In this document: positions 1 to 64,000 of the stretch, piece by piece | How positions within the stretch are numbered: position 1 is the stretch's first letter | How the letters are laid out: every line of letters begins with the position of its first letter | Assembly (NCBI GenBank): GCA_010093605.1 | Contig: MU004181.1 | Span: 682,001-746,000 of the forward strand | Source: Lophium mytilinum | Lineage: Eukaryota | Length of the DNA stretch: 64,000 nt | Direction of reading: 5' to 3' | Notes under the pieces: model-generated | What the model was told of the DNA's origin: nothing | Databases searched by the model: none | The model's input: the letters and a program-made list of their open reading frames with translations, nothing else | Made by a program: the position numbers and the translations under genes

Positions 1-269
1 CGGAGCTGCTAAAGCCGAAGAGCGAGGACCTGAGCCAGAGACGGGATCTATGGGGCAAGAAGACATGCGAAGTCTGCGGCATCGTGGGTACCACTGTGAA
101 CGATTGGGAGCAGCATATCAAGAGTAGGGCCCATCGAAGAGCTGTTGCCATCAAAGAAAAGAAGAAAGTGAAAGAGCAAATGAGGGAGCGAGGGCTGAAA
201 ATGGACGCCCAAAAAGAGGTGATTGACGTGCTCGAGAACCATCTTGATTTATTTGCGGAGGAGCAATGA
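1..269 (+). CDS. MOD5: 3' end of tRNA isopentenyl(dimethylallyl)transferase, C-terminal C2H2 zinc finger (partial, runs off the left edge)
   Basis: Frame 3 reads ELLKPKSEDLSQRRDLWGKKTCEVCGIVGTTVNDWEQHIKSRAHRR...EEQ*; CxxC...WxxHxKSRxH matches the C-terminal zinc finger of eukaryotic tRNA-IPTs. Confidence 0.7.
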   Translation, partial: ELLKPKSEDLSQRRDLWGKKTCEVCGIVGTTVNDWEQHIKSRAHRRAVAIKEKKKVKEQMRERGLKMDAQKEVIDVLENHLDLFAEEQ

Positions 270-912
270 ATCTGACGGAGCGATCGTCGAAACGTCCAGG
301 ATTCAATCGCAAGCCAGAAGTCTGGGCACACTGCTTCTGGGTACCCTCATAAGGTTTCAACCCTCTAGCCGCGATTTCAAGTTCCAGACAGTGCAAATCA
401 GACTGCTACGCACCTCACCGCCTACTAGATGGCCGGGCTGCTCTCTCGGTGGTGTCAAGGGAGCAAATTGGAGCTGAACGGGATTCAGTCTGTGTGTCCA
501 GACTTATGGCTTAGTACTGTACCTTCCAGGCCATGCTCTACTCTTGGATATGAGGAAGTGCATCCGGAGATGCTCCAAACTAGGGAGCAAGAGCTTTGTA
601 GAAAGTCACAGAGCACTTGTCTTCCAGAAAAGTAGTTTTCCAAGATGGTCATCTCCAATTGCTACCTACCTAGCTCCAGTTTGTCAGACCAACTAAGGCT
701 TGCTACAACGGTGCCAGAACTGTAGGTAAAACGCTTATAAACGCTCATAACCCTTCAAACCCTCATTCCCGCCAAAGACTAGAAGACTGCTACTTGATAC
801 TCAAACCTCATAGACCGTAGTCACATTTCAAAATGTCAACAAACTCAGCACCCCCGTCAACGCCTACTCAAACCAGCATAATCCAACGCATCTTCTGGCT
901 CATCTTGATTCA

Positions 913-1215
913 GTGCCATCGTCACTTGGTTCTGCCTCCAGAGCTAACCCCATCGTAGACCTTAAAGGAGCAACCGGAGATCCGAGAATATTGCTCATGT
1001 GCGGCCGTACCGACGCTGATCCGAACAAGCTGGAGTGGAAAGCAGAGGTCGCGGACTACGACCAGCGGTCCGACCAGAACGAGGACTTTAGTTTCAAGGC
1101 AAATGCGAAGTGGTATGGCCCTTGTGGAGGAGGTAGTTCTAAAGAGGCTCTGGAGGGATTGGAGTTGCAGGTGGAATTTGACTGGAAGAAGAAGCAAGCA
1201 GAGGCATCGAGCTAA
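913..1215 (+). CDS. Small hypothetical protein (probably the last exon; 5' end uncertain, ATG at 833 possible)
   Basis: 100-aa open frame with protein-like composition; GCTAAC branch-like site and TAG at 956-958 upstream; no recognisable motif. Confidence 0.35.
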   Translation: MPSSLGSASRANPIVDLKGATGDPRILLMCGRTDADPNKLEWKAEVADYDQRSDQNEDFSFKANAKWYGPCGGGSSKEALEGLELQVEFDWKKKQAEASS

Positions 1216-2327
1216 GCTACGAGTACGGAGCCCCGCTTTTTGCTGCCGCAGCGAGTTACGAATATTTCGGTAGGCGGTTTCATGGTGGGAAATGATGCTA
1301 CAGAAGTCGTAAACATGGGATCAGAACTGTGCGACAGGATAATTACAGTGAAGTGCTAGGTGCGGTATCAAGCATCGTTGTCATCGTCCTCACTGTCGAT
1401 ACCTAGGCCCATGAGTTATGCCGGTGCGCAGCTCTCTTCGCCGCACTCTTGGCGATACCGAGTTAACGAGAGCCCGAAGATCGTACGCTAAATAGCCTCA
1501 TACACGCGTGTGCCCTGCTCAGGTGTCTCCAAGCGGCGATGATAAATAAGCGAGCTATCTAGGTATTCCAGTGGGATGTTGCTGTTTCGCCCCCAATACC
1601 AAGATGTTATTTTCTTACACCTGCACGTTCGGAGTCGCAGGATTCCCCTAGGTCTGATTGGGAAAAGACGATTGTCAAAGCGCTATCTTTAGATTTACCC
1701 AGGTAGGTAGGCGAGGCTACTTATCCCGAACTTAGCCACAGCTACCTTAGCACTCCCACCGTGCCACCCTACTCATTTGCGTTTCAGGATAGGCTCTTAG
1801 CTAGTCTCTACCCCACCACACCATCGTATTCCTGGATTAGATCATCCTGTCAGCCTTGCCAGGCTAGCTCGGCTGGCTCGGCTGTAAATGCGGGACGTTG
1901 CGGGCATAAACCTGGCATACGGATGTCGTACTTCCTCCATCCTGCACGGCTGGCTCCCTACATACCTAGTACATCCTGCTGGTCATAGTTGACAGGCACG
2001 ATACGAGTCCTACAACTTGGAAATAGATGGATGGGAGATTTGCGTGGGTGAGGTTTTGAAACTTTCTCTCGTCCCATTCTGATCCTGCACTGCTCAGCCC
2101 ACTGCGGTAGGGATGAATCAGAATCCGCAGCCAATTGCTACGCCTTTACAACGGCCGGGCGTCTCGTCCAATCATTCACCTTCTGTACAAGCCTCCGCGG
2201 GACCACCTTTGACGGCTTATTAGCATTTCCCCGTGCGCCTAAAAGCATACACACTTTCCACTTCTACCCAAGCAACCACGCTTGTCATCTTTTCATGTCC
2301 TCATACGTGAACAGCTGAAAAGCGATC

Positions 2328-2678
2328 ATGAAGATCCCGAGTCCTAGAAATCTCTTTCTCCTCTTGCTCGCCCTCACCGCCATCCTCCTGCACCTCTCGC
2401 CTCCTTGGCTCTCAAACTTCTGGTCGATCCCGTCAATCCTGGACCGCCTCACCAACATGCCGCAAAAGGCTCCCGCTCCGCCAAATACGTTTTGCTCCCC
2501 GAAAATTCCGTCCGGGCGCTGCTGTACCTTGCTGAGGGACTCAGAGCCGTGTAAGCAGGAGTGTAGGAAGAAGTATGTGAATAGGGTGACGATGGTCGAG
2601 ACGAAGGAGTTTGAAGAGTGCGCGACTGTTTGCTTGAAGACATATCGAGAGAAGTGTGAAGTGCGAGTGGGGAAGTGA
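2328..2678 (+). CDS. Small cysteine-rich secreted or membrane-anchored protein (116 aa)
   Basis: ATG-initiated ORF with hydrophobic N-terminus (LFLLLLALTAILLHL) and 8 Cys in the C-terminal half, including CC and two CxxxC. Confidence 0.7.
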   Translation: MKIPSPRNLFLLLLALTAILLHLSPPWLSNFWSIPSILDRLTNMPQKAPAPPNTFCSPKIPSGRCCTLLRDSEPCKQECRKKYVNRVTMVETKEFEECATVCLKTYREKCEVRVGK

Positions 2679-3429
2679 GGATCGAAAGACTAGCAATTAT
2701 CTTTTGCCATCTCCTGCGAATCTTTCAAGCATCTGGTGTTTCTATGATGAGCGATCAGGCTTCCGGTGTCTTGGATATGAGGGATGGAGACTTCGAGGGA
2801 CTTCTCAAGATGGCGGGAACAAGTCACACGTCGGTGGTCTGGAATCGAACATGTACTCTCCGTCAACATCCCAACGGAGAGAGGGCGCAAAAGTCAGAAA
2901 CCGTATTCGACTACCCAATGCGGGAATCCTTAGATGCCTTTTACAGCGACGCAACCAGATCTGCCAGTAGGTTACTTCTAGGCGCAATGGGCGACTTGGT
3001 CTACGACGTTGCGCACGACCAACCCTCTGGAGGAGCTGAATCATATTCTCTCGTGGCGAAAGGCATACACCCACCTCAAGGCAATCTAATAGATAGTGTG
3101 GAAGACCTCACGTTCCTCTTTCTTCAACGCCTGGGGCTGGAGCTCCTTCGGCAGTGACGCACTTTAGCTTCAGCTATATAGCTCAAATCACGCCCTCCAA
3201 AACTTCACCTCCGCCTCACCCTTTATCAGAAAGTTGGCGACTCTCAAACGCCAGCCGTTGCATCAGCTCGCCGTCCAATCCACATTGTAGCAGACTTCAG
3301 ACACCTATCCGAATCTCCAGATACCTTTCAGGGTACCATGAGTACTAGCAATGGTATGTGTATGCTCTTTTATTCTTCCCAAGTGGCGATTCAAATAGCT
3401 GAACCTATTGTAGACACACCTTTGCAAAC

Positions 3430-5028
3430 TTAGTTATAAAACACAGCGAGGGCCAAACCCGCAATGAGTAGGCGCAAGACCAAAAGTGCATACTCCTTCC
3501 TGCTGATTTTCGGGGTACGTCGATCGCGTTCTCCCATCTTTTTTAGCTCTTCCAGCAGCTCTTCCACATGTTCCACATTTTTCGGCTCTTCCACCTCATC
3601 TTCGCTATTATCCCCGGTTTCCCCATCCACCTTACTTTCTACTTTCTCCTGATCAGATAGGCTGCTTGTCTCAGATAGGCTATTTGATAGCCAGCCTGGA
3701 TCATTCAGCCAATATGACTCCCAACGGGACCTGTAAATCCAGCTTGACTCCACAACCAGGGACCTGTAAACCCAGCTTGACTCCACAACCATCGGCTCCG
3801 ACCCATCATTTGACTCAACAACACGCGTTTGCCCCTCAGCTAAACCATTTGCCCGCGTCGTATTCGCCCGTGTCTCTCGAACCACCTCATCATCCGAACC
3901 CACCGAATCCCCCTCGACTCCCGGACCCGCATAAAGCTCTTCATCTCCCACAAAAATACCCTCCAAAAACCCCATGCCACTCCCGTCCCCACCTTCCCTC
4001 CCTCGGACCGCCTTATTCCCCCTCTTCACAGTCTCCCACCCCACCCAACCCCTCTCCTTCATCCAATCCACCCCCACCGGCTCCCCAACAACCAACGCAA
4101 ACACCCGCTTCACCTCCATAAAGTCCTGCACACCTTGCCACACCGCATGCACCGCCGAGCGCGCCCCGACCTCACTGAACCGCGCCGGCCTATCAACTGT
4201 GCGGCTGAGGCTGCTCTGGGGGACCGGGAGGATATGCCTGCAGTTCGGGCAGCGATTATTACACGCGCTAGCACTGTTCACAAGGGACTCAAGGCACGGG
4301 CCGTGGAAGACATGAGCAGCGGGGCAAGGGAGCAGGAGAGGTGGGCCCGCACTCGAATTGCTAGACGGCTCTTGGCAGATGGTGCAATCGACCGGCGGAC
4401 CATCGTACGATGCCGCAAAAGCAGTGATGTCAACAGGGGTGCTAGCGGCCTCGTACGCGCCGTCGAAGTCGAGCCGTGCGGCCAGGATGCGGGCGAAGCC
4501 GGTGTTGATCTGGGCGTGCGCGCGGAGGCCGACGCTGTGCAGGGTCTCGAGGGTGTCCAGTTCGAGGGTGATTTCTTCGGGGGTTCTACTGGCGAGCACC
4601 TCGCAAACGTGGGTGCTTAGGGCGCCGATGTCGTCGTGGAGGGCGGTGGTACGGCCGTAGGCGGTGGGGTCGTCGAGGCTCGGGCCGGTGGTGAGGCTGT
4701 CGAGGGAGGTTTTGAAGTCGAAGAAGGCCTCCCATAGGCTGTTGCAGAGAAGGTCGTCGGTGGGGGTGAAGCCTTCTTTCTCATGTTTGTGGAGGAGTTC
4801 GAGTTCGTCGGCTGCTGTTGAGTCGTCTTCGTGGATGTCGGTGAGGCTGTGCACGAGTTGGAGCCAGGAGTCTTTCAGGCGGCTGCGGAGATGCGTGGTG
4901 GTGGCATCTGCATTTGCTCTTCTAGCTGAAGGGCGTTGAACAGCTGGCATACTGGCTCCGTGGCCTCTAGTGCGTTCACGGGCGGGCATGTTGCCTCTGT
5001 GGACTCTAGTACCTCCACTAGCGGGCAT
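3430..5028 (-). CDS. RING-H2 finger protein with C-terminal transmembrane anchor (putative E3 ubiquitin ligase)
   Basis: CTIC...CPAAHVFHGPC...CPNCR; ends in hydrophobic ALLVLRLLIAGLALAVFYN. Confidence 0.8.
   Translation of the reverse strand: MPASGGTRVHRGNMPARERTRGHGASMPAVQRPSARRANADATTTHLRSRLKDSWLQLVHSLTDIHEDDSTAADELELLHKHEKEGFTPTDDLLCNSLWEAFFDFKTSLDSLTTGPSLDDPTAYGRTTALHDDIGALSTHVCEVLASRTPEEITLELDTLETLHSVGLRAHAQINTGFARILAARLDFDGAYEAASTPVDITAFAASYDGPPVDCTICQEPSSNSSAGPPLLLPCPAAHVFHGPCLESLVNSASACNNRCPNCRHILPVPQSSLSRTVDRPARFSEVGARSAVHAVWQGVQDFMEVKRVFALVVGEPVGVDWMKERGWVGWETVKRGNKAVRGREGGDGSGMGFLEGIFVGDEELYAGPGVEGDSVGSDDEVVRETRANTTRANGLAEGQTRVVESNDGSEPMVVESSWVYRSLVVESSWIYRSRWESYWLNDPGWLSNSLSETSSLSDQEKVESKVDGETGDNSEDEVEEPKNVEHVEELLEELKKMGERDRRTPKISRKEYALLVLRLLIAGLALAVFYN
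3726..3791. repeat. In-frame 33-bp tandem duplication inside the RING gene
   Basis: GGGACCTGTAAA(T/C)CCAGCTTGACTCCACAACCA twice with 1 mismatch; encodes VVESSW(V/I)YRS twice. Confidence 0.95.
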
Positions 5029-7358
5029 ATTGCTTCTGTACTCGTGTTTACCGCTCGTGAAGGGTTTCGTAGGCTTTGGAAACCTGAGATTGCGGTGTGA
5101 AACTTCGGTTTGTGAGATCTAGAGGCTAGGCTCTTTACTTGCCTACGGTTTGGCGACTGACCTGCGTTTTGGCGAGATCTGGTGACTGGTCTGCGTTCTG
5201 GCGACTGAGCTACTTCTGAAAGTGTATCTGAATACGAAGATGGCTATACGTATTCCCCAAGCAATGCCTGAAAATTGAAGAGGATTAAGGTGTTAGGTGT
5301 ATGTGACGAAGCGTTACTTAAAATACTCCTGCGTGCGTGACAAGGTGGCCCGTACCACCTAATGATAACTTTCTTAATTCCGCACCCACATATTGCATGA
5401 ATCAACCATGGATGGTGGGAGGTGTGCCATGGTTCATCGCGCAAGTATATTTGGTTGTTGATGAAATTAGCAGAAGCTATTGGTTCATGCCTCGGGGAAC
5501 CACGCCCACTTTTTGATTGTGCGTACCAATGCATGTACGGCCATTTTGGGCACGTCGCAACGTTCAAGATGGAAAGCTCGACTTCTTGGATACCAAAGCC
5601 GACAGCTCAACGCTATTAGTTTTGGAATGGTACAGTGATAGCAAAGAAAGAAAAGAGTAGGAAGAAAAGAGAAAAGGAAAGAGTAGAAGTATAGAGTCAC
5701 GTGCTCGGAACAACTCAACATGTAGAAAGCGTCGTGAAGCGTTACTTAGTCACTGTTCTACTTAGAGGCGTTTTGCTATTTCCAAACCGATATTCATCCT
5801 AGCCAATTTTCTCGGGCACCGAGGTGAGTTCGAACACGTGACCGTTTTCGCTATATCATCAAACCTCATCAATATCTATTACAACAAGTCAAAGCCCCAT
5901 CTCCAAGAAGAACATCTAAACGCGGCCTTGACAGAGGTCTAGCTCGCTGGGGCGAGAGCCACTGAACGCGTCGCCTTCTCCTCTTTTGGCCTTGCTGCTC
6001 TAGACCTAGTAATATTCCCCATCATAAGGCGGAGTTCAGAGCAGCAAAAGTGGATACCAAATTGTGAACAGCTTGAGTCTCAGCGCACTCGATAGCATTG
6101 TGGCTTCTCTCGAATAGAGATGGAGAGCCAAGATATGGCCAAGAGAAGGACGTCGCAGCGATGAGGTTGCTGGGAAGAATTAGGACGGTGCCAAGACGTT
6201 TCCGCTCGCTTCGTTCCATCTCCGTGTCAACCTCCACCCCCCTTCTCCTGCCCGCCTCCTCGACGGCTCATTCACTCACTACGTCTGTTGTCTCGCCCGT
6301 ATGCTTCTAGCATAGAAGCTCTCCCATTGTAAGGTCTTCCCTGCCAGATGCACCCAGGCACGGTCTGGTGCCACTGCGACCAGCCATCTTGAGCGCGATG
6401 GCCCGAAGGTCACAACAAATCTGGGGCTCCTTTCGGCTTTTCCCTTCTACTCATAATAACACCGACTTCCCGCGCAAGGTCTAGGCTTTGCCCCCGGGGG
6501 TGAAGGTATACGCGTCTGCTTCATTTCTATATATACATCGCCTTGGCGAGGTTGGCCCCCCGCCAAGTCACGATCTGCGGTCATGCATCTTTCCAATGTG
6601 CACTACCGTCAAAATAGATGCGGGGCTTGTAGGTACACATCCATTTGGGCGCTACGAGTGGAAGTGTGTCTTCTCGAGTAAGGCGATAACGCAGCGTTTT
6701 CTATTCAGCCTTTTTCGAAAGATTTCTAAGTCTCCAAGATCATACTCCGTTCCACGAACTCAAGGCAATCGTGTTGGAGCTGTTGCACTTCGCGAACAAA
6801 CCTCTGTATAGTCTCTGTCGATCACAAGAAAGGAAAGTGGCGAGCCCGGTACACTGTGCAACCATGCCTAAGCTTTCCCCTCCCTAAACTACGGATGCTA
6901 AAGTCCCACTAACTCTTGGCCGCCGCAAAGCAACAGCTCCCAAGCGCTTGGCCACTCTGCTACAGCCTCAGATACCCTTTGACAGAGCTCCGGAGACACT
7001 GGGTTATAGCCTTGACCGGTCTTGGCTGAGCTTCACAGAAGTTTCAACTTGGCATCACAACCACAAGGACAGCTTGGCGGGGCTAAAGCACTATCAACTT
7101 GGAACGCCTCCTAATGCTCTGAGTGCTTTCTATAAGAAGAGTTCTGTTGGCTGTGGTGTTTCTCTGTCAAGCTGGTCTCATCTTCACTTCTTCGCTATTG
7201 TCCATTTCTCGTCATCAGTCGCCGGACGATACTTGTTATATCGATCTTTACTCTTGTCCCAGTCCTCATCACTTGATCAACGTTTCCGTTTACCACTCAC
7301 TTCATCGACCTGTTTCCAATCGTTCCAATCCATCAAACCACCACCAAAGACCATCACC

Positions 7359-8066
7359 ATGCTCCCTCAATACATACTTCTCGCAATCCTTTCCGCCGCC
7401 TCAATCTCCGCCATTCCCCTCAATATCAACCTCGGTGCCTACTCTCCTGCCTTGGTAGTCGGTGATGGCGAGATCTCCTTCGATTCGACTCAGAAGGCCT
7501 CCGAGCTCATGGCAACCCTCGCCACCGGCGCCGTCACTGCTGGCCAACAGCAAGAGAACACTGAACAACAAGGCGAAGCACCCGCTGGCGAGAAAGCTCG
7601 TGCGACTCCAGAAGAAGCCGACCTACCCGCACCCAACGTTCGTAGCCCAGAAGCTCGCAGCCTAGAGCCTGTCGTCGCTCGCAGCCCTGCCCCAGCGCCA
7701 GCGCCTGAACTCGTGCCAGCACCTGCACCTGCACCCGAGGTTGACGTCGCCGCCCGCGCCGTTGATGAGCTGGAAGCCGCCGACCTAGTTGCGGAGGCGA
7801 CGCAGTGGATCAAGCGCGACATCGCTGGCTTTCGCGAGGCCCTGAACTTCGCCCGCGAAGCGATGAAGAACATGCCGAAGGTAGAGCTAGGAACCGGGGC
7901 TGAAGGATCCGGTGTTGGTGTTATTGTGAACGCTGGAGTCAATGTGCCAGCGGATAGTGCCGCAAACGGGGCGCCGCCTGCGGCTGGGGCAAGAGCGAAG
8001 AGAGGCGTGGAGGTTGAGGAGAACGAGGGCCCGAGGATGACGCTTGTCGCTATTACGGAGGTATAA
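7359..8066 (+). CDS. Secreted Ala/Pro-rich protein with Kex2-type KR sites
   Basis: Signal peptide MLPQYILLAILSAASISA followed by IPLNINLGAYSPALVVGDGEISF; PAPAPAPE repeats; IKR/DIAG and AKR/GVE dibasic sites; TATAAG at ~7130. Confidence 0.85.
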   Translation: MLPQYILLAILSAASISAIPLNINLGAYSPALVVGDGEISFDSTQKASELMATLATGAVTAGQQQENTEQQGEAPAGEKARATPEEADLPAPNVRSPEARSLEPVVARSPAPAPAPELVPAPAPAPEVDVAARAVDELEAADLVAEATQWIKRDIAGFREALNFAREAMKNMPKVELGTGAEGSGVGVIVNAGVNVPADSAANGAPPAAGARAKRGVEVEENEGPRMTLVAITEV

Positions 8067-9670
8067 AGGATGGCGGAAAGAGCGTGACACGGATGAACGC
8101 TGATGTGAGAGCGGTAACAAGTCTAGCGGTTGGCATCCTCTTGATTTTTGGCGTAAGGGGGTGTTCACGACGGCTTTGAGACATCGAGTGCTTGTACGTG
8201 ATAGGATTAGGACAATATGGTTTTCGACGCTCATAGCTACGATACAATACCTTGCTCCATGAATCATTTTTTAGACTCGCTGTTGTCCTCCTTGACTCGG
8301 ACTCAAGCACAACCGAGAGAAATGCGACGTAATGCTATTCGCAGCACTTCTGTGCCTCCACACTTTCCCAAATTCCTTATCCCTAAAGTAGAGTTAGGTG
8401 TATTTAAGCCACATGTACGATACCGCAATATTGATGCGCGTTTCTTTTTATCTATCATCGCGCGTGCCTAATACTTAGAGTTGTACTATGCTCCCGATTA
8501 AGCACCTACAGCATCCACAATAGCTTCATCTTTTAGCTCTCTAGGGCTTTCCAAAGACTTCTGTTCATCTGCGAATTCACTCCCACATCTCCTAGATTCG
8601 GCATGCACAGGCTTCCTTCTAACCTTGCACGTGCACCTCCTTACTCCTCCTTACCCCCCATTTACTCCTCTACATAAAACCCCAACTCTCCTCCTTTCCT
8701 TTACTCCATAGCAGAGAGGTTAGGATCAGTTCAATAACCTCGTCAAGATTCGTCAATGGCGGAGAGGAGACATGCTCTGCGAGCAAAATCTCTGCCGAGT
8801 AGCTAACATGGTGGAGTTGTCCAACTTGCGAGACCCGCACGTCGCATGTTGGGCAGTGGGTGCAGGAAAAACAATCTCTGGGGATCCCAATGGGGCGGTA
8901 GAGCAAAAACGCATCGATGGAGGCACATGGCGAGTGGGAAGGGTGGTACGTTGGAGATGATAATGCGGAGCATGATTAGGTTGCACAGATATGGTGATGT
9001 GAGGGGTAGAAGTAGTGAAGGGGGTTTCTAGGAGACTGGTAGTGGACAACTTTATGTGGCATCAATAGTGCTCATCAGCAAGACCCGTCTTCCGCTAATT
9101 CCAACCCGGCCTCCGGCTACTATATGAGGGAGGGTGTGAAGTTGTTTTATCCACCACTCCCACGACATTTCGTTTTGGCGTTGCAATTTGATCTTCCTTT
9201 CCCAAACCTCGAGTTTCGAGCTCCAAAGCTGGGAATTCACATGCTTTTATATCTAAGCGAGAAGGTTCTATTGGCTTGTGTCAGCGGACACGTGAGGCAC
9301 ATGTGGCGTGTATATGTACATTTGGTAGACTCAATGACCTTGCTGGGGCACCTCACTCGGTGCTTCAGCATTATATTCCTTGAGCTTGAGCTCGCTGATA
9401 GCCGCTCTCTATCCCGGCGAGCCGTCTTATGCTAATGAGACCGAGCCTGGGTGCGCCTTTCCACCACTGCCTGACATGGTTTAGTACTCTATCTTGAATC
9501 TGTAAGACTCGGAAAGCAATTCTTTTGAACATTAAGCAATCCTAATGCGGCTCCCCAGGCGGTGCTATCCTACCGTGTGAATTCGCTCCTGATCTCTATC
9601 TATCCTACAGAGCAACACCTCATCCAATTAGACATTACGCGTTCTTCACTCTCCTCTGCCCCAAAATGCC

Positions 9671-10765
9671 TCACTCCCCATCCCACGTCGTATCACTACT
9701 CGTATCCACCATTTCCTGATCCTTGAACTCATCCTTCGCCTCATCTCTGTCCTTCGCAGCAAACCCATACGCCTCCAACCCCATCCCCCATCCATTCTCC
9801 CTCACATACCGTATCTGCCTCCCTGCGAACCCCCGAATCCTCCTACCCTCGCTATCAATCAGAAACCCAGTCACATCCACCGGCGTTCTCTCCGGCGCAC
9901 CGCTCAGCGCGTTCTCCCGCGCTCGTATCTCCCACATCGTCCTCGGCGTATACAGCTGCACGTTAGCATCTCCGCCGCTGTGCACAACGGGCTGGCGGGT
10001 TGAGTTACCTCCAACAGGAATAGTCCACACTGGATAGCGCTGTTCCGGAGCCGTCTGGTAGACGCCGTTCGGACCAACGAAATAGGGGCTGCGGGTCGCA
10101 GTAGCGCGGGGGGCGGATGGCATGGCTGGTTGGAGGCGCAGCGGAGGAGGTCGTGGATATAGACGGGGGCGCTTCGGTGAAGATTGAGAGGCTAAAGGGG
10201 AAGATGGAGGACGCTTCGACGGGACAATTGGGGGCGCAAACAGAGCCGTCGTAGCTGTCATTCTTTGTTGAGCCGGCCAGGTAGGCTTCCGATTCGCAGG
10301 GAACTCATGCGCCTCCTCCTTGTTCGCGAGCGTAGGCTGCGAACAGAAGCCCTGTTCTACAGGTGTGTCGGCGGGTTCGGAGCCTAGCCACCATGGTGTG
10401 GTCTGTCCCGTCTCTTCCATGTCTTCACCGCGATCTGCGACCTCGTCCTCGTCCTCTTTACCCTGCTCATATGTAGTTGGATCTTTTGGAAAATCCATCG
10501 ACACTGGACTCTGGAGCAGTTGAGGCACGTCCTTGGGCCACGCTTTTGGAGGCTCGCCCGGCATCCTGTCCATGTACTCTGCTTGTAAGGCGGTGATTTG
10601 GCCAGTCGACACCTGCCAGCTGAGATGTTCGCGGTTGCGGATGCATTCTTCGATTGCACGGTGACCGCCGATGGGGATAAATGGTATGTGCGGGAGGCGG
10701 CGGAAGTTGGGCATACGGGGTCTAGTCAGGCTGCCATTGTGCTTTTTGGGGGGCGATTTTTCCAT
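9671..10765 (-). CDS. Hypothetical Pro-rich, largely disordered protein (may have an upstream exon to ~10941)
   Basis: 364-aa ORF; an overlapping ATG ORF at 10941-10726 in another frame suggests an intron. Confidence 0.6.
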   Translation of the reverse strand: MEKSPPKKHNGSLTRPRMPNFRRLPHIPFIPIGGHRAIEECIRNREHLSWQVSTGQITALQAEYMDRMPGEPPKAWPKDVPQLLQSPVSMDFPKDPTTYEQGKEDEDEVADRGEDMEETGQTTPWWLGSEPADTPVEQGFCSQPTLANKEEAHEFPANRKPTWPAQQRMTATTALFAPPIVPSKRPPSSPLASQSSPKRPRLYPRPPPLRLQPAMPSAPRATATRSPYFVGPNGVYQTAPEQRYPVWTIPVGGNSTRQPVVHSGGDANVQLYTPRTMWEIRARENALSGAPERTPVDVTGFLIDSEGRRIRGFAGRQIRYVRENGWGMGLEAYGFAAKDRDEAKDEFKDQEMVDTSSDTTWDGE

Positions 10766-11223
10766 GCTGCCGGCGTCGGAGGTGCTTTTGTGAGTTTGGT
10801 GAGTGCAACAAGTGACGCGTCTGCGTGGGCGAGTTCGCGAGAACGCGGCAAGGCAAGTCTGACAGCGTTGAGACGGTGTACGCGTGTGTGAGGAAGTGCG
10901 TCTGGGAGAGGTTTGGTGTCGTGGGGAGGGTTTGTTGACATGACGTGGGAAAGTGGGAAAGGCTTGGCGCTAGGAGAGATGGAGAGAGGAATTCACTGAG
11001 GACTCACGTGAGCGGCATCTCACTCTGCCTTTTCAAAATGATGGTTTGATGAACTTCTGCTTGTCCCATCCTGCCACCGTATGAAGTGAGCAAGGCATTG
11101 CCTGATAATCGCCGCCTTGAAATCGGTTCCGAGACGCCAGAAGTATTCACCAGCGCTTAGCACAAACCACTATAGTCGGTCCATCCATCACAAATCTTCA
11201 GGAAGGATCCATAGCATCTCGGC

Positions 11224-11922
11224 TCATAACAGCATCATCGCCGCAACTGTAGCCACTGAGAACAGTCCCAGCATCCAGTGATCCACCTTGATGAAGGCCC
11301 CAACGCCACCCTGGCCACCCTTGGGCGACTCCCCCAGGAACGGGTCCTTGAAGTTGCCGACGTCGTCCTTGCTGATGTTCACAAGCGAGTACACTCCGTC
11401 CAAGAACTTAGCCACTTTGCTGCCCACCGTGTAGTTGTGAGAAACGGGCGCGCACATCTCAATGCCGGCGCCATCCTTGATGGTTCCAGTGCAATTGGCC
11501 ATCGAACCCGTGACGCAGCGCATGAGCGGCGCGAAGGTGATATAACCCGCAGTATCGGCCGGGAGTTCGCGGATGGTATCGATGCTGCCGATGAGCTGGT
11601 CGTTGAAGGAGCCGTTGTCGGGGATGGTGATGCTAGAGCTGACCATGTGGAAGAGGAAATCGTAGCCGTCATTGGGCGAAAACTCTTGAAGAATCTTGGA
11701 GATGTTGTAGGTGTAAAGAACTTGTTGGTCTCCGCTGGCAGTGATGGCGCAAGAATGGTTGTATCCGTTTCCAGGGCAGTACGCGCCGCCGGACACTGGT
11801 TTGGCCTCGCCGAGAGACACGTACGGGGTTTGATGGTCCCAGTTGAAGGTGGTACAGTTGTTGCCGACGGCAATGGCGGGGAGGACGACCGCAAAAAGAG
11901 TGAAGAGAGTGAGAAGAAGCAT
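11224..11922 (-). CDS. Secreted, probably GPI-anchored glycoprotein
   Basis: Signal peptide MLLLTLFTLFAVVLPAIA, 6 Cys, several NxS/T sites, Gly-rich omega region and hydrophobic C-terminus. Confidence 0.85.
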   Translation of the reverse strand: MLLLTLFTLFAVVLPAIAVGNNCTTFNWDHQTPYVSLGEAKPVSGGAYCPGNGYNHSCAITASGDQQVLYTYNISKILQEFSPNDGYDFLFHMVSSSITIPDNGSFNDQLIGSIDTIRELPADTAGYITFAPLMRCVTGSMANCTGTIKDGAGIEMCAPVSHNYTVGSKVAKFLDGVYSLVNISKDDVGNFKDPFLGESPKGGQGGVGAFIKVDHWMLGLFSVATVAAMMLL

Positions 11923-12602
11923 GGTTCCTGCTTATGACTCTGGAGGAGAGTGAGCTGACAATCTAGCCTGAAGCCGTGCTGTCTGTAGGAGAGAGGGGCT
12001 CGAGAGGCGGTGTTCATCTTGGAAAGATATGAACCATAGTGCGTGAGAGCAAGCAGACTTACCGATTGAACGAGGTGTCTGTAGGTGTTGAGGTTTAGGA
12101 CTGTATATAACTGTAGATAGCAAGTGTAGTCGTTGCTAGTCGAGGAACGAAGTAGTTGTTTGCGGGTCTAAAGTCCTGAAGAGCTTCAGTGTGAATAACA
12201 TAGCTATGCCAAGCCCCCTACACTTACTCAATGTCCGCTCGGGTGTCTCTTCCACGATATGACTGCAGATCTGGGCAAATCCCTGTTGCCAAGAGTGGCG
12301 TAGTGACCCAAATATCTTGGCCATGCTCGTCTCATGCCGTGGTTTATTTGTTCAGCTATAAGCCGCCTGGACACGCAATTTCAAGCGTAACTCATTCGCA
12401 CATCAGGCCACAATCAGCGACTCGAAATGTGGGCCACCAGCGCCTGAGCCAGTTTCAAATCTTCGCTAGGATTCGCTCTCCTACGTTCTTGAGTTTAAAC
12501 CCAAGGGAGGCTTATGGTTATCAGGAAGATCACGGTAGCTTCCGAATTGCCCTTCTCGGAAATTTCCTCTCACCCAACTACCCAACACTCAACAGTTCAC
12601 CT

Positions 12603-14758
12603 TCAAACACCCTCGCCGCCAAGTTTCTTGGCTTCCAACTCCTTCCCTTGATGGTTCAGAGTGGCAGCTACTTGACCAGTCATGAATCCCTCGGTATTTG
12701 GCGCAAACCACGTGAGTATGATTGCAGGGCCAGAAAATGCAATGGTCGTAAGATAGACCGTCCGGTAAGCATCAGCATTGGCTAATTTGTATGCAACACT
12801 TCCTGCCGCAATAATTCGCTGCGAGATACCGGGAATGCTCTGGAAAGCCTCCGTGGTGCCTGTTGAGAGAGCTTCCAAGAACCCTGCGACGGATGTGGCT
12901 GGGAGACCAGCTTCGATCAGTGCTGGCGGCACCTCGATGGCAATGGTTTTCGTGAGACGGTTGGTCAGAACTGTCGTGTATATAGCCGTGAGAATTGCAG
13001 AGATGCCCGAGCGGACGCATCCTGCGGTACCGCCAGCAACGCCGATATCACGCTGATCGTTAACTAAGACGGTCGAATTCGTTAACGAGATGCCTTCGTT
13101 CCAGCCGATGAAGGCACAGCCGATGTACAGTAAGGCAATCTGCGTCTTCTTGTTGTACAGTGTTACGGTCGCAGCGCCTGTCACAACAGTCAGTAAAGTA
13201 TCGCGTCGACAGGGTGACGGAATCTTACAGCCAAGGAATATGCCTCCAAGAGTGAAAGCCGTCATGCATTGGTACCTCATCTTCCCGATGGACGTCCCCA
13301 ACAGACCAGAAAATACTTGTCCAGTGATGAATCCTGAACAATTTATGTGAGCGTGATAGCCTAACAGATACAGAGGGGATAAATACCCAAGCCAACAATC
13401 AACGATAGGTAGCCAGTGTACATCAGATCTCCATTGGCGTACAGCACCGCAACCTGTTGCGGCCAGACGATAGTAAAGGCGTAGTAGACTCCTGCACCGA
13501 GGCCTAGGAGCACGACTGCTGCTGTCCAGCGGCCATTGAGAAAGAGACGCATGCTGGGAATTGTAAGAAGATCAGCCATTCAGCTCGGAAGAACATCACT
13601 CACGGGATAAGAGGTTGCTTGACTGGGCCGAATACCTCCCATATAACGAAGCAGACGAGAACGATAAATCCGATAACGATTGCGCAGATGACGGCAGCAG
13701 AGTCCCAAGGGTAGATTGCACCACCCCAAGAAAGGCCTAGTACGGAGTACCGATTAGTAAAAACGTACATAAATGATATGATCCATTGACTAACATACCC
13801 ATGAGGAAGACCACGAATCCGCTGGCAAACAGGAACATTCCGAAGTAGTCAAAGTGCTTCAGCCAGTACACCTTGCTCTCGATGTCGGTTTTGTGCTTCT
13901 CCTCGAAAGTTGGTGGGAAGTAGAATGCCACCCAGCAGACCAAAGCGGTTCCATTTATTGCAAGAAGAAACCAGTAGATTCCACGCCATCCAACGGAATA
14001 TTGTGTGACGAATGTGTAAGCTATTGCGGAGCCTAAGCCAGAGCCAGGAATGGAGAATACTGTGAGTTTGGTTAGCATGATCGATGTACCGTATACCATA
14101 CTCCAAGTCTACTCACGATATAGGGTTCCAGTTCCAAAGTAGCGATACTTCATTGGCAGGAGTTCAGCGAGTAGGTAGCTGAAGGACAACTGCACTGCTG
14201 AGGCGCTCCCAAGAAAGACGTTTCCACCAATCTACTGTCGAATTAGAAAGAGCATTTCTACCATAGAGGAGGCCATATCATACCAAGACCGGAATGCTAT
14301 GAGCGGTTGCGCATATGACGCTGCCAATAACCGCGCAAAGGGCGCCCGCAATCATGATGTATCGCCTGCCAAATATATCGCCAAAGCGCCCGACGATAGG
14401 GAACCAGACTGTAGAGCAGACGTTGTATACGAGCGATACCCATACGTAACGTTCGTCGGGTCCGATGTCTGCATTTATTTGACCTAGAATAGGAGCGGCG
14501 TAGGCACTGGCATGCATTAGTCACGGTGAGCGAAAATAGACTGGACTTCGCATACAAAGCCGCGGTGCCTGCCCATAGACCAAGCGCTATCGCAGCGTAA
14601 CTGCCCAGGAAGAACGTGCTATAGAAGTAGCCTTTAGGTAGGGTAGATTCGTCTGTCTCGAAGCCGCCTTGTTCGATATGTTTCGGCGGGCTTCGAGTTT
14701 CGGGCTTGGCGAATTCTTCATGAGTAACTTGGTCTTCCTTGTCAGATATTGAAGCCAT
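12603..14758 (-). CDS. MFS transporter, fungal trichothecene-efflux (TRI12)/siderophore-transporter-like family; multi-exon
   Basis: Exons encode LPKGYFYSTFFLGS, AAPILGQINADIGP, VGRFGDIFGRRY, GWRGIYW, FYFPPTFEEKH, GLSWGGAIYPWDSA and AYRTVYLTTIAFSG; GT-AG introns lie between the ORF pieces. Confidence 0.9.
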
Positions 14759-15696
14759 GATGATCAAGGTGCTTGCGGTTGTAAATTACATGGGAGAATT
14801 GAAGGAATGACGCCGGTTTTAACATCCATTTGCGAATCCGGGAAACGTCGGACCTTGGTGGAGTCAATGTCGAGTTCTCCATGGGGAACATCCTGGCCTT
14901 CCTGGGGCGATTTGTGGGGCATCGAGTGCATTTATACTGCTCCGATAAGACTGCCCTATGGAATAACGAGCTAAATGCTGATCACCGACAACTCAGGAGT
15001 CGTGTCTGACGATGCTTGTTTAGAGAGTCAGTTCCCGGATCTCGTTACCCGCACTGCGGTTCGTTCGGTTTCCACGAACATGGCGAGAGATTTCGCAAGA
15101 ATCTTGTGATAGATAACGATTGTGTCCTGCAGGGTGCAACGATTGTAACAACTTGAAGGTCTGTGTGGTAGCTGATTACTTCGCGATGTTGAGTGGATTG
15201 GACACGTGCCATTCATGACCATTTTACACGTGTACTTCAATATTTCAGCTATACAAAGGGGCAAACCTGGCCTCAACTGTGTAAATGAAAAAGAAGACAC
15301 ATCTCGATTGATTGTTGTGGCTTGCAGAAAACACAGTTGCAATATATTGAGATGAGACGCGCAAGACGAAGACGAGTATATTAGGCTACGAGATCATTGG
15401 AGAATGCTAGGACAAAAGAAAAGAGCGGCAGAGGTTCTCGAGATCATTCCTCTAGCAGATAGCTTATGTATCGACAATTCTAAGAAATATGTAAATGTAT
15501 CTGGAGTTATCTGAAGTAACAAAAGCTGAAGGACGTCCCGCGGCACCACGTCCCCCCGCTCCGCCTCGGCAGCCTTGGCACTTCGCAAAAGTTAGCTCTT
15601 CATCATTAGCATCACCTCCTGTACCATATCGCATCCACCACCCCACCCTCCTAGCCTCTAAATACCTTATATACACCTCTCCACCCTATACCAAAA

Positions 15697-16400
15697 ATGG
15701 TCAAACTCGAAGAAGTCCTCGACGAGGAGTTCACCCGCACCCAAGACGCCCCCATCGACGACGAGAACGACTGGGACACCGACAGCACCGGTACGCCGCC
15801 ATCCCCCCATCTTTTCCCATGCCCAGTCTCCCGTGCTTCCGGCCTACTGTCTATTTGAATTGGTCTGCGCTTTTTCCTCCTGACCCCAACTAAGCCTTCG
15901 CCTACTCAGACTCCGACAACGACAGCGAGATCTCCCTCGCGCCCGACGAATCGCTCTACGAGCGCATCTCCGCGCTACAAGACATCGTGCCCGCCTCCAC
16001 ACGCCGGAAGATCAGCAGCACCGTCTCGACAACGACCAGTTGGGTGAAGAGCAGCTTGCTGTTTGGCGGGAAATCGCTGTGGGTAATCAGCACGACGACG
16101 CTGCTGCTGGGCGTGCCGTGGGCACTGGCGTATAGCGAGGAGCAGCAGATGGTGGAGATGGAGCGGGAGATGAAGATGCAGCAGAGTGCCAGTGAGGTGG
16201 GTTGATGCGAGTTTTCATTGGTTTATGATGAGAGAAGGTGGATGTGGAGGGTGAAGGGTGAATCGGAGTGGGAGACGGGGAAAGGGAATCTCGAAGACTG
16301 GTTGTTAGGAACTGCATTGGGATGGCGATGCTAATATGTCTCACAGATTCTGGCTCCAGGAACGTCCGCACAACCCGCCCAAGCGCGACCGGCACTATAA
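15697..16400 (+). CDS. TOM22: Mitochondrial import receptor subunit Tom22 (3 exons)
   Basis: MVKLEEVLDEEF, acidic N-terminus, ESLYERISALQDIVP, TM segment GKSLWVISTTTLLLGVPWALAY, then EEQQMVEMERE; last exon ILAPG...PAL* at 16347-16400. Confidence 0.95.
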
Positions 16401-17007
16401 TGGAAATGACGGGAGTCGATGACGAGGGGCGGACAAAACATCGTGTATAACCTGGGACGGGCCAAGCGAAACGTTCTGAGGTATATGTGAGGATGCCGCA
16501 ATGTTTCATTGGTGTAATATTAGGTCACTCGGCTCTTTCAACTTGTATATTTTGTGCTCTATACGAAGAAGCTCGTGATTTCGTGTGCATGTCTGCGTGA
16601 CATTCTCACTAATCTGATATTCAAGTGATCAAGCAGCTAGCGGAGTATAGTTATGATTTTCGACCCTATATTTACAGTATCCGCGCCCAACCTCGCTCCC
16701 CAACGTGAAGCCTTGATGTAGACAGACCAAAGTTAATCGCTCGCAAAGATCTCGGTCTCATGCCCCATTACCTTTTTCACAATATGTGCAGCCGACCGAG
16801 TTCACACAGACCAACAGGATAAGACGCAGGACGGGAAAGTTCTAATCGTGCAGCAACGACCCTAGCCAACCAGAAGAAAACAGGCGGCGCAAGAGAAGCC
16901 GGACGGTTGTTTCATACCGTCTGGAATTTTGGTAATACATCGAGGAGAAGAGGGAGTTTTTGGAGTATAGGTTACAGAGGTATTATTTGATGGTAGGAGG
17001 TGGGAGT

Positions 17008-18184
17008 CTAGAAGGGTGGCGAGGCTTGCTCGAAGCCTGGCCGTTCTTGAGCCATCATTACTTCTTCGTCGGCAGACTCGATGGAGATTGCTAGGCCGAT
17101 CTTGGCGGTGTTCTTAAGTTTCATGTTAGTCACGGTGACGCTGTTTGCGAGACGAAAGGAAAATAACGTACCTTTGGGTGGTCGATCTCTCCAGCGAATG
17201 TCAAGTTTACAGCTGGGGCAACACGCTTCTCTAGCAAGCATCCAACCTTTCCCTGGCTATCCAACTGCGCCCTGACAGACGATTGCCGGAAATCGTACTT
17301 TGCGCCAATGGTCGTCACGCCCTCTTTCCGTCCCGGCATACCCAATGGCCCACCAGCCGGACCCATACCTACGAATTGGAGGTTGGTCTCAACACCAGCC
17401 TCGACCTTGTCTGTCAGTCTCCGCCAGTATGACGCCTGAACGCCGCCCTGCGCCAACAGTTGTGCGCTCGCAATCCAGTCGTTTGACTTATACCGCGCAG
17501 CATATGAGAAGATGAGGTCAGGCCCGTATGCCATGGCCGATCGGTTCCAGACACCTTCAATTCCGAGAGCAAGACGGGGTGTAATGGACTGTAAATAGCT
17601 TCCCATCACGGCGCCAGTCAACCCGCCATCTAGTATAGATGGATTGATGGTCTTCAGGCTGGCGGTGAAGTCGGCACCGGTGAGGTCATTCTCGAAGGAG
17701 AACATGGCGCCTTGACCGGGCATTATCTGCACGCTTGACTTTGTGACCAGCGCAGAAGTCCATCGGTAATTGAAACGGCCGCTGAGTGAGAAGTCATTGT
17801 CGATGTTGGCTTGGAGGAAGACCTGAAGGCTGAGCGTTAAACAAATCACATGTGCGGGTGGCTGAAATTGACTACCCTTGGTGACCCGTACATAGCGGCG
17901 TATGCGTAGGGCGGCAGGCCCTGCGACCCCATGGACAGCGCATGTGAGACCTGGAAGAGAGGGGCTACGCTGAAAGCTTTGGTGAGATCGGCGCGAATGC
18001 CGGAGAATGTGAGGTTGTTGAGGAAGACATCGCGCTGGACCTCCTTTGCGATATTCTCAACGGTGCCGGGGTTGGACAAGCCTAGGGCTTCTCTCCGCTC
18101 TTGAAAGGATGCGTATACATTCCGCAACGAGGATGCGACGGGGTTGGTGGTAAAAAAGTCGAGCTCCTGCTTAGTGGCCTCCAT
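17008..18184 (-). CDS. TOM40: Mitochondrial import channel Tom40 (3 exons)
   Basis: [73 protein letters not shown]...SPPF*. Confidence 0.97.
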
Positions 18185-18828
18185 GACGCAGGTTCCACAA
18201 CGGGGAGAGAGGGGGCGGAAACGGGGACGCTGGGCGGAGGACGGAGCAGACAGGAGCTGGCTGATGGACGAGGAGAACGGAGGGGGGGAGGTCGTTGGAT
18301 GGAGGGTATGCTCGGGGGGTGTGTTTTGGTGCGTCGTCGCGCTGCAACTTTTCTTCCGTCAAGGAGAGACGAAGAATGCCAAGAGATTGAGGACGCTAGT
18401 CCCAGATTGCGATGGCGCCACTTTGGCCGACTCCTCCGGCTATCGCCATGATCGTCTTTGAATGACACAGCCCCGGCTAGCATTGCTTTTTCAGAACCAA
18501 GCAGAGCCATTCAAACTTTGCACAACGCCCCTCATTGTCTCCAGCGACTGTGATCATTCACATCTCGTTGTTCAGCTTGCGACCACTCCATTGCTACACC
18601 GCCCATCGCATCTTCATCGTCGGGGGAACTGATGACATCGCATCCACGAATACGATAGCCTCCGCAATCCCTGTTCCATCCATATGACTCGTGGGGCTCT
18701 CAACCATCAGACTCGACGAACTCCTCGTTCGAATTGATTGGCCACTGAACTTCAACAGTGATACTCCTCCCACATTTTCTTTTGTCTCCTCCGGCCGCAT
18801 TTGGAAGATACTGAACAAGGACGCCAGC

Positions 18829-20660
18829 ATGGACACTCTACTGTAAGTACCCCAGCTACCCGACTAACACTTTCAATGAGTCTGTCTAGAGTCACCCTCC
18901 TATATCAAACTTTTGTTGTCTACGTGGTCACATCTAATAACAATGTCTAGCACCGCCGAGATCTATGCGAATTCGCCAAGGTTCCGCCGGAGGTCGAGCA
19001 CCTTCGTAGACGCCATCCATGACTTACCAGAAAAGGAAGAAATGGCCCCGGCCCAGTTGTACAGCACTGAGTCGGGCAGGCTGTTCCACTCGGGTCGTAT
19101 CGTAATCGCTACCGTCGGCTTACCAGCACGAGGCAAAACTCACATCTCCGTGGCAGTGGCACGTTACCTCCGATGGCTTGGAGTCAAGACCCACGTGTTC
19201 CATCTTGGCGACTACCGTAGAGCCACTCTAGGCCCGGGAAAGGATGTGCCAGATGACTACTTCTTCCTGAATGCCTCTCCGCAATCCGTCCTCCTTCGGA
19301 ACAAGATTCTGAAGAAGTGCCGCGAAGACATCTACCACTTCTTAGAGCATGAAAACGGCCAAATTGCTATCTACGATGCAGTCAATGCTATTGGTAACGG
19401 GCGGAAGTCTCTCGCAAAGGAGTTTGCCAAACACAACGTGCAGACGTTGTTCATTGAGTCGCACTGCACCGATGAGCGCATCATCCAAGAGAATGTTCGG
19501 AACGTCAAGATCTCATCCCCGGATTATCAAGGTTGGTCCGACGAAGACGCTATTGCGGATTATCTAGCTCGCATAAACTCCAGGATTCCGCATTTCGAGA
19601 CCATGGAAGAGCCGGAGCTGCACTGGATCAAGATGATCAACGCTGGCGAGAGGGTCGTCGTCAACAACTGCGCTTTCGGATACCTATCTCAGCGCATCGT
19701 GTTTTATCTACTCAATCTCCACATCAAATCTCGACAAACCTATTTTGCGCGTGCTGGAACTACCAGAGAGGAGGACTCTTACAAGGCCGATGCTTCTCTC
19801 TCCGCGGAGGGATTGGACTACGCCAAGAAGATGAGTGACACTCTTTTGAAGCACAGGGAGCTAGAGAGAGAAGCCATCATTACTCAAGGTGGTCCCGATA
19901 ATAAGCTGAAGCCTCTCACCGTGTGGACCTCCACTCGTCGCCGGACCGTGGAGACGTCGAATTACCTTGCCGAGAAGGGCTATCGCGTGAGACAGCGATC
20001 ACAGATGAGCCAGATGAATCCGGGTGTCTGCGAAAAGATGTCGGAGAAAAAGATTCGCCAGGAATATCCCCAGGAAGTCATTAAGCACGAGGCCGATCCC
20101 TACCACCATAGATATCCACGGGCTGAGGTTGGTATTATCATTGCATTCGTTCTTGGCTCGCTACTAATTCAACATAGTCGTACCACGATCTCGCCGTCCG
20201 CATGGAGCCAATCATCCTCGAGCTCGAACGGGAGCAAAACGACCTGCTCATCATCGCCCACGAATCGGTCCTCCGCGTCCTCTATGGTTACCTCATGGCC
20301 TGCAATGCCGCCGACATCCCGAAGCTCGAGTTTCCTCGAGACGAAATCATCGAAGTCAGCTGTCCTTTTCATTGCCCTCTCGACCTTTCTCAGCACTCTC
20401 ATTACTCTTACTCAAATTCACACTCACACCAACCCGAACAGATTATCCCTTCTAGCTACAACAATGTCGCCAAGCGCATTCACATCCCGGATCTTTCAGA
20501 TCGTATCATTCCGGGTAGCCCCGAGGATCTGCAAATGCCGGTGCCGCCCTCTGGGACGGTCTCGCCGTTCTCGGGGGTGGGCACCCCGTCTGGGACTATG
20601 ACTCCGACTGGGATCCAGCCGTTGTCATTGAGGAAGACACATATTAACCCTTCGGAGTAA
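18829..20660 (+). CDS. 6-phosphofructo-2-kinase/fructose-2,6-bisphosphatase family protein (YLR345W-like, degenerate phosphatase motif)
   Basis: Micro-exon MDTLL then TAEIYANSPRFRR; Walker A VGLPARGKT; FHLGDYRR; YHHRYPRAESYHDL across an intron; IIAHESVLRVLYGY. Confidence 0.93.
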
Positions 20661-21984
20661 ATTCTCGTCGGTAATTAAAATATGCTTTATGGGGGTTTAG
20701 GTTAGGCTATGCTTCTTGTGATTATTGCACCCCGTCTTTCGGGAATTGTTGGTGCTTTCAAGGTAGGATTATAGGCACCGGCGCTAATTCGGGTTATTGG
20801 ATTATATACTAAGTGGTTGCTCACGCGTTAACGACCTCTGGAAATGCATCTACCTCCATTTTTTATTGTTGATACTAAATGCCAACGGGTTTCTATGAGC
20901 AATGAGAGCTGCGTTGCATTCAAACGCTTTGCTTTCTTCTCTCGCAGCCTGAGTTTCGTCGAATGCAAAGCCAACCAGCTTGTAGCTTTTACTAGTTTCG
21001 ACGCGTTGTCCGTCTTAGAGCTCTGCACGACCCAGAATACCACTCAGAAAAAGAGGTTGATATATGTGTCGCTTAAAACTGACCACGGTCACACGTTTCA
21101 CTTGGCTCCCGCCCCTTGCAAGGATCCCGCGATTGCTCCCCACATTCTTCCTTCAACCTCTCCTCGGTCTTGACCTTCTTCATCAACGACAACGGCATTT
21201 AGGCGTCAACTAGCTTGATGGCGGGCTTTGCAGTATCTACAGCCGTATCTACTGTGCTTACAGCTTAACAGTAATTCTACAGAGCGACGGCGTTGCATGA
21301 AGGCAGAGCCGACTCGATCCTGCGAACCCGACTCCTGATACTTTCAATATTTCTAGCTTATCTAAGTGTCGCCAATAAGATGCAAAGATAGCGAGAAAGG
21401 TTTCACTAATTATCCAATTCTGCGGGGAACCTAACTCACCTGAGCAGCTAGCCTGGAAACCCTGTCAGAAATAAATGTCTTAGAGACATGTCCTCTCTCC
21501 ACAAAATCCACTAGAACAGTTGTGCAGGGCAGATTCGGCCAGAACACGGGAAAGCCTTCGAGCGAAAGATGCATAACACAGTCGCCTATCACGCCGCTAA
21601 TGACTCGCGAGCCGTGATGGTAGCCAGACATCCAGACTCACTTGCTGCATATCCAGCTATTGCTAAGTCATTTGATAAAGCCACTACCCCGCAAGACTCC
21701 CCTTAGCTCTTACAAACATCACCAGGGCGGGTCCATGGCATAGGTGACGACTGCTCCATTAGAGAGCGTGGCTTCTGCATATAGCGCGGCCTCTCGAACG
21801 CCCTTTCTCTTGCCAACTCGTGCTCTCGTACCACCACTCACTCGCGAAGTTCCGTGTTTCTAGAAGAATATCCCAGCAGCACGCATCCTCCCCACCACTT
21901 ACTATCCTCCTCGTATCTATTTACGCTGTATCTGGTTCATTCTGCATTCTATCCTCTTTGCGGTGGTTCTTGGGCTGCCACACC

Positions 21985-23362
21985 ATGAGCTTGTATGGGG
22001 GACAAGGTCCTATGACGAACGGCGTGGTGTGGACGCAGTGTTCTCTTGCCTCCATAGTTGTCGCGCTCCGGATGTACACTCGGCGTGTCATTCTCCACAA
22101 TACAGGGCTGGACGACTACCTTATGGTTATAGCTTCAGTAAGGTACCCATCTCGATACCTTCATCTTGGGCCTACGTTGTTCTCTTCCTTTCTTTAATTG
22201 CGGCTCCGGCGCTGTGCTCGGAGCTTCGCCATACGTTCCCGCATTCCTGAAGAAACCCACAATCCCAACTCTTCGCCGATTGCAAGCTCGCTCAATAACA
22301 ATACCAACAGATCCTTTTCATCATTTACAGCGCCCTCGTCACTGTAGCCACCGCGAGTGGTCTGGGTCAGCCCCTTAGCCATATCCTAGACCAGCCATCC
22401 TACGCGAAAGCCATCCAATATGTAATAATCGCCCAAACAGTCTTCCTCGCTGCCATCGCGGTCGCCAGCAGCGCGGTCGCAGTATTCCTTCTCCGGCTTG
22501 TCCTCAGCCGGTGGCAGAGAACCCTTCTGTGGAGTTGCATTATCTCCCACTGCATCTTCAGCGCTACTTCAATACTCGCTGTATTTCTGCAATGCTCGCC
22601 AGTCGACGGTATATGGGACCGACGAATAACCAACGCAAAATGCTGGAAAGGCGCCCATGCGCTGAATTATCTTGGCTCGGCGTGGTCTCCGGTGATCGAC
22701 TTTGTCCTGGCTTCTTTGCCGTGGGTTGTTGTATGGAGCCTGCAGATGCCGAGGAGAGACAAGTTGACTGTTGCGACGGCTCTGAGTCTCATTGCCGTGT
22801 AAGTGGGGGCACAGCATATCCAGCGGCAAAACTAATATGACTTAGCGGTGGAGTATCTGGCATTATTCGTACGGTCCAGCTTTATTATGTCTACCGTAGC
22901 CCAGACTGGCCCTACGTCCGCGGAGGTGAGTAAACAACCACGATCTATTTATTTCAAGCTGACGGAGGTGTAGCGTACACGCTCCTGGCGATCTGGTCCT
23001 CCACCGAGCTCTTCAGCAGTATGTTCTTCGCTAGCATCCCGATCCTACGCCCGCTATACATGGCCGTCGTTCATGGAACCTACGAAGATGCCGTCGGTTC
23101 CAGCAGTCAGCGCTCGAGAGGATATCCGCTGCAGGACTACGGCAATCGGAGCGCTACCAATAAGAGTATCTCAGGCGGTCCTACAACTATGCACACCGCT
23201 GCAAGATTTCAAGCAGATAATACTAGCGAGGAGAGTATTCTCGGAGCGTCCGATGATATCTCAGTGGAAGAGGGAATCAAACAGGATCGTGGCGGTCTTG
23301 GAGGGATAAAGGTCACGGAAGAGTTTTCCCGGACTGTGACGTACTCAGAAACTCGGCTTTAA
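21985..23362 (+). CDS. PTH11-like (fungal rhodopsin-domain) integral membrane protein without CFEM domain
   Basis: VALRMYTRRVILHNTGLDDYLM, FLQCSPVDGIWD, IDFVLASLPWVVVWSLQMPRRDK, WSSTE...ASIPILRPLY; several introns. Confidence 0.88.
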
Positions 23363-23658
23363 ATGTTGCTAATAACGATGAGAATTGACAGTTGTTCTAC
23401 AGACCTCGCCTTCCCCCCTGCATTCTTCGATATTAGTCGTCCTACTGTTCGCCTCATCAGTGAGTGCGGAGAGACTCTGCTACAAGCTTTGTTAAACACC
23501 TCTTCACGCTTTCGTGTGCCCCTTGTCTAGCTGTGTAATATCTCCTCCAGGAGAGGAAGAACGCTTCATCACAAACATTCCTAGCCGTGTCCGTCATAGA
23601 CCTCCTCACAGCAGGTGAATGAATACGATCCCGTGACCCAAAAGCAAAAGCAAAAAGC

Positions 23659-23752
23659 AAAAAGGAGAAGTCTACGCGACTCGAACCTCGGCGCAGCGTC
23701 CATTCGTTTTCCGCACCTGGTAACGTTAGGCCATCTGCGCCATGTGAGGGTT
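23659..23752 (-). ncRNA. Putative Pol III (type-2 promoter) small RNA / tRNA-derived element, copy 1
   Basis: Minus strand: A-box TGGCGCAGATGG (23742-23731), B-box GGTTCGAGTC (23687-23678), then T5/T5/T4/T4 runs; no acceptor or T stem. Confidence 0.55.
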
Positions 23753-23902
23753 CATCCTTTTTACACTTGTCAACTAAAATTAGTATGCTCATAAGCTCTA
23801 GCGAATCCCGGATGTTCTGTCTAAAGCTACGACCCACTTCTCAAAAAGATAAGGTAGGGTTGTGGTTTCATTCACTCGGGCCCCAAAAGCAAAAGCAAAA
23901 GC

Positions 23903-23996
23903 AAAAAGGAGATGTCTACGCGACTCGAACCTCAACGCAACGTCCATTCGTTTTCCGCACCTAGTAACGTTAGGCCATCTGCGCCATGTGAGGGCT
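23903..23996 (-). ncRNA. Putative Pol III small RNA / tRNA-derived element, copy 2
   Basis: Same A-box (23986-23975), B-box (23931-23922) and oligo-T tail as copy 1. Confidence 0.55.
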
Positions 23997-24879
23997 CACC
24001 CTTTTTACACTATTCGACCAAAATTATCATGGTTATAACGTCTAGGCAATCCAAGAGGCTAGATTAGAGCCACCAACCACTCTTCAAGACTTTGTTAGGT
24101 AGCAGTGGTTTCATTCACTCAAGACCAGCGCTCTAGACATGTATTTCCTATCACCCAACTCTCCTACACCACACTCTCGTACACCATTTGTTTCATCGCT
24201 GTCCGCGTCCCCCTGTTACATTCAAGCAATCCCACCCATCTCATCCCCGCCGTACTTATCATCGACAACACTCATAGCCCTCTGTCCCTCCCAGTCTCCT
24301 TCGACTCCCTTTCGACACCCCTGCTCTCTTACTTCATCGCGCCACAGTCACTACTTACTTGATTCAGACATCCGGAGGTTGTGCTACTCGCTTCCGCGCG
24401 CTTTGACAAAGCTCTTCTGACCACCGTACGAACCTCCGGAATAGTCTTCGAACAAAGCCGTAAAAGGGGAGCCAAGAACAAGATACCCCCCTATACCCAA
24501 GAGCTTTAAGAATGCGACGGCGCAGCGAGGCAATTGCGAGGTTCAGCGGGTACCGGCTCAGCAGGAGGGCTCAGATACAGAGGATTCAATGGAGTTCGAT
24601 TGACGTCAGCATTATTTGCGTGCTGAGTACGTTCGGTACTGCCATCCGTACCAAAGGGAAAGAAAGGCATTGAAGAAGTTAGCAGAGATTGATACAATTC
24701 GTACGGTACTACCCCAAAAGCCCGAGCCCACGGATCTGACAATACTACGCTCCCATGTTGCTCGTACGACACCACCGCGAAAGGCGGTCGGGCCAGTTCG
24801 TAGCTAGGAAGGCAGTGATCAGTTTAATTCACACTACCTAGACCTCTTCACTGCACCTAGATACGTAACACCGCATGGG

Positions 24880-25069
24880 GCAGCCCCGAACAGGTAAGTC
24901 TTGGCAGTGCGTAAAAAGGTGTGGAAGGCAGAGGGCGAGCCCGCGAAATCGCATAGCAGTTTAACCGGGGCGAGTCAGGCTTCAGTTAACCTGCTATGCA
25001 GTTTCGCGGGCTCCCTCTCTGCTTTCCACACTTCTCGCGCACGGCCAAGACTTTCCCGAATGGGCCTGC
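24880..25069 (+). repeat. Long imperfect inverted repeat (fold-back hairpin; candidate milRNA/siRNA precursor)
   Basis: Arm 24896-24971 pairs with arm 24979-25053 (e.g. GAGCCCGCGAAA/TTTCGCGGGCTC, GCATAGCAG/CTGCTATGC, AAGTCTTGGC/GCCAAGACTT) around a ~7-10-nt loop; weaker pairing extends to 24880/25069. Confidence 0.9.
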
Positions 25070-25372
25070 AGTGGAAGTGAGCGAGCACGTGATGGGAGCT
25101 AAGGAGAAAGCCGCTGTACTGCGTGAGTTTGAGGGGATGTATAAAATCAATAAATGATGGATGAAGGGTAGAGATTGTTTCTCGCGCTATGTTCGCGCTT
25201 ATAAAAATATCCTCAAAGGCGCGTTAGGAGAGTCTTCTTCAATTGGTGTCTAGCGAATGAAATCTACCAAGGTTGGTAAGGGTATATACACGAATCCACG
25301 TCGAGACAGTAAAGGAACCTGCTTCCACCACCGTTTGTGCAGAAGCACATACCGTACCGTACCTAGTTTCTC

Positions 25373-26389
25373 CTACTCACGCCAAAGCACCGCCGCTCTA
25401 CCCCCAACCTCTCGCTTACCAGCCACCAGCTCTTCAACCCTCTTCTGCAACTTACCTCTACTCTCCGGCTCAAGTCTCATGGCCTGCTCCAAATGCCCCA
25501 ATGCCGCCGCATCATCTCCTGCGCCCTGACACGCCATCGCCGCACGAAACGACAGCTTCGCTTTCCGCTTCCTCACCCCATCCCGCTCCTCTTCATCCAA
25601 GATAATCGTGTCTTCGAACGGCTTGTGCGCGTTCAAATACGCAATACCGTCTTCGGCATTTTCGCGCGCCTGCTCAAACACAGACGCCCCCTCACCCGCA
25701 GCCGCGTTAGCGATATTCAGCAGCACCTGCGAGCGATCAGAGTAGATATCCAGCGTCAGCAACCACAGCACCGACACCAGCATCTGCTCCGTCGCGCGGA
25801 TAGACTGAAGGTGGCAGTGCCAGACGACGTGAGCGAAGCGGATGGCCATGAGGTACCTGTCGGCAGCGGCCGGGAACGCGCCCGTCTGCACCTTGTCGAC
25901 GGCGCCGAATTGCAGGCTTTGAAGTTTTTTAAGGTGGTCGCCGGCGGCGTAAGAGCCGACGTAGCGTTGCTGAAGTGTTGCGGCGTGGGTGGGGGAGATG
26001 GAGGCGGAGGGTTCGACGCCGAAGAAGGTGGGGGCGAGGAGGGCGGTGGTGAGGGGGGAGAGGAGGTGGTGCTCGAGTGAGGCTTGGGGAAGAGAGGGGT
26101 GGGGTGGGAGGGAGATGGAGAGGGCGGCCTGCATGGTCCAGATGTAGAGTTTTGGCATCCAGAGGTCGGCTATGAAGGCGGGTAGAGCAGAGGAGGGGAA
26201 GACGAAGGCGGGGGCCTCGGTGGCGGAGAGGTCGTTGTCGAAGTTGTAGAGAATCATCATCATCCCAATGTCATTTCGAGCAGCGATATCAGTGGCTTGG
26301 GTTGCGAGGATTGGGATCTTGTCTTTGTCCAGCTTGTCGATGAAGGAGGGGTCGTTTGTCTTGACGAGCACGGAGAGGTTCTCAGACAT
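25373..26389 (-). CDS. Hypothetical protein with C-terminal TPR-like helices
   Basis: Long ORF from ATG 26389 (MSENLSVLV); KAKLSFRAAMACQGAGDDAAALGHLEQAMRLEPES resembles a TPR repeat. Confidence 0.7.
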   Translation of the reverse strand: MSENLSVLVKTNDPSFIDKLDKDKIPILATQATDIAARNDIGMMMILYNFDNDLSATEAPAFVFPSSALPAFIADLWMPKLYIWTMQAALSISLPPHPSLPQASLEHHLLSPLTTALLAPTFFGVEPSASISPTHAATLQQRYVGSYAAGDHLKKLQSLQFGAVDKVQTGAFPAAADRYLMAIRFAHVVWHCHLQSIRATEQMLVSVLWLLTLDIYSDRSQVLLNIANAAAGEGASVFEQARENAEDGIAYLNAHKPFEDTIILDEEERDGVRKRKAKLSFRAAMACQGAGDDAAALGHLEQAMRLEPESRGKLQKRVEELVAGKREVGGRAAVLWRE

Positions 26390-27052
26390 GGTTGCTGGCT
26401 GACCGAGATGCACCTGGTCTGTGTAGAGATTCTCTTCACGTGTGTTTGCGGTTCGCTGTTCGTGGTGTTCCTTTCTTGGACGAGATAGGGTTGCTCGGTG
26501 GTCCGCGAACTCCCATCCTAGGTCTTAACACGCTGTTATATCGTCGCGGCAGCCCAATATCTCGATAGTGATGTGCTATTAATGCCTCATTCCAAACCAA
26601 CTGCCGGCGCGGATTGAAACTGCGAACGTAAGGTGACTCGGAATAAGTTGTGCAGGATGCCACTTTCCCCTGGGCTTTGAAACGGGCCGACGTCGCGGAG
26701 CCGTAAGACGACGAGCCGCGTAAGTTGGACCGGCAGTTGCTGGTGATAGAAGAAACAGGCCAAGGAAACATGTTCATGAGGGGGTGGTGGGGTTGTGCAT
26801 TGAGATATATGCGTTCTCGGTATAGCTGAGAGGGATGTGAAGCATGAGAGAAGTACTAGCGTCCAATTTGTAAGCGGAGCAGCAAGTTTTCAGCACAACA
26901 CCGAATCAGAGCAGGAGAAAAGGAATGTAGGTAAAAATAGAGTGTGCTGTAGACGCAGCAAGATTAGGCGTTGCGCCAAGAAAGTGACCTCTTCTGAAGT
27001 GCCGTGTGTCTGATGTCCTCTAGGGCGACACTCCGCCCTCGCCACGACCTAC

Positions 27053-27436
27053 CTACTCGACCTTCTCGACGACGCAAGCTGTGCCGTACGCGCAAACCTG
27101 CGCAAAGTTCATAATCTCAGACGTGTCAAAGCGCATAGCGATGACAGCGTTGCCCCCGCGGCCGATGCACTCGCCGACCATGCGCTCGACGGCGTTGTTT
27201 CGCGCTGTATAGAGCATGTTGGTGAGATATTTCAGCTCTCCGCCGACGGCCGACTTGAGGACCGACGCGATGTCTGCGCCCCAGTTGCGAGAGCGCACGC
27301 TGAGGCCGTAGACAGTGCCGAGGGTGCGCACGACGCGGTAGCCGGGGAGTTCGTTCATGGTGGAGGTGACGATGCCGTCGGTGTCAGTGAAGCAGTGCGG
27401 TTCTGTCGAGGACGAAGGGTCGGTTCTTGTTGCCAT
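27053..27436 (-). CDS. UPF0145/YbjQ-family protein
   Basis: LPGYRVVRTLGTVYGLSVRSRN...GGELKYLT...ARNNAVERM...GGNAVIAMRFD...VCAYGTAC. Confidence 0.92.
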   Translation of the reverse strand: MATRTDPSSSTEPHCFTDTDGIVTSTMNELPGYRVVRTLGTVYGLSVRSRNWGADIASVLKSAVGGELKYLTNMLYTARNNAVERMVGECIGRGGNAVIAMRFDTSEIMNFAQVCAYGTACVVEKVE

Positions 27437-28234
27437 TGCGGTTACAGTTGCTGTAGGAGCGGGTATAGGGCTTTAGCATGGGATCGAAGGCAGGGAGTAT
27501 GGTCCTTGGCGACTTACAATTATACTCAAAGCCTTTATGGATCAACTTCGATCTTCAATGCCTTACAAGTTGCACTGTGTCGTGAGCTGAATGTAGAGCA
27601 TGGGACAAGAATCCGGGCACGTTCAAGCCTTATGATGATGCATTTGCGCCATATTCCCCCCGCAGTTGCAGATCTAGGCAATCGGGGCAGACTCGTATAG
27701 ACATTTGGCGTCGTAATCACATAATGTCTATTTGACACACTCTCAATGCCATTTCCAAAGATGCATTAACGCAATGCAATTACAGCAATATCTGTATGCA
27801 TTAATTCATGGTACTCGATCAATATAGAGCATTGGCCGGCATGCCACATTGAGCGATGCCACTTCTGGCGCCGTGGCACGGGCCTTTCGACGACATCTCA
27901 CCCATCCTTCAGCAGTCTCTCATATCAACCACCAGGCACCAGCACGACTCATCACTGCCAATGATGACTGACCGGAGCTACCATGGATATATCGACTTGT
28001 GTACAAAGGTAGGGCCGATTTTAACGGCGAAGCCTTGCGGAATTATCCTAAAGTCCTGCCATACTCGGATCTCCGAGCACCGCAGAGGCATGAAAATCCA
28101 CATATAAACCGCGTCGGTCATCAAAGTGAGACAGCAACGAGAAATCAAACCTTACTGTTCATCATATCACTTGAGTCAGTCACAAATTTCACCCATTCGA
28201 GCAGCAATACCATCGAATCCTTGAGGCAATCATC

Positions 28235-29405
28235 ATGTCAGAGCTCGTCTTTGTAAGTCGATGAGAATTACTATTAATATTTCTTACTTATCATGCTTAG
28301 ATCACGGGTGCGGCCGGTTATATTGGGCACAAAACGCTTCACTTCGCCCTGCAAGAAGGTTACAAGGCAAGATGCGCTATCCGCAAGCAGGAGCAGGCCA
28401 AGAAGATACTCGCTCGCGCGAGCATTGCACCGTTCAAAGACGCGATCGATTTCGTCGTCGTGCCCGATATGACCAAAATCGGAGCGTTTGATGAAGTCTT
28501 GGATGGAGTCACTGCCATCATTCATCTTGCGTCTCCCATGGCAAAGGAAGTGGGTGTGCTAGGCCCAATGCAACAAATCTGAATAGCTAACATAAGCAGA
28601 CGGATGACTACGAACGCAACATTGTGAGGCCCGGCATCGAGATCAATACCTCGATTCTTGCGTCAGCCGCAAAGACGCCTTCGATTCGACGAGTCGTCAT
28701 AACATCGTCGGCGGTGACTCTCGTTCCGTTCCAATGGAACCTTGATCCAGACTCCACAAAAGTCTATACCGGTAGACGATTCTCGGTACCCGCGTAACTG
28801 GGCTATGCTAACTGTCCCTAGAACGAGATGTGAATCGTGACCCCATCACGCCATACACCAGCGTCATGGACGCATACTGGGCCTCAAAATCCCTCGCCCG
28901 AACCGCAGTCCTCGATTTTATTAGCGAGGAAAAGCCCCATTTCGACGTTATCAGCTTACTTCCCTCTGTCGTCATCGGCGCCGATGAACGAGCCACCAGC
29001 ACCGAAGAGCTGCTCGAGGGCACGCGAACCCTTGTGATGGGACCAGTACTAGGCGTCGAATCCCCCTTCCCGATGGTCGGCGTCCCGGTTGACATGGAGG
29101 ACGTTGCCAGAGCTCACGTTGATGCGCTCAAGCCCTCTGTGCCTGGGAACGCGGAGTATGTTCTGTCATCTGACACCCCGGAGGGAATTGAGTGGGATCA
29201 GGCACTCGATCTTGCGAAGAAATATGTCGCGGATGATTGCGGGGAGGGGAAGGCGTTGCCTCTAGGCGGCTCGTTTCCCACGACAAAGTGGCTGCTTGAT
29301 GTTTCGGCAACGGAGAAGGCGTTTGGGTGGAAGTTTACGCCATATGAGGTTACGATGAGGGGACTGCTAAAGCAGTATGTCGAGCTTTCTCAGGGAAAAG
29401 CGTGA
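28235..29405 (+). CDS. NAD(P)-dependent epimerase/dehydratase family aldehyde reductase (GRE2/ARI1-like), 4 exons
   Basis: MSELVF|ITGAAGYIG Rossmann motif, IIHLASP, RRVVITSS, catalytic YWASK, VDMEDVARAHV. Confidence 0.92.
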
Positions 29406-30218
29406 GCATGGAGTACACTCACGATAAGCGGCACGGGATTTGCGCCCCGTCGTGACAATGCACAATGGTTTGTCACTTTGTGGGTGCTCTGACACCATCT
29501 CAAAAGTTGGAAAGCAATCACTGGGTAACAAACCTAGGTGCATTCCGGTATATTAGATCATCTTCCGCCTAACATCAGAGTCTACGACCTGCGTACAACA
29601 AAATGAAGCAAGTCCGGTATATAGTGATATCAGTAAGCACGCTAGGCCGCCTCAGGTGGCGGCTTCAGGGTACATTACCTTCAAGTTTCTTTCTTATCAG
29701 TCAAGTCATGTCACACTTCATGACTATCTCTAAGCCTTATAATGAAAAACCCAGAGGTCTATACACTCCTTTATCACTCCTTGGGGTATCCCCATAAGAG
29801 TTTAAAATATTCAGGCACAATGTTAAGTTTAAAGCAGTGCAAATTAGACTGATGCTTAACTCATTACGCCCCAAGTAGCCGGGCTACTCCTCTCAGTGGC
29901 GTCAAGTAAGCAAGATTGTACCCGAACAATAACAGGCTTGTGTAACCAGACTACGGCCTAGCACTGTGACCAGTGAATGGGCAGCAATGTGAAGGCCCTT
30001 GGAAAGTCACCACTGACCAACTCAGTGAATGTAGCTAGGTGTAAGTATAGGTATAAAAACCCCCTCGCAGTCATCCTTCTTGGGACATTAGACTCTTTCT
30101 GCTACTCCCACCACACATACCACCACAACATCCACAAACTACCACCAAAGGCCGCCTAAATTCTCCTCAAAACATTGCTCAATCATCAACCACGTCAGCC
30201 AACTGGGCAAGGTTCACA

Positions 30219-31025
30219 ATGTCGACCACCATGACTCCCTCCCTTACGACTCTCCCCGCCGAAATCCGCCAGCAGATTGCCTCCAATTTCTTCCACAATA
30301 CTATCCGGACCACCGCCAATAGCGACGTCCTGAACACCCCTTGGCAGCTAAAATCCACCTGCAAGCTGCTACAAGCCGACGTCGAGAAACTGGAGGAGCT
30401 CTGGCTGCCCAACAAGCACACCAATCTGACCCTCACCTCCCCCGCCGAGCTCCTCGCGATGCCCGCGCTGATCACCAAACTGCAAGCCAAAGCCGCCTCC
30501 GCAGGAAAGACGTGGGCCGGCTTCCAGGAAGTCGAACTCAAACTCTTCCACCCGACCGCCCTCGCCCAAACCTCCCAGTACCACTCGGTCTCCTACCCTC
30601 TCAGCGTCGACATGCTGATCCAACACACCCTCTCTCCCGCGCTCAAGCGCACCACTATCGAGACCTCCAACGCCGCCGACGAATGGTACGACGCCCGCGA
30701 CGCGCTCTACCCGGCGCTGGACCCCGACGTCACCCGCCGCCTGGCGCTAGACCTCACGCTCCCCGAGGCGGTGGCGACGGCGCTGAAGCGCCCGGAGCGG
30801 CGTAATCTGCGGTGGTTGAGCGGCGCGTTGGACCGCGTTGCGAGCATGGCGTTTACGCTGGGCCAGGATTACATGTATGGATATACGCAGCAGCCGTATG
30901 TGCAGATGAGCAAGCGGAAGGGCGGGGAGTACCCGCGTGTTGAGTGGGTTGGCGAGTTTCCGGCAGTGCGGCGGGATGTGCTCGGGGTGGAAGAGAAATT
31001 CGCGACGAGCGTGAGGTTCGTTTAG
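30219..31025 (+). CDS. Uncharacterised F-box-like family protein, paralogue 1 (intronless)
   Basis: N-terminal SLTTLPAEIRQQI; aligns along its length with the ORFs at 35781 and 39751; TATAAAA at ~30053. Confidence 0.85.
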   Translation: MSTTMTPSLTTLPAEIRQQIASNFFHNTIRTTANSDVLNTPWQLKSTCKLLQADVEKLEELWLPNKHTNLTLTSPAELLAMPALITKLQAKAASAGKTWAGFQEVELKLFHPTALAQTSQYHSVSYPLSVDMLIQHTLSPALKRTTIETSNAADEWYDARDALYPALDPDVTRRLALDLTLPEAVATALKRPERRNLRWLSGALDRVASMAFTLGQDYMYGYTQQPYVQMSKRKGGEYPRVEWVGEFPAVRRDVLGVEEKFATSVRFV

Positions 31026-31595
31026 AATGGGGGCCGAAGCCGGCGGTGTGGGAGGGATAGCGGGGCTTGGAGAGAGTAGGGGCTGCAGCTTTTGTGGCTT
31101 GCCTATCTTGGTTCGAAGTCGAGAGCGTTTGAGGTAGATGGTGATTGCTAAACTCAATGGAACGAAGTCTAGCTATCACATCAAGGCATGTGTGTAGCGT
31201 CGAGAGCGGGTCTAGGATTTGCTTCTGGCGGGCGTTCGGTAGGATCTCGATGGACAGGTCAGTCTTTCCAATGGTCGGGATCTGTTAGAGAAGATGGTGA
31301 GGCTGGCGACATAGTTACGACCCCGAGCGCGGACAAGGCGAGCGTTTCTTGTGAGATTCAATATCAGATATTAACCCTCAAATGACACTTTCCACAACTC
31401 TTAACCTTGAACCCCACTCATACTAACGAACATAGAAAGATTCGGCCCCTTAGATTCGGTGAAATGATGAGACTCTATTGTCCGACAGCGCAGTGGTAGG
31501 TGGGTGGCCGATTCCTTCTCATTTGTTCCTTCTTAGGCTTATTAATAAATCTCTAGACATAGATTTCTATAAGCCTCCGCCTAAGCCGACGTTCG

Positions 31596-33305
31596 TTACA
31601 AGCCGTAGAGTTCCACAAATCTACCCTTCGGCAGTCCACCTACAAATATATCTGCTGCCACGTCCATGTCTTCGACGGTGAGGTCTGGCTTTGCTGGTAG
31701 TGCAATGTTTACTCTTCGCAACAACAGCTCAGACAAAGGACCTATCCCTTCTCCGTCCTGAGTATGGCTGAGGGCTGCCGGCATGTCTATCATTACACCC
31801 CACACAAGCACCATCGCGTGAGCAAACAGGCGGTCATGCTTGCGAAGCGGTAACGTTAGAGCATATTCCGCACACATCAGAATGTTCGTCACAAGCCGGA
31901 ACACCTCATTGGCCCTCGGCCCAAAACTTGGCAGGACGGAAACTCCTGGCTCAGCTGTATCGTTGGCGTGTACGCCACTTGACACGGAAATGTCATGGAG
32001 GCGCTGTTCCAGTCTGAGCAGAGACAGGCGGTTTTGCCAGTAGTAAGCAAGGGCTTCAAAATCCTCGACGGAAGCAAAAAGCAGCCTCTGACGGAGAGGC
32101 GAGGCAGCGTCATGATCGTTTAGTGGGTGAGCTTTGATGTTCCGCAACAGCCGCCCCTCAGCTTCAGAGTCCTGCAGCGTCAGAAGTGAATTCGAAAGGC
32201 GAAGCGCATCTAGCAGCAGCTGATTCTGCGGACACGGTTGTAGCCGCAGTGAACGAACGAGCCCCACGAGCCGCGGAATGCGAATGAAGAGCTCGCTGCC
32301 AAGAGCCTTGAGCTGGGTTCGATCGCTGTCACTATGACCTATCCTGTTGTTGGCAAAGTACCCTCGAGCAACGTTCTCGAAAGGCGAGGGGGTCCCCTGA
32401 ATACACGCCAAGATGGCCGAATCGCAAGCGTGGAAGTCGAAGATCTCTCTCGCCAGCTGCGTAACTGGATATGTTGCAGGCCTTGCTACTAAGATTGCAG
32501 CTAACCCTTCGACATGTAAACGCGTTGGAATGCCATGCCTCTTTACAACACCCTCGAAAGGAGCTAGCAGCGCCGTTGACGCAAGTATGTCATCGTTCAA
32601 CTCTCCATATGACTGCTTGATGTTTTCTTGCACAGCATTAAGCGCGAGCGCTAGGGCTTGGTAGCAGTCGCCGGAAGTGAGTTTCGGTACGCCTCGGGCG
32701 TAGGCGCAGGCTGCGACAAGGGCTTTGATAGAGAGATCCAGGGCCGGCGTGTGCCCGACGTGGGCTGGTAGATGGCGGAAAAATTCATTTTCTACCTTTT
32801 CGCGTCGAAGCGTATCCATCGCGCGTATGATTATGACTGTCTCAGGCGACTGGGGTGTGTGGATCAGCAGTGCACCCCCATTCCAGCGCGCGGGATCTCC
32901 CTGGCTCGGTGGCAGAAGGTTTGGAGAGTGGAGCCTGGCCTGCGGAACTACTCGTGCCTCGTCCCGTACGGTAGCTTGCTGAGTGGGTGCCCCCGTCCGT
33001 GAAGAAAGGTCAATGAGGATGCGCGGAACGGCGTCGTCGGCCCTTACGGGTCGAATATCTGCTGCAGTAGTCGAACTCCTTTCGGGGCTTGGTCGACCTA
33101 AGATAGTCTGCCGGACTATGCATGGAACCCCTAATCTCTTGCATCGGTAGCAAGGCGTTTGAATTGTCCGGAGCTCTCCCGGATCTGGGATCTCAATGTC
33201 GCTCGGTAACTCGCACCGAATGCGCCTCTCACGACAACCCAGGCAGATTAAGCGGGAATATGCCCCTCTTGGTCGCTTAGAGCTTTCTGGTCTTAGATCT
33301 GACAT
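31596..33305 (-). CDS. Zn(II)2Cys6 transcription factor (intronless, long loop between Cys3 and Cys4)
   Basis: CLGCRERRIRC-x20-CYRCKRLGVPC followed by a helical fungal TF regulatory region. Confidence 0.9.
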   Translation of the reverse strand: MSDLRPESSKRPRGAYSRLICLGCRERRIRCELPSDIEIPDPGELRTIQTPCYRCKRLGVPCIVRQTILGRPSPERSSTTAADIRPVRADDAVPRILIDLSSRTGAPTQQATVRDEARVVPQARLHSPNLLPPSQGDPARWNGGALLIHTPQSPETVIIIRAMDTLRREKVENEFFRHLPAHVGHTPALDLSIKALVAACAYARGVPKLTSGDCYQALALALNAVQENIKQSYGELNDDILASTALLAPFEGVVKRHGIPTRLHVEGLAAILVARPATYPVTQLAREIFDFHACDSAILACIQGTPSPFENVARGYFANNRIGHSDSDRTQLKALGSELFIRIPRLVGLVRSLRLQPCPQNQLLLDALRLSNSLLTLQDSEAEGRLLRNIKAHPLNDHDAASPLRQRLLFASVEDFEALAYYWQNRLSLLRLEQRLHDISVSSGVHANDTAEPGVSVLPSFGPRANEVFRLVTNILMCAEYALTLPLRKHDRLFAHAMVLVWGVMIDMPAALSHTQDGEGIGPLSELLLRRVNIALPAKPDLTVEDMDVAADIFVGGLPKGRFVELYGL

Positions 33306-34029
33306 TGTAATTACAAGTTTCGCAGCTTATGTACGGACCAAAATGAGAGGCGGAAATTATGTTAGATAAAAATTGCTGTGGAATTCTTTAGTGGAGAGGC
33401 AGACATGCTGCCTACATAACCGGCTGCTGTCTAGTGTAGCTTTGTGGCTGTGGTTTGTTTTGAGGAAGGGATTTTTGCAACGCGTTCACTGACCGTAGTT
33501 TGTTCACAATGTTGTATTGCGACGTCAAAAGAGGCTGAGCCGGCGAGAAAGCCTTACCGAACTGTGTTGGGATTAGTAGATTTTTAGCCTGCAGTAGTGT
33601 CTGCCGTAGCGAACCAGTCAAATCCACGTCTGAGCGCGCTGAGGTAACCTAATGTTTTCTTTAAGTAAATACAAAAGCTACGCTTGGCACGCTATCTTAG
33701 GTAAATTGTTAGTTCCGCGTGTAGAAAAAGCGCTAGCGACCGTATGCAGTTATACCCTGTACATACCCGGGACGAGGCGCCGATTACAAGGGTTGCGCGG
33801 AACTACGAATCGCGCTGAGGCTCAGCCTCACTCCACTTCGTGTGGTCCGTTGCGCGCGGGTATAGTATAAGCGGACATCAAATACTAACTGGTAACACAG
33901 TATATAATAGCTACCTTACTCCTTAGTAAATATTCTACTAGATCCTTATCATCGTCAGTACATCAAGTCGCCTCTCTTGGTCCGAGCCCTGTGTCAACAG
34001 TGAGGACCTTCTTGATGACATTCGCGAAA

Positions 34030-35154
34030 ATGAAGTCTATGCTTTCCATTTTTCTCATTTTGCTCGCCAACACGACTGCGGGCTACCTGGTCCCAAACCC
34101 GCCTGGTAAATACAATGTCACATTGACGACTGGACCCCTCATCGACTACACCCGCAATGGCCGGGCATTGATGCTATCAGTTTTTCAACCTGCGACGTGC
34201 ACCTCCACTATGCCCGTCTCCTACATGCCCAACAAAACCGCCGAGTACCAGGGGCCATTTCTCGAAAAGCAGTTCAACATCTCCGTCAACCTCACGCCAC
34301 TCTTCCTGGAGGCTCGTCTACCGGTGTGTCCGGACGATCCCAATGGCTGCTCACCTCTAGACAACCACCCTATCCTGCTCTTCTCCCCTGGCTACGGTAT
34401 CCCTCGCCTCTACTATAGTGTCCTGGCCTCCGCCATCGCCAGCGAGGGCTTCATAGTCATCACCATCGACCATCCCGAAGACTCCAACATCATCACCTAT
34501 CCCGACGGCCACACAGTCTACGGCCCCGGCCCGAGCAACCCCACCCCGGACGAGTACATCCATTACCTGTACCCTCGCGCCGCCGACGCATCCTTCATCA
34601 TCGACCAGCTGAGCAACGCAACCGCCATAGCCTCGCTGCTTCCCCAACGCGGACCCCGACCGTTTCCAACCAACCGCGTCGCCATGCTAGGCCACTCTCT
34701 AGGCGGCGTCGCCGCGGTCATCGCCGCCGGCCTAGACGCCCGCATTCGCGGCGCGATCAATTGGGACGGCACCATCTTCGGCTCGCTGCCCGCGTCGGGA
34801 CTGTTCACGCCAGTGCTGTTAATGTCCGAGGCGAACGCCACCGACCCTACCTGGGTGGCGGCGTGGCCGCAGATCAAGGGGCCGAAGCTGTGGGTCGAGG
34901 TCGCGAACACGACCCACGAGAGCTTTGCGGATGCGCTCACGCTCTTGCAGGCGGCTGGCGAGGACACGGCGGCGCTTGCAGGGCTGCTGGGCACGATTGC
35001 GCCAGCTGAGCTGGTGAGAATCCTGGCGGCGTATACGGCTGCGTGGATGAAGGGGGCGGTCGTGGGTAAGGTGGGAGGGCCGTTGCTGCAAGGGAAGGAA
35101 CCGGGCAGGTTTCCAGAGGTCTCGATTGTGAAGAAAAGTAAACTTTCAGAATAA
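34030..35154 (+). CDS. Secreted alpha/beta hydrolase, PAF-acetylhydrolase/chlorophyllase-like
   Basis: Signal peptide; PILLFSPG; ASEGFIVITIDHP; nucleophile GHSLGG; NWDG; His motif THESF. Confidence 0.9.
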   Translation: MKSMLSIFLILLANTTAGYLVPNPPGKYNVTLTTGPLIDYTRNGRALMLSVFQPATCTSTMPVSYMPNKTAEYQGPFLEKQFNISVNLTPLFLEARLPVCPDDPNGCSPLDNHPILLFSPGYGIPRLYYSVLASAIASEGFIVITIDHPEDSNIITYPDGHTVYGPGPSNPTPDEYIHYLYPRAADASFIIDQLSNATAIASLLPQRGPRPFPTNRVAMLGHSLGGVAAVIAAGLDARIRGAINWDGTIFGSLPASGLFTPVLLMSEANATDPTWVAAWPQIKGPKLWVEVANTTHESFADALTLLQAAGEDTAALAGLLGTIAPAELVRILAAYTAAWMKGAVVGKVGGPLLQGKEPGRFPEVSIVKKSKLSE

Positions 35155-35780
35155 TGCGAGATTTCTCGCGATATAGGTACAGCTCGCTATTTTCAATGGC
35201 CCGGAGGCGAGTTTGTTCAGGAGCTTTCGGTCGTTGAGGCAGTACGTGTGCACTTTTGATATTTATATTCATAGAAATGCTAGCGATTCATACGCCCGTG
35301 TTAGGAGGCGCAGTGCTGAAAGAGTCATGGGTATTGAGTGCTCGCTTGAACGCCGTTGTCGGCGCTGAGATGCCGCGCTCGGCCACTGCTGACAGTGGTA
35401 ATAAGAAAGCAACAGCTAAGCCAGAGCAGTCCCATATGGAGCATACGGAGAGAGTATACCATTCCCTCCATGTCAGTAGAAGTGTTCTATTTCAGGGTGT
35501 CGTGACCATTACATTTTATGCAGAGACTCTCAGATAACCGTGAGGTGCCAATGTAAGGGTATCGCCCATATAGACCATTCAGCTTGCTAGCTCATATCAA
35601 AGGTGGTTTACCACTCAACTTGGTGGATTGCTGCTAGTAAGCCACGCCTACTTAAACACGTGCACAGAGGCCTTCCTGGAACATCAAATCTTCCTGCCGT
35701 CCGCACACCACAACATCAACACCCACGCGCCCGCCGCCCCCTGATCGCCCGCGCCATTACTAAAACCAACTGCACCCAGC

Positions 35781-36659
35781 ATGACCGCAAATCCAGAATC
35801 TTGCCTTATGGCCGCGCCAGCAGAGATACGTCAGCGGATCTTGCAGAACCTCTCCACCACCGAGATTCGCATTAAGGAAAATGGTGACATCTCCAACATG
35901 CCGTGGCAGGTGCTATCTGTGTGCAAGCTACTCAAAGAGGACGTTGACGCAATTCAAAAGCTCTGGATTCCCCTTCAAGACGCCAAGTTCCTTGTCACTT
36001 CACCCGGAGTTCTCCGCCTACTCCCTTCCATGATCGAACAACTGAAGAAGAAAGCTACTGGGCTGAATAAGGAGTGGAGCGGATTTCAAGAGGTCGAATT
36101 CGTCATTTTCCACCAGAATGCCATCATGCAAGCTAGCTGGATACCCAATGACACAAAAAATCTGCCACAATATGTGCTGAAGGCCATTGGGGTAGTTGGG
36201 GAATGGGCTTTGGCCCAACACACTCTGGCGCTTGTTCTGGATCCCAAGGTCACCAAAACCGTCAAAGTCGACATCACGATCACCGAAGACAGCAGCGAAT
36301 ATCTCCGAGATTGGTCGCGAGCACATTGGCGCCATATACTACTTGCGGTTGTCTGTGTATTTTCGGGGGTTGCGAGGGAATATAATAGTGGGTCCAATGA
36401 TTACAACTTCAAGCTGCATAAACTCCGCGCTCTGGCAGCCGCATGCAAAGGCTCCGTCGCCTCTGTAGTCGCTGAGAACGCTGCCGCTGCCGCATCCGCG
36501 GCTGGCACCGGGGAGACGGTCGACCAGATGGAGGGCCGGAAGGGGGACTCGAGACTTGAGTTCGCGGGCAAGCTTCCGAAGGAGCACAGGGCGGTATTCG
36601 AAAGCCAGTTTTCGAGTAGTTGGGTACATATCTATGAGGGGGCTATAGATTGGATCTGA
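35781..36659 (+). CDS. Uncharacterised F-box-like family protein, paralogue 2 (intronless)
   Basis: SCLMAAPAEIRQRIL...PWQVLSVCKLLKEDV...LWIP...WSGFQEVEFVIFH. Confidence 0.85.
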   Translation: MTANPESCLMAAPAEIRQRILQNLSTTEIRIKENGDISNMPWQVLSVCKLLKEDVDAIQKLWIPLQDAKFLVTSPGVLRLLPSMIEQLKKKATGLNKEWSGFQEVEFVIFHQNAIMQASWIPNDTKNLPQYVLKAIGVVGEWALAQHTLALVLDPKVTKTVKVDITITEDSSEYLRDWSRAHWRHILLAVVCVFSGVAREYNSGSNDYNFKLHKLRALAAACKGSVASVVAENAAAAASAAGTGETVDQMEGRKGDSRLEFAGKLPKEHRAVFESQFSSSWVHIYEGAIDWI

Positions 36660-36972
36660 AGTGTGTGGGCGTAAGATCTGTGTACAGTGCGAGAGACTTC
36701 GCGGTACTTCTAGAGGCTCGAGTGAGATGGAAGTTTCATCTGTCTGGATAGTGCGTAAGCTCGGCTGGGGGCGCCCAGCGGCTGGGGTTTGAATGACTGA
36801 CTGCGGTTGGGTTCATTAGTTGGGAACGGAATTGCGTAGCTAGATGTATAGCAAGGCTAAGTGCATCCTTTCTAAGTCTAATACTATCTATGCTTTCCGT
36901 TTCCAGCAGCTTTTTATCGGCTATTGTATTACCATCTACATGCTTACGTGAATATAAGCATACTGAAACTAG

Positions 36973-37472
36973 GACGAGCTCAATTGCCACCCCCTTTCCT
37001 CTTCCTATTTCTACCCCGAGCTTTAGCGTAGCTCCGGCTAGGAAAAACTTTCTTTCGCCAACAAGAAGCTGAATTACTGAACTCCAATGCGCGATCTACA
37101 TTAACCTATGCTCCACCGTCCGGTTATGCCACTCCGTTTATGTTCCCTCTCTACAGCCGCCACGCATCTAGAAGCGAGAACTAAAGTGTACTAGCTCTTA
37201 AGAATGGCTCTTAGGCTGCTTGTAAGGAGGGGAGTAGCTTGTAGTAATGGGCCTGCAGGAGGATAGCTAGGCAAATTCCGTCTTGATCAAGGTTCTACGG
37301 ATAGCGGGCGCATAGGCGGGGTAGTCAAGCCGGTATAAAGCTATCCATTTACTCTTGTAGTGTTGTAGACTTAGAGCATCGAATTGGTGGACCAAAGTTA
37401 GTACGGACCGAAGCTAGGCCAAATTTAGGGGCGGGGATAGGAAGATAAAAGGGAGTGGTAATTAAGCTCGTC
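36973..37472. mobile_element. Non-autonomous TIR element (MITE/Mutator-like), ~500 bp, degenerate
   Basis: 36973-37037 (GACGAGCTCAATTGCCACCCCCTTTCCTCTTCCTAT...) is the reverse complement of 37408-37472 at roughly three-quarters identity, mostly transitions; non-coding TA-rich interior; no target-site duplication seen. Confidence 0.65.
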
Positions 37473-37995
37473 GCCCGCCAGCGACAGTAAAGCCTTCGAC
37501 GCAACAGTGCTCGCCCACTGCCTCTGGTACTTCCCCTCCCCCTTGCTCATCCTTTCCACCTTCCGCGTCCTCAAGCAGCACAGCAAGCGTCTTCTCCTTA
37601 CCGAGTGATCGTTGGTAGCGACGTACCCCTCTGCCCAGCCTCACGTACTAGCCGCGCTCACCCAGGCAGCGCCAGAGTGCCGTAAGCCTAAGAGCGTCTC
37701 GAACGTCCGCACGGTGCTGGGGCCACAGCGGCTTACCGAGCTGGCCGTGGCTACCGGTGGCGGCTGGAGAGTGAGGCGCGCCTGCAGGGTGGGGAGGGGT
37801 TGCTGGACGGGTAATGGGAATCCTGTTTGTCTTTCGTCCTCTTTTGAAAGGGAAGTAGAAGAGCTCGTGAGTGATGAGAGGGAACGCGGGGTGGTTCTTG
37901 CGTTGCAGAATGCGTGTGAGGCGAGCTTGGAGAATGTGCCAGGGGGTCGGAAGGGAGTTAGAGTGATGAATTTTTGGGCGGCTAGTTTCGTCTGA
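37473..37995 (+). pseudogene. 5'-truncated SAM-dependent methyltransferase pseudogene (ustM-like family)
   Basis: KAFDATVLAHCLWYFPSP...KRLLLTE*SLVATYPSAQPHVLAAL; in-frame TGA at 37606; frameshifted segment GWRLESEARLQGGEGLLDG*WE; SAM-binding N-terminus absent. Confidence 0.7.
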
Positions 37996-38053
37996 TCGGA
38001 CGATCTGAGCGAGTTGGACGGAATAAGTTGGACCCTATTGTTGGTTGCTGCAT

Positions 38054-38394
38054 TGAGACATTTCAGAGGTAAACGTAGCATTTCCGTGCTATCTAGTACC
38101 GCAGAACATGGAGTCAATCGCTTCTGGGAGCTCTGCACTGCTGGACTTATCGATATAGCATATGCCTACCCTGTAATAGCCTAAGCCATTACGCCGAGCT
38201 TGTCGTGCACAAAACAGACTCTTGTTGTAACTGGTGTCGCCCTTCCCTTTGCCAGTTATCAGGCCGTCGAGGGTGACTTCTTTCTCCTCCTCCCAGGTAT
38301 ACGAAAGTGTCGCCTAAGGAGGGATCTTCTCGTTATCGGTCAAGTCTTCGGTTATACAAAAACCGCCATCGCTTGCATACTTCAAAATTCGCAT
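38054..38394 (-). pseudogene. Truncated HET-domain (HET-E-type N-terminus) pseudogene
   Basis: MRILKY...EKIPP*ATLSYTW...EVTLDGL...FCARQARRNGL...ICYIDKSSSAELPEAIDSMF then a frameshift to CYVYL*; matches the HET consensus PYAILSHTW / CCIDKSSSAELSEAINSMF. Absent from the ORF track. Confidence 0.85.
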
Positions 38395-38812
38395 CGCGTT
38401 GCGCAACGTAGGCAGAGATTGTAAACTGAAGCGGTAGAAGAAGGTTAGGAAGCCTTGGGCGGAGCAGGATTGACTGAGAATGCCAATTCCTTCAGCTAAT
38501 CACCACGGCTGGAGATGTGGGAATTATAGGACAGTAAGGTATATTAAGTCGCGCATAGGCCTGGGTAGTGCTTGCGGAAGATGGTAAACGTATAGTCGAT
38601 AGCTGAACGTATGATATCAAGTCTTGATGGATTCAGGCGAGCTCGTTTTGCACTTGATCTGCGTCGGAGCGAATACGATCTTGGGATAGCAGGAACAGGA
38701 CGAAGGTATTCTTGAGCATGTTTTGGCGGTATAATACGATAACTCGATGTGAATGGAATGTGTTCGCTTTAGCGGCACCTATGTATAATGCGCTGGAAGG
38801 TTGTGTGGCTCT

Positions 38813-39751
38813 TCACCCTAGAAGATGCTCGCAGGTCTTGAGTGTGAAAAGCTGCTTCACTTTTCCTCCTAGAACTTCTGAACTGGAGGGTCTCGACAAA
38901 TTACTGTCCCATCCGAGCGCGCCGAAAGGAAAGACTGTAGCATCGTAACCCAAGGTACCATTTTGAATAAGTAAAGGAACAAAATGGTGGACAGAGGCAA
39001 CCGCAAATTCAAGGAAGAGGATCGTTCTCATCAACCACCCCCATTGATTGGTTGCACCTCTTAGAATGCTGGCAAATGAAGTGCAACGTGCCACGTCAAA
39101 TTTGACGATGGAAGTGCCATCCAGGTTCAAAGCCGGATAGAGAAAGGGCATGCAATCTTGCCACACTAGTTCCGTACAGTAGATCTCAGCGACGTGCTCG
39201 ACCTCCGTGTTGGGCAGCTCTGTTTCTGATGATTTTCGAGTACGAAGTAGTTCTCTAATGTATCGTTTGCAGCGAATTCGTATGCATTCCGATGTGGCTA
39301 GAAACCCAGGGTATCTCGAATCCTTCCTGGCTTCCTCAAGTGCGTCAGGGTGAAAGATATCCAGTTCCACTTCCTTAAAGTACCCCCATTCTTGACTATC
39401 TTGAGCAAGCTTATTTCTCAGTCGGAGGATAGCAGCAGGGACTTGCCTCATCTCAGCGGGTGAGTTGAGGCGGAGGACGGTGCATTTTGAAGGCATCCAG
39501 AGTCTTTGAAGCACCTCCATGTCTTCCCTGAGTAGCTGGCACACATTTTCCAAGTCAGGGGGCGAGCAAATGATATCGCCTTTGTGATCAATTCTAGCAA
39601 CATCGAAGAAATGCGAGAGGATTTGTTGGCGGATTTCGGCGGGTGCGGCGAGAAAAGGGGACTTCACATTGTTGAACTCAGAGCCGAGTCCGGTGGAATG
39701 CGTTTCGTTCGTAGAGCAGGCTGGAGTGGCCATGAACTCGGATCTGGACAT
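38813..39751 (-). CDS. Uncharacterised F-box-like family protein, paralogue 3 (intronless)
   Basis: SPFLAAPAEIRQQIL...VCQLLREDM...LWMP...SPAEM...WGYFKEVELDIFHPDAL; first ATG at 39751. Confidence 0.8.
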   Translation of the reverse strand: MSRSEFMATPACSTNETHSTGLGSEFNNVKSPFLAAPAEIRQQILSHFFDVARIDHKGDIICSPPDLENVCQLLREDMEVLQRLWMPSKCTVLRLNSPAEMRQVPAAILRLRNKLAQDSQEWGYFKEVELDIFHPDALEEARKDSRYPGFLATSECIRIRCKRYIRELLRTRKSSETELPNTEVEHVAEIYCTELVWQDCMPFLYPALNLDGTSIVKFDVARCTSFASILRGATNQWGWLMRTILFLEFAVASVHHFVPLLIQNGTLGYDATVFPFGALGWDSNLSRPSSSEVLGGKVKQLFTLKTCEHLLG

Positions 39752-40648
39752 AGTGGGGCGCGTGTTGTTCGCAGGGTATTTTGCAACGGCGTGTGCAAGC
39801 TCTTCAAGCTCAGTTATGTTGTGGTAAGAAACTGCTGAGTAGGCGGGGGAAGTACGAAGCTGTGGAGAGATGTAACCTGAAGCGAGCGCGTGCCAGGAAA
39901 TAAGTATGTATTTGTAGGTAGTGCTTGGAAGATCTGGCCTCAAGAATGATTCGTTCAGCCATGGAAATTTGTGGTACACTGGGTATGTGCCAGTGGTTTG
40001 ACGATGCGTGAACCGTGGTAGAGATGTCAGGATTTCCTACTGCGGCACAGGGTTCCAATCACAGAATTCAGCATCAGTGACTGCAAGGTTCTAGGTGTCT
40101 TTCTTAGTTTGAACACTCCTGATATGCGAGATGACGGATGTAGAGAAGAGACTAGTTGACCGCGTGGTTGGGGAAATAAATATTATCACCAACTGTCTCA
40201 AAGCTCTACCGATTCAAATACTTGCTTTATATGCACATTGCCCGACAAAACAAGATTTGCTAATGTTAACTATGGTACCCTACATGGGGCGCCTGTTAAT
40301 TAGACTTACAACTCCAGTTATCTGAAACATGAAACCCCGTCACGTGCCTTGGCCCTAACACCAAAATCATGTCTCAAGGAAACTATTAAATCGACTTCTG
40401 ACTGTTTTAGTAAGTTTATTTGAGGAACACTATGAATTAAAAAGCCTGTTGTAAGTTGAAGACTGTCACGTGACTGCTTATAAATTAGTCGTCTCCGTCC
40501 GCCGTCGCGGCGGGCGACACGAGTAGTCTCTACTTTGCCCAAGATGTCAGCCCGCCGCACCTCACTCCATCATATTCTAGCTTCCGGCGAGCAAGAAAAA
40601 AGGGTTTCTATTCTGTGCAGAAAATTTGCGCTCGGCATCGATGTCACG

Positions 40649-42962
40649 ATGTCTGCACCATCGCCATCTGCATCTCCTCAGGCCGTTCCTTTCAATCGAG
40701 AAGCGGGCCACAAGCGGAGGAAGCTCCGTAAAGGCACTCATAGCTGTTGGTAAGCATAGCTCTCATGCCGCAAGATACGTGGAGTTCGCCTGCTCAGACC
40801 TGCGTAGGGAATGTAAGCGGCGGAAGATCCGATGTATCTTTGCTTCTCCTGACGATGAGACCTGCGCCAATTGTCGGCGCAGAGGTACAGCCTGCGCTGG
40901 ACAAGAATTACCACAAACACTCCCCCCGGCTCAGGAACACCACCGTTCAATCGGTGAGGGAATCTTGAAAGTGCAAACCCTGCTCAGCGACTTGGCCAGC
41001 AAGCTCAACGCAGACGCATCTGACGCCGGTAAACTCGATACCTCTAACTGCGGCGATAGCCCTCCTACCACCAGGGCTACCATCCCTATAACACCTTCTA
41101 GCAATGCTGATACAATCTCCGGAACTGCGAGTGCCCATATTTCCCTATCGAGCAACGAGGAGGGTATCTCAGCCTCGCTGGTCGCCGCTTTCCCTTCGCC
41201 TGAAGACACAGAGACTCTCCTAATCTCAAGCAAGAGCATGTCATTTTGCTGCCAAATGATCAACTCAGAGTGGCAGTGCATGATGACAAAGAAGGAATAC
41301 GAGGAGCCACCCATTAAAACACCCCCTATGCCAAACTCGAAAACACATCCGGTTATTTTGGCTAGACTAATGCTCGCTTGTGCTGTTTTTCTGCAGAGTG
41401 CTTGGTACCATCGTCACTACACGTTCTCTGAATCTCCACATATCATCAAAGAAAGATTGGCAACCGCAGCCATCAAGTTGGTGACTACGAACAGCGAACT
41501 ACACGGAACCTTAGACAGCCTCGAGTGCATAATGATGGAGGGCCTGTTCCACACCCATTCAGGAAACCTTCGGCGAGCGTGGACGGTGTATCGAACAGCT
41601 ATGTCGTCAGCCCAATTGATGGGAATGCACCGTTCCCCAAATCATCCATTGAATTCAATCGACCCCGAAGCTATCTTCCACCCTGAGTTGATGTGGGTAC
41701 GTATTGTCTACATGGACCGCTATCTGTCTCTGCTTCTTGGTCTTCCGCAAGGCACGAATGCCAATGTTAGCAGCGCACTAACGCCTTCACTACTGGGATC
41801 TGAGCCGCCGATCCGAAAGCTTCAGCGATCGCTTTCCACCATTGCGGGAAAAATCTTAGAACGCAACGAACTTGGCCTCTCCTCCTACAGCCAAGACCAG
41901 GTTATTGATGCAGAACTACTCAAAGCATCTCAAAGCATGCCCGGTGACTTTTGGAGACCACCCAACTACGACAGCGGACCGCTGGGATCCTTTGCAGAGT
42001 GCCAAGAGACCATCCGCCTCATCTCACAAGTCTTCTACTTTTATCTGCTCAATCAGCTGCACCTCCCGTATATGCTCAGTTTCATCCATAGCGATCGTTT
42101 TCGGAATGTAGACCGGCACGAAGATTATTCCACCATCACCTGTGCCAATGCCAGTCGCGAGATTCTCAACCGCTTTATCGCGTATCGAAACGTCAATCAT
42201 ATGGCCTTATGCTTCCGACCTGTGGACTTCACGACTCTCACGGCAGTCTTAACACTACTACTTGCTCATCTAGATATTCATCTCTCGCTTTCCCAAGCAG
42301 AAGCGTCTCCGGTGGCGAAAAACTTTTTGGCACATCAGCGTCTAAGCGACCGGATCCTGCTGGAACAGGTCCTGCAGAAGCTGGACTTCGTTAGTAAATA
42401 TCACAACGACGCGATGAGCATTGAGTGTGCGAAATTGATGCGATCACTGCTCAAGATCGAGGCTGCGGCGGCCCAGGGCGAGGAATATCATTGGACGCCG
42501 ACCGGAACACAGCAAAAAGACTCAGGCATTGCAGCGTCTGATGAACAGGATGGGAGTGATATAGTGCTTCAGATTCCAATAGCTTGCCTCGGCGACATTC
42601 GCATTTCACGCAGGGGATGCATCTCAAAAGTATTTTCAGATAACGGGGCCAAATGTAAGCATCCTCGTGCTAGCGGAATGGACGGCGATGCATCGACAGG
42701 AGCACCCCTTGGTCAACCTTCTGGTGTGAATATATCCAAGGTTCCTGATGGGAACCAACAACAGCTCTGGGACATGTCGAACCTGACTGCGGATCAAGGC
42801 GAGGGCTATGTGATTGAGCAAATGCGCCGAGACGCGAACCCCACTACTATCAGTGGCATAGAAGATTGGGCACTTCAGGGTGTGGACTTGGCTTTCTTCG
42901 ACACTCTGATGATGAATGGACTAGCACCTTTTGATCAAAGCCTTGAAGGCCCTCCACGTTAG
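40649..42962 (+). CDS. Zn(II)2Cys6 transcription factor with fungal-specific TF domain
   Basis: KRRKLRKGTHSCW|ECKRRKIRC...CANCRRRGTAC split by an intron at ~40750-40808; GNLRRAW...AQLMGMHR...MDRYLSLLLGLP. Confidence 0.93.
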
Positions 42963-43072
42963 AATACAGTGATCAGCTATTCAGCGTATAGCTTTAGGAA
43001 GTCATTGGAAGAGTCACTTTTTGAGCACGAATATGGCGCCAGCCTCAACTAACATACTTCCAGATAATCGGG

Positions 43073-43200
43073 CTTCCGCCGCGCGGCGGAAGAACAGGGT
43101 ATTTTCAATACGATCGACACTAAAACCCAAGGATTTATAATTGATTCAGTTTTGAACCTCGTGAATCTCGCGAAAATGTGAGCTTCCGCCGCACGGCGGA
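43073..43200. promoter_or_regulatory. Two palindromic CCGCCG-N2-CGGCGG sites upstream of the MFS pump (candidate Zn2Cys6 binding sites)
   Basis: Perfect 20-bp palindrome CTTCCGCCGCGCGGCGGAAG at 43073-43092 and TCCGCCGCACGGCGGA at 43185-43200, both followed by GGTATT...AATACGAT. Confidence 0.65.
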
Positions 43201-43439
43201 CAAGCAGGTATTATTGCTAATACGATGAGCATGGGCGTCCAACTCGTTTTACATTACTTAAGGTCCAGCTCCACGCAGTGGTTGTTTTTCCCACAATCAA
43301 GCTGGCCAGAACTCGCACTCATATGCCAATCCTCAATTACTGTTCGCAAATTATCCAGAATCTCCTTTTCACCAGAATCTCAACGAATTCTTCCGTGGGT
43401 TGTTTTGCTTCGCACTACCAGATCCACCGGTCCGGTAAC

Positions 43440-45242
43440 ATGGAGTCCCCCAGCCTCAATACGACCAGCGGGTCCCTCTCGCCAACAAAGTCGAACACCA
43501 TCAGCGGTGATGAAAGAAAGACGGACTATGATAATGCCGCAGAAAAGGAGAGCGGCAAGCTCTCCCCAGAGATGCACGAGCCTGCCGCGAAGCCACACGG
43601 AGTTCAATTGACCTTGATCATGACTGCTGTCCTCATGACTCAGTTCTTAGTATCACTCGACCAGGTACGTAGCTGTGTCCTCCCGCGGTACTACACCACA
43701 CAAACTAATTAACTTATCATCCCAGACCATTGTAGCCACCGCCATTCCTCGCATCACAGACGAATTTCATGGCCTGGATAAGGTCTCCTGGTACGGATCC
43801 GCATACTTCATGACCTTCAGCGGTACTCTTCCTTGCTGGGGAAAGGCACTCATCTACTTCCGGTTGAAATGGATCTTTTTGTTGGCCTTGTTCATCTTCG
43901 AGGTTGGCAGTTTGATCTGCGCCGTTGCACCCAACGCCGAGACACTGATCGTTGGGCGAGCGATCGCAGGTGTTGGGTGTTCTGGGGTCGGTACCGGTGC
44001 CTTCTTAGTCGTTGCGCTCGCAGCTGAACCCCGAAGACGTGCCCAGCTTATCGGCCTACTGATCTCAACCTATGGCATCGGCGCAGTCTGCGGGCCTCTC
44101 ATTGGAGGCGGCTTTACGGCCACTGTGTCCTGGCGCTGGTGTTTCTATATTAACCTTCCTGTAGGGGGACTTGCCGCGCTCTTTACCGTCCTATCTTTCA
44201 ACATCCACGTGGAACCACTTAAGGCGAGCTTCAAAGAGAAAGTACTCCAGCTAGACCTTGTTGGAGCGGCGGTTCTCATGGGCGGCATCATAGCCTTCAT
44301 CCTCGCGCTTCAGTACGGCGGACAAACCATGGCATGGAACAGCAGCACAGTGATCGGGCTACTCGTCGGTTTCGTTCTGATATTTGCAGCCTTTCTATTG
44401 TGGGAGGCATTCCAAAAAGAGCGAGCTATGATGATTCTGCGTCTGTGTGCTCAGCGCGCCATCTGGGTTGGCAGCACCTTCCAGTTCCTCTATGGGGCAT
44501 CCTACTTCATTGGCCTCTATTACCTGCCCATCTATTTCCAGAGCGTCAGGAACGTCAGCCCTTCGGAGTCCGGAATACGCAATCTCCCCTTGGTTTTGAG
44601 TTTTGGTATTTCATCTATTACTGGCGGCTTGGCACTCTCCAAATTCGGCCACGCCGTACCGATGATGGCTGTAGGATCTTCCCTCGCGACTGTGGCTTGC
44701 GGCCTCTTCTACACGCTTGACGCGAGTACTACCACGGGCCAGTGGATTGGATTTCAGATCTTGGCGGGAGTGGGATGGGGCGTCTGCTGGCAATGTACTA
44801 TGGCTATAGCACAGGAAGGCCAGGAACCGGCAGATCTGCCATCGATAACATCCATTGTTCTTCGTAGGACTCCCTTTTTTCACCTTCCTAGCCTCTTAGA
44901 ACTTCGACTAACCCTATTTCAGTATTCCAGATCCTCGGCGGAGCTTTCGGTATCTCTATCGCGCAGTGCGCCTTCAACAACACGATGATCGAACATGTCA
45001 TTTCGAGCTTGCCTGGAATCGATCCAAGTTTAATATTGGGCACGGGCGCAACGGAAATCAGGACCGTGTTTAAGGCACAAGAGATCTTCGCTATCGTGTC
45101 GGCTTATATTGCTGGTCTCCGGGTCGTCTGGGGCCTCATGGTCGGCTTTGCTGGCTGCGCGTTCTTCGTTGGCTTGATGAGTCACTGGAAGAGACTTTAC
45201 CAGCATGAGGGTGCAAATTCTGGGACGCAACACATGGCCTAA
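43440..45242 (+). CDS. MFS drug:H+ antiporter (DHA2, 14-TM toxin-efflux type), 3 exons
   Basis: FLVSLDQ|TIVATAIPRITDEF, WYGSAY, IVGRAIAGVG, GPLIGG, SWRWCFYINLPVGG, YYLPIYFQSV. Confidence 0.95.
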
Positions 45243-45707
45243 GACTCTCAGTGGTAGCGGTGGCTTAGCAGATGAATGGGTACACCAAAGGGACAGCTTT
45301 TCGTCCAGTAACATGGCTTTGATTCCAGACCTATGCTGAACTTTTATAGAAGTAGAGACGGAGGAAGTAACTTACGTGTGTTTGACATTGCGTAGACAAA
45401 ACGTTTGGAGGCTCCAGAAGAGCCCTTGGAGGAGTGGGCTGTAGGTGTAGCTAAGATGGGGTTGTACATAGAGTGGAAAGGGGGTGTATAAATAGTAGTT
45501 TATTTGCTCAAATCCAACCTAATTCATGCTCCTTGAAACATGTTCACATGAGATCACGTATGGGGAGGGTATGGCAAATAGTACCGAGCTCCAGTTTTGT
45601 ACTATTCAAGATAATGGTGAAAGAATGAAACCCGGGATCTACATTTCGTACAATTGCAGCTTTCGAAAACGGACAACCACTCCTTCAGACAACACCGCTC
45701 GATCTTC

Positions 45708-48192
45708 TCAAATGATAGTGATCGTGCGGCCAACACTTCGTGCCAGAGTTGGCGTCGTGCAGCGCCCTCTGCCCACTCCAAGACGCTCAAATATCTGAAA
45801 GTCTGAATATGAAGGCCATACACATGGGGTCAACACCAAAAAAACAGTCACTCCCTCCTCTATGACCCCCAAGATAAGGATCCATACGAGTCCTCGCACT
45901 GCCGGTCTAGCTTGACGGGGCCGGAGCCGAGAACGCTGAATCAAGACAATAGCAGAATCTGTAGGAACAAGCAGAGTACGATTCTCCACTAGAGGGACAT
46001 CAGGCGAGAAGTTTTCAACTGCGAGCACGGGAAGTCTCCCTGAACCATGGCATGTAAACGTGTAGACAACCCCAATCTCGTCCATGCCTTCCTCAACTGC
46101 TGATATTTCCAGCTCCGCGCCGAGTATCGATCCTCGCAAAGTAAGGGAGCCACTCGTAACTTGTCCGGTTTTTTCTTTTCCAGATGCGTTCATTTCAAAA
46201 TCGCGAATGGATATTTGAGGGATAAACCGAGGGGCAACACATCGAGATGTAGCATTGACTGGACCTTCTACATCAGCACTTCGATCCCATATCGTATCAT
46301 CAGTGTACTTGATCGGGCCTTCAACTGAGGCCCACGACCACGAGGGTGCGCGATAGTGATCAGGTAGCCATCCGCAGCCTGGACCTCTAGGTTCCCACGC
46401 CAGGCTTGCTTTGATGTCCGTGAGCCATAGCCCTGCCAAGTAGTAGTCTCCCATGACCTTGCTAACGTTGACCGCAATTCCAGATAACGCAATTAAGCGA
46501 TCGGCCGCCATGGTAATGTCGAGCGCTGTATAAGTTGGCACGAGTATACAACGCTAATACTTGTGGAACCTTACTTTGGCTAGCTTAAGCAATGCTTCTT
46601 TCTTAGACTTTATGCTGTCTTTAATAGAATCCTAATTAAATGGATCTCTCTATCCCGACTTACTCCCCGTTAAAGCTGCCTGCAATCCTTCCTCTGAAGG
46701 ATCTAGAAGCCTAATAGAGCCGGCGAGATATTCGGAGAAAAATCTTCTGTAGGGAGTATTAGCAGCAAAGTTATTGATTCTACGGTAGTAGCTTGTAATG
46801 AGATCCGCTCTAAGATCTCTGACAATTTTTTAATACATCTTACGCTGACGTAAAAGGACGTTGGAGGAAGTTAAGTTATTCTCCTCATTCGTATGATTGT
46901 TATTTTCGTACTGGCCGCATTTACAGGCGTTGACTTCTTCGCACTGCCATGTTATCTCTCTGGAGCAAAACGAGAGCAAGCGAGCGGAAAGTAGCCGCTC
47001 CTGGAAGACCCAAGCTCGTCCGTGCAAAGGGTTGGTGCGGGTCTCGTCGTGGTTAATGACACGTTGGTAGTGGATCTTTTTAGCGAGAAAATATATGGTT
47101 GGATTGGTTATTAGAAGGGTATTACCTCTGTCTTCGCGGATACCTAAGAAGCCGTGATTATTAATTGCAAGGCCCGCCGCCGCTATTCCTAAGAATGCGT
47201 TTTTGTATACGTTGGCCATTTTTGGCGCTTCTGTGTGCCAATCCTCCCTGGAGGTAATTAGCAATTTGCAATGTGGGCAGATCTGCGTTTACGGTTTCTA
47301 AAAGAGATAGCACTTACTCGTCCCCTTGAAGTATGTAAAGCGAATTAATCCATAGGTACTTAAACCCGAGAGCTCGAGTGAAGGTCACGGTATCCTGGAA
47401 AGTACGTGGCATATCGGCAAATTGAATGCTCTTTAATTGGTCCTTGAGATTTTGCTTATTTGTTTGGAAAGCTCCCTCTTGCGGCCAGCGATGGCTTAGG
47501 GCGACCCAGCGCCCAACTTAATGAGTTGTTTCTAGTAATTTGATCTCTGGCTGAGAGCCTTCTGGATTAATGTGAATTATTCTCTTTGGTAATCTTGGTG
47601 GCCAAGGCGATGTGGGAAAGTAATCCGGGTGTTCCGAAATACATGTTTTAAACTATGTATTTGCAAGGCGGAGACTTGCTGGGGTACTGGTACTGTCTAA
47701 TATATTCTTTAAGGGTGGTATGATATTAAACGGGCTTGGGAGGGTTGACTTATTTAAAGGGATATATAGTTAAAAAGCTTCTTGTGCTGGATTGTTGACT
47801 ATAAAGGTTCGGATAACCGTCCTATGCAACCTATTATAAAGATACCGAAAGGTGAATTTGATATGCGCGGCTGCTCGTGGCCATAACCGAGTTAAAGGCT
47901 TCTAAAGTAGTTTGAAGACTCGAATAAATACGCTAGAGCCACTACGATACCGGTTATATTGAAGCTTAAGCGGGCTTTTCGGCTTCGCCACAACCTCTAA
48001 AGAATATGTTGAGAAGAGACCCGGATAGAAATGAGAGCCGGTACATCGCAATAGGCAGTAGAATGCACAGCCTTGTCGTGCTGCATTTCTTACTTCTATT
48101 AAGGTTGTTCGGATGGCCCTCGTTGTTTTAACTTGTTGATATTCCAACAGTTTATGACAGTTCTGGCAGCTAATTTCTTTGTCGTGGCTTAT
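45708..48192 (-). pseudogene. HET-domain (tol-like) gene, RIP-damaged in its 5' two-thirds
   Basis: WVALSHRW, MPRTFQDTV, LGFKYLWINSLYILQGD, EAPKMANVYKNA, PLHGRAWVFQERLLS, YLAGLW, YRAPSWSWASV; many TAA/TAG stops; probable start mutated ATG>ATA at 48192. Confidence 0.9.
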
Positions 48193-48428
48193 TTTAAAAA
48201 TGGATGTTAGGGAAATGGAGAGGTTTTATAGTTGGGTTGTTGGAATAAGGCTGTGTATTCAGCCTTCGGCTCACCGGTTGGGAATGCTATAGCCGACCCC
48301 GCCACGTTGGCTGCATAATGAGGTATAGTGCTAGGATTTATAGAAATAGTGAGTCTACTTGATCGCGATAATATGTTGCATGGTGTTTTAGTGAAGGTGT
48401 TTTAGAGTTTGCTCGATGATTAGTCTCT

Positions 48429-49743
48429 TTAATTGGGCAGCTCGATATCGCGGACATCAAACTGAAAATCTCGCTCTTTTGTGCTTGCCATCAGCCTAAT
48501 AAATATCCAGGTCATCTACTCCATGATAATAGTTATCAGCCATCCTCAATCTTTTGCAGTCTCCCAATGAAAGGTAGCTTCTTTGTACGCAGCGTCAATC
48601 CGAGCCCTCCTTAGCAAATCATAGTTATGAAATATATGAGAAGCGGCTTTCCCCTTATGGTGAGCAACCAAACGCGAAAAGAGAACGACGTCTTCAAGGA
48701 CCAGACCGACACTCTCACCTTGCGGTGGCATCTGAAGTGGCATTAGCGGTGATAGGACATACACAAATGGATAGGCTCACAGCGTGTGCAGCATCTCTGA
48801 GCAGCAACAACTGACCAGAGTGCCAAACTCCGTGTGGCGGAAGCTTGAAAACCGGATACAGCACCCAAGAGTCAATTTTCTGCATCCCCGTCTCAAGATA
48901 CGGCATCGCAGACCCAGCGAACCTACGCAAAATGTCGTCCTTGAGGGCATCCTGGTCACTCCCTCTGACCAACCAGCCCTCTCTACTTCCCATATCTTTA
49001 GTCTCCGTCACAACAGAGATGTAGAGCTGCGATCTATCGACGGTATAAAATGACATCAGAAACGTGCCGAAACGACCAAAGATCGCTGTTGTCGAGTCGA
49101 ATGGCAAGAGATCCGATAGGCCAGCTGCGTCCAGGAATCCATACGTGACGGCGATACCTAGAGAAAATGAGAAAAAATGATGGGGCTCCTGGAAATAGAC
49201 CATACCAGTGTATACAGGCTTCCGCTCCGGCTGCACAAAGTTCATGCGGACGGAAGAATGGATGCCATCGCAGCCCAATAACATGTCTCCGGTGACCTTT
49301 GACCCGTCTCCAAAAGTCGCTTCAACACCATCATCCCGCTCAAGCACCGAATCAATCCGCTTACTATACTGCACCTTGACCCCCGACTCTTCGAGCTCTT
49401 CCAACAATGCATCCAGCAGATCAGCTCGAAGGATCCGCAGCGCGCGATGCTTGAACTTCTCGACCTTGTCGAAATCAATTTGTCCGAGATTTGCTCCTGT
49501 CCGCTGAGATATCACATCGATGTGATGAACTTCGCATCCTTTAGGCAACAGGCGAGGGAGCACTCCGAGATGGTCCAGATAGCGAAGCGCGTTAGGCGTT
49601 AGGTTGATCGCACCGCCAATTGTCGTTGGCTCTGAGCGGATCTCGAAGACGGAGCAGTGTACCTTGTTATGCCGGAGGAGGGCAAGGGCAGATGCGACTC
49701 CTGCGATGCCACCGCCTATAATGATGATGTGATTGATGGGCAT
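48429..49743 (-). pseudogene. FAD-dependent monooxygenase (salicylate-hydroxylase-like) with a damaged 3' end
   Basis: GGGIAG and GCDGIHS are intact, but GDAAHA reads RDAAHA and the last exon has two in-frame stops (AKD*GWL...ME*MTW) before ...DIELPN*. Confidence 0.8.
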
Positions 49744-50449
49744 TTGGGGAGGTGTTTTTGGGTTGGCTTAAAAGCGATAGAGGGAGGGACGAAGTAGACA
49801 AGACAGAATTACAGGGTTTGACTTATATATCAACGCGAAGAGACCAGTGAGCACCGTTCAACATCCTAATACACACAGGGGCAGCTGACTTGGTTCTGTT
49901 CTAACTTAGAAGTGTGTGCTAGACGCGCCACACCTTGTAAGAGTATGCCATGTATTGGTACGTGTCTTTTCGCCTGCAGCGTAAAACAGCTGGTCCTGGG
50001 TAGACTATGATGAGAGGCGTTATGGACGCGTCATGGATGGGAGTCGCGTTCAATAACAATGCGATCAGAACGAGATGTAGATGCGAGGAATACGAGGAGC
50101 TAAAGATAGAACACAAGCACGTGATATAGTCAGCATATGAGACCATTGATCTGGGCAAGCTTCCATAAGGGACTATACATAGAGTAGGAGTTCTCCCTCT
50201 CTGCCGTTGCTACGGAAATATGTTGATAGCACAGTGGAGTGGTAGATATCTAAGAATCACGTGTGAGAGGGCTCTCACGTGGTCAAAGCTTGGCGCGAAG
50301 TGGCCCCTCCCTGCCTCCCGATCTCCATCCTCTGTTTACCCTTCAGCAAAGCAACGCCCACAACAGTCGATAGCCCAACCCTCTACGACCTCACTATTGC
50401 TTACAGCTAACCGAAGTGAGTACGAGAATCTGGCCTGCGAAGTCTGCTG

Positions 50450-51517
50450 ATGCCAGCATCTGGAAAATTGGCATTGCCGCCGTTACTTTCGGTGTCCACG
50501 CTTCACAAACCTACAGCCTATATAGACTCGAGAATAGTATTCCGCGCAGACGAAATGACGCCCTCACAAAGAGCCTCAAGTGCTTCTTCTGCTTCTACTA
50601 CGCCTTGTGGGAATGCTCGCCCTTCTCGCATACGTCGAAAACGTCGTACTCGATCTTCATTGTCGACAACGTTGTCTCAATATGCGACGCTTGTCATGCC
50701 TCCTCCTTCTGCTACTGTCAAGCCCGTACGGTTACTCACCCCTGCCGATCCCAGGAAGCCGAGCTTCGCCAACCTACCAGCGGAGATTCGAAACGAAATC
50801 TACTATTACGTTGCGGCATCATTCCCATATTCACTGACCGTCACCGGTCAACGCCAAACACGGACACCTCTCCACAACATACACCCTCAAATAAAACATG
50901 AATTTGGATCGCTGTTCTTTGCGATGCCGCGCACTTACGTGTTTGGCGGATTCGATACCTACGATACTCTAGCAATCAGCCGGGCTAATGCATTTTTCGA
51001 AAGCGCAGCTTTCATACACGTCATGATCACCAAAGCGTCGAAGATCGAACTGGTACTCGATTCCACCGTAGCTATAGGTGTATCCGGGGCAGGGCCGGCG
51101 AGAGGTCACGGAAAGCTTACCAACGGTCAAGCGGTAAAATTGGCTGCTCAGATAACACGCCTTACCAACCGCTGGATGTTCAATGAATACACACGACTAG
51201 AAGAAGGAGGTGTTGGCGCTGTTCAAAAATGCAGAGACGCGCTTGAAAAATTGCACGAGGACATGGCTTCATTATGTGACTCCTTGGAGTCCTTGGAGGA
51301 CAACTTTGACATTGTCGGAGACCTGCTATGTACAGCGCTCCCAGGACTAGTATCAGAGTGCTTTTTCCGCACAGATAAAATATATCTCGACATTGCGATT
51401 GTATTCAGGGAGAGGGCGCTGTACGGACTTACGGTGCAAGGCCGCTCTGACCTGCGAGAACAGGATAAGGAATTCGCAAAACAGGTTCGTGGGCGATCGG
51501 GGATGTGTATTTCTTGA
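50450..51517 (+). CDS. Hypothetical protein with F-box-like motif (start uncertain)
   Basis: PSFANLPAEIRNEIYYYV...IHPQIKHEFGSLFF; not alignable by eye with the three paralogues beyond this motif. Confidence 0.7.
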   Translation: MPASGKLALPPLLSVSTLHKPTAYIDSRIVFRADEMTPSQRASSASSASTTPCGNARPSRIRRKRRTRSSLSTTLSQYATLVMPPPSATVKPVRLLTPADPRKPSFANLPAEIRNEIYYYVAASFPYSLTVTGQRQTRTPLHNIHPQIKHEFGSLFFAMPRTYVFGGFDTYDTLAISRANAFFESAAFIHVMITKASKIELVLDSTVAIGVSGAGPARGHGKLTNGQAVKLAAQITRLTNRWMFNEYTRLEEGGVGAVQKCRDALEKLHEDMASLCDSLESLEDNFDIVGDLLCTALPGLVSECFFRTDKIYLDIAIVFRERALYGLTVQGRSDLREQDKEFAKQVRGRSGMCIS

Positions 51518-51948
51518 AGTGGGATGTGTGTATTCCTCCGCTGCTGCTTGGATCAACCGGATCGTTTTCCGACCTCGCAAAATGCAGACGGATCCGTGGC
51601 TCACGTGAGGTAGCCTTCACTATTCTGTACTCGACGCTTTTCGGCTATCCAAGTCTTGACGAATTAGTCACCGAAAGAAGGCGATTTGACAGAACAGCAT
51701 ACCATGATGATGAAAGATTCAGTGACCAGAGATCACGCGAAGTGGTGACCGAAATATGATTCAAGAGCCAAGGAACTTTCATCGCAACCTTGGTTCATCA
51801 GCGCGACCCGCCAGCTCAACCACGTCGCTAAAGTGAAGGGAAGTCCACACAAGTATATCTATAGCCGCACTCTCATTCTTCCTTCTCACAATCTTCCGTC
51901 CACCACCGCCTGCAACGCACAGCTCAAAGCAGCAATAGCACATGCAGC

Positions 51949-54033
51949 ATGGGCAACACCATACCGACCGATAAAGTGGCCGCGGCGTCGTCGCAGTCGT
52001 CGCAAAACGACAGTCCGCCAGCCTCAACGCGTGCAGTAACACTCTACAAAATCTTCTGTTCCCTCGTTTCCCTGTGGACCATATTCCACTTCCTGAAAGT
52101 CACCTCAAGTGGCCTCCCGACGATCTTGGACTTACAAGTGCCTGTGTACCAAGTGCCTCGTGGATGCTCCAATTTTCCAGTGGCCGTAGTGGTCTCGCAG
52201 TCGCCGTCCGTATCGCCAATTCCGACGCCGTCTTCGGTCCCCGCGTATAACCACGGATCCCAAGATGTAGACCAATATTCCGATTACGGACTCGACGACA
52301 ATATTAAAGAGCAAGAGCACATTGCATCTACTGAATGCGAATCGCAAGGATGTCGGATGGAAAAGAGAGAACGTGGGGGTTTGAGCGACCATGATCGTTC
52401 TCAGCTCATTCATGACGAGCTCGAAAAATCAAAGAATTTGGATCGAACTCTTGATGTTTCGAAGCGCGCCTTGGAATCTAGCAGCTCCCGGGAATCCAGT
52501 GACCCTATCGAGTCCACAAACCCGACTGAGCCTATCAAATCCTCCAACACGACTGAGAAAGCCGAACCAGCGGGCCGCAAGATCAAGTTATTACATCTTG
52601 GGCGAAAGGTCAAGAACCACTTCCAAATCGGCTTCACTCGTCTAAAGTTCCTCGCCTCCCTCGTCGAAGATCGCATCGCGCGCGACAAATTCTGGAAGAA
52701 GCTCAAGAACTTTAGAAAATTCGCGGAGTTGGCTAAGAGAAGAGGTCCCCCCAGGATAGCCCACGAAGCCTTTGAGGAGGCGTCTGATGTCCAGGACCAG
52801 CTGCAAGAACCCGCCGCCCCGAGCCACAGTAACAAGACCACGACTACTGAAGCCTCTCCCGAAGAGCCGACCCAGGCAGAGTTCCACGAAACCCATAACC
52901 CCAGAGATGCCATCGAGCCCACTAAAACTTCCCAACGCCTGTTCGAGAGGACGAATCAAGCGGATCAACCCGAATTCCCGAAATATTGGGAAGACATCCC
53001 CAAGTACTGTGCAACGTTCCCCCTCGAAAAAATGACCAGAATACCCATGCCCTTGAGGACACTTCACCACAGCACTCGCGTCCTCCTCTCTGCACTCCTC
53101 TCAGAACCAGAATATCGGCTTACCATCCTAGTCGAGCTCGCCGCCCGCCTCTTCCGCAGCATCGAAGTCCTTCTCCTATCAACAATCATAGGGCTATACA
53201 TCGCCATGCTCTTCCTCGCCTCAGAGACCTTGGCGGAGGATAGCCAACTCTCCGACGTCCTCGCCATCCTCTACCTCCGAAAGTTGAGGGTGCCATACTT
53301 TCCACTGTCGGTACCACTTTCTTTTGCAGGCATTCTCTACACTTTTTACGATGACAGCCCCTTTGATTCCACTGCCTCTGCAGCCTATGCCTCTTTCTTC
53401 AGCTCCGTCCTTGACGCCACCGGCGAAGCTATCCACAACGCGTGGGAACGCCCGATTGCGGATACGATCGAAGACACGGTCGATGGCATCATCTTCGCGC
53501 TCGACGATATCACACGGGCTTTTGTCAGGGATATGTTCGTCTATCTTCCCGCTTTCGTTATCTCGCGACTAGCTTTCTACGCCAACCTTTTCTCTTCGAC
53601 CGCTGGAATCATCGCCACGTACACACGAAAGGGAGTGGAAGCGTACGCGGAACACTCTGTCCTCTTCCCATACCTCAAGATCTGGCTCGACTCGGTGTGG
53701 TCGATCGGCAATAAACTCGTTAACCTAGTCGTTGCGGCGAGCGGCCAAGTCACGGCTCACGTCCGCGCTGGCGTCGAGGCAGTCCTGGGAAGCATACGCA
53801 TAGAGATCCATCCTGAGGACATGAGCCAGTCGGAGAAACTGCAACCCGCAGAGAAACGCGAAGACATCCTGAGAAATCTCAGGGAGGATAAGAAGCGTGC
53901 GAGGGAAGAGAAGGCGATGGAAAGGAAGATGAAGGCGGATGACGAGGACTGGGTGGTACACAGTCTAGAGACGGTGTTAGAAGAAGACGAGGACGAGGAT
54001 GAGGGATTTGTTCAGGTTAGGTTTCTTGACTAG
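51949..54033 (+). CDS. Hypothetical membrane-associated protein (694 aa)
   Basis: Long intronless ORF with several hydrophobic segments and a charged/acidic C-terminus. Confidence 0.75.
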   Translation: MGNTIPTDKVAAASSQSSQNDSPPASTRAVTLYKIFCSLVSLWTIFHFLKVTSSGLPTILDLQVPVYQVPRGCSNFPVAVVVSQSPSVSPIPTPSSVPAYNHGSQDVDQYSDYGLDDNIKEQEHIASTECESQGCRMEKRERGGLSDHDRSQLIHDELEKSKNLDRTLDVSKRALESSSSRESSDPIESTNPTEPIKSSNTTEKAEPAGRKIKLLHLGRKVKNHFQIGFTRLKFLASLVEDRIARDKFWKKLKNFRKFAELAKRRGPPRIAHEAFEEASDVQDQLQEPAAPSHSNKTTTTEASPEEPTQAEFHETHNPRDAIEPTKTSQRLFERTNQADQPEFPKYWEDIPKYCATFPLEKMTRIPMPLRTLHHSTRVLLSALLSEPEYRLTILVELAARLFRSIEVLLLSTIIGLYIAMLFLASETLAEDSQLSDVLAILYLRKLRVPYFPLSVPLSFAGILYTFYDDSPFDSTASAAYASFFSSVLDATGEAIHNAWERPIADTIEDTVDGIIFALDDITRAFVRDMFVYLPAFVISRLAFYANLFSSTAGIIATYTRKGVEAYAEHSVLFPYLKIWLDSVWSIGNKLVNLVVAASGQVTAHVRAGVEAVLGSIRIEIHPEDMSQSEKLQPAEKREDILRNLREDKKRAREEKAMERKMKADDEDWVVHSLETVLEEDEDEDEGFVQVRFLD

Positions 54034-54317
54034 GTCAGGTTTTTGCGGGATTGGGTAGTGCAGCTTTGCTTCTCTTGGTCAGTTGAGGTTGGGTAGGCAC
54101 GGTTCAGGGTTTGTGGGTGTCTGCGTTTTTTTTATAACTACCTCTGTTTCCGTATTTCAGGATTCTACTTCGTCTTCAACATCTGAAACTAGATGTTACG
54201 ATTCATACATGCTATCCGGCCTCATTATCGCCTAGTCGCATAGTCTCTACCGCTCTACCGTCTCAAACTCCTTCTACTCTCCAGCCTTGCGCTCCCCACT
54301 CCTTCGCCAACCCATCT

Positions 54318-55150
54318 ACTCTCACGTGTCCACTGACTCACCACGTCACGCATGTATCACGCTATCACATGACCCTCACGCTTTCCCCAGCCTACCTGAC
54401 TATAAAACCTTCGGACCCCCAGGCTTACGAAGAGACAGACAGACCGCGACGCAAACCATCAGCCCGGTGGATCATAGGGGTGATCAAATACTGGATTCAG
54501 AAAAGTCATGGCTGAGTGGAGGGAGGACGGTGTAAAAACGAAAGTCAGGACGACGAATGTGTGTGCGTGGGAGGGGCGGGTGGAGCGGAAGAGGGATCCG
54601 GTGGTGGTGAGCAGCTTTAGGGGCTGGAGATGGTTGAGCCCGGAGGAGAGTATCAGGACTGTGAGTTGATGATGCACAACTTGTTTGACGCGTGCTGCGT
54701 GTTATAGTCCATGTTTCTCGTCTACGCACCAAGGGAAGAAGAGTCCAAGACGGCATATCACCCGGTAGAGAGCTGAGGGTAGAGAAGCTCGTGATACCTA
54801 GGTAAAGGCCGGATCGCGGTAGCTGTCTAGACTACTTCAAGAGAGATGACGAGACACGAGAGTAATCTCGCTAGTTTCAACAGTGATGGGAAAGATGAGA
54901 CGTATTCGACCCCCCGTGTGTCCACTCTCACGTGTCCACTCCCTCACCCCGTCACGCGCAAACCGCGCTATCACGTGCGCTCATCCCCAGCCCCAGATTC
55001 GGAGTATAAAACCCCCATCTTACCCACGTTCCTGGAGAGGTAGACAGAGCTCGCAGACTTCACGGTCTGCGAGGCAACCCATCAGCCAGAGGACTCGATG
55101 GGCGGGATCAAAAGGGTTCACTCTCGCCATGTATGCGTGCGTGGGAGGGA
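54318..55150 (+). repeat. Diverged direct repeat (~605-bp period) of a TCAC-rich TATA promoter-like unit
   Basis: ACTCTCACGTGTCCACT at 54318 and 54924, then collinear CTCACC-CGTCACGC, CGCTATCAC, TCCCCAGCC, TATAAAACC (54401, 55005), AGACAGA, CCATCAGCC, GATCAAA, GTGCGTGGGAGGG. Confidence 0.85.
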
Positions 55151-55690
55151 TAAATCCATCTGCGACAATTTTCTATGGCCGCGTGTGCGGCTGGGCTTTG
55201 GGCGTGGATAAATGGAAGAGGTGGTCCCGCGATGGGTGGCTGAGTGAGTACCTACCCGGCATAAACGAGACGAGAGACCGCTACATGAGTGTGGGAGGCG
55301 GTGGCAGTGGTGATGAGGAGCATCATGGGGAGGTAGAGATGGGCAGCGGAGGGGCGGGTTGGTAGTGTTGGGGAAGGGGATTAGGTGAGGGGTGCTAGGG
55401 CCTGATTGTATGCTGTGGGGTGTGTGCTTCCGAGTATTTGCTAGATGATGGGTATCGGAGACCTTTGATGCGTTAGAATAGCAATGATAGCGATAAACTC
55501 CGCGCTAACAAACCCGCTCGGAAGCTTCAAAACAAACCTCAAGGAACCACCCTTAACTTCCAAAGCATACTCATATACTCCACGCTAAATAAGCCACCTA
55601 ATCCTACAAACCGCACTCACAAAGCAAAAGTATCAACGTGGGGTATCTTACAACACAACACACGCGCCCAACCTCTCCCTCCACCGCCCG

Positions 55691-58009
55691 CTAAAACATC
55701 TCATCCTCCCCCGCATCCCTCCTCACGCCCCCTCCCCCCGGCCGCCCAAAAAACTCCCTACTACCCTCCTCCTTCGGCGTCGCCCACACATCCGGACTCG
55801 TCACCTCACTCCCAGTATCCAACCCCATCCCCTCGTCTTCCTCATCCGCATCATCCCCCCCTTCGCTCTCACTCCGACTGAAGCGTGAAACCACCCTCTC
55901 CTTTCCCATCCCCCGCTCATCCCGCACTGTATCCCTCCAATCCCTGTGCGCGCGCGGCGTGGGCACTTGCTCAACCTCGTGCGTCCCGAGGATGCCATCG
56001 GGACTCGGCGTCGGGTACGCTATCCGCGTCTGCTGCAGTATAGCGCGCAGTTCTGCGACTTCGCGCTGCAGCGCCAAGACCGTCTGCTCGAGAGCCTTGC
56101 GGGCAGCGCGCTCGTGTCGTAGTATCGTGCTAACGGCCGCGATCTGATCGGCGGGGGAGGGCTGCGTAGCGTTCGGTTGAAGCTCAGCTTGAGTGTGGAA
56201 CGGCAAAGGCGCCGACGTTGTGCGCATCGAGTGCGTCGAGCTCGGGCTGGTGAGAAACGTTGTGCCCGCAGGCAGCTCATCATCCGCCTTTAGCGCTAAC
56301 GCTTCCGCGCTGCTTTTCCCGCTGGATTTGCGGGATTGGGGTTTTGATTTCAGCGACTTCATGGATGGAGGGCGCGAGTCTTCGTCGTCGCGGATGGTGG
56401 ATGCGCTGGTGGCGCGCCGGCCCTTGGGCGCGTTTTCGAGGATTATGGTTTGCCGGTGTGAGCGGCCTGTGAGGCGGTGGAGGGATTGCTCAAGGACGTG
56501 CATGCCGCTCTCGAGGCGTTGGACGCGGTCTTCTAGCTTGACGGGTGCGAGGGAGGGTGCTGGAGAGTCGGCGGGCATTTCTCTTTCTGCGTCTTCGTCG
56601 TGAGATTCGGAGAAGGAAGAATTGAGGGCGCCGAAATTGACTTCGAAGGGGGGAGAGGTAGGGGAGAGATTGAGCGGGTCGTGCTCGGGGAATTTCTCGT
56701 CCACTGCTAATATTCCTGGTACGCTCGTCTGATTTGGTGGTGAGGAAAAAGAGGGTTCTTTTTCAATGGATTCAGTCGGCACGTTATCAGTATTCGTATC
56801 GTCCCCGGTCGTTGGGCGTGGAGTCGTGGTGCTGTATACGCTGACAGAGCGGTCCGCTCCACTCGTCCGCCAGTACCTGATCTCTGCGCTCCGTCGCCGC
56901 GGAATAGACTCTTGTCGTGTACTCAATTCTCGCAGAGCGCCAGCGCTCCGCGACCGTCTTTTTGCGTGGGTAGGGCTGGAGAGAGCGATTCCGATTTCCG
57001 GGGATGGGATGGAGTCTTCTGGCGGCCGATCCTCCCCTGGCTTCACTCTTGCGCCGGTAGCGCTCCAGATGGCTGAGAGTGCGGCAACTTCGCTGTGAGA
57101 GAGAACGACGCTCGGTAAAGTTGCTCGGCGGCGACGGACGGTTGGATGCTCGAACGTCAGATATTCGTGCGATGGACTGGATTCTTCAGGAGCATTGACA
57201 TTCATAGGAAATGGAAGGTGGGCCCCGAGTGGATTTAGCGGTCTGAGCTCGCGCACCGGGAGGTCAGAAATCCGCTGATCCCGTACAGAAAGGCTGCTCT
57301 TACTCCTCGCCCGGATTGCATTCGCATTCTCCCTAGAGCGGTTCTGTACAGCACTTAGTACGCCCGGATCCTATATCAATTAGCCTTCGCGCGGATCAGA
57401 CCTATTAAGATGGATACAAGAACTTACGCTGCGATGATAGCCGTGCCTCGCAACACTCTCCCGCTTGATCTCGTCCTTCCCGCGGCGGCCAAACATCTTC
57501 CGGAAAACGCTCCTCAGACCGCTCTTCCGCCGCTTCTGCGGTACAGCCATCTCATCTGCAGTCGGGCTGGGGGCTGGGTTGCGGTGCTGCTCCGGCTTTG
57601 ACAGATTGGGCTCAGGATGCTCCCGCTGCATCACACTGATATCGCGGATGGCGGTGCTGGAGCGCTTGTGCCGCAGTGCTGGGGGGCTGGGGCTGGCCGT
57701 GTCCTGCTGCTGCACGTCGGACGCAGGCGCGGTCTCCTCCCGAGCACGATCGGCATGGAGGCTCTTCTTGTGCAGGAGGCGCTGCGCAGCAGACAAAGAA
57801 TCGGCGCGCTGGGGAAAGGGGTCGGTGTTGCGTTTGGCCGTCAGCAGCTCGTCCTCCTCCTCGGTGGTGAGTGGGATGGGTCCGCTAATTTTGAGCTGGC
57901 CGCGACGGATGGCTCCGGCTTTCCACGACGAGCGCTCGAGTGGAGCCAGCTTCAAGTCCTGGGCATGCTGCTGGCTCGGCGCGGCACTCGCGCTCTCTGG
58001 TCTGACCAT
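55691..58009 (-). CDS. Hypothetical protein, Ser/Pro/Arg-rich with coiled coils (2 exons)
   Basis: LKISGPIP, GLRSVFRKMFGRR, HGYHRS|DPG across an intron at 57427-57371, RRRRATLPS, RRSRSAGAL, ERAARKALEQTVLALQREV. Confidence 0.8.
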
Positions 58010-58560
58010 GGCGGCGACGGGCCACACTTTCGGGGGAAGGGGACGCAGAACACGCGCAGGTAGGTCACGCAGCGGTGGCAGGGAGGACCCGATTCGCGAG
58101 TGTTTCCATTGTCTTTCTAGTCCCTTACACAGCGGCGCAAACACGGATCTAGATGATGCAGTGGGGTGGGGAGATGGGGTGGGGAGCTAGAGCATGCACA
58201 ACTGAAACCCTGAATCTTGCGAAGAAGCGTACGACATGAACGCCCGCGTTGCACAGCGCAGGGCGAGAATGGAGGAAAGAAGGGAAGAAGCGGTCAGAGA
58301 AAGAGAGACTGAGTTGGACAGCAGACAGGACAAAGCAAGATCAGGACAGCGCGGATCGAGGTGCAGCGGAGGAATAAGTATCAAACGCCAGCGTCACCTC
58401 CCCCCAGCATTATGAGGGGCTAGCTAGGTAGGTGGAGTGCATTGCGCATGGAGATAAGACGGGAAGCGGTCGGGCCAGAAATAGGAAAGACGACAGGGCC
58501 GTGGCTCGGGAAGAGGCATGAGCAGGCCGGGAGGGCGAGTCGATGCATGGTAGCCGTGCT

Positions 58561-58580
58561 GGTTGGTTGGTTGGTTGGTT
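58561..58580 (+). repeat. (GGTT)5 microsatellite
   Basis: GGTTGGTTGGTTGGTTGGTT. Confidence 0.9.
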
Positions 58581-60202
58581 CATTCATATTGCGGGTGTAG
58601 AGCGCCAAGGGCGCACGCCGCGTGGTCATCCTAGCTAGAGGAGATTTCTCTCCTCCAGCTGCCTAGGGGGTCCAAAACCCCTAGGAGTAGGTTCCACCTA
58701 TCTACAATAGACTAATACAAGAAAGGTAATCAGGGAAAAACCTCAGTATCCTGAGGGAAAAGTGCCTGCTACCACATGCCCAATCCTCCCCTATGCCTGT
58801 TGCTCCTCGCCCGCCCGTTGTAGATAGATGTGGGTGGATTCTTGGTACCTAAAGGGCCCTGTTTGGAACCGGTGCGCCTGCGTGCATTGTACCTAGGTAG
58901 TCAGCCAGCAGGTGTCCTCATAAATATATCAGATTATCAATGTCTTACCCCAAGGTGGCCTCTCCTCCCGTGCCCGCTGACAGGAGTGCTGGATCTACCA
59001 AATCTGTTCCATCGCAGAGCTCCAACTCACAGCCCCTAGCAGAGGTGTCCGACCGACCGTGGTTGACGAAGGCCAACTGCTAGCAGTCACTGGAGGAGGC
59101 TACTTCTGCGGCTTTCCAGTATTGGAGCCTCGGTTCCAATGTGTCTGTAGTATTTGTGGGCTAGCTCCTTGCCACACCGGTGTTGCCACTTAAGTGTGTT
59201 AATCGGCTGTAGTTGTGATCTTGTAGTATGGGGTGTATGCGTGAGCGGGCGCAAAATTCAGGGGCCAACGTCGCGAACAACGCTTCTGAAGCCCTGTGGC
59301 TTTCGTTGAAGTGATAATTCTGCTTGGTAGGCCCCGGCGAGTTAATTGCGCCCAGTATTTGTGTCAATAGTGATGGATTTGTGTTGGTATTCCAATGGGT
59401 GGGTTCGTTGGGTGTGTGGTGTTTTTCGGTAGCCGTGCTGAATGCGTGAGGGAGTGGGGGGGAAGAAGCCTTTGCGGTCGTTTCAAGAGGCCCCGGGCAC
59501 TACGCGAGTCTGCCTTCGGCCTGCAGCCGTCAGAAGAGACGCCACCCGCCGGAGCGGTGCTGGACGCGTCCAAGCTGTCCCGGAGCAGCAACTGGCTGCA
59601 CCGTGGGCTTACCGGTATCAGAGTGCTGACACCGGCCCTGTGCTGGCGGGTGTTGTTGGATGGTCTGGATGGCGACAGCGCGGGCCCTGCAGACACGGAA
59701 CATTCGAGCGCCCTTCTAGGCACCACAATGGATAGACAGCGAGGCCTTGAGGCTCCCTGCAATATCTTCCGGTGTGGATGGCGTGCATGCGCTGGAGGTT
59801 TGAGCGGCGGCTCGGCCGTGCAGAAAGAGGCGCTGCATTGATCGAATTGGTGGAGCCCGTCGCTTCTAACGGCCGCCCTGTCAGCGCCGAACCATGGTCG
59901 ACGCCTTTTACTGCTTTAAAGCCCAGCCAATAGCACACTATTGACGCCATTTCCCCATACAGTACTCTAGACGCCTACTTCTGCGCTGGCAGCCGGCCCC
60001 ATAATCAACACCTCACGGACGACGTGTTGCGACTGCTCGCTCCTCACGCCGCAGCCTCTGAGTGCTTTGCTGCTGCTGCTCGGCCGGCTTCAGGATATGC
60101 AGCTAGTCATGGCCGTTGCAGCCCTCCCTGTCTCGCGTGCTGCTGCCACCACCCTCCCCCTGAGCAGGCAGACCACCCCGATGTGCACACCTGCACCGCA
60201 AT

Positions 60203-62986
60203 TCACACCACCCCCAGACACTCGGCGCCCACACGTTCTCGCCTGCCCACGACCGCGTTGCCAAGCTTGCGGCTGACCCTCCGCTTTCCGGCAGTGCGCA
60301 CAGTCGACAAGCCCCATCTCCCGTCTCCACCAGCAGCAACCCTGTCCACCACTGCAATTCTGCCATGATCGCTATCCACCCCGTTCGTCCACGTACACGT
60401 CGCTCACGTTGGGATACCGCAAGTCCGCATGGTCCTCGAGGAATTGCATCCACCGCTTGAGGAACGGCGAGCCCCTAAAACGCGCACCCCTTCTGTCAGC
60501 CAAACGGCACACAAAACCCAGGATTCACATGTCACACAGCATGCAGCAAGGTAAAGTTGTCGCACAAGACAAAGAAAGAAAAGAGAAAAAGCAATTTTCA
60601 ACAATTGCCGAAGAAAGTGAGACGACTAGAGAACACGTACCGGCCGACCGTGTCCGAGTCCCCGATCACGCAGAGATGCCTCTTTGGCCGTGTCATGGCA
60701 ACTAACAGTACGAGGAAGGGTCAGCGCAATCTCCTCGCATGCTTGCAAACAATCATGATCTAGGTGTCTTGGGGGTTTCCTACCGTTTAACCGCCTCTTT
60801 TCGCCAAGAAAGCCTACTTCATGCTCTGCATTGCTGCGCACCAGCGACACCACAACGGCTTCCTTTTCGCGGCCCTGGAAGCCGTCGACGCTGCCTAGTT
60901 CGATGCCGGGGTAGCGTTCCTTGAGCAATTGTGAGAGTACCGCGAGCTACACATTGCGTTGTGGTATTAGTATCATCTCGCTTGAAGCTAGCTCATTGCG
61001 CAACGCGGAACAAACGTACCTGCGCATTATACGGCGTGACTATCGCGATGTCCTCTGGTTTCAACCCAGCTTCAACAAGATTGGAGACATGTAGTTTGAC
61101 CAGTGCCGCTTCAAGCTCATTACTTTTGCTCTCTCCAAGACTCATGCCTTTACCAGCCTTCTTCCCGATTTCTTCGTCCTCCGTCTTCTCCGGAAAATCG
61201 CCGCCTTGTGTGTCCCAGAAGACCAACGGCTCTTTTGTATCTTCTGTTTCCTTGACTTCGTAGGGCAGATCTGTAAGTAGCCGTGCTTTAACAGCTTCCG
61301 CAGCAACGAGCTTCCCTTCATACAACTCGTCGGACGGAAACCTCATAATCGTTTCGTGCATCCGATACTGCGTCGTCAGCATCCTCTTTATGGACGGGCC
61401 GTGAAGCTCCAGCAGTCGATCGAACAGCGTAGTCTCCAGCGTCATGCCCTTGATAACCTTTCCCTCGCCCTCCTCCTTCTCCCCATCCTTCTTCCCCTTC
61501 TCTTCTTTTTTCCTCGCTTTACTCTCTTTCGAATTCAAACTCTTAATCGTCGGCGGCAACTGCAGATGATCTCCCGCCAACACCAACCGACTCGCCTTCA
61601 ACCACAGCAGCGGCACCCAGCACTGCGCCTCGAGCGCCTGACTTGCCTCATCCACGATCACGACATCGAATTTCTGATTGCGGAGATGGAAACCGCCGGC
61701 CCCATGCAGCGTCGCGAGCACCACTTTACTCGATCTCACTAACCCCTCCACACATCCCTTCTCCCGCTCCCTGAACTCCTTTCGTAGCTCCCGCAGCTCG
61801 TTGTAGATCGTCCTCTTCTCCCGTCCATTCCTAGTTTTGCGGATAGAGGCCTGTTTCGCGTCTATCTCTTTGCGGATATCTTGCACGATCTCTGCTGCAT
61901 CCGATGTCCGGGTTAGCACATCCAGGGAGTGGTTCAGCACACTCGGTAGCAAGCGCGCTGGATGTCCTAACCGTATCATGGGCACTTTGTAACTTGCTAG
62001 CCTCTCTACGATGTTATCTACTGAGATATTCGAGGGACCGCAGACCAGCAACCGTAGCCCCTGCTTCAGCATCTGCAGTATCAACTCGATGAGCGTATGC
62101 GTTTTCCCGGTCCCAGGAGGGCCGTGAATGAGCGCGACCTCCCTTGACTCGAGGGCGAAGCGAATGGCGTCTTTCTGGGAGTCGTTGAGCGAAGGGTCTA
62201 TCCACTCAACATTTACGGTAGAGAGGTCTGAGGGAACAGGTGTGGGAGAGGAGTGGCCAAAGAGAGTCGAGATGAAAGGCGTCATCTCCGAAGAAGTCAT
62301 CTTGAGAAGCTTGTTCATGTTCTGGTTCATCCTACCATAGTATTAGCACACCATACCGACATCCAACCACCTCAAGGCCCCTCTGGCCCACCTCCGGGTT
62401 TCGAAAACACACCGTTTATACGTGACATCGTTCGCCAACTTGACCCTGTGTCACAAATCAGCCCTACTCCCACCAAATATCCTCCTCACGGGTGTACATA
62501 CACCCAACACCGCCCCCCCAACCCCTCCAACCTCTCCTCCTCCTTCCCATCCCCGGACCCCTTCCCCAACACCACCTCCACCCTCTCCGTCCCCACCTTC
62601 CCCACAACCCCCTCAACCCCCCTCTCCTTCAACCCCGTTTTCTCGTTCTTCTTCGCCGCCCCCGCCGGCTGCTCGGAGACGGCTACGATGTCTCCGACCC
62701 TGATCCCATGCTCAGGTAAATCCTGACTACCACTACCTTTACCACTACCACTGCTTTTTGTGACAAAGGCGGGGTCGAGGGTTAATTCTACAACGGTTTT
62801 GCCGCCGAGCCCGGTGCGTTGGGACGATAGATTTAAGTTGAGGATGGCGAGGCCTGCACGGGCTAGGGTTGACGGCGAGGTGGAGGAGAGGAGGAGTTGG
62901 GTTTCGGCGAGTTCGGCATTGAGCTCGGTGGTGAGTAGGGCGAGTTGGGTTGTTGCGAAGGAGGGGATGTCGGTTGGTTCTGGCAT
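60203..62986 (-). CDS. HCS1: SF1 DNA/RNA helicase Hcs1/IGHMBP2 (SMUBP-2); multi-exon, exact 3' end uncertain
   Basis: [66 protein letters not shown]-terminal RTGLGGK and HGIRVGD. Confidence 0.93.
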
Positions 62987-63492
62987 TTTGGGTAAGTGGA
63001 TGTGGGTAGAGGAGGCAAGGTGTGGTTGTGGTTGAGGTTTGGGAGAGCTTTCGAGGGGAGATGGGAGCTTGGGGAGGAGCGATGCGGGGTGGTGGGGGAT
63101 GTGGATTTTATGGAAGGGGTGGTTTAGAGGGTTTATTCGTGAATAATATTGTCTTGAACCTTTGGAGCTGGGATAGGTTACTATCCGTTTCGTTTCGCTC
63201 CAGCTTCAAAGGAATCTCTCTGCTACAAAAATAGGTTCCTCACCTCTCCCCCGCGTCCCGATCGCCAGGCACCGCCGCACGTCCCCTCCACAAAATCTCG
63301 AGCTCCGAACGTCATCACCCCTGACTAACCATTCACATCCGCTCCATTACACCTCGAGTCCCACCTCACTACCCCTAGAACCATGATCTAAAACCGCGAG
63401 CTTCGCATTCTCAAACTTTCCTCCGCTCACACCCCTTCCCGTCCACACGCATCCTCACACAACTCGGCGCCGAAAAGCCCCAGGGAATCGCC

Positions 63493-64000
63493 ATGCGCAC
63501 CTCGCGCATCGCCCGCGACACCTCCGCCGCGCTGGCTGCGCGCCAATCGCGTCCCCAACCCCAGCCCCGGCAAACGACCCGACAACAGCGGAAGGAGAAG
63601 TTCTACACGGCGGCGCGGGATGCGATGTTGACGGGGTATGTGGAAGGATCAGATTCGGATCCGTATCTGTCTTCGTCTTCGGATGGGGATGAGCTATCGG
63701 AGTTCGAGGAAGAAACATATGGGCACAGGTCTGGGGATGAGGAAGACGAGGACGATCCGGAGGAGAGGGAGGGACGGTGGACAATCGTCGACCCCGCGGA
63801 GCTGGATGGAGGGAGCAAGAAGCGGAAGCGCGGCGAGCAGGCTGAGAGGATTGCGCCGGCGAGGAAGAGAGCGGGAGGTGCTGCGAGCGTGAAAGTTGAG
63901 GTCAAGGAAGACCCGGATATGGGGAAAGAGAACACTACGCCTAAGAGCAAAAACAAGAGCCCACCGAAACCCAAGACCCCCCGCGCGAAGAAACCACCCA
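63493..64000 (+). CDS. 5' part of a probable endonuclease III / DNA N-glycosylase (Nth1/Ntg1); partial, runs off the right edge
   Basis: Open frame MRTSRIARDTS...acidic tract...KKRKR...KPKTPRAKKP; the N-terminus resembles filamentous-fungal Nth1 as recalled, but no catalytic motif lies in the window. Confidence 0.5.
   Translation, partial: MRTSRIARDTSAALAARQSRPQPQPRQTTRQQRKEKFYTAARDAMLTGYVEGSDSDPYLSSSSDGDELSEFEEETYGHRSGDEEDEDDPEEREGRWTIVDPAELDGGSKKRKRGEQAERIAPARKRAGGAASVKVEVKEDPDMGKENTTPKSKNKSPPKPKTPRAKKPP

Follow-up and report, generated by a model that had tools for sequence, protein, structure and literature searches.

Internal Pol III promoter boxes in a tandem repeat

What does a short unit that carries the internal promoter boxes of a tRNA gene encode when it does not fold as a tRNA? 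This question is raised by a tandem pair in the window (the whole stretch of 64,000 nt that was analysed), which is part of an ascomycete genome of 43 Mb in 49 contigs. The content of the window is fungal, with intron-containing genes including those for Tom40/porin, 6-phosphofructo-2-kinase and a fungal rhodopsin-domain protein. The pair is intergenic and is flanked by two 3' ends, that of the rhodopsin-domain gene on the plus strand (last open frame up to 23362) and that of an ORF on the minus strand (25373). A sequence-only reading of the window had described two minus-strand units of 244 bp, each with an A box, a B box about 55 nt further on and oligo-T stretches. Both the pattern and the repeat were found: the repeat is direct, with a spacing of 244 nt (23637-23808 and 23881-24052), and on the minus strand each unit carries the A box TGGCGCAGATGG, the B box GGTTCGAGTC at 56 nt from the start of the A box, a T5 terminator and further T runs (Table 1). 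The combination of A box, B box and T5 occurred twice in the window, each time in a tandem unit, and in 0 of 100 random windows generated with a first-order Markov model. The A box of copy 1 has the 12-nt form that tRNA A boxes have in the same genome.

Table 1. Coordinates of the tandem units and of their observed and predicted elements
Feature	Position	Strand	Remarks
Tandem unit, copy 1	23637..23880	-	Downstream copy; retains the downstream module
Tandem unit, copy 2	23881..24124	-	Upstream copy; downstream module removed by the duplication junction; weaker fold
Predicted Pol III RNA of ~102 nt, copy 1	23660..23761	-	AAAAGG to CCUUUU; ends can pair in a 7-bp terminal stem
Predicted Pol III RNA of ~102 nt, copy 2	23904..24005	-	
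TATA-like element TTATGAG, copy 1	23788..23794	-	Family norm is GGG-TTATA
TATA-like element TTATAAC, copy 2	24032..24038	-	
A box TGGCGCAGATGG, copy 1	23731..23742	-	Doubles as 5' strand of the main stem
A box TGGCGCAGATGG, copy 2	23975..23986	-	
B box GGTTCGAGTC, copy 1	23677..23687	-	3' half GAGUC pairs with GACUU (23668-23672) in a short 3' hairpin
B box GGTTCGAGTC, copy 2	23921..23931	-	One A-A mismatch in the 3' hairpin
T5 terminator and back-up T runs, copy 1	23639..23663	-	T5 at 23659-23663
T5 terminator and back-up T runs, copy 2	23884..23907	-	T5 at 23903-23907
Downstream module past the terminator	23615..23638	-	E-box-like GGTCACGGGATC (23627-23638) and ATTCAC (23615-23620)
Main hairpin, copy 1	23688..23742	-	GGCGCAG/CUGCGCC stem, internal loop, apical CGUU/AACG stem; carries compensatory changes
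Main hairpin, copy 2	23932..23986	-	G-U substituted

The pair belongs to a dispersed family

The sequence-only reading had treated the pair by itself and missed its membership in a dispersed family; the count of copies that it proposed for this genome revealed at least 13 dispersed loci. BLAST of the genome with the window units gave 10 matches on 7 contigs. When the genome was searched for a pattern made of the B box and the 3' end, 10 matches were obtained (0 with the reversed control), and locus L013, a divergent member that led to L101 and L102, was newly recognized. The family is defined here as these 13 loci, all in one genome, and their number is a minimum. A tree was built from 12 of them, without L010, which is too divergent for alignment; its groups are L013/L101/L102, L005/L006/L008/L009, and L003/L004/L007 with the window pair, which formed a supported sister pair. 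The B box is weak in L101 and deleted in L102. Together with the weakened copy 2 of the window this would be as expected from birth-and-death evolution. Literature that was searched by topic (as text, not as sequence, and largely open-access) contained no published description of the family. Judged by these matches, the pair consists of members of a real, undescribed dispersed family.

In 12 of the 13 members a TATA-like box, usually GGG-TTATA, is present 30-34 nt before the first A of AAAAGG, and because of this spacing the start of the RNA was placed at AAAAGG. The transcript, earlier put at about 90 nt, is likely to be about 102 nt long, from this first A to the U run. For the family as a whole the predicted geometry is TATA at about -31, A box at +20, B box at about +75 and T5 at about +99, with predicted RNA lengths of 99-131 nt. 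Apart from the B boxes of L101 and L102, the sequence elements of a type-2 Pol III gene are thus all present: internal A and B boxes, oligo-T and a predicted start about 20 nt before the A box. The GGG-TTATA of the family resembles the GGG-TATA upstream of the U6 genes in the same genome.

About 20 nt past the terminator an E-box is found, in the strict form RTCACRTG in 6 of the 13 members versus 0 of 37 nuclear tRNA genes, and 10 of 13 members carry a TTCAC-like motif after it. We take RTCACRTG to be a Cbf1/bHLH site. As the E-box and TTCAC are outside the predicted RNA, they are presumably DNA-level elements. When the downstream module was searched genome-wide, 8 distinct loci were obtained, 4 of them family members and the other 4 without an upstream B box.

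Some related observations were made on other Pol III-type genes. GTGAAT occurs within 120 nt downstream of 11 of the 37 nuclear tRNA genes (L021-L058), where 3% is expected from the window (p 7e-9). The ATTCAC of the family, which begins each tandem unit, is this motif reversed, and GTGAAT/ATTCAC is possibly a site for a factor binding near Pol III genes. U6 snRNA loci were located at L109 (C1:55k), L118 (C4:143k), L119 (C4:427k), L110 (C1:103k) and C23:112k; three of the four scanned are Rfam U6 matches, L110 looks degenerate, and at each locus GGG-TATA precedes the gene and a B box follows the terminator. Another family of Pol III type (L139-L142, C1:148-178k) combines a 5' hairpin and a B box with a TATA promoter nearly identical to the one at the U6 gene L118; its core differs from that of the window family (best profile score E 0.25).

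The units match neither tRNAs nor known RNA families

With tRNA numbering, 1 of 7 and 2 of 7 acceptor pairs can form in the two copies and 1 of 5 T-stem pairs in both, in agreement with the earlier claim that these stems are unable to form. Blank results or pseudogene calls had been expected from tRNA and Rfam searches. ARAGORN found no tRNA in the window and none in 9 of 9 family loci; Rfam gave nothing overlapping the units at E up to 10 and no match, RF00005 included, on the paralogs scanned. Readings as tRNA, split tRNA or known family were rejected, since ARAGORN and Rfam were blank on both the window stretch and the paralogs. An intron was also considered because of a look-alike of a branch point and 3' splice site (CTAAC...CAG) in the window copies; this reading was dropped because CTAAC...CAG is not kept in L004 or L007.

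A family profile was run over 64 loci, of which 40 are tRNA loci, and no ordinary tRNA gene fell below E 0.4. The tRNA-like L056 (E 0.0097) and the B-box region downstream of the U6 gene L118 (E 0.012) were matched over the B-box half only, too weakly to name a parent. L056 (also L089; C1:153899-153971, minus strand) scores 37.7 bits in Rfam and has an irregular anticodon loop and a family-like 3' trailer. This shared trailer, in the best though weak match outside the family, and the tRNA-type boxes with their tRNA-like spacing are what decaying tRNA pseudogenes might leave. We regard such an origin of the units as highly improbable: acceptor and T stems are missing from the window copies, ordinary tRNA genes stay outside the profile, and a different fold is conserved in a core that is under constraint (see below). 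By its conservation, the predicted non-cloverleaf fold already goes most of the way to refuting it.

A three-arm fold is predicted for the RNA

RNAalifold on 9 close copies yielded a three-arm fold of 29 pairs, 4 of which have two-sided changes. The arms are a terminal stem AAAAGGA/UCCUUUU, a long hairpin with the A box as its 5' strand and a short hairpin formed from the 3' half of the B box. The bracketing of the unit by AAAAAGG and CCTTTTT, noted earlier, agrees with this consensus, in which the ends can pair in a 7-bp terminal stem. The pairing of GGCGCAG with CTGCGCC had been claimed as well, with G-U pairs maintaining it in copy 2. The stem is indeed part of the consensus fold, but the G-U pairs by themselves are weak evidence, since a G-C pair becomes G-U whenever its C changes to T. 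Four of the 7 core differences between the copies are C/T. Comparison with the paralogs suggests that most of these T's arose in copy 2, and this copy, from which the downstream module is also missing, may be drifting.

One two-sided change, U-A to G-C in the main stem, is confined to exactly the two window copies. The terminal stem tolerates A-to-G changes only, which leave G-U, and the 3' hairpin is longer in five members through added complementary pairs. In the divergent subfamily and L010 the terminal stem is kept, the A box pairs with an unrelated partner sequence and the tips are longer. Outside the boxes, 17 of 45 paired columns are variable versus 26 of 38 unpaired ones.

In a 31-pair structure, 95.3% of 279 cells pair and covariation is 0.170. 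This covariation was reached in 0 of 500 shuffles of the 3' letters, which ignore relatedness, and slid controls gave at most 0.045; in the same shuffles the paired cells exceeded 500 of 500, whereas measures counting pairs or types did not (142 and 154 of 500). Column shuffles that keep relatedness (n = 400) were compared with a structure derived from the same alignment: the consensus energy was -19.35 versus -8.2 +/- 2.7 (z -4.1, 1 of 400 as low), two-sided pairs numbered 4 versus 1.0 (5 of 400), the covariance term was matched in 6 of 400 and the SCI in 0 of 400. The compensatory changes amount to a handful of events on a small tree, as all 13 loci come from one genome. Since the opposite strand folds nearly as well (consensus -17.1 versus -19.3), it is the promoter boxes by which the strand was assigned. 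Much of the main stem's 5' side consists of the A box, the conservation of which is explicable by selection at the DNA level. Folding of single copies was unremarkable (z -1.6 for copy 1 and +1.2 for copy 2), and the main hairpin has an energy of -21.8 kcal/mol in copy 1 versus -12.0 kcal/mol in copy 2. Judged by the two-sided changes, the predicted fold, and not the promoter alone, is conserved between copies.

A hairpin of this kind could be the substrate of Dicer. The units would then be Pol III pri-milRNA genes, in which the 55-nt main hairpin is cut, the small RNA starts at the U of the A box and the tips of the subfamilies give different milRNAs. For the major milRNAs of Neurospora, T terminators, TATA-like elements and an origin in Pol III transcripts are described (PMC3547838). 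The main hairpin, which covaries and has -21.8 kcal/mol in copy 1, is of pre-miRNA size and lies within a short predicted Pol III transcript, its 5' arm begins with U and its tip is exchangeable between subfamilies. However, it contains internal loops and has weak folding scores, conserved pairing extends beyond it to the terminal stem and the 3' hairpin, and covarying changes fall inside the would-be mature strand. Moreover, with the motifs of the family no family-like entry was met among the listed rows from the supplements of a re-analysis of fungal milRNAs (PMC9757828). We consider a pri-milRNA role unlikely. The milR-1 to milR-4 genes of Neurospora are comparable in that they, too, come from a filamentous ascomycete and are small-RNA genes of Pol III type that combine TATA-like elements with hairpins and T terminators; they differ, in a comparison by description only, in that milR-1 is presented without A or B box and with a precursor of about 170 nt, and milR-4 as co-transcribed with tRNAs (PMC3547838).

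The core is constrained and the copies spread as DNA

The putative transcribed core had been said to be better conserved than the rest of the unit, and this was borne out. Between the two copies 95 of 102 core positions are identical (7 differences; 93%), whereas the upstream flank has 39 differences in 115 columns (66% identity; Fisher p 7e-7). Without the boxes and U4 the counts are 7/75 versus 39/115 (Fisher p 1e-4). In 15 of 15 pairs of members tested, similarity was higher in the core (83-97%) than in either of the 100-nt flanks (40-87%).

Members of distant pairs can be aligned over a unit of about 190 bp, which extends from about -35 (TATA) to about +50 (TTCAC). In close pairs the homology of the flanks is ragged and extends to -206 (L005/L006), +293 (L008/L009), +234 (L101/L102) or +130 (L006/L008). 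No target-site duplication stood out in 11 members, where, the tandem repeat aside, the longest flank matches were 7-8 nt and scattered. Among 41 neighbouring ORFs, most of them picked from 86 ORFs of at least 150 aa, no match to a reverse transcriptase or transposase was obtained, and alignments of 4 and 3 members revealed no shared sharp termini (TG...CA). In the surroundings of 5 loci, RIP indices were unremarkable. The ragged flank homology, the lack of target-site duplications and the TATA that travels with the copies imply that these spread as DNA and not by retroposition. As an upstream TATA is not carried by a retroposed Pol III transcript, DNA duplication followed by decay of the unselected flank is the simple reading.

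These data also bear on the idea of a selfish or neutral mobile unit, either SINE-like or a solo LTR/TRIM with a Pol III promoter, the structure of which serves its own copying. The family is a dispersed low-copy repeat with tRNA-type boxes, a T-rich tail and no cloverleaf, much like AfuSINE2 of Aspergillus fumigatus (PMC5063351), and the ends of the shared unit of distant pairs could be read as those of an element. The boxes of a tRNA-derived SINE head are present, and no parent tRNA was identified. Nevertheless, retroposition cannot move a TATA 31 nt upstream of the start, and there is no SINE body, since the predicted RNA ends 14 nt after the B box, nor an apparent LINE-type tail. The neighbouring ORFs, the ragged flanks of the close pairs and the search for target-site duplications argue in the same direction, and we hold a mobile unit to be quite unlikely. 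The SINE head proposed by the sequence-only reading does not fit flanks that are homologous both upstream of the start and past the terminator. AfuSINE2 itself is described with degenerate boxes, a long body unrelated to tRNA and target-site duplications of 4-14 bp (PMC5063351), whereas in the window family the boxes are sharp and the flanks homologous, and neither a body nor such duplications were seen.

Alternatively, the loci could function at the DNA level, as ETC- or ZOD1-like sites where TFIIIC/Pol III forms a barrier or roadblock; the boxes, the TATA and the E-box would then matter and any RNA would be a by-product. The promoter and extragenic motifs are the best-kept parts, the window pair is situated between two convergent gene ends, L003 lies just beyond the stop of a convergent DUF3425 gene, and in yeast TFIIIC-only sites and weakly transcribed tRNA relics are known (PMC5356446). 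Such sites leave unexplained the low divergence outside the boxes, the two-sided changes of the apical stem and the length changes of the 3' hairpin that preserve pairing; furthermore, the orientation of neighbouring genes is mixed, and the full set of TATA, A box and terminator argues for transcription rather than an ETC site. We judge barrier function distinctly improbable, and the TFIIIC boundary element that had been suggested fails on the two-sided changes outside the promoter boxes. The yeast ZOD1, RNA170 and ETC loci are comparable as non-tRNA Pol III/TFIIIC loci, some from tRNA genes, yet they are described as individual loci (PMC5356446), whereas the window family is multi-copy with a covarying fold.

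RNA reads, other sequence collections and candidate partners

An RNA run was available that fits spliced RNA of the organism itself, as five introns were skipped in two neighbouring genes. No contig of at least 95% identity was found on the window copies; an RNA of 100 nt is easily lost and absent cover proves nothing. Two RNA contigs (summed depth 108) map to copy 1 but carry paralog-type letters. The larger one runs at least 255 letters into the flank of L003, toward the DUF3425 stop, and is therefore most simply the 3' UTR of that gene; it was not counted for a Pol III RNA. L003 is the closest paralog (L003:1528-1631) and is antisense, about 250 nt past the DUF3425 stop. As the RNA contig appears to cross it, a Pol III gene and the 3' UTR of an mRNA possibly overlap there.

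The exact 3'-module pattern was found at 28 loci in metagenome contigs, none of them member-like, in a collection that is not one of fungal genomes and says little on conservation. Their best covariance-model score was 16.2 bits, versus 36.4 and 23.6 bits for divergent members of the own genome outside the model, and 5 of the 28 carry ordinary tRNA genes. Viral contigs contained 0 loci with the pattern. In a six-frame search of the genome that ignored introns, no match was obtained to TROVE (Ro60/TEP1), with the control matched in 2 of 14; the MVP repeat gave no match either, with the control matched in 0 of 14, so that this result is uninformative.

A small structured RNA comparable to vault and snaR RNAs

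From these results we give about an even chance to the reading that the pair represents a lineage-specific family of type-2 Pol III genes, the product of which is a small structured RNA acting as an intact molecule. Of the three options of the sequence-only reading, an undescribed Pol III ncRNA family is the best supported, by the 13 loci, the compensatory changes, the core that exceeds its flanks and the promoter geometry; its transcription is a step that we infer. TFIIIC would bind the A and B boxes, TFIIIB would assemble on the TATA and Pol III would make an RNA of about 100 nt ending in U, as is established for Pol III genes in general. The fold of this RNA would be Y-shaped, with the terminal stem, the long A-box hairpin with its replaceable tip and the short B-box hairpin. 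It probably acts intact, because its invariant parts (terminal stem, junction and 3' hairpin) form a scaffold, whereas the tip of the long arm is replaceable. Least certain is that the invariant terminal stem and 3' hairpin would be a scaffold for protein binding. The RNA might then be a protein ligand or decoy, as are snaR, vault and adenovirus VA RNAs, and the E-box past the terminator is possibly a site at which a bHLH factor keeps the gene open. We infer every step from DNA through RNA to function.

The 5' and 3' ends of vault RNA are paired, as is predicted for the window family, and adenovirus VA RNA is likewise a type-2 non-tRNA Pol III gene. Vault RNA also resembles the family in having a box A and box B promoter inside a short non-tRNA gene (PMC7904556). 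It differs in that the A box of the window family pairs with sequence before the B box; in addition, Rfam gave no vault or Y model match on family members, and the six-frame search of the genome yielded neither the TEP1 match that would accompany a vault RNA nor the Ro60 partner of a Y RNA. The snaR genes of African great apes are reported to have spread by duplication of DNA segments with variable flanks, not by retroposition; their product is a structured, lineage-specific RNA of about 100-120 nt that Pol III makes from an intragenic promoter, with a U tract and subsets that diverge (PMC3045588). However, snaR is Alu-derived, has an oligo-A tract, binds NF90 and is proven to be expressed (PMC3045588), whereas the present family is known from sequence alone; no sequence relation is claimed. 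The best reading is that the predicted build is snaR- or vault-like, yet that the family is a member of neither. Afu-364 (AM921957) of A. fumigatus, an unassigned RNA of about 100 nt on northern blots with four dispersed loci and conservation in A. niger, is similar by description only, and no Pol III promoter is mentioned for it in the account given (PMC2377427).

More generally, filamentous ascomycetes might have an uncatalogued class of Pol III RNAs with a fixed Y scaffold (terminal stem and B-box hairpin) and an exchangeable specificity arm that serves as guide, milRNA source or protein decoy. The window family would then be one of several that this genome has assembled out of promoter parts of tRNA/U6 type and multiplied through duplication of DNA, and would correspond in fungi to the vault, VA or snaR RNAs. 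This extension is tentative, and we consider it doubtful. To our knowledge, little of the Pol III transcriptome has been mapped in filamentous fungi apart from tRNA, 5S, U6, SRP and a few milRNA loci. With the 13-locus family it can be tested concretely and at low cost whether vault- or snaR-like RNAs, or families of Pol III milRNAs, exist in fungi as well. Should no RNA turn up, the family would remain a clear example of Pol III units multiplying as DNA.

Other features of the window

A long hairpin (folding z -13) is present at 24880-25069, 0.8 kb upstream of the pair. Related sequence occurs at 7 other loci in the genome, and Rfam miRNA matches were far below the cut-offs; it may represent a MITE-like or a hairpin-RNA family. 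Three plus-strand ORFs (30057-31025, 35745-36659 and 38813-40036) share N-terminal PAEIRQ.I...F motifs and are apparently a local set of paralogs; two of the three are flanked by an inverted repeat pair. Finally, a direct repeat of 57 nt (81% identity) with CACGTG motifs was found at 54315-54371 and 54921-54977.
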